Source: Guillardia theta CCMP2712 | Lineage: Eukaryota > Protista > Cryptophyta | DNA length: 51,940 nt | Reading direction: 5' to 3' | Assembly: GCF_000315625.1 (NCBI RefSeq) | Contig: NW_005434570.1 | Location: forward strand, 171,390 to 223,329 | In this document: positions 1 to 51,940 of the stretch, one piece after another | Position numbering within the stretch: the first letter of the stretch is position 1 | How the letters are laid out: each line of letters opens with the position of its first letter | The notes under the pieces: generated by a model | Seen by the model: the letters and a program-made list of their open reading frames with translations, nothing else | Database searches by the model: none | Told to the model about the DNA's origin: nothing | Program-made: the position numbers and the translations under genes

Positions 1-200
1 AGGAGGAGGAGGAGGAGGTGGTGGTGGTGGTGGTGGTGGTGGTGGTGGTGGTGGAGGAGGTGGTGGTGGAGGAAGAGGAGGATGAGGAGGAAGTGGTGGT
101 GGAGGAGGAGGAAGAGGAGGTGGAGAAGGAGGAGCTACGAGGAGGAACTTGATAGGGGTGGGTGGGGAGGTTAGAGGAGGAGAAGGGGGAGGAGGAGGTG
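1..200. repeat. (GGA)/(GGT) triplet microsatellite, probably intronic in the - strand gene running off the left edge
   Basis: Runs of GGA/GGT; - strand donor CAG|GTCCTT at 220/219 leads into this tract. Confidence 0.85.
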
Positions 201-219
201 AAGGAAAATATGCAAGGAC

Positions 220-2897
220 CTGATGAACGCTCTTCTCTCCCACGAAGATGACAAGGGGCATGATGATCCGTCCTGATCCAGCAGGTGCTGAGGTGTACCA
301 GTTCACCCTGCTCCAGTAGTCCTTGCTATAGATGTCCCTGATCTCTACATAGACAGGCTGGGGAGAGGAGGAGGGGTTCCTTACAGAGAAGGTCAGGTAC
401 CCGTACTGGCTCCAGTCGCTCCCGAGCTCGGTGTTGGACGCGATGTACCTCCCAGCAAGGACCCTAGCGCTCTGGTTGCCTTCGATCGCCCTGTCAGTAA
501 CGAAGCTCCAGCTTGAGGAGGAATAGAAGGGCAGCGGCCGTCCTTGCTCGAAGTTACAGAGGGTCCTGGGCTCGACCTTGACGTCGGATGTGTTCTTTCC
601 CTGCTGCCAGCCCAGCTCATTGCAGACTCGGCAGATCTCCGAGCTGTCAAATGCGGCGCTGCTACCCAGCAGCGCGGTACTTGACTGGTTGCAGAACCCG
701 CAGAGAACAAGAGACTGGACGTCGGTGTAGAAGACCATATTCACATCCTTCAACTCCTCCTCTACAACGAACTGCTCGGATGAGATGTTGGGGTAGCAGC
801 TCAGCAGCTCTAGCCGCACGTCGTCATACAGCACGATCCCCGTCCCGAAGGAGCGCAGGTAGACGGTCAAAGTCTGAGCCGAAGGCACGTCAAACAGCAA
901 GGAAACTTTCCTCCACCCTGAGTTTTGCGGCATAAATTTGCTCCGAGAGTACAATTTCCCATCCTGCTGCACCACCAGCAGCTCTGCCGTAGCCCCCCAG
1001 TCGTTCCCCTTAAGGTTCTGAGATGCCACCATACAGGTCAGCTCGTAGACGCCTCCTCCCGCCAGCTCCACGACCTGACAACGGTCAGCACGAGAGCGCA
1101 ACCAACCCAGCGAGATAGAAGAAAGTCACCTGAAAGATTCCTGCCTTCCCAGCCGCCTTCCCATCGATCATGAAGGAAGAATTGCCAGTGAACGCTGCTC
1201 GTCTCGTGTGCTCGATAGCATACACTCCCTCCCACTGCCAGAACTTCCAACCAGGAGGAGACTGCATGTAGCCGTCCCCGCCATCGGCTCTGGCTTCCAA
1301 AGCACCGTTGGTGAGGAGCGACGAAGATCGACGGAACAAGGTCAAGGGCATCAAGAACGACCTGTGCTGCAAGGTTGAGTTGACATTGACGGCGATAGGA
1401 AACGATCCGCATGCTGAGGACGGGAAGGACAAGACTACCTCCTCGTCATCCTCCTTGTGATCCACAGAGATGTTGGCTGGAGGGTCGAACCTCCAACAGA
1501 CCTGCTCCACGTCGGAGCAGCTGTCTACAGCTGCTGACGTCAAGCTCAGCTGAAGCTTCTCCTCTGCCGACTCAACGATGAAGCCCCGCAAGAGAGCAGG
1601 AGCGACGATGACGGGAGGAGGGTCGGAGATGACAATCACCGTGCTCTCTAGAGGCGAGATCGTCTCCAGTGACCAGGGACGTGAAGGAGGAAGCCAAGAC
1701 GCAGTGATGATCGACAAGTTCCTCCAAACGATCTTCTCGCTCAGACCTCCACTCAGCGTGATGAAGGAGTTTGTAGGGTTGTCCACCGTGGCAATGGTGG
1801 ACGTCTTGTCGCTGCTGCAGTGAAGGGATATCATCAAGGGGTCGCAGCACAACATCTGTGATGTGTCCGGGGGAGCATACTTGTTCTTCACCTTGGGTTG
1901 TAGATCATTCCAGTCAGTCACAGCATCCTGGTCTGTATCGACTTGGGACTCGTCGGATCCGACCAGCAGCTCAGTCTCGTCTCCCAACCCATCGCCGTCG
2001 CCGTCTGCCAGTATGTACAACCCACTGAGCGAGACGGAGTAGGCGCTGACGTAGTTCCTCAGCACCTTCACTCCGACTTTGACTCGACCAGGAAAGTAGA
2101 AATCCTTCACCCCTTGACTGTTGTACGTCAGCTCTGACCACTTCAAGTCCCCAGGGTGCCACAAGAACCCACGGAGAACGTTCCTCCTCCTCTGCACCCG
2201 CAGCATGCCTGACTGCAGTCGCGGCGACAGAGAGCTCCCCTTCACCAACGTCCCGTTGTTGAGCTCAACCCACCTGCGCATGAACAGCATCTTGTCACAT
2301 CACACACACAACGCATCATGTCCGCAGAGAGGACTTACGTGTAATCAAGATCGCTGTGCGTCTTCATGAACAGCCCAGACTTGACAGATGAGATGTCGGT
2401 ATTGTCTTGGACCAGGACAATGCCCAGGATTGCCTGATAAGCATGTGGCTGTAGAATGCTGTAATCGCAGAAAGCGAGCTCGACCATGAAGTCTCCCTCG
2501 TGCCAACCCGACACAACGAACCCCTTCTCCACACCTGTTGTAGGCTTGTAGTCATCATCGGCCTTCTCACTTCAAAGCAGCAAGATATAGCACAAGCGAT
2601 GCGGCATTCAATGATCTGAGCGCTTTGCATGCAGACTCCATGCGGGAGTCGCTCTCTAGATACATGATGGCTCGTTCTCGCAAAGGCAAGCTTACCCGCG
2701 TTAGACTCCAGCCTCAGACCGCATCCAGCGCTGGTTCTGTTGGGTTGATACCTCAACGCATCGGCAGGAAGGTTGAGCAGCGCGTCTGTCTCGACATGTT
2801 CTTCGGTCAAGCGGTACAGTCGCTGTCCCTGAATGCACGTGGACCAACCCAGCAAGAAAACCAGCACGAGGCTGCCAGCCTGGCCGCAGGGGAACAT
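220..2897 (-). CDS. Secreted multi-domain protein, copy A (signal peptide, acidic DxDxDG Ca-binding motif, two CBM-like beta-sandwich domains); spliced, continues past left edge; possibly disrupted near 2548
   Basis: Leader MFPCGQAGSLVLVFLLGWSTCIQG; DGDGDGLGDETELLVGSDESQVDTDQD; LTNGALE..PPGW..AAFTGNSSF..GVYELTCMV..GWRKVSLLF..LYDDVRLE (CBM4/9-like); LCNFE..AIEGNQSA..DWSQYGYLTF; GT-AG introns near 2655-2695, 2274-2338, 1077-1129. Confidence 0.7.
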
Positions 2898-3524
2898 GCT
2901 GAGAGATGTGTAGCCGCGGAGAGAGGAGCAGCGAGGTCGCTCAACCATCGACAAGATCGCTTCGTCTCCGAGCAGCGGCCGTTGCCACATGCCCCCGCCC
3001 TCCCTCTGGCCAGCACTGCCGCATCGGCATCGCCTGCATACCTACTAGATGGGAGGAAGCTACCCACCCCTTGTCAGTGTCAAGCTTCTTTCAACCCCCT
3101 CCCCCTACCTCCTCGTATATCACATCCATGACCCCCGTAGTTGACCGTATTGAGATACTAATGTCAGAGCCAGTACCCGTACCCCGCTCTCCTCGAATGC
3201 CTCTAAATACCCCTCCCTACTTCACCCCACCCCCCTCCGAGTCAATCACAAACTTGACAGGAGAAGTGAGTAATATTTGAGTCGGAGGTAGCAGACAGAT
3301 GGTGTAGTAGAGGCGATCGCTGCCTCTTGCATCTTGCTGCATCTCGTAGAGGCGGGCTTGTTGATATAATGTTTGTGCTTCCCGTTTGCTGCGGTTTGAG
3401 CGTTCCACTCAAGTAATGATATCAGTCAAGCCTCTGCTCTACCTAGTCAGTCAGTTGCGCAAGACCCAAGCAAGTGGATATAAACCACGTCATGGTGCCA
3501 TTGAAGTGGAGTGAGGGAGGGAGC

Positions 3525-5575
3525 ATGAGAAGAAGGTTGTGTGCGTGTGTGCTTTGGGTTGTAATCTTGGATGGCATGTACCAACAGGCTGAGGCGGCAA
3601 GCAGCGTGAGCTGCGGGAGCTGCACGTTTCTTGTCTCGGATGAGGGGTTGTTGTCGAGACAGGGGACCTGTGGCGGAGACTGTGGAACGGATGTAAACGG
3701 TCAAAAAACATTGTATCTGGGCTCGCTGGGTATTCGGAACATAACGAACGGGACTTTCGACGGGCTCTCGAGCTTACAGTATCTATATCTCTACGACAAC
3801 TACCTGGAGAGTCTTTCTGCAGGGACCTTCGACGGACTCTCGAGCTTGCAGATGCTATCTCTTGAATACAACTACCTGCAGAGTCTTGCTGCAGGGACCT
3901 TTCAAGGCCTCTCGAGCTTGCATTGGCTATATCTGTCCGACAACAAGCTGGAGAGTCTGCCTGCAGGAATCTTCCAAGGGCTCTCCAGCTTGCAGTATCT
4001 ATTTCTCTACTACAACAACCTGCAGAGTCTTCCTGCAGGGACCTTCGACGGACTCTCGAGCTTGCAGATGCTATCTCTTGAATACAACAACCTGCAGAGT
4101 CTTGCTGCAGGGACCTTTCAAGGCCTCTCGAGCTTGTATTGGCTATATCTTGACGACAACGTCATTGCTTGCATTTCCTCCCAGGCTTTTGCTGGTTTGT
4201 CTTCGCTTTCTTCTCTAGGCCTGACAGGCAACAATCTGCCGTGCTATCATCCGTCTTGGCCAAGCTTTGCCAGCAAGGACTCGAACCTCAAGCCTTGCCT
4301 CAACGAGACTCTTTGCAACAACAGCCGAGTCAGCACCTCCATCGCGACCTCCTTTGACCCGACCACAACCCCACCAGCATCCTCTTCCACAGCTGCCGAC
4401 ACCACCGCATCGCTGTCGCAACAGACCACTCTTGGTCCCTTCCTCCCTCCTACTACAACACCAACTGGTGTGGATCCAGACCAACCATTGCCGGCGGACG
4501 CGAACAAGAGCGCAGACCTCAAACCCATCGTCTGGTACAAATTCGATGACCCCAATGATCTGGGGAAAGACAGCAGCGGCAACGGCTACAACGCAACAAA
4601 CTACGGAGCTACATATGATGCTGGCACTAACTGTAAACAGGGGGATGGCTGTGCGCACTTCAGCGCAAGCGGGACCCAGCAGTACATGACAGTCGATAAC
4701 CGTTTGGATCTTGGTGCAATCCAGCAGAAAAGCGGCATCGCCGTCAGCTTCTGGGGCTACATGACGGGATCGAGTGGAAGTTGGGCGCGATACTTTGACT
4801 TTGGTGGGAGGAATAGCAACTACTCCTACCACGGTGGAGGCACGAACCTATACAACTGGTTGTTTGCCGCTCCAAGCACGGCAACGTACCCGAGCTGGCT
4901 TCAACTGGATGTGTACGACGGGAAGGGTTATTTTCCGTTGCGTTTTTCTGATCACGTGATCTCGAATTGGCATCACTTTGTTTTCTCCATCAACAAGAAC
5001 GGAAGCGCGTCGGCAAACACATGGTCGGTATGGATCGATAACGAGCTGGTGTGCGATGCGTGTCATGCTAGCGGTCTGACTTCCATTCCCATGGATGAAA
5101 GGGGATGGTATATTGCGCGTTCTCATTGGGAAGTAGACGGAAAGACTGATGGCGGCATGGACGACTTCCGTATTTACGATCAAGCCCTCACAGCCCTGCA
5201 AGTCGCAGAAATATACTACGATTCTGTGACACACGATCCTGCTTCAACCCCCTCCAAGTCAAACTGGTTTCTCCGCCCGGTCTACGTCAACTGCCAAATG
5301 AATCACACATGGGACGATATCATCCCCGGACTGTTGGCAAAGAACCAGACCTTCAAGTCCGGTGGACTCGGGAAGCTGATGAGGCTGAACGAGGTCGAGG
5401 TGTGGGTCTGCAGCTATCAAGACGAGTGTGCAAAGCCCAGCAATCCCTTCTGTTACGTCTTCGACGAGCAGCAGAAGCTCTTCATGCCATGGTGAGTTGT
5501 CACGGTTTATTGCAAGAGGTCATGGCACTGAAGCATTTCTACAGGGGGCTGGAGGATGAGCTCATCCTCAGCTAG
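3525..5575 (+). CDS. Secreted LRR protein copy 1: signal peptide, Cys-rich N-cap, 5 canonical 24-aa LRRs plus terminal repeats, Ser/Thr stalk, LamG/ConA-like domain, Cys-containing tail
   Basis: ORF 3474-5495; LxxLxLxxNxLxSLxAGTFxGLSS repeats; WYKFDD..KDSSGNG..MDDFRIYDQALT LamG signature; intron 5492-5544 adds final exon GLEDELILS* conserved in copy 2. Confidence 0.9.
3774..4205 (+). repeat. Six 72-bp LRR-coding tandem units with 216-bp higher-order periodicity
   Basis: Units 2 and 5 nearly identical (LQMLSLEYNxLQSLAAGTFQGLSS); units 3 and 6 share LxWLYLxDN. Confidence 0.9.
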
Positions 5576-6003
5576 ATAAGGCGATAGACGGAGGAGAGGG
5601 CCAAACCTCTCCTTGTGTGCGAGTGTTTGCTCTCTATGATTTGATGATCGTGCTGGGTGTGATTGACAATGAGTGGATTGATCGCGTTGTCTTCGATCTA
5701 GAGGCCAAGCATGAGAGTCTAATGAGGAGAAAGAAAAAACTTGTAACACAATGCCAAAACTTGTAACCACGTACCACGTTGATGTCCAACAGAGCCTCAA
5801 TTTCGAACAAGCAAAAGCTCAAGTCAACCAATGAGTCACAACACATTGAGCCAGGCAAGCATCATGTTAACGACTGTGCGAGAAACAAAGCCTTGATGAG
5901 CCTACCCCTTGGTGGACTGAAAAGAAAGAAATACTCCCGTGATACCGCTCGCTCATCATCCGCAGCATTCCGATGATTGATAGACATTCCAACCCGCACA
6001 AGC

Positions 6004-7692
6004 CTGCATGTAGCCGTCGCCGCCCTATGCTCTTGCTTCCAAGGCTCCGTTGGTGAGGAGCGACGAAGATCGACGGAACAAGGTCAAGGGCATCAAGAAC
6101 GACCTGTGCTGAAAGCTAGAGTTGACATCGACGGCGATCGGGAACGATCCGCATGCTGAGGACGGGAAGGACAAGACTACCTCCCCGGCATCTTCCTTGT
6201 GGTCCACAGAGATGTTGGCTGGAGGGTCGAACCTCCAAGAGACCTGCTCGACGTCGGAGCAGCTGTCTACAGCAGCTGATGTCAAGCTCACCTGAAGCTT
6301 CTCCCCTGCCGACTCAACGATGAAGCCCCGCAACAGAGCAGGAGCGACGATGACGGGAGGAGGGTCGGAGATGACAATCACCGTGCTCTCTAGAGGAGAG
6401 ATCGTCTCAAGCGACCAGGGACGTGAAGGAGGAAGCCAAGACGCAGTGATGATGGACGAGTTCCTCCAAACGATCTTCTCGCTCAGACCTCCACTCAGCG
6501 TGATGAAGGAGTTTGTAGGGTTGTCAATGGCGGCAATGGTGGACGCCTTGTCGCTGCTGCAGTGCAGGGATATCATCAACGGATCGCAGCACAACATCTG
6601 TGATATGTCCGGGGGAGCAACTCGTTCTTGACCTTGGGTTGTAGGTCATTCCAGTCAGTCTCAGCGTCCTGGTCCGTATCGACTTGAGACTCGTCGGATC
6701 CGACCAGCAGCTCAGTCTCGTCTCCCAACCCATCGCCGTCGCCGTCTGCCAGTATGTACAACCCACTGAGCGAGACGGAGTAGGCACTGACGTAGTTCCT
6801 CAGCACCTTCACTCCGACTTTGACTCGACCAGGAAAGTAGAAATCCTTCACCCCTTGACTGTTGTATGTCAGCTCTGCCCACTTCAAGTCCCCAGGGTGC
6901 CACAAGAACCCACGGAGAATGTTTCTCCTCCTCTGCACGCGCAGCATGCCTGACTGCAGTCGCGGCGACAGAGAGCTCCCCTTCACCAACGTCCCGTTGT
7001 TGAGCTCAACCCACCTGCGCATGAACAGCTTCTTGTCACATGACACACACAACGCACCATGTCCGAAGAGGACTCACGTGTAATCAAGATCACTGTGCGT
7101 CTTCATGAACAGCCCAGGCTTGACAGATGAGATGTCGGTGTTGTCTTGGACCAGGACAATGCCCAGGATCGCCTGATAAGCGTGTGGCTGTAGAATGCTG
7201 TAATCGCAGAAGGCCAGCTCAACAACGAAGTCTCCCTCGTGCCAGCCCGACACAACGAACCCCTTCTCCACACCTGTTGTAGGCTTCAGCTCAAGGGCAT
7301 TCTCAAACTTTCTCTGTGGATGGTACGGGTGTCTACTGAGTCATCATCGGCCTTCTCACTTCAAAGCAGCAAGATATAGCACAGGCGATGAGGCATTCAA
7401 TGCTCTGAGCGCGTTGCTCACACATGCAGGCTCCATGCGGGACTTGCTCTCTAGATACATGATGGCTCGTTCTGGCAAAGGCAAGCTTACCCACGTTAGA
7501 CTCCAGCCTCAGACCGCATCCAGCGCTTGTTCTGTTGGGTTGATACCTCAGCGCATCTGCAGGAAGGTTGAGCAGCGCGTCTGTCTCGACATGGTCTTCG
7601 GTCAAGCGGTACAGTCGCTGTCCCTGAATGCACGTGGACCAACCCAGCAAGAAAACCAGCAAGAGGCTGCCAGCCTGGCCGCAGGGGAGCAT
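6004..7692 (-). pseudogene. Truncated duplicate (copy B) of the CBM-like gene
   Basis: Colinear with ~1263-2897; 1-nt deletion near 6619 splits the frame; GAT->TAG stop at 6025-6027; similarity ends abruptly at ~6004. Confidence 0.85.
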
Positions 7693-8109
7693 GCTCAGCG
7701 ACGTGTAGCCGCAGAGAGAGGAGCAGCGAGGTCGCTCAACCATCGACAACATCACTTCGTCTCCGAGCATCGGCCGTTGCCACATGCCCCTCGCCCTCCC
7801 TCTAGCCGGCACTGCCGCATCGGCATCGCCTGCATATCTACTTGATGGGAGGAAGCTACCCACCCCTTGTCAGTGTCAAGCTTCTGTCACCCCCTCTACT
7901 CCCTCGTACCTGCATGACCCCCTCAGTTGCCAATATTGAGACACTAATACCAGACATACCCGTTTCTCACAGACACCGACACCACCCCTTCACCCTCACC
8001 CCACCCCCCTCCGAGTCAAACACAGAGTTGACAGGAGAAGTGAGTTACATTGACTTTTTAGGCAGCAGACGGTTTTAGAGAGGTTAATGTAATTAATGAG
8101 ATTGACGGT

Positions 8110-8712
8110 GTACTGAGCTGGTTGCAAGTAAGCATGTATGTTTCCTGGAGGCTTATGCTCCAGGTTGAGGCGGAGGAGCTCAAGAGGATTTTCTCCACGT
8201 ATGGCGCATACAGTGCGGCAGTGAAGGGAACCCTATTCGAGTTGATGTCTTTCAAGGAGGTGCAACGGGGCTTGAGATTGACTTACCGCAGATTACATAG
8301 CAGACCAATTAAGGCTCAGCCTTGGGAACCTTGTAGCGTTGTGTTCTTTGATCCGCTGCAACTCAAGCCTTCTCTCCCCAGCACTGCAGTATGCTTCAGA
8401 CCGATCAGCGAGCTTCAAGGAGGATATGATGCTGTGATTGTTGACAAGGATGCGAAAAGGGCAGTGTTTGTGCAGGCAACCGTGGCCAGGAAGCCCAGTC
8501 TGAAGCTTTCGTTCTTCTTGGATAATCTAATGGCCCTCGGGATTTCTGCAGGTCTTGTGTGGAGGGTGGAGATCATCTTTCTCATTCCACGAGAGAGGAT
8601 GCCGGTGTTCCGGATAAGTCCTGTCGAAGACTGCGGGGCGCTGAAGACATACGGATGGAAGAAAGGCAAGGAAAGGAGGCAGGCGAAGGTTGCGTGCCTA
8701 ACTTTGCACTGA
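8110..8712 (+). pseudogene. 5'-truncated Crinkler/RHS-type PD-(D/E)xK restriction-endonuclease-fold domain
   Basis: Motifs VASK(fs)YVSWRL, GTLFE, RP..ELQGGYDAVIV, FVQATVARKPSLK resemble the CR-REase pattern (G.xFE, P...xQ.GYDA, FxQxT....H.LK); ATGT duplication at ~8134-8141 frameshifts the 5' part; no upstream NTPase. Confidence 0.6.
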
Positions 8713-8722
8713 AAAGGAATCC

Positions 8723-8751
8723 AAGCAAAGCAAAGCAAAGCAAAGCAAAGC
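8723..8751 (+). repeat. (AAAGC)n pentamer run just after the REase stop
   Basis: aagcaaagcaaagcaaagcaaagcaaagc. Confidence 0.9.
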
Positions 8752-9760
8752 TATTTCAATCATACAAACACTGAGATACAAGACGATTCATGAGAATCTT
8801 CAAAAAGATCTCGTGCCAAGTAAGACGATCTGGTCAAAACGCACATCATCCTTCCCGTTGTATGACTAAAACTCAAAGTTTTTCTCAGTCAATCCTTCTC
8901 AGCCTCCTTGTGCTGCTCCATGCAGCCTCATAAAAAAAGCAAGATGATCTATGTTAGAAATGACTGCTAGCGAGGTGATCAATTTGATAGATAGAGTGTT
9001 GGGAAGCATGCCTGGCTATTTGCGAGAACAGCGAATATTGAAAATTAGATGTTTTTGCTTTTTGTCTTGTTTTTTTTCAATTTTCCCATTTGTTCTCTGT
9101 TTCCTTGTTTGAAGGTGCTCTCCCTCGTTCCCGAAGGTTGCGCCAGTGTACAACAACACTCCACTCGTTCATGTCCAGCTGAGCATCACCCAGGGGCACC
9201 TTGGTCAAGCACCCGCTCTCTCAGGAAAGTATGCTGCTCCAAGAAGGCTTATCGGAAATCATGTCGACCTTAGCTGCAACAAGACAGTTTTTGCTCAAGA
9301 CCAAGTTTAATGCACACAACTGAAACAAGGATTGAGGAGCACATGAGAGATAGATTGTATGCTAGAATATAAGCCCTCCTCTTCGTCTCTGCGCCGCTAC
9401 ATGGCTGTGTATTGTTGATGCTATATCTGATAACATTGAAGACAAGGGTACCACTATGACTGCATGTTTGTGACCCTCGCATATTAGCTACTGGCATGCA
9501 GCCATGGATAGCTGCGCACAATGGGAACGGAAGGATGACCTACTGGATCGGATGATGTTCGTTGTGTCGTAGAGGTGCTCGCTGCCTCCTGCTCCTTGGG
9601 GTATCTCGGAGAGGCGGGCTTGTCGATCAGTGCTTTTCTCTTTCTCGTTCGCTGTTGTTTGTGCCTTCCACTTAAGTAATTATATCAGTCAAGCCTCTCC
9701 TACCTGCTAGTCAGTCAGTTGGGGTGGATTTACATGCATATGCGGAGTGAGGGAGTGAGC

Positions 9761-12700
9761 ATGAGGAGGCTGTTGTGTGCGTGTGTGCTTTGGCTTGTAG
9801 TCTTGGATGGCATGTACCAGCAGGCTGAGGCGGCAAGCAGCGAGAGCTGCGGGAGCTGCACGTTTCTTATCTCGGATGAGGGGTTGTTGTCGAGGCAGGG
9901 GACCTGTGGCGGAGATTGTGGAACTGATTTTTATGGTTCCAAAAGATTTTATCTGAACTCCCGGGGTATACGGAACATAACGAACGGGACCTTCGACGGG
10001 CTGTCCAGCTTGCAGTATCTATATCTTTACAACAACAACCTGCAGAGTCTGCCTGCAGGGACCTTCCAAGGGCTCTCCAGCTTGCAGACGCTATATCTTT
10101 CCAGCAACAAACTGCAGAGTCTGCCAGCAGGGACCTTCCAAGGGCTCTCCAGCTTGCAGCGGCTATATCTTGCCGGCAACAACCTGCAGAGTCTGCCTGC
10201 AGGGACCTTCCAAGGGCTCTCCAGCTTGCAGTTTCTATATCTTGCCGGCAACAACCTGCAGAACCTTTCTGCAGGGACCTTCCAAGGGCTCTCCAGCTTG
10301 CAGGGGCTATATCTTTACTACAACAACCTTCAGAGTCTGCCTTCAGGGACTTTCCAAGGGCTCTCCAGCTTGCAGTATCTATATCTTGACTACAACAACC
10401 TGCAGAACCTTTCTGCAGGGACCTTCCAAGGGCTCTCCAGCTTGCAGTTTCTATTTCTTTCCTACAACAACCTTCAGAGTCTGCCTTCAGGGACCTTCCA
10501 AGGGCTCTCCAGCTTGCAGTATCTATATCTTGACTACAACAACCTGCAGAGTCTGCCAGCAGGGACCTTCCAAGGGCTCTCCAGCTTGAAGCGGCTATAT
10601 CTTTCCTACAACAACCTGCAGAGTCTGCCTGCAGGGACCTTCCAAGGGCTCTCCAGCTTGCAGTATCTATATCTTGACAACAACAACGAACTGCAGAGTC
10701 TGCCTGCAGGGACCTTCCAAGGGCTCTCCAGCTTGCAGTATCTATATCTTGACTACAACAAACTGCAGAGTCTGCCAGCAGGGACCTTCCAAGGGCTCTC
10801 CAGCTTGCAGTATCTATATCTTGACTACAACAAACTGCAGAGTCTGCCTGCAGGGACCTTCGACGGGCTCTCCAGCTTGCAGTATCTATATCTTTACAAC
10901 AACGAACTGCAGAACCTTTCTGCAGGGACCTTCGACGGGCTCTCCAGCTTGCAGTATCTATATCTTCACAACAACAACCTTCAGAACCTTTCTGCAGGGA
11001 CCTTCGACGGGTTCTCCAGCTTGCAGCGGCTATATCTTTACAACAACAACCTGCAGAGTCTGCCTTCAGGGACCTTCGACGGGCTCTCCAGCTTGCAGTA
11101 TCTATATCTTTCCAGCAACAACCTGCAGAGTCTGCCAGCAGGGACCTTCGACGGGCTCTCCAGCTTGCAGACGCTATATCTTTCCTACAACAACTTGCAG
11201 AGTCTGCCTGCAGGGACCTTCCAAGGGCTCTCCAGCTTGCAGACGCTATATCTTGACTACAACAAACTGCAGAGTCTGCCAGCAGGGACCTTCCAAGGGC
11301 TCTCCAGCTTGCGGTATCTATATCTTGACTACAACAAACTGCAGAGTCTGCCTGCAGGGACCTTCGACGGGCTCTCCAGCTTGCAGTATCTATATCTTGA
11401 CTACAACAAACTGCAGAGTCTGCCAGCAGGGACCTTCGACGGGCTCTCCAGCTTGCAGGTGCTTTTTCTTTCCTACAACAACCTGCAGAGTCTGCCTGCA
11501 GGGACCTTCGACGGGCTCTCCAGCTTGCAGTATCTATATCTCAACTACAACCGTTTTGCTTGCATTTCCTCCCAAGCTTTTGCTGGTTTGTCTTCACTTT
11601 CTTTTTTACTGCTTCAAGGCAACAATCTGCCGTGCTATCATCCGTCTTGGCCAAGCTTTGTTAGCAAGGACCCGAATCTCGAGCCTTGCCTCAACGAGAC
11701 TCTATGCGACTACAGCCCAGACAGCACCTCCATCGCAACCTCCTTCATCCCAACCACAACCCCACCAGCATCCTCTTCCACAGCTGCCGACACCACCGCA
11801 TCGCTGTCGCAACAAACCACTGTCGGTCCCTTCCTCCCAACCACAACACCAACTGGTGTGGATCCGACCAGACCAACCACTACCGGTGGACAAGAACAAG
11901 AGCGCAGACCTCAAACCCATCGTCTGGTACAAGTTCGATGACCCCAATGATTTGGGGAAAGACAGCAGCGGCAACGGCTACAACGCAACAAACTACGGAG
12001 CTACATATGATTCTGGCACAAACTGTAAACAGGGGGATGGCTGTGCGCACTTCAGCGCAAGCGGGACCCAGCAGTACATGACAGTGGACAACCGTTTGGA
12101 TCTTGGTACAATCCAGCAGAAGAGCGGCATCGCCGTCAGCTTCTGGGGCTACATGACGGGAGCGAGTGGAAGTTGGGCTCGCTACTTTGACTTTGGTGGG
12201 AATAGCAACTACTTTTACCACGGTGGAGGCTCAAACCTATACAACTGGTTGTTCGCCGCTCCAGGCACGTCAACGTGGCCGAGATGGCTTCAACTGGATG
12301 TGTACGACGGCAAAGGTTATTTTCCGTTGCCTTTTTCTGATCACGTGATCTCGAGTTGGCATCACTTTGTTTTCTCCATCAACAAGAACGGAAGCGCGTC
12401 GGCAAACACATGGTCGGTATGGATCGATAACGAGCTGGTGTGCGATGCGTGTCATGCTAGCGGTCTGACTTCCATTCCCATGGATGAAAGGGGATGGTAT
12501 ATTGCGCGTTCTCATTGGGAAGTAGACGGAAAGACTGATGGCGGCATGGACGACTTCCGTATTTACGATCAAGCCCTCACAGCCCTGCAAGTCGCGGAAA
12601 TATACTACGGTTCTGTGATTGACAATCCTGCTTCAACCCCCTTGGGGCCAAACTGGTTTCTTCACCCAGTCTACGTCAACTGCCATATGAATCACACATG

Positions 12701-12980
12701 GAAAGATATCATCTACGGACAATTGGCAAAGAACCAGACCTTCAAGTCGGGTGGACTCGGGAAGCTGATGACTCGAGGCGAGTACGAGGTGTGGGTCTGC
12801 AGCTATCAAGACGAGTGTGCAAAGCCCAGCAATCCCTTCTGTTACGTCTTCGACGAGCAGCAGAAGCTGTTCATCCCATGGTGAGTTGTCACGGTGTCTC
12901 TGAGAGTGATTGCAAGAGGTCCGATCAGGGCTCTGAAGCATTTCTGCAGGGGGCTGGAAGATGAGCTCATGCTCAGTTAG
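9761..12980 (+). CDS. Secreted LRR protein copy 2: same architecture as copy 1 with 21 canonical LRRs; apparent frameshift at ~11866 that a 46-nt intron (11826-11871) would remove
   Basis: ORF 9719-11941 (LRRs) and ORF ending 12884 (LamG); final exon GLEDELMLS* after GTGAGT..CTGCAG intron. Confidence 0.85.
10010..11596 (+). repeat. Array of 22 72-bp LRR-coding units (21 canonical + terminal; unit 10 has an extra AAC codon)
   Basis: Consensus TTGCAG NNN CTATATCTT NNC NNC AAC AAM CTGCAGAGTCTGCCWGCAGGGACCTTC(CAA/GAC)GGGCTCTCCAGC. Confidence 0.95.
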
Positions 12981-14157
12981 ATACGGTGATAGCCTCGCGG
13001 CACTGTTCAACGGTTCAACGGTTTGAAGACGACTCGAGCTACTTTCATGTTCAAGTTCTGTCTTTGTGTATCAAACTTGAAATGGTTTTGTTTTAGTAGT
13101 ATCCTGAGGCTCGGATTTACGAAGCCTGCCAAAGTTCGTGCCGGGCCCTGACTCACCGACCGTACTCCGTACCCACGCCACCGTCCGACGGGAAGGACCG
13201 TGCAATAAGGTCACGGCGGGCCCCCGGCGCGGCTTGCCGCAGTGCGGCGACGCACTGAGATTTGTTGAGATCAAGTCTGCCTCAGAGTTTTGACTGGAGG
13301 CCCCAAAATAGACTTCTTCATGAAATTTGTTTTTGCACATTAATGAAAAGGAGTGTTTTCAGATTAAAGAACTACGCCTCTACGTGCTGTACCCCCCACC
13401 CCTCATCTATACGAAAGCACCCCTCCCGATATTCATTGCTACATCCCCTCGATAAAATATTTCTACTCACACTTTTCCCTGCTAGTCCCCGGACAAATGC
13501 ATGGCTTACACCTCCAACAGGATAGAATCTTTAAGTAGATCCATAGGTAAAAATGTAGCTCCTGATACCCCGTCGCTTTCAGACCCCTCTACTCAATACC
13601 TCGTCTTTCACAACACCCTACCCCCTCTACATCTTTCAACCCACGGAAGTTAGCAGAAAAAATATATTATCATTTGTAGTCTTCAGGGTCGTTGTATAAA
13701 TTTGTAACATAGGCTATGAGAAAAGGTCACAAAAGTATCAATAAACTATAGATTTGTTCTTGAATTACCATAAATTAATAGTATTTATAGTAAATACCTT
13801 GGAACAAAGGGTACCCTTGTCTTGTGGGGGAAAGGAGGAATGCAGTAGTGCAGAAGGCAAGTAGCGCTAGGAAAGTTTGTATAGGGCGACAGGACACGAG
13901 CAGGCAATCTTGACGAGCTCGTGTCTGAAAGCTAGAACCATTGTGAGCGCAGAGATGCACACAAGTTCAACAGAGCTCTCTGAAAGCGAGTGATTGTGAA
14001 GGAAAGAGTTGTTGAATCCTTTTCTTGGTTGCACTAAATATTAGGAGAAACTTTTGGCTCACGTGCATAGATGATAACAAAATTTGGATGGGCAGAGATT
14101 CCACTCACTGAAATTCAATATTTTAACAGGTGGGATCTTCTTGGGCACTTGTAGAGG

Positions 14158-14688
14158 ATGCCCTACTTCTGTGAGAGTGGCTGCGGGAGGCTGGTACAAC
14201 CTCGATCGAAGGATCCGGACGTGTGCTCGTATGAGAGAGCTTGGTACGGCCTGCAGTTCTCGTGCTGTCAGTGTGTCCGGTACACTTGGCACGAGTACAG
14301 CCGTTACGCCTGCGGGCAATGCAAGCAACGAGCGCTGTCGCGGGAGCCTCCGCGACTGAAGGCGGACTTCTTCATCCCGGACATGAACGTGACGCGCACC
14401 CTGAGCTCTGCCTCCATCATGAGCGAGACCGAAGAATATGTGGAATCGCTGTTTGACGATGTTCATGACTTGAGCTCGAGTGGATCTGGTTCCAGCAGTG
14501 AGAAAGGCGCGCGACAGCAAGAGTCTATGGAGACTTCCGTGGATGTTTCTCCTCAAGGATCTCCGATAGCGTTTGACACAGAGATCGAAGAGTGTGACAA
14601 GAGCGAAACGTACATCGTTCCAAGAAAGAAGAGTGTGGACCCCAAAACGAAGATGCCCCGGTTAAAGTTGAGTCGCTCGTCATCATAG
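14158..14688 (+). CDS. Hypothetical protein with Cys/His-rich putative Zn-binding N-terminus and acidic Ser-rich, basic-tailed C-terminus
   Basis: Uninterrupted 176-aa ATG ORF with coding-like GC3; CESGC..C..CCQC..H..CGQC; PRKK..KMPRLK. Confidence 0.6.
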   Translation: MPYFCESGCGRLVQPRSKDPDVCSYERAWYGLQFSCCQCVRYTWHEYSRYACGQCKQRALSREPPRLKADFFIPDMNVTRTLSSASIMSETEEYVESLFDDVHDLSSSGSGSSSEKGARQQESMETSVDVSPQGSPIAFDTEIEECDKSETYIVPRKKSVDPKTKMPRLKLSRSSS

Positions 14689-14899
14689 GTTGAAATGTGA
14701 TATGGTTAAGAGGAGGCGGATGGAGAAACGTCCAGCTCCTAACTTTTTGTGTAGCTTATAGATTTGCAGCTTCATGTGAGTGCTGACCTGCGTTGAAAAT
14801 CCTGGTCATGCACTCATTTATTTGTACAGTCATGAATTCTTGAAACTTGTGGTAGTCAGTCGCACACCCACAATCAGTTGTCATGTGATGGTGTGAGTT

Positions 14900-16205
14900 T
14901 TAACAACTGCAGTTGCCTCCCCTCCGCTCATTCTGAGACAATGAGATTGTTCCTTGCGGCCTTCCAAAGATTGTTAGGATTTCTTGCCCTACCGAGACAT
15001 GTAGGTACCTGTTGTCCTGCTGAAATCTTCTGGTAGCTTCGTAATCTGAGATCGCCCCTGGCAAACACGTTCAATCAGTGTCAACATGCAGTATCATGAC
15101 GATGATTACGATCTATAAGGAAGTTGAATGCTTCTGCAACGTTCTTGTCGTCCTTAGCCGATGTAAGAAACCAGCCTACATCCGACAGTCATAATGATTT
15201 CAAAGAGCTGCCTTTTCGCTTCACCAATAAATTGGTCTTCCGTCACAAGATCTTGTAGAACCTGGAGGGCAGCAGCGTCACAGGAGTATCAGAGCAGGGA
15301 GCTCCGCATGCTTCAGAAGGGTCGATGCAACCTGCTCGGTAACAGCAGGGTCTGCGTCTAGATCGCATTTGTTCGCTAATAGAACCTGTTGAGAGTTTGT
15401 CAGCGACTTGCCTCTTGCCTCTTGAGCTTCTCCTACCGCAGGGATTCGACGACCGTCAGGAAGGCTTAGCTTACTGACATTAAAGTAGGCATTCTCAGCA
15501 AAGAACTCTCTTACACACGGAAAGAACCTATCGATGTCTTGTTTCCATATCTTCACGGACTGCAATGTGATCTTTGAAACGAACTTTGTGTCATCTTGTC
15601 GAACTCAGGCTGAAGAAGTGCTCAACTCACATTTCTTGTGACATCAAAGACTACAACTGCTGCGTTTGCGTCTCTGTAGTACACCCTCGTCATAGTCCCA
15701 GCTTTCTCCTTCACGCACATGTGAGGCCTTGGAATGCAAACATACAACTTCTTGCCTGTCCTGCTATGTCTCGGAGTTGCAGCCGAATAATGCTGGACGG
15801 ACGATGAATCACCTGTCCGGAAACATTTGGAACGTGATAAAGAAGGTCTCCAGCACCTTGAGAGCAAAGTCTACGCCTAGAGTGAGCTTGTAGTGTATGT
15901 CAAAGGAGCCTGCAAACAGCAAAGACGGACGGAGCATCACGTCAGTGTGTACCCAGGACGGGAGGAAGGGAAGTTACCATGCACATATCGGTTGATGATT
16001 GAAGTCTTCCCAACTCTAGGATCACCGACAACCAAAACCTACGCAGACCTTACAACCAGGAGATTGAAATGGCCAATGAACTACTTTGAACGCATAATCT
16101 GTTCTTGGTGGGTTTGCGCTGATCTGATGACAAGAAGCAATAAGCGAACACACGAGATAGATACGAGAGGATCGTTGGCAAACCAACCTGTCCAGCCGCT
16201 GCCAT
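14900..16205 (-). CDS. Rab32/Rab38/Rab29-like small GTPase (multi-exon)
   Basis: Spliced MAAAGQ|ISANPPRTDYAFK|VLVVGDPRVGKTS; TLGVDFALKV; DIAGQ|E..MTRVYY (subfamily hallmarks); LLANKCD; GWFLTSAKDD; C-terminal CSC* prenylation motif. Confidence 0.9.
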
Positions 16206-17262
16206 TGTGTGATAACAGCAGATTCAAGGCGTTTGATTGAACTCTCCCCCCTCCCTGATCACAAATAATCGTCAGCCACATTTTGCTTTCCTGTTTCTAG
16301 ATCATGTGGATCGTCGAATGTGAGATAATGCAAATGAGATGTGATGCTTCACAAGTGTGAGTTGTCAAAGCTATGCCGTTGAAAATGTGCACATGTCGGA
16401 CTTGGCATCTATGTTCATCGATACACTCGATTCATCTCGATTGCAACGTGAAAAGTCAGGTCAAGTTGGGATATCATCATCATATTCATGTTTGCCGTGG
16501 TGTTCGATGCAATAGGCCGCTTATCGTTACAAGACAGCACTGGTAAGCATAACAGTAGTTGCTCCGTGCTCATCGTGCCACCAGCCTTAATTTTTTCTAC
16601 CGCCTTCCCTTTCTAGTTCATCTGCTGATCATTCACATCGCTCATTTTTCTCCAAATCTAGCTTCTCTTCTGCTTCTCAAACTCCTTCCTTTCCTGATCC
16701 CGCTGCTCCTGCTCTCGCCTTTCTTCCCCTCCTCGTCCTCAGAGAAGCTCCTCCTCGTTTTTGTACTCTGTCTCCGCGCTAGGCTGCCGTTTATTCTAAG
16801 TCACGTCCTCGTCCAGCTGCATGCGCTCCAGATACCACTACCACCTTCTCCTCCTCGTCCTCCTCGTCCTCCTCGTCCTCCTCCTCCCACTCCAGCGCCT
16901 GCCACACATTGTCTGTTTGAGATTGCTACCCTACCTGCTAGAGAACACTTCTATCAAGGGTGGGGTGAGGTACCCCACCCTCATGTCACCTTTGAGTCAG
17001 AATGTGGGTCCTTTTATATGTTTCCGACAACCTGTCTGGTCACCCCTGAATATGATCACCCTACCCGCTAAATGTGGAAGAAATTCATTTAGGTCACCCG
17101 GTTGAATTACATTGAAAATGACCGGTACAAAAGCGGTATTTCAAGTACCCTACCTGTTATTGGAGGAACCAACCCACCCTTCAAATCATGCTGCGGTGTA
17201 CCCTACCCCCTAAATTTGGGGGACCCCCTCAGGCTTTCTACATTCCCCCGTCCACGTGGAAA

Positions 17263-19872
17263 ATGGCAGCGACTGTCGCAGCGTTCGAGGTGGAGGAGCT
17301 CAGAAAGAAGCTGCAGGATGCAAGCCTGAGCGAGAGCGAGAAGAAGGAGACAGAGGAGAAGATGTCGGCCAGACAGAAGGAGCTCGAGCAGTTGAAGAGC
17401 GCCAAGAAGTCCCCGGGCAGCATTGCCAACCCTTACTCCAAGAGTCTGTACATGCGAGCGGCGATACGGGATGTTCTGTCAGGGGACGAGGGGGTGTCTC
17501 TGATCGGAGAGACGATTGTTGTGGGAGGATGGGTGAAGACAGGAAGAACAGCTGAGAAAGGCGCCTTCACCTTCCTTGAGATCAACGACGGCTCCTGCCC
17601 GACCAGTTTGCAAGTGCTTGTCAAGGCTGAGATTGAGAACCCAGACAGGATCAAGCAGACGGGCGTCTGTGTGGTGGTGGAAGGAGAGCTGAAGGCTGCT
17701 CCCGCTGAATCGAAGCAGAAGACCGAGCTCCATGTTTCCAAGATGCTCCATGTGGGAACTTGCGAGGCGGCCGCCTATCCTATCGCCAAGAGCAAGCTTA
17801 GCCTCGAGTTTCTGCGCGAGAAGATCCATCTCCGCGTGAGGACCAACACCATCGCTGCCATCCAACGCGTGCGCAACTGCCTCGCCTTCGCCACCCACAG
17901 GTTTTTCCAGGAGAGCGGGTTCCAGTACGTGCACACCCCGATCATCACAGCCAGCGACTGCGAAGGAGCGGGAGAGATGTTTCAGATCACGACGATGCTC
18001 GCAGCAGCGGAGGAGGCGGGCAAGAAGCCTCCTCCTACTGAGGAGTACATTGCCAGCCTCAAGGCAGCCGCGTCTGCTGCTGGCAGCAAGGTCGCGGATA
18101 TCAAGAAGGCGAGCAAGGAGGGGTCGGACGAGGACAAGGAGAAGGCGAAGCAGGACTTGAAGCCGGCGCTTGACGAGCTCATGGCAGCTAAGAAGGCGGT
18201 GGAGGAAGCAGAAGCAGCGGCGAAGAACGTGGGTGGACTCCCTCGTACCGCAACCGGAGGCATCGACTACTCCACGGACTTCTTTGGGCAGCCAGTCAAC
18301 ATGACGGTATCTGGTCAGCTGCAGGCGGAGATCTACGCCTGTGCGATGACGTCAGTCTACACCTTCGGGCCCACGTTCCGAGCTGAGAACAGCCACACCT
18401 CTCGCCACCTTGCTGAGTTCTGGATGATCGAGCCCGAGATCGCCTTCGCCGACCTCTTCGACGTTATGCAGTGCGCCGAGGTGAGAAAATGTCTCCATTG
18501 ACTCTCTTCCCCCCTGTCCTTTCGCGCCTGTCTCTGACATGATCTGAAATGATCTGACATGATCTGACATGACTTCTTTCATCTTGGTATCCTCTGATGT
18601 CTCGTGCAGGACTACGTTCGCTACTGCTGCGTTCGTGTGCTCGAGGAGTGCATGGATGACCTCGTCCTTCTCTCCAAGATGTACGACAAGGGATGCATCG
18701 ACAGAGTTCGCGCAGTAGCCTCGCAGCCTTTTGGAAGATGTAGCTATACAGGTGAGGAAGGCGGAGATGATTTGAGGAGGAGGAGGAGGAGGAGGAGGAG
18801 GAGGAGGAGGAGGAGGAGGAGGAGGAGGAGGAGGTTTTAACACTGATTTGTGACAGAGGCGATCGAGATCTTGAAGAAAGCTGTAGCAAATGGACACAAG
18901 TTTGAGAACAATGAGATCGAGTGGGGAATGGACATGGGATCGGAGCATGAGAGATACATCTCGGAGAAAGTCTTCAAGAAGCCAGTTTGCTGTTACAACT
19001 ATCCCAAGGCGATCAAGGTGAATCTTGGATCGCCTCATCCTTTCAACCTCATTCACCAACATCTCATCCTCATCCTCCTCCCTTCCTCTCCCTTCCTCTC
19101 CCTTCCTCTTCCTTTCCCTTCCTCTTCCTCTCTAGTTCTCGGCCTGTCATCCGATCCGTTTCAACCTTTCCCTCATCTATCTCATCGTCTTCCTCCTCTC
19201 GTCCTCCTTCATCGCTGAAATCTTCTACAGGCATTCTACATGAGGGCTAACGAGGACGGGAAGGTGAGGGCGCGTTGACCTGACTGTCTCATGCTCATGT
19301 CCTAGCAGACTGTTGCCTCCATGGACGTTCTTGTGCCAGGTGTCGGGGAGCTCATCGGGGGCTCTCAGCGTGAGGAGAGGTATGAAGTCCTCGTCAGCCG
19401 CCTTGAGGAGCTCAATCTTGACCCCAAGGTAAGCAAGCGCGCGATGTTCTTGTTGTCACAAGTGCGCTCGTCATGTCAAGCTCATGTCATGACAATGAAA
19501 TGTTTCGATCTCTAACATTCTCTCCCTCCTTTCCCCTCTGCTCTTTGTCCCCCTTCCCTCCACCTCCTCCTCCACTTCGCCGGCAGGTCTACGAGTGGTA
19601 CACGGACCTGAGAAAGTTTGGCACGTGCGTTCACTCCGGCTTCGGTCTCGGCTTCGAGCGCCTGATCCTTTTCTGCACTGGCATGGAGAACATTCGAGAC
19701 GTCATCCCCTTCCCTCGCTGGCCAGGTGAAGGCAGATGGAGAGGAATGAAGTTAGTAGAGGACGAGGAAGAGGTGGAGAGGATGGAGGTGCCAGCAAGAG
19801 GAGAGGAACAGGAGAGGAGCGAGGGTAAGCCAGCAAGATCTAATCGCAAGTGCAGGAAACGCTCGTGGATAA
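17263..19872 (+). CDS. asnS: Asparagine--tRNA ligase, bacterial/plant-cytosolic type with helical insertion
   Basis: [10 protein letters not shown] fold, [88 protein letters not shown]; several introns. Confidence 0.97.
18776..18833 (+). repeat. (AGG)n microsatellite in an AsnRS intron
   Basis: About 19 AGG units between GTGAGG donor and GACAG acceptor. Confidence 0.9.
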
Positions 19873-20040
19873 TCGCATTCTTGCATGTTCGATCAGCAGG
19901 TTTGTTTCTCAATACAATTACACTTGAAAGGAGTATGAATTGATTGTTGTCTCGTTCAATTCAAACACCTGTCCCGATCCTCCTCTCTCCCCTCCCCCTT
20001 CCCCTCCCTTCCCTCTGCTGCCTCGCTTGCCTCAGGCCCC

Positions 20041-20601
20041 TCACAGGAGCGACTGAGTGTAGCCTGAACTCACGTTGGGCAAAGTGTGGGGCCGCTCATG
20101 GCTGGGGAGTCTTCCCACCTTGTGAGACGCTGCTGCTGCTGCGGCCATCTTCTTGTCTCTTGCTCCGGCATCATGGTGCGTCTCCCTTGGCTCGTGTCGC
20201 GCTGATCGTCGTGTGGAGCTCGTCGAGATCGCGTCCTTGTCGTCCTTGTCCTCCCGCACTGCGCATGCTTTCAGCAACATCACTGAGCCTCTGGGTTGAG
20301 TCTGACCTCCATCCTGCGGCTTGAAGTGAAGTTTCTCGTTCACCCTGGCATGAGCAAGCAGGGTTTATCATCATAACACTTCTCCTCCTCAGTCCTCTTC
20401 CCTCCTCTGCCCCCACGCCCCTTCTCCCGCCTCTCCCTCTTCCTCCCTGCCTCCCTTCCCTCACCAGTCTGCCAGTGGGTTTGGAACAACTCCAGCCAGA
20501 GCTCCAGCGCAAACAGGCGAGATGGCAGCACCGGCGATGACGAGGCCGGGGATCACAAGAGGGATCGGCATGGCGGCGAGAGAAGTTCCGAGACCTGGCA
20601 T
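20041..20601 (-). CDS. Small hypothetical protein with hydrophobic N-terminal segment; 3' exons uncertain
   Basis: MPGLGTSLAAMPIPLVIPGLVIAGAAISPVCAGALAGVVPNPLADW, GTGAGG..CCAG intron, in-frame VNEKLHFKPQ. Confidence 0.5.
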
Positions 20602-20792
20602 GGCAAACAGAGCAAGACAGTCAGTCCTGACCCCTCCCATCTCTCTCCTTCTGCTTCCCCCTCTCCTGATGGCTCAGGCCCTGCCAAGTTGGCCTTCCTA
20701 TCAGTCTTAGTACTCCTTTGTCGGAGCCTACGGTCCCCCACTTGCGCAGAACTGAATCCGCTCAGCTGTGGTGTGGTGTGGTGTGGACCGTA

Positions 20793-20847
20793 TGCTGTGC
20801 TGTGCTGTGCTGTGCTGTGCTGTGCTGTGCTGTGCTGTGCTGTGCTG
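20793..20847. repeat. (TGCTG)n pentamer microsatellite
   Basis: About 11 tandem TGCTG units preceded by (GTGTG) units. Confidence 0.95.
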
Positions 20848-21067
20848 CGGTATGCCGCAGTGCTGTGCTCTGCGGGGGCCAGGCCCTCTCTCCGCCTCTT
20901 CACTTTTCACTACTGCCGGACCGACTATAGCCTAGTAGCCCGCCGCCGCCCGGGCCGCCGCCCGCCGGACCCGGCCCGGTGACCTTGAAATAAATTAAGA
21001 CGTGGCTTAATTTATCAAAAATCAAGACTGGCTTAATCTCTTGACCCGATCGGAAGCGGCGAACTTG

Positions 21068-23984
21068 ATGGCGACGACAAGGTAACTGATGGCAGGGAGG
21101 AGGGAAGGGGGGAGGAGCAGAACCTGTGCGACAGAGAGACGCGGAGAAGGGCAGAACCATCCGAAAGCTGGAGGCTGAGGGACTCGAAGAGGGAGGGAGG
21201 TCCCGGAGTCTTGTCAGGGGCTAATTGCCCGGTGAAGTTAGTGCCAGGGACTGCAGTAGAAAGAAGCACTGACGATCATCAGTGTAGAAAAACTGTCTAG
21301 GTAACAGATGTCAATGACAACTTAGACTTCCCGAGAGAAAGAGATAATACCGAAGGCGTGGCAAATGTCGGAAGAGGAAGGGAGCCGCGTCGAAATGCAG
21401 TGCAGGTTTGCTGCCGCAGCGCTGTTGACTATAAGGCCAGGCGCCTTATCGTCGGGCTTGACATCGAGCCCAGCATCGGGTCACGAGTCTCGACCAGTGT
21501 TGGCTCAAGTCGGCAGAACCATGGAACGATCGTCTCGATAGACGGCGACAGAGTCAAAGGTGACGGCAACTGCTGCTGCAGTAACGTCGCTGACTCATGC
21601 GCCCTTGCAGTCTGCTGGGACGGGGGAAACATAGACAACAGGAAGCTGAGCAGCCACGAGCTATCGGCCGTTGATGCATCAGAGAAGATCTACTTCCGCA
21701 CCCGCGACCACCTGAAGCAGACGGTCCTCACAGACAAGACCACCCCCAACGACATCGCCCTCGAGCTCATTCAAGACCTCGAGGATGCGGAAAACCGCGC
21801 GAGTCAGCTCCGAGTAGCCTCCGCCTCCCACAGCTACCGGTAGGGAAGCCTGGCAAGGGGCAGGGACTGATGAGGCTGCGGTGACAGCAAGACAGAGGAG
21901 ACCGTGACTCTCCAGGAGAGGATCCGGGACCTTGAGCGCGAGCTCGAGGACAAGGAGGAGCTGCTGTTAAGAGCGCGGGAAGAGCTCAAAGAGGAGAAGG
22001 AGAAGCAGCAGGTGCTGGTGACTTGTGCGCTGGCGAGGAGGCTGAGCTGTGGTGGCAGGAGCTGCTGACTAAGGTGAAGGGAGCGCAGACTTCAAGGAAG
22101 GGTTTGGAGGAACAGCTCGAGGCAGAGATGGAGAGCGCAGTGAGGATGCGGGCGAAGTGGGAGGAGGAGAAGAAGAAGAGGTCAAGGCAAGAAGAACGAG
22201 TTGAGGAATGTATGGCCATCAAGACTGAGCTTGACAAGACTTGCAATGATCAGAAGAAACTCATCAGAGAGCTCAGTGAGACTTGAAATCAACTATGACC
22301 TTGTGGATGACGAGTGCTTTTGGATGGAAAAGATCTGCAGATTGATGATGAGAAGCACAAATACAAGCTCCTCGCTCAACAGCAACAAAAGATGGTGAAG
22401 AACTTTACATTGAATTCTTTCTGTCTGTCTGTGATTGGTTTTGGGTTCTTGTTTCTTGCGTTCAGCTGCAAGACGTAGAAGCGTTGAAGAACGAAAGGGA
22501 TCTCGCTCTGGCAAGCTCAACCGAATTGGAAATCAAGCTCCGCAACATGGTGTTGTCAGATGTTTCTGTTGTTTCTCTACACTCATGCTGCCAAAGACCT
22601 CCGAGAAAAACTCCTTGGACGAGAAGTACAACTCAATCAAGATTAGCATGGAGAAGGTAAAGGTTGCATCCTCAATGGTCCAATTCCGATTTGTCTCTTT
22701 TACAAGCTCCAAATGTCCTGCGAGAGAATAGCACAGTCTCACAAGGATCAGACTCATCGCGTCAAACTTGGATCGTCAGAGATTGCGAGTTACGATGACT
22801 CAGCATGGAAGGAGCAAAACGCGAACCTGAGGAAGCAAGTGGAGCAGGCAGATGCTTCTCTTGCCAGTCCTTGACATTGACCTCTCTGTCTCATTCACAG
22901 ATGAGTCAGGAAGTCAGGAACCTTCGACAAAGCTTGCTGAAGTTTGAGACTGAGAATCATGCGTATGATCCCTGAAGAGAAGTTGTTGTGTTGATGGTCA
23001 TGAAACAGGCTCCAGGCTGTGAATGAGGAGTCGACTATCATGATCAAGAAGTACAAGGAGCAGATCTCCTTGCTCGAGCTCCGCATCAGCGAGCTGTTTG
23101 ACTCGTCGATTACCATGAAGAAGAAGATTGAGGAGATTCAGACTTTAGAGATGCGGGTACATGATCGTTATAGCTGGAGCTGATAAGTCTTTGACGTGTT
23201 CGCCACGACAGATCAAAGTCATAACAGAGCAGTACAAGATGGAGTTGGTAGTCATTGGCTCTGCATGCAATTCATGATTCTTACCTGATCGCAGTCTGCT
23301 CATGACGCGCTCAAGTCGGAGGTTCTGACGTTGAGAACCAACATGGTGGAGCTTCAGACTCACTTCGTCGGTCTTGTGATGCTTGTCGACTGGTGCAAGG
23401 CAAACTTCCACCTCGTAAGTCTTCCTCCTCTTCCTCCTCTTCCTCCTCTTTCTCCTCTTCCTCCTTCTGAGCACCTCAACAGTCCGAGGAGATGGGCGGG
23501 GTAGGGATGATAGTCGGCAAGTATCCCCAGGGAGGATCAGCGGGTCGATATCCCGATGGGTCTGACAGAGCAGGGCACATCTACGTGCTGAGGTTCGTTT
23601 GCTAGCTCGAGCAGCAGTCGCTGACTCCTTCCTGCTCTCCTTCGGCAGAATCTTTCCCGACGGCCCAGCAGATCTTTCAAGGAAGATTGAGCTCAACGAT
23701 AGAATCCACCTGGTTGACGACCTCGTGGTTGACGGTGACTTGGCCTACTCCTCTCCTCTCTCCTCTCCTTCTCTCCCCTCCCGGCTCTTCCCTCCCCTCC
23801 TGCCGGCTCTCATCTCATTCCAGACGATCACTCGATAGAAGACGTCTTCCGACACATCCGAGGGAAGCCTGGGACGCAAGTGACCCTCACGCTCGGGAGG
23901 TTCAACAGCAGCAACACCGAAGATCGCTTCAGAGTCACTCTCACCAGACGGCCCCGCTCATCCTACCACCCTGATAGCCACTAG
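21068..23984 (+). CDS. Long coiled-coil protein with C-terminal PDZ domain (many introns; start approximate)
   Basis: E/K/R/L-rich exons 21700-23350; GVGMIV..IYVL|RIFPDGPADLSRKIELNDRIHLVD..|HSIEDVFRHIRGKPGTQVTLTL. Confidence 0.75.
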
Positions 23985-24084
23985 CATGACTGTCTATCCC
24001 AGCTCCAACTGCTTGTCTTGCTGGTATCCAGCTGTTATCAGTTGCTCCTGCTAGGCAGCGTAACGATGAATGAATCATTGTTTC

Positions 24085-24492
24085 CTAACCTTCCGTCTTT
24101 CCTTTCCCCTTCCTGCTACCCTGACTCGCTCGTAAGGTCATTCCCTTGCCTTTCGATTCTCCTTGTTGCGTCCTCTGCTGTGCTATGAGAGCAAGACCCT
24201 CCTCTTCGAAAGCCCTTATTGGAGCCATACGAAAAAGAAGGACAGTACCTTGACACATTTTGATTGTTTCAGGTAACGACAGCTGCACAGCAACAATTGT
24301 CACCCCCTCCTCCAATTCACGACGCAGCTGTACGACAAGTAAGATTCATCCGTCCCTGTGCTCTTGCTTTGCCATTACCTGGTGAGCCATGAGTCTTTTT
24401 GAAGAGGCCAGCAGGATGAAGAAGATTGCCTGTACCCTATCGGTTTGTAGATGTCCGAGGGTTTTTAGATCTTCAGACATCACAGTGTACAT
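24085..24492 (-). pseudogene. Possible C-terminal fragment of a FAM173-like SAM methyltransferase
   Basis: AIFFILL..LMAHQ|LRRELEEGVTIVAVQLSLP resembles LxxELxxGxxVvxxxFxxP; no motif I found. Confidence 0.25.
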
Positions 24493-24725
24493 CGTGGCAA
24501 AGATAGAGATAGAAAGTGTCTATATGAGCGTCAAGAATGCAAAAAACGACCAAGGTCGCTCTGGTCGACAATCTCATACCCCAAATAAGATTAAAGACAC
24601 CAGCACTGCCGAGGCAGATAGTTATGCAATCATTAAAAGTTTTAAAATCACATCTTCTTGACCGAATACAAGACAAAAACAATGAAGAGGGTAGATTAAA
24701 TAGCACACGTGTCTAGCATCAAAGT

Positions 24726-25402
24726 CTACATGCTCTGAGAGTTGGAAGAAGAAGCTCGTTGCGGACACCGTCTCCTCTGACCCTTGTGCGTGTATGGCCA
24801 CTTCACAACTCCCAATCTTCTACAAACATGCTTCATAGTTGACTTGCCGATGCCCTGTGTAAGAGTAAGATTGATGTGCAAGATATGCATCAGTCACTTA
24901 CAATCTTCTTCGCAGCCATCTCAATACTTTCGTGGAAGTGCTTGGAAAGAACTTCCAAAGTGATCACGACAGGTCTGTTCTCCAGAGCGTTGCCTCTTCT
25001 TGGTATGATCCTCACCCAGGGCTCCTTGGTATCAGACATTGCCGAGTGGAATTGATCCTCAGCATCGTACTCGTGCTTCACTGCTGCGTTTGCATCCGTT
25101 CTCGTGAGGTTTTCATGTGCCTCCTTGGTGAACGGCTCGTCACTGTCATCAGACTGCTCCTTGACGTTGGCCTCGTCTGGATCTGTGCTGATCTCATCCC
25201 ATGCATCTTGCTCAAGAGGGTTCGGTGTGACACATCGCAGCGCTGGTGTGGAAAGGTCTGTGTTAAAAAGCTCTTGCGCGCTCTCCGGTGCCGCGTTCAT
25301 GTTGGAGTCAACAGCTCCGAGGGGTTGGTCCAAGAGATCGCTGTCTGGCACGCTCAGAAATGCCAAGATCTCCTGAGCTGTCAGCGGATTGATCAAAGAC
25401 AT
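24726..25402 (-). CDS. RWP-RK transcription factor
   Basis: ITLEVLSKHFHESIEMAAKKI|GIGKSTMKHVCRRLGVVKWPYTHKGQRRR; one intron ~24855-24900; acidic N-terminus. Confidence 0.9.
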
Positions 25403-25859
25403 GGAGAACAACAGATCTAGTTCACAAGTCAGGCTCGCTCGAGAGGATAAATCTCAAATTCTGATGATTTTCACGATTTCCTCCTGCCTTCGACGGCCCC
25501 AACGGGCAAACCAACAACCAAGGCAGGGAACCTTTGAGGGTTTGCTTCTGATGACAGATCTTCAATCTAGAGGCAAGAAGAATTCCAGCTCGGACTCGAG
25601 GCTCCGCTAGAACTCCTCAGGGATGGCCACGGACACTTGCACGAATGGGAACCCAAGGTGTGAAATTGGAGCAGCGAGCACGGAAGTAGAAAGCAGGGAC
25701 TTCAAGAAACCAAGATTGGGATGAGGAGAGGAATGATAATGGGCCACGAGAGGAGGGAGCGTGTTGGTGGTGTGAGGGAGGAGGGCGAAGGGATGCCGTG
25801 GGAAACAGGAAGGAAAGAAATCTCTGGCAGCGAACGAGGCGAGGCACTTTATAGAACCA

Positions 25860-27030
25860 AGGGGGTGGGTGGGGCCTTTCGTGGAGGAGACGGAGTGGAT
25901 ACAGTGTCCTCAGAAAAGGTAGGGTGGTGACGGGTTGATGTCGGGGTGGTCAGAATGATTATTCCAACCGGCGCGATTTTGTGGAAACCGTGACTCACCT
26001 CGGTCCAAAAAATAGGGGTTGTGGGAGGAGGATCTCGTTCACCATGGTCTGTCATGGGTGGTGTAGCTAGTAAAAAGGGGGGTGAATCAGAAAATCTTGA
26101 AAAGTGGGTGGGTGGGGGTACTGCCTTCAGAGGTCATACGCAGTCGACGATACAGGGGGTAGGTAGGTGGATCGATCAGTCACGGACCATTCTGGGGTAC
26201 TGGAAGGTACTGACATGATAGGGTGGGGGTAGTAAAGCAGGCAAATTAACATTGTTTTATCTAAAAATCATTTCTGCCAAAGAATTGTACTCGTGCGGGT
26301 GGGTGGTTCTACCCAGTAAACAATATTGAGTCAGAACAGGGGGTGATAAGGGTGGTTGTTGATCACTATGAAAAAAGGACAGCCATGAAATCACCTCGTG
26401 ACCTTTCCGATACGTTTGACTTTCAGTTCGTTTCATCCAAAGAAGCCAGTTACCTAGATCAGCAGTCATGCTACCCTGATGACCAACTCCACCCCTACCC
26501 ACTGATGTTCAGAGCCCTTTCGATACACCCTCCCTATTCACCAAAAGAGACCCCACCAATACCCAGGGAAAAACCTTATTGGAGGACCCCCCGATGTATG
26601 GGTTTGCACCTTATACACCGGAACTCCGCTTTCTTTCTTCCCTCAAAAATTGAAAGGATGACTAATTATTTTGCTCGGTAGGATCATGATTAAAAAAAAT
26701 GTTGCATGCAATGAAAAGGTGCAAATTCGATATCCTAACCCTCTTATGTTCTTATTATGTAAAGCTGACACACCCCCTTTACCCCCCATTGACCAGACAT
26801 CGGTAGGGTGTCGGTGCTATGCTGACTGATACGTCAACAAGGGGCGGAGACGGGATGAAAAAAACATCGACGCAGTTAGAACTCGATACCCCTCAACCAA
26901 AAGTGATCTAAAAATATCGATGGGTCTAAGTACCCACCGACTCTTTACGGTAACTTAGACAGAACAGCAGGGGTGGACACTTTTGAAGTGGCGGGGTACT
27001 CGATTGTATCTCTACCCACCCCTACCCCCC
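25860..27030. promoter_or_regulatory. Non-coding tract dense in GGGT/ACCC (GGGGTGGG, TACCC) words; largest of several similar upstream tracts
   Basis: No credible ORF; similar tracts at ~3060-3240, 7857-8010, 13390-13645, 16930-17230, 30240-30615, 47740-47832. Confidence 0.4.
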
Positions 27031-27272
27031 GATTGGGAGGGCATCAACCCTCACATTGGCCGCCGTCTATCCAGCGATCAAGGTTGCGGGGCCGGAGAGT
27101 CTGAAGATAACGCGATACGAGAAGACAGGCGCTGGCAGAGGGCCTAACGTCACCGGGGGTGCCTGCAGCTGATGACTGGGAGGAGTTTTTGCGACGACTC
27201 ATCAAGGGTATGCACCATGGGGTAGGCGATCAAGGGTGCTGAATGATGTGGAGGGGTGTTGTAGCGGGAAAG

Positions 27273-27417
27273 ATCTTTCTGGTACCGGAGTGACCCCTAG
27301 ATCTTACAGAGTACCAGAAATCTTTCTGGTACCGGAGTGACCCCTAGATCTTACAGAGTACCCCCACCCACCCCTTCATCATCTTTCTGGTACCGGAGTG
27401 ACCCCTAGATCTTACAG
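27273..27417. repeat. Three copies of a 37-bp unit with 10- and 24-nt linkers
   Basis: atctttctggtaccggagtgacccctagatcttacag at 27273, 27320, 27381. Confidence 0.95.
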
Positions 27418-27781
27418 GGTTGAAACCTGGGAGCCTCACGATTACACGTTTTGACCGGGGCAAGGAGGGGGTGGGTCCTGGGAGGGGTGGTAGCGGACTG
27501 TCCGGTGTAGGCATACAGAGAGATTTCCTTTTGCACGACGACAAGCAGCGCCGGTCGATGTTGTCGTGCGACCGAAACGTTGCGATATCACCATTTCCGA
27601 AAAGTAGCGACTCGACTATGGCAGTCTTGACCCCGGGAGGGCGCGCGGACCCTGCACGAACAAAGTCGTTAGGAGATAGAACGTCGTAGATGACCAGCAT
27701 GCTGCTCCATCTTTCCGCGTCTGTGCTCCGAGATCAAAGATGGAGCTAGTGGTCATAATCATCGAGAACCATCTTGCGTCG

Positions 27782-28041
27782 CTAGTCGAACCAGATTATC
27801 TCGAATATAACCCGACTCTCTGACAAGAATGTCCGCGTGAAGCAAGTGCAGCACTTGAAGACGCGCGTGTCAACCGTGCGAGCCACAAACAAGGATTCAG
27901 AACCTATTACGTGCACTTCTTTCACAGACCTCCTGCTTTGGATAGAGGGTACAAGTAGCTGGGGCGACAGTTCCTTTTTAGTCAATCTCACCGAGGAATC
28001 CGCGGTTTCATGATGACGCGATTGCAATATGGGCAAAACAT
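27782..28041 (-). CDS. Hypothetical zinc-ribbon protein; may extend to ~27350
   Basis: MFCPYCNRVIMKPRIPR|GTGAGA intron, then RSVKEVH..FKCCTCFTR gives CxxC..CxxC. Confidence 0.35.
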
Positions 28042-28155
28042 GGTGCCAAGAATGTCTTGTTTCGCACACACGATTGAGTTTCTTGAAACTTTGAAGAAAA
28101 TTTTTGTGTACATCGAGGGTGGGATGCCTAAACTCAACTTGCCCTCGTAAATGAA

Positions 28156-30082
28156 TCATACTCTTGCCTCCTTGAATTCTTTCCAGTAAGATGTCATATC
28201 CAACGCAACCTTCACATCAAGTTATCACATCGAGTCCAGAAGCTGGCAAGCTTTGCCATTTACCTCACAGCTCTGTGAAACCACCGGGTCCTTGTCGTGA
28301 AGGTACCTTTCAAGAAGTTCTCTGTGATACCAGGAATGCAATTACATTCGGAGTCGCAAAAGGAGCACCAGACGTGCTGTACCTGCATTCCACTAGCCCC
28401 ATACCCCCGATAGCCTCAGCAGCTTCATGCCGAACCTGTTAATGAAATATCGACATCATCTCAACGTCGAATTTGTCGGGGAGAGGGTTTTGACTACACC
28501 ATGGAGTTCTCGGTGCTGTTTTCCAGAAGGGATTGAAGAGCAGGGAGGGCCTCAGGGTCCGATATTTGTCCAAGAACAAAAGCAACCTGTCTTCATTGAG
28601 TTGCATCGAGTCTTGACAAGCAGCAACAATCACTTCGTGTCGAAACAAGGCGTTTGGGTCTTTCACCCCCTCACAGATCACTGTCAAAAGATCACGATGT
28701 ATCTTTTGACCCAGAAGGCAGATGGCAAAACCACCTTTGACACATTCCGGGCCACCCAAGTTTCGGAGTGAGAAGAGGGCCTATAGGAGAGAAAGATCAT
28801 ATGATCGAGGGAGACGTCAATTCATGTACCCTATATCTATCGAACAAGCTCCGCTTCTGGTCGAGAAAAACTTGGGAGATCCAGCTCTTTTGGCCCTCAG
28901 GCTTGTTGTCCGATTTCCCAAATGCTGGCGCGGGGTCAACTGAGACAAATTCACTCTGTGAGAATTTGAGTCAATCGCAGCTGAAAGCAGCAATGAAAGC
29001 AGCAAGAGACAACAACACATTTTGCAGCAAATCTTCGCCGCCCTAAAAATTGCAGATGTTACGGCTTGCTGTCAACATGCAATGAATGAGAGCAATTTCA
29101 TACCTCCTCTTTCTTCCACATCATTCTGTCAATAGCAATGATGCAGGTATCAGCAACTTTGAAAAATGCATGTCAGTGCAAACTGTCATCGGCCATTGCA
29201 AACACCTTCTTGGCAGGGATCAAGAGTCATTTGCACGAGCAAGGGCACACATTCTTCATCACCAATCGCAGAGAGAGCCTTCAAAAAGAGACCTTTGATG
29301 ATATGATACAACAGCAGCCAATTCATCGCACCTCAGCAGCTTCATGCCTCACTATCGCTTCCTCGGATCGATCTTGAAGGATTTCCCGTAAGATTGGTAC
29401 TGAAACACATGTACTCAGAGGGAAAGGGCATAACGCGAGCTGGTTGTTCTCAATCCTCCACCTCACCTGCTTCTGCCGATCTTGTTTGCCCGAGTGCGTA
29501 ACATACCTGCATATCGGCACAATCAAAGCACTCCTGCTGTAACTTCCAAGCTCTCACTTCATGTCGCAGTAAGGCGGACTACAAACAGAACCATCTTGTC
29601 AGAAAGAAGATCGAGAAAAGGAAAGATCGTGTACATCAGTGTTGAGTTGCTCTCTGATCTCTTCTACCAGTCTGCTCAGATCCTTGTTATCCTGACATGA
29701 GTAGTTAGAACTGACATGAGCCAAGAGATACTTACAACATCGCTGTGTTCATGCATTTTCTCCTGCATCTGATGCAGACACCGTGAAACATGCTCATAAC
29801 AAACAATGCCGTTACCATTCTAGCTGTGTTGGCCCTGTCCCACAAGACTTCCATCTTCTTGGATAGCTTCATCTCCTCCCCTCCTCGCAATCGCAGCCTC
29901 CTGCAATCGGAGTCAGGCTTTGCCCGCATGCCGATCCTAGAAGCTGACCTGAGCTGTAGAAGGCTGTGGTATGGCTCAGCATGCCACTGCAAGTTGATCA
30001 TCGACCCATCTGTCCCAGCTGACTTATCCAGCAGCAGGTCCAGGAGGACCACAAGCAGCGCTGGTGCGATGCGCCCTGCCAT
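28156..30082 (-). CDS. DOHH: Deoxyhypusine hydroxylase with N-terminal signal/targeting leader
   Basis: HEAT-repeat HE motifs SALLRHE|VCYALGQ, EAIVRHEAAE|AL, SVDPAP, YRALFSLRNLGG, NALFRHE, VRHEAAEAIG, VVSQSCE|VALDM; leader MAGRIAPALLVVLLDLLL..RLRLRGG. Confidence 0.92.
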
Positions 30083-30838
30083 GGCACTTTCCACTACTGC
30101 TGGTTGCTCGCAAATTGTGCTGTAACCTGGCTGTAACGGTTTTGAGAACCATCAAAAAGACAGAGATATTTTTATAGGTATTTTGCATTATGATATCATT
30201 GCTGCCCTCACACCTCCTCCGCAAATAGATAGGATAGAATGGGGGTGGGGGTTGAAAAGAGGGTGGATCAAGGATTGTGGGTGGGTATTAATCAATAGAG
30301 AGTAGGGGTGATAAACATAGAAATTGAGGGGTGGTGTATTTTTTGACGGTTGTTGAGGGTGGGGTGGGTTGGCTTTTGATGAAAGGAAACGCCAAGGTTC
30401 TCTTTAGGCACTACCCACCCCTATTTAACAAAGATTCGAAGGTAGTCAACTGGAAATGTGTTTTATTAACCCCTGGTGAAGCTTTGATCACCCCTGTAAC
30501 ATATATATTCTTGGTCCATTGAGATAGGTGGGGTATATGACCCTAGTTGTCCTTTTTTCCCTTTGAATCTCAAGGACCCTACCCTTGTTAATATCCTTTG
30601 CACCCCCACCCCTTGAGAATACATGAGAACTCCTCCCCCTGCGGCGTCATGGCATGTTGATGAATGCTCAGGGAACCGAGGAACGGAAGGAGCGAAGGAG
30701 GATATGAGAAAGAGAGGGGAGATGGAGAGGAGAGTCGGAGGAGAGTCGGAGGACAGTGAGAATCACGAGTCAGGAAAGATGAAGCATTAAGATGGAACTG
30801 ATAGTTCTCCCTATGAAAAATTAAGGGTGCACAAGAAA

Positions 30839-31036
30839 TTAGATCAGGGAGGGAAAATCGCCAATAGAGATGTCAGAAGTATCAAATGGATGATAGTTGT
30901 TGAGTTTGACATCTGGTTTGGATGAAACTTGTTGCTGTATGATAGTAGCGAATAAGCATGGTCCGTACTGGGGTATGTCGAGGGACCCAGGCGCATTCTG
31001 ATTGGGATCAGGCTTGTTGTAACTCAAGTCAAACAT
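30839..31036 (-). CDS. Possible small hypothetical protein
   Basis: 65-aa ATG ORF MFDLSYNKPDP.. only; no recognisable motif. Confidence 0.2.
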   Translation of the reverse strand: MFDLSYNKPDPNQNAPGSLDIPQYGPCLFATIIQQQVSSKPDVKLNNYHPFDTSDISIGDFPSLI

Positions 31037-31202
31037 GACTCCTGCAACATCTTAGGATGATAGTGGACAGAATGAAAGGTTTGATGTTGCAGTGTAGCCG
31101 ATCGATGTAGATTGTAATGATGCACCTTAACACGCAATAGAGTTTGTCCTGTGCCAACGACACTTGACCGCTATAGCAGGCCGCCCGAGGATACAGCCAA
31201 GA

Positions 31203-33503
<2,301 letters not shown>

Positions 33504-33509
<6 letters not shown>

Positions 33510-33664
33510 CTGTAGCTAACCTCGTGTTTCCATACATCTGTCGTCTTAGATCGCATTTCATAACTGTAGCTAACCTCGTGTTTCCATACATCTGTCGTCT
33601 TAGATCGCATTTCATAACTGTAGCTAACCTCGTGTTTCCATACATCTGTCGTCTCAGATCGCAT
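33504..33664. repeat. Three tandem 54-bp units spanning both convergent stop codons
   Basis: tcataactgtagctaacctcgtgtttccatacatctgtcgtctYagatcgcat at 33504, 33558, 33612. Confidence 0.97.
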
Positions 33665-36600
33665 CTACCTCCACATCTTGGTTCACCAGCACCTTTTTGC
33701 GCGCCAAATGTTCTGCATCCTTGAACTTGAGCTCGAGCGGCGCGTACCCGATCACTTGCATGACGCTCCTTGCCGTCGACCCCTCCGCGTGCGCTGCTCG
33801 CCCCGAGTCAGCCACGAGGTTGCGGTAGAGGAACTCGTAGCGAGAGAGCCCCAGGTTGAGGAGGAGGCGACCAGGCTGCCGCAGAGAGCAGAGGAGATCA
33901 GTAACTTCCCCGAGGATCAGGTAAGTCGGCCGTGAGGTGAGTGTGGCCTCCACGTTGTAGGCCATGGAGATGCTCTCCCAGTCTTTGTCGTACTCGCTCC
34001 TCTCGAAGGAGCTCGGATGAAAGAGAGTCCCGTCCCGTCCTTCCCGCCGCCTCTGCAGGTCAAACTCAGCATAACGACAAGAAGGAGGATGTCGGTACAG
34101 ATTATCTCATGATGACAATGGTGGTGGTGGTGGTGGTGGTGGTGGTGATGATGATGATGAGGAGGAGGAGGAGGAGAATGGGGCAGGGCGAGGAGACGAT
34201 CAAATCTTGATGTGAGTGTGTGGTGATGGCGCTGGTAGCTGATGATGATGATGATGATCTTACCCAGCCCTTCCAGGTGCAGCCAGACAGATCAGCTGCA
34301 ACGACACCGTACACGGAGTGGATGGGGTCCAGGAACTGGAGGATGGCTCTGTAGCGGGTGATCATGTGAAGGAACGTCTCGAGCTCCTGGGAGGGGTCCT
34401 GTATCCTCTCCGCGTGCTCGTAGACTTCGTAGTGCTCGGCGTCGAAGGGCTGGAGCTCGATCTTGACTCGAGAGCTGGCAGGGACGTGGAGAAGGATGAG
34501 GGGCTTGGAGTGCTTCTTTGCCGCATCCTTCTCCTGCTTCACCATGTCCCTCACTAGCGCGTTGCGGATGGTCTGAACCTGGTCTCCTCGCTCCCACTGC
34601 CTAAAGGATCTGAGCTGCTGGATCGTGTGAAGGTCCCGCTGCCGCTTCCTGTCTCCGACGGCTCTCTTGAGCAAGTCGACAATGAGGATGACGTAGGAGA
34701 TGAAGATAACTTCGTCCACCCGCTGATTTCTCATCACCCGCACCATGTCAGGGATCAGGTCGTGCTTGCGCCACAAGAAGATGGTCCGCATGTAGTCCTC
34801 GAACTTAATCGTCTCGCTCACATCCTCCGACAGCAGGAACAAGGGCACGAACCGCTTCCAGCTCTCCGTCTTCTCCAGTATGCTCATGTCCCGCTGCAGC
34901 CTCACGAGGACGTTGAGCTCGGAGCGGATCAGGAGCTCAATGGCGTCGTCGTCCTCGTTCCTCACCAGCTCCCCGTCCTTCCCTCGGTACCCGAACGGGT
35001 AGGGCAGCACGCACATCATGCGGTTGAGGACTGAGATAGGAGCTCGACCTGTCTGCCTGTCGAACAAGGAGAAGATCTGCGAGATCAGCTGCGTCTGCTC
35101 CGTGGTCGGGCCCGTCGACCAGTCGCCGTCCTGGGAGTCTCCGACCTCTTCGGTGAAGAAACCGAAGTTGTCGAGGATCATGCCGATGAAGAGATTGAGC
35201 ATCACCTTCTCGCACACGAGCTTCATCACCACGAACACGATGAACGAGTAGCTCTGCCCGCAGTCCCCGAAGGACAAGTTGAAGTCCTTCCACTCCCTCC
35301 ACCCGTAGACTGAGTCATCGAAGACGGGGGTGCAGTAGGGAGGTTGTATCCCGCAGTCCTTCACCAGCTCCTGCCACTCGTCCCCCGTCACGATCTGCAA
35401 GATGGTCATAAGAGAGCTCTCGTATGAGAAGAAACTGGCGGTGGGGCCGAGCCGAACGCCGTTCCTTGTGGTGCCGAACATCTGGACGAAGCTGACAGCG
35501 AAGATGGAGTAGACGAGGACCAGGAGGAGGACGATGTTTGCAAGCTGGGGGAGACAGGAGACCAGGGTCTCAAGGATGATACGGATAGGAGTGATCATCT
35601 TCATCAGCTTGAAGATTCGGAACAACCGAAAAGACTTAGAGAACTGAGAGACCTTGTCGTTCTGTGCCATGTACCCGGCAGAAGACCCGAGCGCAATGAT
35701 GAGGTCGAAAGTCTTCCAGTTGTCATTCAGGAAGGCCCCAGGGCCAAACCCAACGAGGTTGATGCAGACTTCTAGCAAGAGGACGGCGTAGAAGAAGTTG
35801 TTCTGTGAGTTGATCATGTTCTCGAAACTCTGTGAGGCCCCGGCATGATCGACGAGCATGAACGTCACGTTGATCAGCACGCAGAGAGAAGAAGTGACGT
35901 CAAAGTATCTGTGCTCTAGCAGCTTCCTTGCTTGCACGCTGACGCCATTCTGAGGCAGGCGGAACTTGAAGTACTTGGGCTTGTACATGTAGAGCTGACG
36001 GTTGAACCTTGAGAAGATGATGTCCTTCTCAGAAGACCCCTTGTTGGCGTTGAAGCCGTCGATGATAAAACCGACAAACAGGTTCATCACCTGAAGGAGA
36101 ATCAGTAAAAGCAAGAGTCAGCTCAATACACTCACAAACAACCCGCCGATGATGAGGTAGACGACGAAGAACAAGCCGTTGTACACGCTGTAGTTCACCT
36201 GAGGGCTCTGGTCGACGTCTGTCACGTCCATGGCCTGGTAGATCACGTTGACGTACTTGAATGTCATCACCTGGAACAGAGTCTGCACCGAGTTGCCAAA
36301 AGTGTCGAAGTCGAAACGAGGGTTCCGCCAGGAGGAGGGGACCGCAACCCCGTTATCGATGAGGAACCAGCCGAGGCAGTCTGCCTTGCCTTGAGGAAAG
36401 GCGACTGACGGGTCGCTGCAGGACTTGAACTTGCCGCCGAAGAGACCCATGCCTATGAGGCCGAACACCATGAAGGTGAAGATGGTGAAGATGATGACGT
36501 AGAGCACAGGAGTCAGGGTTCGGAGGAGAGCATCTATCACCAGCCTGAGCCCCTCGTTCCTCTTCATCAGCCTCAGCGGCCTCAGGGCTCTAGCAAGGCG

Positions 36601-39600
36601 GATGACCTTGCCGGTGTTGCCTTTCTGAAACCAGCCGGTCTCATCTATCCAGCTGAGGGAGAGCACCAGGAAGTCGAGCAGGTTCCAGCCGTCTTTGAAG
36701 TAGGCCTTCTTGGTGAACACCAGCCCGTGCTCCATCGCGCGAACTGAGAACTCCAGAGTGAAGATAATGTTGAGAAACCAGGTGAGGGCACGGGACACGG
36801 AGGCTGAGATGACGTTCGGAAAATCGGTGATGAGGTGGATGTCAGGAGCTGGAGGTGTGAGGGTCAAGAGGACACAACTGAGAAATATAGAGTTGTAGAC
36901 GATCAAGTCGAACCAAGCTTGTCTGGCCAGCCATGTCGCAAACCTTCGGATGCTGTTGTCTTTGTTGAAGAACATGAGGGTTCTTTCTTCTTCCTTCTTC
37001 TTGGTCTCGTCGATGTTGTAGGAGAAGCGAATCAGAGAATTTTGTGCTACTTGAACAAACTTGGATGTCAGGACAACGCGCTTGTGCTTTGATCCGGAGA
37101 TATGATGCAGAACCTCTTGTGAGAACGACTGCGGATGGTCTGAGAGAGCGCTGCTTCGACGTGGTACTTGTGACATCTCTTTCAACATTTGCGATTGACG
37201 TGAGAGCAGCCAAAGGTTGCGATATGCGTCTCTTATCATCTTCCTCGCAAAGTACAACCTCCCAGGCTGCGCAATCTTGGCAACAGTGTCGTGAATCTTG
37301 AAGTTCTCAATGATGGTAGCGACAAACAAGTTTGAGATGATAAGAGAGGCAAAGGTGAACCAGCCTATCAGGTAAATCGCTGCTCCCAATTGCGCAAACG
37401 TGCCATCCATAGCGTCCAACCCGCTGTATACCACTCCGCTCCACGAGTCACCTATCACGAGTTGAAACGTGGTCAACAGAGCGATAGGTAGCGAGCCGAA
37501 GTTGGATCGCGTGATAGGATCCATCTTCTCCTTGAAGATGTAACGGCCAGCAACCGCAAAAGAGAGGATGAGCACGAAGATGAAGGCTGTAAGGTTCCAC
37601 ACCGCACGGATGCTGCTAAGAGCTGAATACAAGAGATATTGCAAGGTGGGAAAATAATCCATGAGGTAGTAGAGGCGCACAGAGGGCAGTCGGATGAAGA
37701 AGGGACTGGAGATGATGGACCCGATCAGACCGCATGCTATCAAGAGCATCTCAAACTTGTTGCCGCCGTTGTCCCAGAAGTCACCGAAGGAACCATGCGA
37801 GAAGTACTTTAGCAAGAGAAGGAGGAGGAATATGGAGTTGACAATCCAGTAGGACAAGGTTGCGAAAGTTTTGAATGCCTCGGGAGAATCTCTCTGGTTG
37901 ATGGCCATGGCGACGGCGTGATAGAGGATGAGGCAGGACTGGAAGGTCTTGAAGCTGTCGCTCTCGCAGATGCTCTTGGCGATGTGCTGCACCGCCTTCT
38001 CCAGGTCGTCCTCGTGGTCGAGATGATCCCAGGTGACAGGTTCCGGGTGAACCTTGGAGCTCTGAGAGCTCCTCTCTGCCTCAGCCGCTTCAAGCTCCTC
38101 CTCCTTGAGGATGTCCTTGCTCCGCTCCTTCAAGTTCGAGAATGTCCCCGTCACCACTGCGACAAAAATTCCGAGCATCAAGAACGTACACAAGCACGAG
38201 ATGAGGAAGTAGCAGAGGAGCAGGATCGGTTGAAGCTCGGGCTCGCTCTCCAGGGATCTCCAGATGACGTCATAGTAGCTGTCAGGGCATGTGGACTGAA
38301 ACAGGTTCATCAGGGCCCCGGCTATGTTGTCATAGTGAGAGAAACCATAGCTGGGGTTCTCCAGTACCTTGCAGTACTGGTTGACAGGCCGACCGCTCTC
38401 AAAGTCGTTGAGCCCGCAGTCATGGTACCGTCCCTGGTGATCAAGGGGGTAGACCGTGTCGTACTGACCAGGAGTGACGTTGTAGTAGATCTTGCACCAG
38501 GTCAAATACGGGTATCCTCCTTCTATCAGCACGGGCGCATTGCTATAGTCCACCTCCTGTATCGCCTGCCCGTGCTCAGAAAAGTTACAAGTCGGACTCC
38601 AGCTCTCAGCAATCCCCGATGCACAGACAGGAAACGTCTGTCTGAACACAACGCAGTAACGTCGGAAAGAGTTTCGAAGCATCGCCATTAAGAATATACA
38701 GAAGGCGAGCATGAAGAAAAGAAGCATGAAGAAGACGCTGGCTAGTTGAACGGAGCCCTCAGTGATAGTGAGAATGATGAGGTTGATCTCATCAAACGTC
38801 TTGAAGCGCGAGAGAACTTTGAGGAGACGTATCAGACGGAAAGGCAACACGATCCCAGCATCCCCTCCTCCCAGAGACATTAGAACGATGGTGCTGAAGA
38901 AGATCACAAACTCAAGGCAATTCAACGCTGACAGTCGCAGCCATGAATGCTTGTTCTGTACCAGCCCCATAGCCACAACACCGACAAAAACTTCCATACC
39001 CAAGACAGCCAGGCAGAAATTATCGAGAGCAGACAAGGAAGTGTTCAACTTCGAGGCAGAGTTGATCTCAGCTTGAATGATGATTGATACGCTGTTGATA
39101 ATTGTGACCAGAGTGAAAAAGCCATTCCATCGGAACGAGTAATAGATCTCAAAGCATTTCATCCTTACAGGGCTTTTCCGTGAGAAACCCCCGAAGAAGT
39201 ACGGGATGGTACGTTCACAAGCATCTTCTAGCCTCGTCGGAGCATTCTGCAACTTGTTTACTTTCTGTCTGTCAGCATTCATTCGAGCTGTACTCTTGTC
39301 GTCCCTTGTACTATGACGTTCGTCATGGAAGTCATCTAGATTCACTCCGCTGTACTTCAATATCTCAGTCTTCACAATCTCTCGAATTCTCTGCAACCGA
39401 ACTTGGTCCACACTCTTTCCCATGTCCGTTCCATTGTTTTCTCTACTTGTTTCCATATCTGTTCCATTGTTTTCTCTACTTGTTTCCATGTCTGTTCCAT
39501 TGTTTTCTCTACTAGTTTCCATGTCTGTTTCATTATTTTTTCGATTAGTTTCCATCTCTGTTTCATTGTGCAAAACAACATGTTGATGCGTGCTTGGCTC

Positions 39601-40062
39601 TTCTGACTGAGAGCTTTGCGCCTCTCTCTGGCTCTCAGTCTGCGATGTCAGAGTGAGAGGCTTGAGGACAGACATTCTCTCACGCAGAGCTTTTAGCTTG
39701 GCGATTCTTCCTTGAAACTCCTCCAGGTGCCTCTCAAGGTCTGCCCGGTGCTTCCTCCTCCAGTCCCCCGTAGCTGTGCGATCACTGGCAGCTTCCGAGT
39801 TGAGCTGTCGGCCTGAATCGCCTTCAACGCTGCCATTTGTGACATGTTGAGGAAGATCATGAGGGTGATCTTGATTTTCGCTTACAATGGTGATGTTTGC
39901 TTCAGAACGCAGAGAAACATCGTCGCTGCCTATCGATGAAAGTATGGATGCATGAGGCGACAAATTTGTTGTCGCGTCGTCACTAGGACTATCGTTATGG
40001 TCGTATTTGTCAAGATGCTCATTATCATCATGGTCTTTCATCGCTCGCTCTCTTCTTCTCAT
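33654..40062 (-). CDS. Four-domain (4x6TM) voltage-gated-type cation channel alpha subunit (Cav/Nav/NALCN superfamily)
   Basis: ORFs 36118-40134, 34102-36114 and 33654-33965 joined by introns 36091-36135 and ~34053-34263; S4 RLARALRPLRLMKR; pore loops; S6 ends NLFVATIIENF, NLFVGFIIDGF, NLFIGMILDNF. Confidence 0.93.
39415..39570 (-). repeat. 33-bp coding tandem repeat (NGTDMETSREN x4-5) in the channel N-terminus
   Basis: Visible in DNA and translation. Confidence 0.9.
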
Positions 40063-40326
40063 CTGACGCTTCTTCTTCTCTTCATCTTGTTTCCTTCTTT
40101 CACTCCTCCCATCCCAGCCAGACAACGACAGCAACTATTCTATTAAAACTCTAACCCTCATCCCCACTCAGTTTGGTGGCGCCGGGATCACTTCCAGGGG
40201 CCTTGGTCGCGGCGGCGGCCGGATATCATCATGATAGTATGCAGTGCCACCGGGCCGCTGAGCCGGGGTTGGGGGCGGACACGCTGGATGACCGCCCACT
40301 GGATGAGTGAAACAGTGCAACTATAT

Positions 40327-41852
40327 TAACAACAAAACTCTCTGACATTCTCAGTGGGCTGGGCCTGCATTTCGACGTGTGGCTTGTGCGTTGGAGCTGG
40401 AGAAGGAGTCTCCGAATGATTGTTTCTCTTCCTGACATTGGAAAAGTTGGCTTGATGCTGTTCAGACCTTGATGAGAGCGGCAACAAGGAATCTCACCTG
40501 GCTTGTGAGACATACAGTACTCGGCTGTTGCTCGATAATGAAGGCTGTACGAGAATCATTCAGAATATTGATCGATACCACCTTGCCATGTTACCCGAAT
40601 GACGCTTGCTTCTTACAGCCAGCATGCTTGCACATAACGCGCGCCAGGTCATCCTGAGATCTGCTGGCATGCAGTTTACAGAATCGTCTGACCCGATCAT
40701 CCCTGTAGCCGAATCTTGCAACCTTATCACATGCTTTGAAAACATCATTCTTACGGGTCAGCGGTGCTTCCAGGTTACCTGTCTGCTGACAGCATCGATT
40801 AGGAGGGACATGAATGAAGTCCTTTTCTTTGTGCTCTTTGCAAGCTGAGGGCTCCAGGTCTCCAGGCTTCTTCCACATCGCTCTTTTGACACAATCCTGG
40901 AACGAACAAGTTTGCTTTGATTTCAAGTCGGACTGCCGGAACAATCAAATCGATCAATCATCTTCAAAGGTGACCTCAAGGGCTTCGCGATGAGCAGAGC
41001 AGTGCAGTCGTAACCCTGTTGCTCCTTTTGCGGCAGCCAGTCAGCTCAGGCGCGAAACTAACTATCTCCCCACCTCCTAGCTTTGAGCTCAACCCATATG
41101 AAGCTGTTCTGTTGCATGCAGGATGAATACATTTTCCTTCTAATAATCGTAAGAGCCTGGCTATACAACACCCCTATTACTGAGCATGCTGTTTTCGTGC
41201 GAAGGTTCGGACAGAGCAGAGTGCAGCTTGCAGAGGAGCGAGCTTGAGACACCTCAAGTCAATTCAAAGCGTCCGATGAGTGTAAGCAAACCCCTTGTCA
41301 GGTGATTCCAGGCAGCCTTCGGGATGTGCACATGTTTGAGAGCGATGTCTAAACTCGACATCACTCATTGCCTACACCACTGTAGCATTCCTTCACCTCA
41401 AATTGACTTCCATGCCATGTTCGTTTTCTTCCATTATCCTGGAAGTCTTTCCACATTCGTGTCAGCAACAACAGGATCCTGTACCCACGTAGTCTATCGC
41501 TGACGACCTCTGAGACGTTCTCTACGGGAAATGAACCCAACTCTTCGATGGTCTTGAGCATCTACCAGGTCAAGCGCATCATTCACTGTCTTGCAGACAC
41601 TGAGAGCAGAGCTTTCACTAGCCCCTTTACCTGCTCCTTCACGTAATCTATCCTCAACAGAAGTTCTTGAAGGCTTTCAGTCCCTTTTGCTTTTTGCCCA
41701 AGCTCGACCTCTATCGCTCCTCCGCAAAGCCGCAGGCACCGACTGCTCAGAGACGCAATCGCATGGAGAGAGGAGGGATCATCGTGCATGCCACCATGCC
41801 TTCCGTTGCCATCAATCAGCAGCAAGAGCAGCAGCAAGTCCGCATGCCGCAT
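40327..41852 (-). CDS. EsV-1-7 Cys-rich repeat protein with hydrophobic leader ending LRLCGG (multi-exon, joins approximate)
   Basis: CSFQDCVKRA..CKEHK; CDKVARFG..FCKLH; CKHAGCKKQASFG|..AEYCMSHKP; first exon MRHADLLLLLLLIDGNG..CLRLCGG. Confidence 0.7.
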
Positions 41853-42299
41853 CAATCGGACATGTAGCAGCAGTTCTGAACTGGATTATTTATTACTCAA
41901 CCGGTCAATCCGTCTGCTCAACTTCCTGGCCGAGTCCCGCCGCCCGACCGGCGGCTCCCGGCGCCGGGCCCCGAGCCTCAGGCTCGGAGCGTGATGATTC
42001 CTCGTCTTTACTCAAATTTAAGGTAAAAACAGTACGAGGAGGTGCGACTTGAGCAGGAAAAGTTAAGTTAAAAAGCTAGTAGAGAACTCAAAAATGGTCA
42101 AGTGCCTGACCGTCTCAGTACTCGGACTCCGGCGCTGGAATGCATGACGCAATGCAGCTGCTGATGCTTGAAAACAAAGCTGCTGGTGAATCTGGAGCGC
42201 AAATCCCCCTACGCTGTGCATCACTTGAGGCTTCCGATGTCTTGAATGCTGGGTTTGATTTGATTGCACTTATGTTGGGTTCCTTTTCCGATCTGCATA

Positions 42300-43054
42300 A
42301 AAGCGAAGATGCGGATTGATCAAGGAAGTCACTTCAGTTAAAATGCTTGAAGTGTATGTGCTTTGAAGCAAAGAGACTTTGACGGAATTGTTTGGAAACA
42401 TTTCCCAGGCCGACAATTGAAGGTATCGGAGATATCTCAAACCAACGATTGATTTCAGAGCATCTACACTGATATTCTTTTACTGGCTGATGTGGTTGGA
42501 ATATTCAAAGTTACATTTCCTTGCTTTTTCTGTCCTAAGTTCCTTTCAGAGTACTCTACAACATTTGCGTGTGAGGATGGCTGTTTTGAAAATGTGAACA
42601 GGGACAAGCGACTCCGAATCGGTTACTTTCAAAATTTTCATCTGACAGCTACTATGCTGCACTCATACTTGGATGATCAGAAACACGGTAAAGGGTGGCT
42701 CAATGTTCGTGGGGCTGTCAATTGGAATCCAAGGAAGCAAGGAGGCTTGACTTTGACATTCATATTCCTGTATTCAATTGCATGCTTGCCTTGTTGCAAA
42801 AGGTCCCGATTGATGACAAGCTTGTTACGTGTGCAGGATCGGATAGTGGGGGCACTATCTACATTGAAGGTCCGCTGTATTCTACACTCGTTTCCAAGCC
42901 TAGCTTGAACGTCGGTCGGTCTGTGATTAAAATGAAATTTTCGAGAATCGTGCGATTAGCTTGGACTTATGAAATAACCAGAGCCGCTGGCAAAGCGAGC
43001 TCGACTCAGCCTGGACTGGACCTGCCCAAAATAAGGGACAGGACTCCAGGCTAG
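42300..43054 (+). CDS. Hypothetical spliced protein, possibly NTF2/SnoaL-like
   Basis: Overlapping ORFs 42492-42908 and 42695-43054 with plausible GT-AG joins; weak motif resemblance only. Confidence 0.3.
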
Positions 43055-43599
43055 GCATAGCCTCGATCGTCAACGAAGTCAGGCAATGGATTCTCAGACA
43101 GACTAGGAGCATTCAACGGCCTGATGTGCTCCCCTCATTCATAGTAAGAGAAGGAGCAGAAGCTTGTGAGAAGCGAGAGAGCAACAGGGAGCACTGCCCC
43201 TAGTCCTCCCCTTAGCCTATATAAGGATCAGCGTCTTCAGCTAGAAGGGTCTGTTCTCTGTCCTTATGTTCGATACCCCACATGACCAGCATCGTCAGCG
43301 TCAGCTAGTCATCACCGCACTTCACTTTTATGCGATACAGCAGAGATGCCTTGTGCATTCGCTGTAGACATGTGTAACTCGCGCTGTAGACAGCATGTAT
43401 AACTCGCATTTGGGATGTGACAGCACTGGCGGGTTCTCGTCATTCAGACGCTCGAAAAATGGCGATCGGTGGCATCATCTTTATCGAAGCAAACTTTACA
43501 GATAGGCCAACGAATACATCCATTGTGAAGGTAAACAAACATTTCTGCTTTGTGTGAATGAGTCAAACAAGATTTTTGACTGATGGAAAAGTGACATAT

Positions 43600-44136
43600 T
43601 CAACCCTGAAGCAACCTGGAGATCAGAGATTCCACTTGGTCCGGCTTCAGCATCTTGCTGATGGCTGCCCGGCTCTTCCCGTACTTCTTGGCAATGCTTG
43701 ACTGCTTCATCGGCTGGCTCCCTGATCCCGTTCCATAGAAGCTTGATATGATGTCCAGCTTCTCCGAGACGCTGAGCCTCGTCTTGCTCGCGCATGACTG
43801 CCGGTGCTTCTCCTTCCTCTCATCGCTCCACGGCTCTGGCGTAGGAGCCCCACGTTTTTTCGGAAGGCAGTCGAAGAGAGGGGCAGGGCTTGAGGAAGAG
43901 CAGTAGCTCGCGGATGAGCATGGAGAGGAAGGGGGGGAGGGGCCGATAGGGAACGAAGGAACGCAAGGAGGAAGAGCCTGGAGCTGGGGTGCGCCAGCCG
44001 GGGGGACGTAGGGCGGTAGGCGATCATCGGAGAATGGGCAGAGGAGGGAGGAGGTCCGGGTGAAGGAAGGGGATACGCAAACGGGGCAGTCGTGATCGAT
44101 GCAGACATGGAAGGGGAAGAGCGATGAGCCAAGCAT
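43600..44136 (-). CDS. Pro/Ser-rich protein with CENP-B N-terminal/psq-type HTH domain
   Basis: KTRLSVSEKLDII..MKQSSIAKKYGKSRAAISKMLK. Confidence 0.7.
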   Translation of the reverse strand: MLGSSLFPFHVCIDHDCPVCVSPSFTRTSSLLCPFSDDRLPPYVPPAGAPQLQALPPCVPSFPIGPSPPSSPCSSASYCSSSSPAPLFDCLPKKRGAPTPEPWSDERKEKHRQSCASKTRLSVSEKLDIISSFYGTGSGSQPMKQSSIAKKYGKSRAAISKMLKPDQVESLISRLLQG

Positions 44137-44225
44137 GGCTGGTTCCTGGTTGGTGGATTTGTGACGACAGGAAGCGATGTTTATATTTGCTCGACCTGCA
44201 CGCTTCTGGTGACTAGTTCTTTTTT

Positions 44226-45790
44226 TTATTTGGAAACAGTCGGACGTTCATTTTTAGACTCTTTTGAAGGTAATTTTGTGTCGTAAACTGTGTAGTACAG
44301 AGTTTGGAGATGGTTCCGTGCACGGCTACAATTAAAATATTTGTCACAGTTTACTTCGTGCAGCGATTTTACTACCAACTTTACTCTATCGTCAACTTCG
44401 TGCATTACCACACGATCTCGGGGTTCTTGCCAGCGGAGTGGAACTGCGATCCTACGACGAACTGTTTCGAGGATGAATAACTGAAGAATGAAAATCTGTA
44501 CAAAGCAAAATAAACGTTTCATATTCAGAGATACATATACTTGTTCGCTTTGTATACGCCTTCACTTTTGACATTTGTTAGGAAAACTTCCTACAAGTAT
44601 CTCTCGATCCAGTGTTGACACACGAAGTGATCCCGTCAAGAAACCAAAGAGCAAGCGTGTGACAGCAATGCACAATCCAACGGTCCTTTCTATCTCTTCT
44701 TCCGTAAAAGGGATCGAGTTTTTTTGAGAGCTCAGTGCATTCTTTGTTGAATTTCCTCAAGAAATCTTTCTTGTTCAAATGACATATCAAAGACCAGAGG
44801 TTTTCAACGCTGTCTGTGCAGAACGTCAGTGCATTGAAGTCATACTCCTTTTACCCCATAGACCTTAAATGTTGCTCAAATGACTCCGTATCTGTGGATG
44901 TGTGTCCACGGCTACAATCTGTCCTTCGAAGGTTACAGTTGACAATCTGTTCACAGCCTTCAATTACTGTCTTGAGGTAACGTCGATGCGTTGTAAACCT
45001 GACATTCTCTGGAGATTCGCCTTCGATTCTATGCTTGGCAACGACTGCATTTCGAGCCTTCTTGTATGTTTGCTCCATATCACTCTTCCTCTGATGCACA
45101 CTCTGATGATCGGACCTCAACATGCCAACCAAATGTTCGTTGATATACTGTTCTGTCTTGCCTGTCAAACAAAACTTTTCATTGCCATCTTGAAGCAGGT
45201 CAATTCGCTGAGCCAAGTCAGGTTCATGACTTGTTGTACCCTCCAGATCTGCTTCACATTCCTCAAACACAGAACAAAATCCTGCATTAATCATTGTTTT
45301 GTCGATCGCACAACAATTCACAACAGTCTGACAATGCTCAGGATTCATTCGACGGAATTCATCCATCATAGATGTGCACACTCTGGACCTATCATTGCCC
45401 AGCAGTTCCATGAGATGCCTATCTCGTTTCTGAAGAGTGGATGTGGATGGCAGAGGTAAGTTGAAAATCATCTTGTCCGTATCAAAAGTTCCGGTATGTG
45501 AGTAAGCGATGCGAGCGAGACTGGTCAACTCAGAATGGCAAAATGGGAGGCAGGTGTGTCATAGTTTGTTTCAAATCAATGACATGAAGAGAAGGCAGAT
45601 GAAAGGAGATTGTGCAGTTTTGCATCACGGATTACAAACAATAAGATTTTGAACAGCACCCAGAAGCCAAGAATGTTGTCGATGGTGAGCAGCGAGCTCA
45701 AATTTGAGACCCTTATGATCGGCCTGTCGGTGCCAACATGAGACAGGAAGCGCGGCGCAATGAAATGAGTAAGAGAGCGGGTGAGCAACT
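44226..45790 (-). mobile_element. Decayed P-element/THAP9-like transposase remnant
   Basis: AT-richer block with broken ORFs; FNLPLPSTSTLQK..NCCAIDKTMINAG resembles LPSxxTL..CxLxxDEMxI; downstream IAVPLRW..VKSLHEVNCD; no TIRs seen. Confidence 0.45.
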
Positions 45791-45840
45791 ATGTAGAGGA
45801 TCAAAGATGAATAAGCAGGCATCTAGCTTCAGCGATGCTG

Positions 45841-47453
45841 TTAGGTCTGCTGTCTTGCATGTGTCAGAGGAATGTGCTTGCATGCCTCGTACACCGCGAA
45901 CGTGATGGCTGTAGCTGGGATCGTCTTGAACACGGCAGGGAGCCCTCCCTTCCACAGGGCCTTGACCCCCTCCTCCCTGGCGATGATTGACATCGTCTAA
46001 CTCTAACCGTCAGCCCCCCCCACACGATCCTCCGCTGGTCACCTGGAAGACTCCCTTGCCACTCGCCATGTTCATCTGCATCCTCTTCTTGCAGAGGTCG
46101 AGGGGTAAGGTAGCAAACTTCGAGAACCCTCCTGCAATAAAGTCACCAAAATGAACAAGGGAGGAGGGGCGCGGGCACCAGCAGCAGCTCCTATGATCGT
46201 ACTCGGAAGCAGCCCCAGCTTCTTGGAGGACATATCCAAATCCCCATCCACGTTGTCCATGTGCAGCAGGCGCATGTAAGCTGCCTTGCCGGCCTCGAAC
46301 GTGCTGCAGGGCTGATGGTGAGGGAGGAGAGGAAGGGGGACGATGACTTGTGTGACCTGAGTTGTATGGCCATGTAGGGAACGATGCTGATAAGAGAAGG
46401 AACAAGACCCTGTCACCAGCAGTTCACACCATCACGCCCGTATGACGACGAGTTGTAACCTGGTAGAACGCAAACAACCCTGAAGCTCGCCAGAGGGCGG
46501 AGATCTCCTGAGCAACAACGCTTGACCGAACAACGTCTGGAAGTTCGCGATCAGACGAGCAGCACATGTATAGCTTGGTTCACCTGTCCGTGATGCAATT
46601 CGTGTTCTCAAGAGATCCAAGGGGTAGGTTCCTTCCTGTGGTTCAGACGGGACCAGCGTCCTCCTCTTACACTTTACCGATCGTAGCGGAGGCCCCGGCA
46701 ATTCCTCCAGCGACGAAGTTCATGGACAACTGACCTTCATGCGTGTTGGTCCACTGCACCTGTCGGGTCTCAACGTCATCCTCACCTGCAGGACCCTATC
46801 GCGTTACCTTGTCGACTGAGCGGATGAGGTCCCTTGCAGCGTTATAGGTTGAGAACTTGATCGCCAAGAAAGACATGACCTGCTGCCGTCTCAGTCGATC
46901 AGATCATGAGGAGGTGTTTGCAACCATGACTTGCGCTGGGACGTTTCCTTTCCACAGTGCAAACACTCCTTCCTCTTTCACTATCGTCTTCATGGTACCG
47001 AAGAGCCCCTTATACCTGACGTGAACCTCTCACCACTAAGGAAGAGGAGGTCTAGGTCGCTCACTTGAACTTGCTTGCTTGCGATATCGGATTGGTCTGA
47101 ATTTGCAGGCGGATCTTGATGAGATCAATCGGAGCTACCGCAATGCGAGCCTGCGCTACAGGCTCACTTTTATCCATCTCGCACTCGACTCAGCATACCA
47201 CAAATCCTGCTATGGCCCCAGCAAGAGCATTCTGAGCCATTGTTGGCTTAGCTGGAGGTGACGCATCATACGCCCTCTTCGCAGCTTCTGGCGGATGAAA
47301 GTTGGAGCTTGCGAGAAGCTGGCAGCGAAACGAGTTTGCATGTGACCGTACTGAGGCGACCAGATGTTCAGCTTCGATGGGCGAGATACAGGAGGCTGAG
47401 ATCAGCAGCTGAAGGACAAGAGCGCGGAGGAGATAAGAACTCCGAGATGCCAT
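45841..47453 (-). CDS. Mitochondrial carrier family protein, thiamine-pyrophosphate-carrier-like (SLC25A19/Tpc1), with signal-peptide-like leader
   Basis: [30 protein letters not shown] signatures; [15 protein letters not shown]; [10 protein letters not shown]; leader [22 protein letters not shown]. Confidence 0.88.
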
Positions 47454-48084
47454 CACGACACAGGCCCTCTCGCTTGATTCACAATGTGTCCTAGCATGCA
47501 GCGAGCGGAGGAGAACTCGTTGGAACCCGCACCTTCACTTCAGAAAATGAGGAGCATGAGAACGAGAGGACGAGAGAGTTTCTTACAGGATGCGTCACGC
47601 TGTGCTTCTCCTCCTCCTCTCCCTCTTCCTCCTCTCCCTTCCTCCTCCCCCTTTGGCGCGTCGCGGCCCCCGCCATTCTCGCAAGCTCCCCCAGCAGGCC
47701 CCCCTCAGTCGTTCCGTTCCCCAAATTGCATGGGATCGTAAGGGTAGGGTAGCAAATTTACACGGAGGAGGGGTCATTTAGATAACAATATTCTTCCGAA
47801 TGGGGGGTGGGTTGCTAAAATGTACGGGTACCTGAAGCAATGCGACTAGTCGACTAGCTCATATGGCAAGATGGGCAAGAGGGAGAGGAGATGGCGAAGA
47901 AGGCATGGCAGGATCAGAGAGGAGGGAACAAGACATGGCAGGATCAGAGAAAGAGACAGTGAATGAGATGTCCGATCAAGAACAAGGAAGCATGTAACGC
48001 AACAGAAGGATTTCAGGAGGTTGAGAAGTTATGATACGATGATCATGGTGGGGGCTCGGCGGAGAAGAAGCAGAAGCGGTGAAG

Positions 48085-50107
48085 ATGAAAGACGATCTTT
48101 TGCTGAGGACTATTCTGTTACTCATCATCAGGTGCTGCCGTACTTTTTGCGATGTTCCTGCGATGGATGGTGACGTTTCTCCCGCAGTCTGTCTTGCGAT
48201 ACTCACGAACAAGTGCTGTTAACCAACTTCAACTTTCTGTCTGACGGGATCGAAGTGGCCCAACACTCTGACCTGTCTCCTAAGTCTGGCAATGTTATCG
48301 AGAGCTCATTGCAGCTTCAAACTGTTGCTTCATGGGCAGACAACTCGTCAAGATGGCATGTGAGTACATCTTCATTGAGTGCAGTGAGTGAGAATATTGG
48401 TGGTGCAGGAGATCGGGTTCATCTTGCTCGCTTACAGTCTCGCGGATGGTTCTCGATGCTTCCTGACGGCTGCGAGGCTCTCTCGCGACTTCAAGTGCTC
48501 ATCCGGACCTGGTGGCGGTGATATGCTCAAGTTGTTGTCAGGTTTGCACAAGATGCCGGAGTTGCGATGAGATTGTTAGGAAAGAAATCGCTATCAGCAG
48601 GTATCTGCAGTTGCGCGATGGTGACAAGATTGACATGCATGTAGGATATGCGCGGCGTTCGGTCATTGGCATGTCACAAGGGAAGTCCCACCCGACCTGT
48701 TTGCTCAACTATGCTTCTGTTCTGTCAGAGATGAAGAGGGGGAAGGTAACGTAGCTAGTGATGATGATGGTGTCGTCGTGCAGTTGAGACGGAAGTTGTC
48801 AGCCTTGCTTGAACATGCTTCGAGCGTTCATCTCACGGACCTGCCCTCCTTCCACCTCATCCTGTACCATCGACCTGCACTTCATGACAGGTTTGAGCAG
48901 AGTTCGTCTTGTGTATCATTCATCTTACGACTTTCAAGTTGTCAAGGTGTTGTGGTTCTCAGGACAGGCGAGGAGGAGACATGTTGTCAACACATTGCTG
49001 ATGGTCTCAACAGATGTCGCTGATGAACTGGGATGAGTACAAGAGAGACCTCAACCTTCTGACGCACCTTCTAGTCCAAGATACGAGTATGAACACATCA
49101 TTCATCAAGTGATTCTGCTCTTGTTGTCTGTTGTCTGTTGATTAGAGCCGTCAGTCCCTGGGAGGCTCTAATGGCCCCCTTGCCGTTACACCTGGCCAAC
49201 AAGATAGCCAGGTTGTTCGCAGTCAAGATGATGTACGAATATCAGGTGTTTGCAAGTATGAAAAGATGTTTGCCTCGCATGACTGCGACTAAAGACTCAA
49301 GTCATGACTTGGTCGTCGCTTCCCGTCCTCGTCGACAAGCTCGTAGTAGCTGTTGTGATGAACGATGTGAGCGAGAAGGGGTTGCACGGGCTGGTTGCCA
49401 GGGCGTTCGAAGGCAGCGACAATCCTGTATGTTGTGCTCCTGATTTCACGTTAAGTGATGGCAATGTCAGGGGAGAGAAGGAGTTAGGATCCGATACATG
49501 TTCGTGGTGTGGCAGGAAACGCAAGACACGCTGCTTGCGGGCGTTTGTACGAACAACCTCCTCGTCCTGCCCCCCAGCATGTCTCCTCAACATGCAGGTC
49601 TGTCACGAGCTCTCCTCTCATTGCTCTGGTTGACTGTTCGGGAGCAGCCGCCGTCATCAACAACCTCAAAGCACATGTCGTGCTGGACTTGTTGGGTTGG
49701 CTGCCTGTCGGCAGAAAGTTCTCGACACTGGAGACACTCTTGCTGTGAGTTCTCTTCTCCTCCTATCACAAGTCTCCTGCACCTATCTTCTCCTGTCTTC
49801 TCCTCCTTCATCCTCTCCCCCGTTTCTCTTTCTGTCATGCGTGTCCATCCTTTGTTTCCTCCTCGCTCCCTCCTGCTCACCTCCTGTCAGGCTCAAACCG
49901 GCTGCTCTGCTAGTACACGCTCACGGCTTCTACTCGTCTCTCGGGGGTGTAGTCGACTACCTAGTCACTGGTGGACAAGATCTGCTCCTTCTCCTTCTCC
50001 TTCTCCCGCGGCTTCTCCTCCTCCTCCTCCTCCTCCTCCTCCTCCTCCTCCTCCTCCTCCTCCTCTGCTGCTGCTGCTGCTGCTGCTGATCCTGATTCTC
50101 CTTTTTG

Positions 50108-50165
<58 letters not shown>

Positions 50166-51389
50166 TTCTCGCTAATCGGACATGGCAGATCCTATCGTCT
50201 TCCCTCCCGAGCATGTCGATTCCTCGCTCTCAGCAGAGTCTCTCGTCCTCCTCCCTCCCTCCTTCCAGTTCAACTCGCTCCCTCATCTCCACCCTCAGCT
50301 TGCCGTGGGCCCCCGAGATTTCCCGGGCGAGAAGGCGATGGAAAGTTGGCGGACAAACTTGATGTCCTCCGTTGACTTTGTGAACTTGACGAGAAAGCAA
50401 CACAAGAACACTTTTGTCTTCTGTGCCATCCATGAGTACTACAAGATCGATCCGGAGAGCTTCATGCTGTGGGTTGAATTGTTGAGATTGCTACCAAACT
50501 CGTGAGATGTCGCCTGTTTGCTGCTTCTTCGTCCCTTGACTTGTCTCAGCGTTCTCGTCTTACCAACAAGATCTTTCTTCTCCCATGCTAATCAGACGAT
50601 CCTTCAAGTCCTTGGACGTGTTGGGCTGCAGGCATCAAGGATAGGTTTCTTAAAAAGGTTGCCTGACAGGTGAGAATATAATCATCATGATCATCATCAC
50701 TACCACCACCATCACAATCATCATCATCATCACCACCACCACCACCATCACCATCATCGTCGACATCATCGTCGACATCGTCGTCGACATCATTTCAATC
50801 ATCAACATCAACATCAACATCAACATCAACAAAATCAGCAACAACGTTCTACATGCGTGTCCTGGCCTCGAAGGTGACATGAGAACAGGTTGAGCTACAT
50901 GCTTCATCTTCGAGGTTGCGACGTTCTGCTAGATACAACCTTGTTCAACGCACAGACGACAGCGGCAGACATGTTGTGGGCGGGAGTTCCGATAGTGACA
51001 TGGCCGTCGACCAGGTCAGGCAAGACTTGTGCTGTTGGAGTGGATGAAGAAGATACGGCAGATGGGTCGGGCGAGTATCAGCGTCGCTGGGAGAAGCATG
51101 CGAGGGAGGAGTGTTTGTAGCTGACAGCGCAAGGGAGTACACGTCACTTGCACTTGCTGTGATGAGAAGGTCGAGGAAGATAAGAAGAAGGCTCATCAGC
51201 AACAAGCAGAACTGCGAAATGTTTGACGGACGACTGTGGAGGATCAGGTGGGAACGCGGGGGAGGAGCTGAAGTGATGGACTTGCGCAGGTTTGAAAGAA
51301 GTTTGACAACCTCCTGGGATGTTCTCATGCAGTCCTCCTCTTCCAAGTCCATCAACTCTCGTCTCCCACATATCATCGCCGCAAGTTAG
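48085..51389 (+). CDS. GT41 glycosyltransferase (OGT/SPINDLY-like) with hydrophobic N-terminal leader, many introns
   Basis: AAVINNLKAHVVLDLLGW, LKPAALLV..GF..SLGGVVDYLVT, FVFCAIHEYYKIDP..W..LL..LPNS, CDVLLDTTLFNAQTTAADMLWAGVPIVT, FVADSAREY, MFDGRLW..FERSL; leader MKDDLLLRTILLLIIRCC. Confidence 0.85.
49985..50165. repeat. Compound (CCT)n,(CTG)n,(CTCCTG)n intronic microsatellite
   Basis: Direct reading; inside a GT41 intron. Confidence 0.9.
50678..50845. repeat. Compound (CAT/CAC/CAA)n low-complexity tract inside the GT41 gene, probably intronic
   Basis: Direct reading; follows CAG|GTGAGA at ~50669. Confidence 0.8.
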
Positions 51390-51940
51390 TTGCCATGTAA
51401 ACCTTCCGAACTCGTCCTTCCGCTGCTCCTGCTCCTGCTCCTGCTCCCGCTACTACAGTCTCGACTGTTCGTTTTCTATCGTTCACTTTTCCTTGATCAG
51501 CACTGTCTCTTCTTTTTATTCTCACTCGCTTGTCACTTGAAACTCTCAAGCTCCCAGCTTGTCCATCATCCACGAAAGATGAGCTCGCAGCTGCCTGGCA
51601 GCGGGAAAAGACCTGAAAAGATTTCAAGGCAAGGAAAGAGAAAGACGAGGAGAGGAGAGAAGAGCCAGGAAAGAGAGAGGGAGAAGGAGGGAGGGAGAAA
51701 GGAGAAGGGCAGGGAGGGAGGGAGAAGGAGAAGAGGGAGGGGGGGGGGGAGGGGAGGGGGAGGGGAGGGGGGGAGGGAAAGGAGAGGAGGAGGAGGTGAG
51801 AAGGAGGAAGGGGAGGAGGCAACATGTCTCTTGGACTGAATTCGCTGCTGCAGTAGAGGAGGCGTTCTCTCTGCTTGCATCATCCTCCTCGTTGGTGAGA
51901 CGTGAACTCTCCGCTCCACCTGAACTCTCGAGCCTGAGGA
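51373..51940 (-). CDS. Probable 3' exons of a gene entering from the right edge
   Basis: Open frames flank a pyrimidine-rich (- strand) intron ~51615-51822 ending TTTTCAG. Confidence 0.35.

Follow-up and report, generated by a model that had tools for sequence, protein, structure and literature searches.

How a unicellular alga comes to carry a gene resembling the variable lymphocyte receptors (VLRs) of agnathans, and whether its repeats are diversified in the same manner, are the questions raised by a locus of the cryptophyte Guillardia theta CCMP2712. The window analyzed is a stretch of 51,940 nucleotides (contig NW_005434570.1, positions 171,390 to 223,329 of the forward strand), and all coordinates given here refer to it. 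To our knowledge, nothing is known about the recognition of microbes, viruses, grazers or mates by cryptophytes and most unicellular algae, and a literature search found no published description of the leucine-rich repeat (LRR) family of G. theta. The explanation favored here, and held to be probable, is an inherited cryptophyte LRR gene whose repeats form a coding minisatellite subject to diversifying selection, with unequal crossing-over and gene conversion as the presumed means of its reshuffling.

A single open frame of 726 codons extends from 9761 to 11941 and covers signal peptide through stalk without a break. Its translation confirmed the layout proposed in the first-pass annotation of this DNA, namely a signal peptide, an N-cap, LRRs, a C-cap and a Thr/Ser/Pro stalk. 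The features of the locus are as follows.

3525 to 5495, plus strand: intact tandem paralogue with the same N-cap, C-cap, stalk, LamG domain and C-terminal domain in one frame and only 6 LRR modules
9761 to 9832, plus strand: predicted signal peptide of 24 residues (MRR, hydrophobic core, AEA/AS), from the translation; the N-terminus is conserved in paralogues
9833 to 10009, plus strand: family-specific N-cap with four cysteines (SCGSC...C...C) and first partial LRR; 53 matches in the organism's own genome
10010 to 11524, plus strand: 21 canonical LRR modules of 72 bp (24 residues), from Pfam LRR_8 (E 6e-186), Tandem Repeats Finder and per-codon counts
11525 to 11596, plus strand: degenerate last LRR (module 22), LQYLYLNYNRFACISS..., conserved in family members
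11597 to 11707, plus strand: Cys-rich C-cap with four cysteines (NNLPCYHPSWP...C...C), to which the IGFBP acid-labile subunit LRRCT gives a loose alignment
11708 to 11863, plus strand: Thr/Ser/Pro-rich stalk, from the translation; 95% nucleotide identity with the paralogue
about 11864 to 11867, plus strand: 4-bp insertion that shifts the frame by +1, absent from both intact LRR-LamG paralogues in the alignment
11939 to 11941, plus strand: premature TGA of the LRR frame, ending an out-of-frame tail of 25 residues in the translation
12063 to 12596, plus strand: LamG (concanavalin A-like) domain, Pfam Laminin_G_3 (E 2e-11), in another frame that is open from about 11868
12648 to 12880, plus strand: Cys-rich C-terminal domain (CTD) of about 75 residues in the LamG frame, the tail common to most of the family
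12881 to 12949, plus strand: GT..AG intron of 69 nt, spliced out in the assembled RNA of run X1 (depth 132) and in 2 raw reads from RNA run X24, still present in DNA contigs
12950 to 12980, plus strand: terminal micro-exon, (W)GLEDELMLS and stop codon, in the LamG/CTD frame; the same tail occurs in GUITHDRAFT_116768 and A0A7S4K4D9

The N-region of the signal peptide may be longer, as ATGs in the same frame also occur at 9734 and 9740. Pfam LRRNT did not match at the N-cap; in the AlphaFold2 (AF2) model of a paralogue this region forms a cap made of a two-strand hairpin (pLDDT 92). No Pfam family was detected in 8122-8712 or in two ORFs farther upstream that are divergently oriented (1085-2990 and 6025-7863), and a scan for bacterial promoters and terminators upstream of the gene, irrelevant to a eukaryote, found nothing.

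The repeat array is the most singular part of the gene. Tandem Repeats Finder reported a period of 72, 21.7 copies and 89% matches at 9986-11551, and the 21 near-identical modules described earlier were recovered; module 10 (10658-10732) has 25 residues owing to one additional AAC codon. Twenty of the 21 modules are distinct, their number and order being taken from one assembly; short-read contigs break within the array. The residues that had been listed for the variable positions were all correct, except that the pair NY belongs to the degenerate module 22. Variation was said to be confined to codons 3, 7, 8 and 10, and it is indeed concentrated there by amino-acid entropy (2.09, 2.06, 1.57 and 1.14 bits, respectively) and by nonsynonymous difference; codon 20 (Q/D, 0.97 bits) and then codons 13-16 (SLPA/NLSA/SLPS) vary as well. 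The scaffold is frozen in part: 12 codons are invariant across the array, and synonymous differences occur at codons 4, 11, 14, 15 and 18.

The supposed free combination of variable segments was upheld, their association being no greater than in random shuffles, and all four gametes are present in 101 of the 171 informative column pairs. These data support the view that the array is a sub-module mosaic shaped by recombination among modules over evolutionary time. The array also appears to have expanded inside the gene, because blocks of four modules are more alike within it (88-91% identical) than in comparison with the tandem paralogue (84%) or with the C19 and C29 genes (80-81%). A mutagenesis of the kind directed at adenines by diversity-generating retroelements was considered as the origin of the NNC codons and rejected: the variable columns include bases other than A (codon 3, T.T, and the first bases of codons 7 and 8) and the adenines of codons 9 (AAC) and 12 (CAG) never vary.

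The repeats belong to the 'typical' 24-residue LRR class, which was recognized by profile (Pfam LRR_8, E 6.3e-186, 12 stretches), and the closest solved sequences are those of the acid-labile subunit (ALS), LRIG1, LRRTM, the Nogo receptor and LGR4/5 (E 1e-69 to 1e-44). The AF2 model, built for the ectodomain of a paralogue with 6 modules and not for the 21-module target, is a curved solenoid with Cys caps and with strands every 24 residues (pLDDT 92); the structures that it most resembles are the Nogo receptor, VLR-based repebodies and LRRTM2. In the model the beta-strands fall at module positions 3-5, which agrees with the earlier placement of the variable positions on or beside the concave sheet and supports the location of the variable codons on and beside the concave strand. 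The concave face is long, rich in Tyr, Asp, Ser and Asn, and different in nearly every module.

The concave codons were expected to change faster than synonymous sites, and this was found. Nonsynonymous difference (pN) at codons 3, 7, 8 and 10 is 0.41, whereas the other 20 codons show a synonymous difference (pS) of 0.106 and a pN of 0.053 (pN/pS = 0.5), so that the concave pN exceeds the scaffold pS by a factor of 3.9 (bootstrap limits 2.75-5.88), a crude estimate in that it comes from pooled pairwise Nei-Gojobori counts on recombining repeats of 72 nt. Of the 10626 ways to choose four codons, only 3 give a summed pN that reaches this level. For codons 7, 8 and 10, pN ranges from 0.25 to 0.44 and pS is 0; codons of the form NNC would be the trace expected of nonsynonymous-only change over a short time. 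A frozen scaffold with a variable concave face recurs in at least three other genes of the family, whose arrays were homogenized separately, concave pN divided by scaffold pS being 2.7 for the gene on C226 (28 modules), 4.8 for that on C29 (15 modules) and 2.9 for that on C5. Scaffold pS would underestimate the age of the array if short-tract conversion homogenizes the scaffold faster than the variable codons, and the excess of pN could reflect old maintained diversity instead of recent positive selection; selection for diversity is implied under either reading.

The first-pass annotation had also proposed that a constant LamG domain takes the place of a GPI anchor, and this was not supported. 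The 4-bp insertion leaves LamG and CTD out of frame with the LRRs, behind the premature stop and thus untranslated in this copy, whose stalk is followed by the frameshifted tail; the intact relatives continue into LamG and CTD and finish with a hydrophilic end (...PWGLEDELMLS). LRR and LamG occur together in only 3 genes of the family, and both of the others, the tandem paralogue and the C19 copy, are intact, the latter likewise lacking the 4-bp insertion. An assembly error as the source of the insertion was rejected, given that gap-free DNA contigs of two further runs (X11 and X12) span it, as does the RNA contig of X1. An intron rescuing the frame was rejected as well: the X1 contig matches 11631-12879 with no mismatch or gap, so that nothing is spliced near 11864, and only the 69-nt intron is removed. 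Across the region examined (11450-13100), contigs from RNA (2018) and from DNA (2011 and 2021) match the assembly in the final two modules and in the 3' part that follows them. The LamG domain covers positions 2-151 of the 151 of Laminin_G_3, although the AF2 model of LamG plus CTD is poor (pLDDT 51). The frameshift is recent, because the LamG frame is still open and has a dN/dS of 0.40 relative to the paralogue.

Further members of the family, also anticipated, were found: the N-cap has about 50 matches (53) in the G. theta genome, with the same selection signature in at least three genes besides the present one. Behind the stalk, members carry one of three ends: CTD alone, LamG together with CTD, or a transmembrane segment and a short tail. 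The end that they commonly have is not LamG but CTD, a cryptophyte-wide domain for which there is no Pfam model, and most members are devoid of a signaling domain, ending only in CTD or in a short cytoplasmic tail. Array lengths differ greatly among paralogues. A search of the N-cap against a set of 5.8 billion proteins, its reach limited by a length filter and a word index, returned one G. theta protein. No contigs from the environment or from other strains encoding the local gene model P0015 were found, and a metagenome scan gave only remote LamG relatives (24-28% identity).

In the favored explanation, this gene is an inherited member of a cryptophyte-specific family of predicted extracellular LRR proteins composed of a signal peptide, a Cys-containing N-cap, 24-residue LRRs, a Cys-containing C-cap and a mucin-like stalk. 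The array would have grown within the gene from one or a few modules, and unequal crossing-over together with short-tract gene conversion between modules would have kept the scaffold nearly uniform while producing sub-module mosaics. Diversifying selection would have favored replacements at the solvent-exposed strand and flank positions 3, 7, 8 and 10, presumably because the protein binds an extracellular ligand that itself varies, for instance a microbe, a virus, a cue from prey or grazers, or a mate. The 4-bp insertion in the stalk of this copy is a recent event, and it put LamG and CTD out of frame.

Several other explanations have to be weighed against this one. The x positions of the LxxLxLxxNxL motif are the least constrained ones in all LRR proteins, and the array might thus be a structural or adhesive surface component in which they are simply free to vary and specificity is not diversified. 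The scaffold pN/pS of 0.5, which denotes that overall constraint is not strong, and the high pN of codon 20 on the convex side (0.37) are in line with such relaxation. Neutral sites, however, cannot outrun the synonymous rate as codons 7, 8 and 10 do, the lower bootstrap limit of the ratio for the four concave codons is 2.75, and the excess recurs in three more arrays. Moreover, position 5 is equally exposed and is held as Tyr or Phe, which argues that the concave face is under selection and not drifting; relaxed constraint is accordingly considered unlikely. With somewhat better prospects, though still on the improbable side, the same mechanism may serve gamete or mating-type recognition or cell adhesion and not a defense receptor. 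Reproductive recognition proteins likewise evolve under diversifying selection, the locus bears no hint of immune signaling, and signaling domains are missing from most of the family; about 50 paralogues with very unequal arrays nevertheless look more like a repertoire than like a mating pair. A different matter, which concerns the present state of this copy and not the nature of the array, is whether the transcribed gene encodes a 726-residue protein of LRRs and stalk devoid of the family tail or is a young pseudogene, with an array pattern left by a functional ancestor and a non-productive mRNA. The latter has a real though lesser chance: the premature stop lies 939 nt upstream of the last intron and LamG and CTD are untranslatable here, whereas the other two LRR-LamG genes are intact. 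On the other hand, no stop interrupts either the LRR frame (726 codons) or the LamG/CTD frame (326 codons), the transcript is abundant enough to be assembled at a depth of 132 in X1, and a protein of LRRs and stalk could work as a soluble form.

The resemblance to VLRs raises the alternative of a programmed system comparable to VLRs or to antigenic variation, where directed conversion from donor cassettes would rearrange the array or its concave-face segments in vegetatively growing cells and the receptor would differ from clone to clone. Layout and variable positions are similar, the sub-module mosaic is the trace expected of repeated conversion, and the share of sampled 31-mers present in the indexed runs is low for the array (0.10-0.39, against 0.95 for the unique 3' part), which could in principle denote variation between cultures. 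The low share has a plausible technical cause and probably stems from it, as repeats yield very short unitigs (44-58 nt). In addition, the assembled order is borne out by RNA and DNA contigs in the two final modules and the 3' part, and a scaffold pS of 0.11 indicates an array of about the age of the gene duplication (dS 0.12-0.29) and not one in constant turnover. VLR genes are inherited incomplete, with a non-coding insert, whereas the G. theta gene is complete and open from signal peptide to stalk; they are flanked by banks of partial LRR donor cassettes, whereas a DNA search of the G. theta genome found identity of at least 88% solely within the array and weaker matches in complete paralogues that carry both caps. 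Assembly of VLRs is driven by an AID/APOBEC deaminase (CDA1/2), and PF08210 (APOBEC_N) had no match in the 87-Mb genome, a weak test with one profile applied in six frames, exon by exon. A programmed system is therefore judged highly improbable, and of the earlier proposal of a recombination-diversified receptor the module mosaic over evolutionary time stands while the VLR-like mechanism is not supported, the RNA contig being equal to the genome wherever it can be read. Slightly less remote, yet very unlikely, is that the arrays act as contingency loci in which frequent mitotic unequal exchange generates sub-clones with new module orders and new combinations of concave-face segments. If this were true, a clonal population would carry a standing repertoire of binding surfaces, and a unicellular organism would have, within single genes and with no need of donor cassettes, an equivalent of VLR and antigenic-variation systems.

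With the inherited, selected minisatellite retained as the preferred explanation, the gene can be compared with known systems. Agnathan VLRA, VLRB and VLRC share with it the signal peptide, Cys-containing caps, 24-residue LRRs, a Thr/Pro-rich stalk and variation on the concave strands, and both VLRs and the repebodies derived from them appear in the structure and sequence comparisons, where the Nogo receptor, ALS and LRRTM match equally well or better. VLRs also have a GPI-anchor signal after the stalk, which this gene lacks, and few modules, against 21 here between caps that match neither Pfam LRRNT nor LRRCT. The likeness to VLRs is one of convergent layout and common LRR class, not of membership. 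The animal capped LRR proteins (Nogo receptor, IGFBP acid-labile subunit, LRRTM, LRIG1 and LGR4/5) are the nearest solved relatives by fold (TM 0.65-0.76) as well as by sequence and show the same LxxLxLxxNxLxxLPxGxFxGL motif, but their repeats are individually diverged and conserved across species, form no homogenized array and stand in another domain context. Plant LRR receptor-like proteins and R genes (Cf-4/Cf-9, Xa21) are inherited, clustered families of extracellular LRRs with a hypervariable xxLxLxx under diversifying selection, and their repeat number changes by unequal crossing-over; they differ in their plant-specific LRR subtype and caps, in having a transmembrane segment and/or a kinase, and in repeats far more diverged within a gene than those of G. 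theta. In the FLO/ALS adhesins of yeast, in-frame tandem repeats of surface proteins are altered in number and order by recombination, but those repeats are mostly disordered Ser/Thr spacers, whereas each repeat in G. theta folds into one LRR turn and bears variable contact residues under selection.

The about 50 secreted or membrane-anchored (predicted) LRR genes, with a signature replicated in at least four of them, constitute a candidate recognition repertoire. A related case are the LRR-ROCO genes of the brown alga Ectocarpus, in which LRR units of 72 nt (24 residues) have undergone duplication and shuffling and the concave residues are under positive selection, and which were proposed as a fast-evolving recognition repertoire (Zambounis et al., 2012; PMC3341825). 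Those proteins are cytoplasmic ROCO GTPases with one LRR per exon, whereas the array of G. theta lies in a single uninterrupted exon, the sole intron seen being that at 12881-12949, and its protein is predicted to be secreted or membrane-anchored and has no signaling domain; the lineages, a cryptophyte and a stramenopile, are unrelated. The family would thus represent a second, independent algal case, based on intronless coding minisatellites rather than on shuffled exons. As a minor observation, the near-ideal consensus array with its Tyr-rich variable face resembles engineered repebody scaffolds.

The LRR frame of the target gene (9761-12980, + strand), which encodes a protein predicted to be secreted, is open without a break from 9761 to 11941 and matches the Pfam model LRR_8 (E 6e-186). 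A period of 72 bp, with 21.7 copies and 89% matches, was detected by Tandem Repeats Finder between 9986 and 11551, and the parts of the gene, including a Cys-rich C-terminal domain (CTD) of about 75 aa, are as follows.

Parts of the target gene (window positions)
N-terminal part of the 9761-11941 frame, + strand: signal peptide, 24 aa
After the signal peptide, + strand: N-cap with four Cys
10010-11524, + strand: 21 canonical modules of 24 aa
10658-10732, + strand: module 10, 25 residues, one additional AAC codon
After the canonical modules, + strand: module 22, degenerate
After module 22, + strand: C-cap with four Cys
After the C-cap, + strand: Thr/Ser/Pro stalk
12648-12880: CTD, W.LHP.Y..C ... 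SGGLGK ... EVWVCS..D.CA.P...FCYVFDE...F.PW

The surplus AAC of module 10 lies within a run of AAC codons (D-N-N-N-E) and looks like slippage; the additional residue would lengthen the loop behind the beta-strand.

Amino-acid entropy over the 21 modules is highest at codons 3 (2.09 bits), 7 (2.06), 8 (1.57) and 10 (1.14), followed by codon 20 (Q/D) and codons 13-16 (SLPA/NLSA/SLPS), and 12 codons of the module are unchanged even at the DNA level. Pooled Nei-Gojobori estimates from every module pair of the array gave pN 0.41 and pS 0.16 for codons 3, 7, 8 and 10 (pS = 0 at 7, 8 and 10) and pN 0.053 and pS 0.106 for the other 20 codons, so that concave pN is 3.9 times scaffold pS (bootstrap limits over modules 2.75-5.88). 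A summed pN as high as that of the set 3, 7, 8 and 10 was obtained for only 3 of the 10626 four-codon sets. The concentration of variation at these codons, proposed in the first-pass annotation, is confirmed by the entropy maxima and by the excess of their pN over scaffold pS. In an AF2 model (pLDDT 92) of the ectodomain of the paralogue, an intact tandem LRR-LamG gene at 3525-5495 (+), the beta-strands occupy module positions 3-5, which places positions 3, 7, 8 and 10 on or directly behind the concave strand, in line with what is established for LRRs. Across the target modules Tyr/Phe is retained at position 5, and Tyr accounts for 44 of 100 residues at positions 3, 5, 7, 8 and 10.

Twenty of the 21 modules are distinct. 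Association among five variable segments (codon 3; 7-8; 10; 13-16; 20) is no higher than in random shuffles. Of the 171 informative column pairs inside the 72-bp unit, 101 show all four gametes, so the modules have been scrambled by recombination or conversion between them, or by recurrent mutation. Along the array, modules with Q at codon 20 cluster in runs, as do those with D, a pattern that fits local exchange. Blocks of four modules share 88-91% identity with other blocks of the same array, 84% with the tandem paralogue and 80-81% with the genes on contigs C19 and C29 of the same genome, pointing to expansion of the array in place. Scaffold pS between modules (0.11) is similar to flank dS between target and paralogue (0.12-0.29), which indicates that the array dates from about the time of the tandem gene duplication and is not in constant turnover. 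Only 0.10-0.39 of 31-mers sampled from the array (9761-11640) are present in the indexed sequencing runs, compared with 0.95 for the adjoining unique 3' region, which is probably a technical effect of short repeat unitigs.

The best relatives recovered with the LamG part of the target are proteins named Guillardia theta CCMP2712. Searches of the G. theta assembly (87.1 Mb, 669 contigs) returned 108 matches to the target LRR part on more than 40 contigs and 53 matches to the family-specific N-cap. In three more genes the arrays are homogenised, each to its own consensus, with replacement excess at positions 3, 5, 7, 8 and 10 and concave pN / scaffold pS of 2.7 (C226, 28 canonical modules), 4.8 (C29, 15 modules) and 2.9 (C5, 48-aa double unit, 12 modules). 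The signature of diversifying selection and recombination is genuine and family-wide. The array of member L005 (contig C13) contains an identical module pair four times at 72-aa spacing, a higher-order repeat, and in that of L003 (C5) two module types (SLPAGAFQGL and SLERGSFDGL) alternate as a 48-aa unit. The window's contig has a third member, with a 420-aa open frame, roughly 20 kb upstream of the window's start (G000:C104:151391-151960), so the target locus belongs to a small cluster; five or more members, some of which contain internal stops, lie on contig C249. Both LRR-LamG genes of the window stand head to head with upstream - strand ORFs (1085-2990 and 6025-7863), neither of which has a Pfam match, and in the second pair a further segment, roughly 1.5 kb long (8071-9560), separates the partners.

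The first-pass annotation saw in the gene a VLR-like receptor diversified by recombination; a VLR-like, recombination-assembled reading is not supported: unlike in the VLR system, the inherited gene is complete, no VLR-type donor cassettes were found in the own-genome comparison, and no APOBEC_N domain was found in the genome (a weak test). By sequence, the nearest solved relatives are ALS, LRIG1, LRRTM, Nogo receptor and LGR4/5, with VLRA lower in the list; by fold, Nogo receptor, VLR repebodies and LRRTM2 match about equally. The likeness to VLRs reflects a common LRR class and a convergent layout, and the family is classed as an inherited, fast-evolving LRR repertoire. The nearest described case is the LRR-ROCO family of Ectocarpus, where 72-nt LRR units are likewise shuffled and the concave face is under positive selection, but each repeat has its own exon and the proteins are cytoplasmic (PMC3341825). 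The literature searches returned no description of this cryptophyte LRR family.

In the paralogue, which has only six modules, LRR, stalk, LamG and CTD share one frame. At about 11864-11867 the target has 4 bp that are absent from both this paralogue and the C19 gene; the insertion shifts the frame into a TGA stop (11939-11941), leaving LamG (Laminin_G_3, Pfam E 2e-11) and CTD outside the LRR frame. The insertion is real, because DNA contigs of two runs (2011, 2021) cover 11785-11923 without gaps and a contig of run X1 (1662 nt, depth 132) matches 11631-12879 without mismatch or gap. A GT..AG intron of 69 nt (12881-12949) is removed in the X1 contig but retained in the DNA contigs; X1 is therefore RNA, and the target is transcribed and spliced. 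The frame downstream of the insertion is still free of stops, and its dN/dS relative to the paralogue is 0.40; the frame break is therefore recent. The "constant" LamG domain attributed to the receptor is thus wrong for the target, where LamG lies out of frame after the stop, and is not general either, as LRR and LamG are combined in three genes only. The public protein model P0015 (249 aa; 12078-13030) takes a Met inside the LamG frame as its start and connects ...KSGG to another frame of the last exon; it is evidently an annotation broken by the frameshift, or else an alternative splice. In X16, a 2023 run labelled freshwater metagenome, 0.34 of the words of 11520-13000 are present, which may reflect a relative or contamination.

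In most family members the stalk is followed directly by the CTD; in others the C-terminus consists of a transmembrane segment with a conserved short tail. The CTD has no Pfam model, gives 254 representative clusters at E<=0.001 and may serve cryptophytes in surface anchoring or sorting. It also occurs on contigs C123, C48, C83, C10, C97, C29, C249 and further contigs of this genome, and is terminal in TIG, ephrin-receptor-like and subtilase proteins of Guillardia, Hanusia phi and Rhodomonas. In the target, GLEDELMLS is encoded by a terminal micro-exon, and the 69-nt intron before it splits the last Trp codon between its second and third bases (intron and micro-exon together 12881-12980). Similar tails (GLQEDLMLS, GLEDELMLRKEDR) terminate other CTD-bearing G. 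theta proteins. The transmembrane members L005 (C13:982921-987360), L009 (C82) and L027 (C89) have short cytoplasmic tails; those on C13 and C82 share the terminal motif F/S-K-[VI]-L..W[ML].REHK.P..RR, which could serve in sorting or signalling.

What the first reader, a model, noticed from the sequence alone, without database searches (positions are those of the whole stretch)
33654..40062. Four-domain channel with an apparent D/D/K/D selectivity filter and degenerate domain II voltage sensor
Seen: pore loops QSTCPDSY (D, 38281), QLVIGDSW (D, 37447), QVMTFKYV (K, 36256; one residue shorter than Nav TFKGW) and QIVTGDEW (D, 35380). S4-II reads FIRLPSVRLYYL with only two Arg, while S4-III is fully charged. 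Established: Cav is EEEE, Nav DEKA, NALCN EEKE, and a domain III Lys favours Na+ over Ca2+. Inference: a possibly independent Na+-permeable or leak-type channel in an alga. It is also nearly intron-free (one ~4-kb exon) among intron-dense neighbours.
Basis: partly seen in the sequence, partly recalled or inferred. Interest (0 to 1): 0.7.

Follow-up and report, generated by a model that had tools for sequence, protein, structure and literature searches.

The report
Cryptophyte D/D/K/D four-domain cation channel
This is an expressed, correctly spliced gene of the alga Guillardia theta for a four-domain cation channel whose pore ring reads Asp/Asp/Lys/Asp; it is one of six such genes in the genome, the family and its lysine were already described from sequence in 2018, and what ions it passes has never been measured.

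Summary
A minus-strand gene (CDS 40062-33654, three exons, 2,050 aa) encodes four Ion_trans repeats. Pairwise and multiple alignments put D, D, K and D in the columns that hold EEEE in Cav1 and DEKA in Nav1. The domain III loop is one residue shorter after the Lys. S4-II has only two Arg, while S4-I, III and IV are normally charged. Spliced RNA-derived contigs from three studies confirm both introns (45 and 211 nt).

It is not new as a kind. Pozdnyakov et al. 2018 (PMC5824947) reported D/D/K/D(G) filters and R/K-poor S4-II in Guillardia channels and proposed Na+ permeability. This gene is a further paralogue, absent from their ten sequences. I find six D/D/K/D paralogues in the genome. They belong to a clade whose named members are all cryptophytes and in which K and the deletion are nearly universal.

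The Lys arose independently of animal Nav1. In my trees the clade sits next to fungal Cch1, but this is a meeting of long branches. The genome also encodes Mid1/FAM155-like proteins, as a 2025 preprint reported for cryptists. A NALCN/Cch1-type affinity is therefore possible but unproven.

Ion selectivity is untested. This scan noted other odd-filter channels in this genome, but not this family.

The parts
36136..40062 (-). CDS exon 1 (1,309 codons): N-terminal cytoplasmic region, domains I-III up to the middle of S6-III. The ATG is at 40062; an alternative ATG at 40041 aligns with the Hanusia start.
   Evidence: ORF and translation; Pfam Ion_trans x3; the RNA-derived contigs are collinear to the end of the laid stretch at 39400, and the contig length left over would reach about 40110 (an extrapolation, not aligned)
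36091..36135 (-). Intron 1, 45 nt, GTGAGT..CAG, phase 0, contains an in-frame TGA; it interrupts S6 of domain III.
   Evidence: Sequence. Skipped in contigs of runs X1 and X2, and a loose end in X4 fits the spliced junction. Absent from paralogues on C128, C4, C38 and C29.
34264..36090 (-). CDS exon 2 (609 codons): rest of S6-III, III-IV linker, domain IV, conserved C-terminal domain.
34053..34263 (-). Intron 2, 211 nt, GTAAGA..CAG, phase 0, rich in trinucleotide repeats.
   Evidence: Sequence; skipped in contigs of X1, X2 and X4; TGG repeat
33654..34052 (-). CDS exon 3 (132 codons plus stop): C-terminal tail with the paralogue-conserved ..VIGY.. end motif.
   Evidence: comparison with P0008 and P0009
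38281..38283 (-). Domain I filter Asp (residue 594), in CPDSYY; the usual Trp at +2 is Tyr.
37447..37449 (-). Domain II filter Asp (residue 872), in IGDSW.
36256..36258 (-). Domain III filter Lys (residue 1269), in TFK-YV; one residue is missing after K relative to Nav TFKGW and Cav TFEGW.
35380..35382 (-). Domain IV filter Asp (residue 1546 of the spliced product), in TGDEW.
38797..38841 (-). S4 of domain I (FRLIRLLKVLSRFK): R, R, K at every third position, plus R and K.
37663..37698 (-). S4 of domain II (FIRLPSVRLYYL): two Arg only, five apart. The second Arg kept by other clade members is Tyr here, and an Asp follows.
36559..36609 (-). S4 of domain III (KVIRLARALRPLRLMKR): six R/K at every third position.
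35596..35637 (-). S4 of domain IV (KSFRLFRIFKLMKM): five R/K at every third position.
36010..36024 (-). DIIFS in the short III-IV linker, aligned by phmmer with DIFMT (the IFM inactivation motif) of Nav1.8. A hydrophobic-aromatic pair is kept here in the paralogues.
   Evidence: MAFFT aligned this linker differently, so the equivalence is tentative.
39420..39569 (-). 33-bp tandem repeat (4.5 copies) encoding 11-residue repeats in the cytoplasmic N-terminus; not present in the Hanusia orthologue.

Best explanation
The gene encodes a 2,050-residue pseudo-tetrameric four-domain cation channel of the D/D/K/D family, whose named members are all cryptophytes (clade WSC VIII of Pozdnyakov et al. 2018). 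Shown: it has four Ion_trans repeats, it is transcribed and spliced, its filter ring is Asp/Asp/Lys/Asp, and S4-II is degenerate while S4-I, III and IV are canonical. Inferred: the channel is still gated by voltage through sensors I, III and IV, with sensor II a structural remnant. By analogy, in two-pore channels only one of the two sensors senses voltage (my own knowledge). The ring carries a net charge of -2, uses short Asp side chains and has a Lys in domain III. Such a ring cannot form the high-affinity Ca2+ site of an EEEE pore, so the channel should carry mainly Na+ or other monovalent cations, possibly with block by Ca2+. The short III-IV linker with a hydrophobic-aromatic motif could act as a Nav-like inactivation particle. 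The likely role is depolarisation or excitability of the flagellate cell. The Lys was acquired independently of animal Nav1 and of bilaterian NALCN.
For: Pfam Ion_trans x4. The best solved relatives are Cav1, Cav2, Cav3 and Nav, at E 1e-80 to 1e-46; NALCN scores E 1e-33 and 1e-22. Filter columns were assigned by pairwise alignments and two multiple alignments. K and the one-residue deletion are kept in 29 of 32 clade sequences that cover domain III, and D is kept in domains I, II and IV in nearly all. All six G. theta paralogues are D/D/K/D. The Hanusia phi orthologue is 84% identical. Spliced contigs from three studies match the window without differences. DIIFS aligns with Nav1.8 DIFMT. The role of a filter Lys in Na+ selectivity or permeability is established (summarised in PMC5824947, and in 10.1101/2025.04.04.647097).
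Against: No current has been recorded from any family member, so selectivity and gating are inferred from motifs alone. The missing residue after K, and Tyr in place of the conserved Trp in domains I and III, may reshape the filter unpredictably. Pozdnyakov et al. assume that channels with an R/K-poor S4 are voltage-insensitive. The IFM equivalence depends on the alignment used (differs). My trees place the clade beside Cch1, a family not known for fast voltage gating. The only raw-read RNA run showed almost no coverage of the gene, so expression may be low.
Confidence: 0.6

Rival explanations
1. It is a NALCN/Cch1-type channel: a weakly voltage-dependent background (leak) or stimulus-activated cation channel that works with a Mid1/FAM155-like extracellular subunit. 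Its domain III Lys would parallel the EEKE filter of bilaterian NALCN.
For: Fungal Cch1 falls on the same side of a strongly supported branch as the D/D/K/D clade. This holds for domains I-III under LG+G4 (SH-aLRT 100) and LG+C20 (99), and for domain IV (90). The genome has Pfam Mid1 matches above the curated cut-off, with the conserved Cys-rich motif ..YSKIWTCSNCTD.YKRWLCS. A 2025 preprint reports cryptist channel clades proximal to NALCN/Cch1 and Mid1/FAM155 homologues in Cryptista. The ring charge of -2 with K in domain III equals that of EEKE.
Against: The tree tool itself flags the Cch1 join as a meeting of long branches. No NALCN, apusomonad or CRuMs sequence could be included. NALCN is the weakest of the four-domain hits among solved structures. 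Three S4 segments are fully charged, unlike NALCN and Cch1. No UNC79 or UNC80 Pfam match was found in the genome, although that blank is weak. Whether the preprint's cryptist clade is this one was not verified.
Confidence: 0.25
2. Despite the Lys, it is a Ca2+-permeable or non-selective cation channel used for Ca2+ signalling, like most protist four-domain channels.
For: Three acidic residues remain in the ring, and domain IV has Glu at +1 (DE). The closest solved relatives by score are Cav channels. The deletion after K might move the Lys side chain out of the ring.
Against: A Lys in the filter is reported as important for Na+ selectivity or permeability in Nav and NALCN, and is thought to disrupt high-affinity Ca2+ binding in the pore (literature cited). 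The Lys is conserved across the clade, which suggests it is functionally important.
Confidence: 0.12
3. It is a decaying or non-functional paralogue whose odd S4-II and in-frame stop in the 45-nt segment reflect loss of function.
For: S4-II is more degenerate than in the paralogues. The 45-nt segment carries a TGA, and the Hanusia transcript model stops there.
Against: The 45 nt are removed in assembled transcripts. All three exons are open. The orthologue in another genus is 84% identical, and all functional motifs are intact.
Confidence: 0.02

Closest known systems
Guillardia theta four-domain channels XP_005840919.1 (Guillt7, GUITHDRAFT_132377) and XP_005824876.1 (Guillt6). I infer these to be clade WSC VIII of Pozdnyakov et al. 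2018 (PMC5824947); the paper's text names only the genus for that clade.
   Same: Same genome and same clade (SH-aLRT 100). D/D/K/D filter, T-x-K-Y domain III loop with the one-residue deletion, R/K-poor S4-II, conserved C-terminal domain, and very long exons.
   Different: Only 37-43% identical. This paralogue is not among the ten G. theta sequences of that paper. Its S4-II has lost one more Arg, and it has a 45-nt intron in S6-III that those on C128, C4, C38 and C29 lack.
Oomycete D/D/K/D(G) channels (WSC VI, Phytophthora and Saprolegnia; PMC5824947)
   Same: Same filter formula, with an acidic residue at +1 in domain IV, and the same published proposal of Na+ permeability.
   Different: A separate well-supported clade in that paper. 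No named oomycete protein appeared among the close hits of my two word searches. Whether they share the deletion or a common origin was not tested.
NALCN (EEKE in vertebrates, flies and nematodes) and fungal Cch1, with their FAM155/Mid1 subunit
   Same: Four-domain channel with Lys in domain III among three acidic residues and a ring charge of -2. Cch1 is the nearest named family in my trees. Mid1-like genes are present in the genome.
   Different: Asp instead of Glu. Three canonical S4 segments. No UNC79 or UNC80 match. Weak direct similarity to NALCN. The NALCN Lys arose within animals, since early-diverging animals have EEEE, so the Lys here is convergent at best.
Animal Nav1 sodium channels (DEKA)
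   Same: The T-F-K motif in the domain III P-loop is identical up to the Lys. The III-IV linker is short and has a hydrophobic-aromatic motif at the IFM site.
   Different: Filter is D/D/K/D, not D/E/K/A. Gly-Trp after K is replaced by Tyr, one residue shorter. No Na_trans_assoc domain. Distant in the tree.
Cav1/Cav2/Cav3 calcium channels (EEEE/EEDD)
   Same: Highest-scoring solved relatives. Same overall architecture and a Cys-rich domain I turret.
   Different: No EEEE or EEDD ring. The DI-DII linker was not examined for an alpha-interaction domain. The precomputed Pfam lists for the clade members show no GPHH (PF16905) or Ca_chan_IQ (PF08763) domain.

Membership tests
Four-domain Cav/Nav/NALCN superfamily | Four Ion_trans (6-TM) repeats in one polypeptide | tested here: met
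   Pfam PF00520 three times in exon 1 and once in exon 2. Spliced transcripts join the exons.
Four-domain Cav/Nav/NALCN superfamily | A P-loop with T-x-[filter residue]-x-W between S5 and S6 of each repeat | tested here: met
   Trp is replaced by Tyr in domains I and III.
Four-domain Cav/Nav/NALCN superfamily | S4 with R/K at every third position in all four repeats | tested here: not met
   Met for S4-I, III and IV. S4-II has two Arg, five apart. The same is true of NALCN, Cch1 and Nax, which are members, so this does not exclude membership.
Cryptophyte D/D/K/D clade (WSC VIII, PMC5824947) | Falls in a supported clade with the G. theta channels Guillt6 and Guillt7 | tested here: met
   Clade support is SH-aLRT 100 in three trees. 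Those trees include P0008, which is Guillt7. Guillt6 was not in the trees; C89 is identified as Guillt6 by its S4 strings only.
Cryptophyte D/D/K/D clade (WSC VIII, PMC5824947) | D/D/K/D(G) selectivity filter | tested here: met
Cryptophyte D/D/K/D clade (WSC VIII, PMC5824947) | R/K-poor S4 in domain II | tested here: met
   supplementary table of PMC5824947
Animal Nav1 | D/E/K/A filter | tested here: not met
   The filter is D/D/K/D.
Animal Nav1 | Groups with the Nav1/Nav2 clade | tested here: not met
   Nav forms its own clade at support 100, apart from this clade.
Animal Nav1 | IFM inactivation motif in the III-IV linker | tested here: inconclusive
   phmmer aligns DIIFS with DIFMT. MAFFT aligns the linker otherwise.
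NALCN/Cch1 | Phylogenetic grouping with NALCN and Cch1 | tested here: inconclusive
   Cch1 is adjacent in all three trees (support 100, 99 and 90), but the join is flagged as a meeting of long branches. No NALCN sequence was available.
NALCN/Cch1 | FAM155/Mid1 partner encoded in the genome | tested here: met
   PF12929 scores 36.3 and 28.6 bits against a cut-off of 28.6, on contigs C93 and C5, with collinear second hits. Binding to this channel was not tested.
NALCN/Cch1 | UNC79/UNC80 partners | tested here: inconclusive
   No match to PF14776 or PF15778. The tool warns that this blank does not show absence.
NALCN/Cch1 | Charge-poor S4 in several domains | tested here: not met
   Only S4-II is charge-poor.

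The most novel reading that the evidence does not exclude
The cryptophyte D/D/K/D channels are the cryptist branch of the ancient NALCN/Cch1 lineage and work with the Mid1/FAM155-like proteins encoded in the same genome. On this reading they evolved a domain III lysine, together with a clade-specific one-residue shortening of that pore loop, independently of both Nav1 and bilaterian NALCN. That would be a third origin of lysine-based Na+ permeation, expanded to six paralogues with differently eroded voltage sensor II in one alga.
Probability: 0.3. Interest if true: 0.55.

Novelty: new member of a known kind. Interest (0 to 1): 0.3.

Why it matters
Lysine-bearing filters outside animals are the best candidates for independently evolved four-domain sodium channels, and none has been recorded. 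This gene adds little to that idea, which was published in 2018. The follow-up does give a verified full-length gene model. It shows that G. theta has six such genes rather than the two in the literature set. It documents a clade-wide deletion next to the Lys. It also points to a possible link to the NALCN/Cch1-Mid1 system. Cryptophytes are the source of widely used channelrhodopsins. Knowing which channels shape their membrane potential downstream of those photoreceptors would be useful.

Tried and rejected
I repeated it with FFT-NS-2.

2. A bacterial promoter/terminator scan upstream of the gene is meaningless for a eukaryote and was ignored.

3. The ESM Atlas feature search returned only generic Ion_trans and Nav-like clusters, so it gave no help on NALCN versus other families.

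4. The raw-read RNA run X19 gave almost no reads on the gene, with about 6% of the run read. Expression and splicing therefore rest on Logan contigs of X1, X2 and X4, which are spliced and hence RNA-derived.

5. No oomycete D/D/K/D sequence and no NALCN sequence came back from the two word searches. Common origin with either could not be tested. The third word search and the exhaustive representative search were not spent on this.

6. No structure model was made. A model lacking domain IV would not show the assembled filter.

7. All searches were run exon by exon, by reference, and the joined product was never built or submitted.

8. No complex prediction with the Mid1-like proteins was run. 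Their gene models are multi-exon, and I do not claim binding.

9. The pseudogene reading was rejected (see rivals).

Full report
**What is there.** On the minus strand, two long open frames (40134-36118 and 36114-34102) and a short one (33965-33654) carry a single gene.

- Pfam finds Ion_trans three times in the first frame (E 4e-91) and once in the second (E 2e-39).
- The first two frames are separated by 45 nt that begin GTGAGT, end CAG and contain a TGA. Removing them joins ..IIGGLF to VMNLFVGFIIDGF, a normal S6 of domain III.
- A second intron runs from GTAAGA at 34263 to CAG at 34053 (211 nt). It joins ..CTWKGW to a last exon whose product aligns with the C-termini of the paralogues.
- Logan contigs of three runs from three studies skip exactly these two segments, and no other, and match the window without any difference. 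The skipped segments have CT..AC ends on the plus strand, which is GT..AG on the gene strand.
- The 6.2-kb contigs start at 33625 and are collinear to the end of the laid stretch at 39400. Their remaining length would reach about 40110, an extrapolation that was not aligned.
- The gene is therefore transcribed and spliced. The CDS is 40062-36136, 36090-34264 and 34052-33654, giving 2,050 codons.
- I never joined the exons. Every search was run exon by exon, by reference.

**The organism.** The window's genome has 87.1 Mb in 669 contigs. Contigs C4 and C128 have exactly the lengths recorded for the contigs of the NCBI proteins GUITHDRAFT_132377 and GUITHDRAFT_166006 of Guillardia theta CCMP2712. 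Their translations contain the same strings as those proteins. This confirms an earlier scan note that the genome is G. theta.

**The filter.**

- phmmer alignments to solved Cav1.2 put the Asp of CPDSYY opposite the domain I glutamate of Cav1.2 and the Asp of IGDSW opposite its domain II glutamate.
- The Lys of TFKYV was seen opposite a Cav1.2 filter glutamate only in a stretch where the query's domain III aligned to Cav1.2 domain I. The domain III to domain III alignment was cut off in the output. A one-residue gap follows K.
- Two multiple alignments include Nav1 (D/E/K/A), Nav2 (D/E/E/A), Cav1 (E/E/E/E) and Cch1 (N/E/E/E). Both put D/D/K/D in the same four columns, with the Lys in the column of the Nav1 Lys, and both show the same gap. 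The placement of the domain IV Asp of TGDEW rests on these two alignments.
- The Lys lies two residues after the conserved P1-helix Thr, exactly as in Nav1 TFKGW. The deletion is on its C-terminal side, so the assignment does not depend on where the gap is placed.
- The conserved Trp at +2 is Tyr in domains I and III.

**The voltage sensors.** S4-III has six R/K at every third position and S4-IV has five. S4-I has three regular charges plus two more. S4-II reads IRLPSVRLYYLMD, with two Arg five residues apart. Other clade members mostly have ..P..R..R.. there, and two G. theta paralogues (C29, C38) keep three or four Arg. In this gene and its Hanusia orthologue the second Arg is Tyr.

**Family.**

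- A six-frame search of the genome finds five close paralogues on contigs C128, C4, C38, C29 and C89. All are D/D/K/D with a T-[FIL]-K-Y domain III loop.
- Word searches of the protein collection find about 35 clade members. The named ones come only from cryptophytes: Guillardia, Hanusia phi, Hemiselmis rufescens and Cryptomonas paramaecium. After these, scores drop sharply to about 27-30% identity with other channels.
- The Hanusia orthologue is 84% identical.
- K is present in 29 of 32 clade sequences that cover domain III. The exceptions have N, E or P. All 32 show the deletion.

**Literature.**

- Pozdnyakov et al. 2018 (PMC5824947) already report D/D/K/D(G) filters in a Guillardia clade (WSC VIII) and an oomycete clade (WSC VI). 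They compare them to NALCN EEKE, note the acidic +1 residue in domain IV, and propose Na+ selectivity or permeability.
- Their supplementary table gives R/K-poor S4-II strings for Guillt6 and Guillt7. These match the C89 and C4 paralogues. None of their ten G. theta sequences matches this gene.
- PMC6259924 also mentions DDKD pores in non-animal channels, citing Verret et al. 2010.
- The kind is therefore known from sequence. This gene is an additional member. No electrophysiology was found.

**Relationships.**

- I built trees on domains I-III (867 columns, 46 rows) under LG+G4 and LG+C20-PMSF, and on domain IV (326 columns, 49 rows). Rows covering too little of the region were left out and are listed.
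- All three recover the D/D/K/D clade at SH-aLRT 100. Nav1 DEKA nests within Nav2 DEEA far from it, so the Lys is independent of the animal one.
- In all three, fungal Cch1 lies on the clade's side of a supported branch (100, 99 and 90). Both lineages are long-branched and the tool flags the join as unreliable. I had no NALCN sequence to break the branch.
- A 2025 preprint (10.1101/2025.04.04.647097) finds cryptist channel clades proximal to NALCN/Cch1, and FAM155/Mid1 homologues in Cryptista.
- I confirm Pfam Mid1 matches above the cut-off at two G. theta loci, with the conserved cysteine motif. I find no UNC79 or UNC80 match, though that blank is weak.
- A NALCN/Cch1 affinity is thus plausible but not established. 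I put it near even odds.

**How it most likely works.**

- The evidence shows a four-domain pore-loop channel that is expressed and has a conserved Asp/Asp/Lys/Asp ring.
- By inference, a Lys among three short acidic side chains should abolish the high-affinity Ca2+ site and favour Na+ or monovalent flux. This matches what is described for Nav and NALCN in the literature cited.
- Three canonical S4 segments argue for voltage gating despite the dead sensor II.
- The short III-IV linker has a hydrophobic-aromatic motif, DIIFS, aligned to DIFMT of Nav1.8. The paralogues keep a similar pair (IF, LF, FY, LY, IY). This could serve fast inactivation, but MAFFT aligns the linker differently.
- The rivals are a NALCN-like, Mid1-assisted background channel and a Ca2+-permeable channel. 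Only recordings can decide between them.

**Gene structure.** It is partly a family trait. The C4 and C128 paralogues align without interruption over more than 4.5 kb. The 45-nt intron is absent from C128, C4, C38 and C29, but its position is shared with Hanusia, whose transcript model reads into it and stops. Intron density of the neighbouring genes was not tested. The ORF map merely shows that this gene's two exons are by far the longest open frames in the window.

**Verdict.** The gene is a new member of a known kind, of modest interest.

Noticed in passing
window 33504-33664: A 54-bp tandem repeat (3.0 copies, 99% match) covers the last codons, the stop codon and the 3' UTR of the channel gene. 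Transcript contigs break inside it at 33625. Reads with a poly(A) tail mark an end at 33555, probably of the convergent plus-strand neighbour.
   Followed up: partly
window 36091-36135; protein P0001 (Hanusia phi): The Hanusia phi orthologue's transcript-derived model ends ..GGLFVSVV, so it reads into the same intron position and stops. The tiny S6-III intron is therefore conserved between genera and was retained in that transcript. Retention would truncate the channel after domain III, and might be regulated.
   Followed up: partly
G000:C93:240431-242264 (L023, L027); G000:C5:576970-577086 (L024); weaker hits on C105 and C2: Mid1/FAM155-like genes in G. theta. Pfam PF12929 scores 36.3 and 28.6 bits, and both loci carry the motif ..YSKIWTCSNCTD.YKRWLCS. 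These are possible partners of NALCN/Cch1-like channels.
   Followed up: partly
G000:C128 (L013, L018); proteins P0009 and P0004: The NCBI model GUITHDRAFT_166006 lacks the domain II S4 and pore region that is present in the genome and in the otherwise identical MMETSP transcript P0004. The public model appears to skip part of the gene.
   Followed up: partly
window 39420-39569: A 33-bp repeat (4.5 copies, 90% match) encodes 11-residue repeats (..NNGTDMETSRE..) in the cytoplasmic N-terminus. They are absent from the Hanusia orthologue, so this is a recent expansion.
   Followed up: no
G000:C89 (L017), about 7113-7279 of the joined stretch: In the C89 paralogue (Guillt6), the tblastn pieces on either side of S6-III are about 140 nt further apart than the residues between them need. 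This hints at an intron near the same site as the 45-nt intron here.
   Followed up: no
window 34107-34188: Trinucleotide repeats (TGG and ATG/GAT types on the plus strand) lie inside intron 2. They read as poly-Thr, poly-Ile and poly-Leu in the exon 2 frame, which is why the open frame runs on past the true splice donor.
   Followed up: yes
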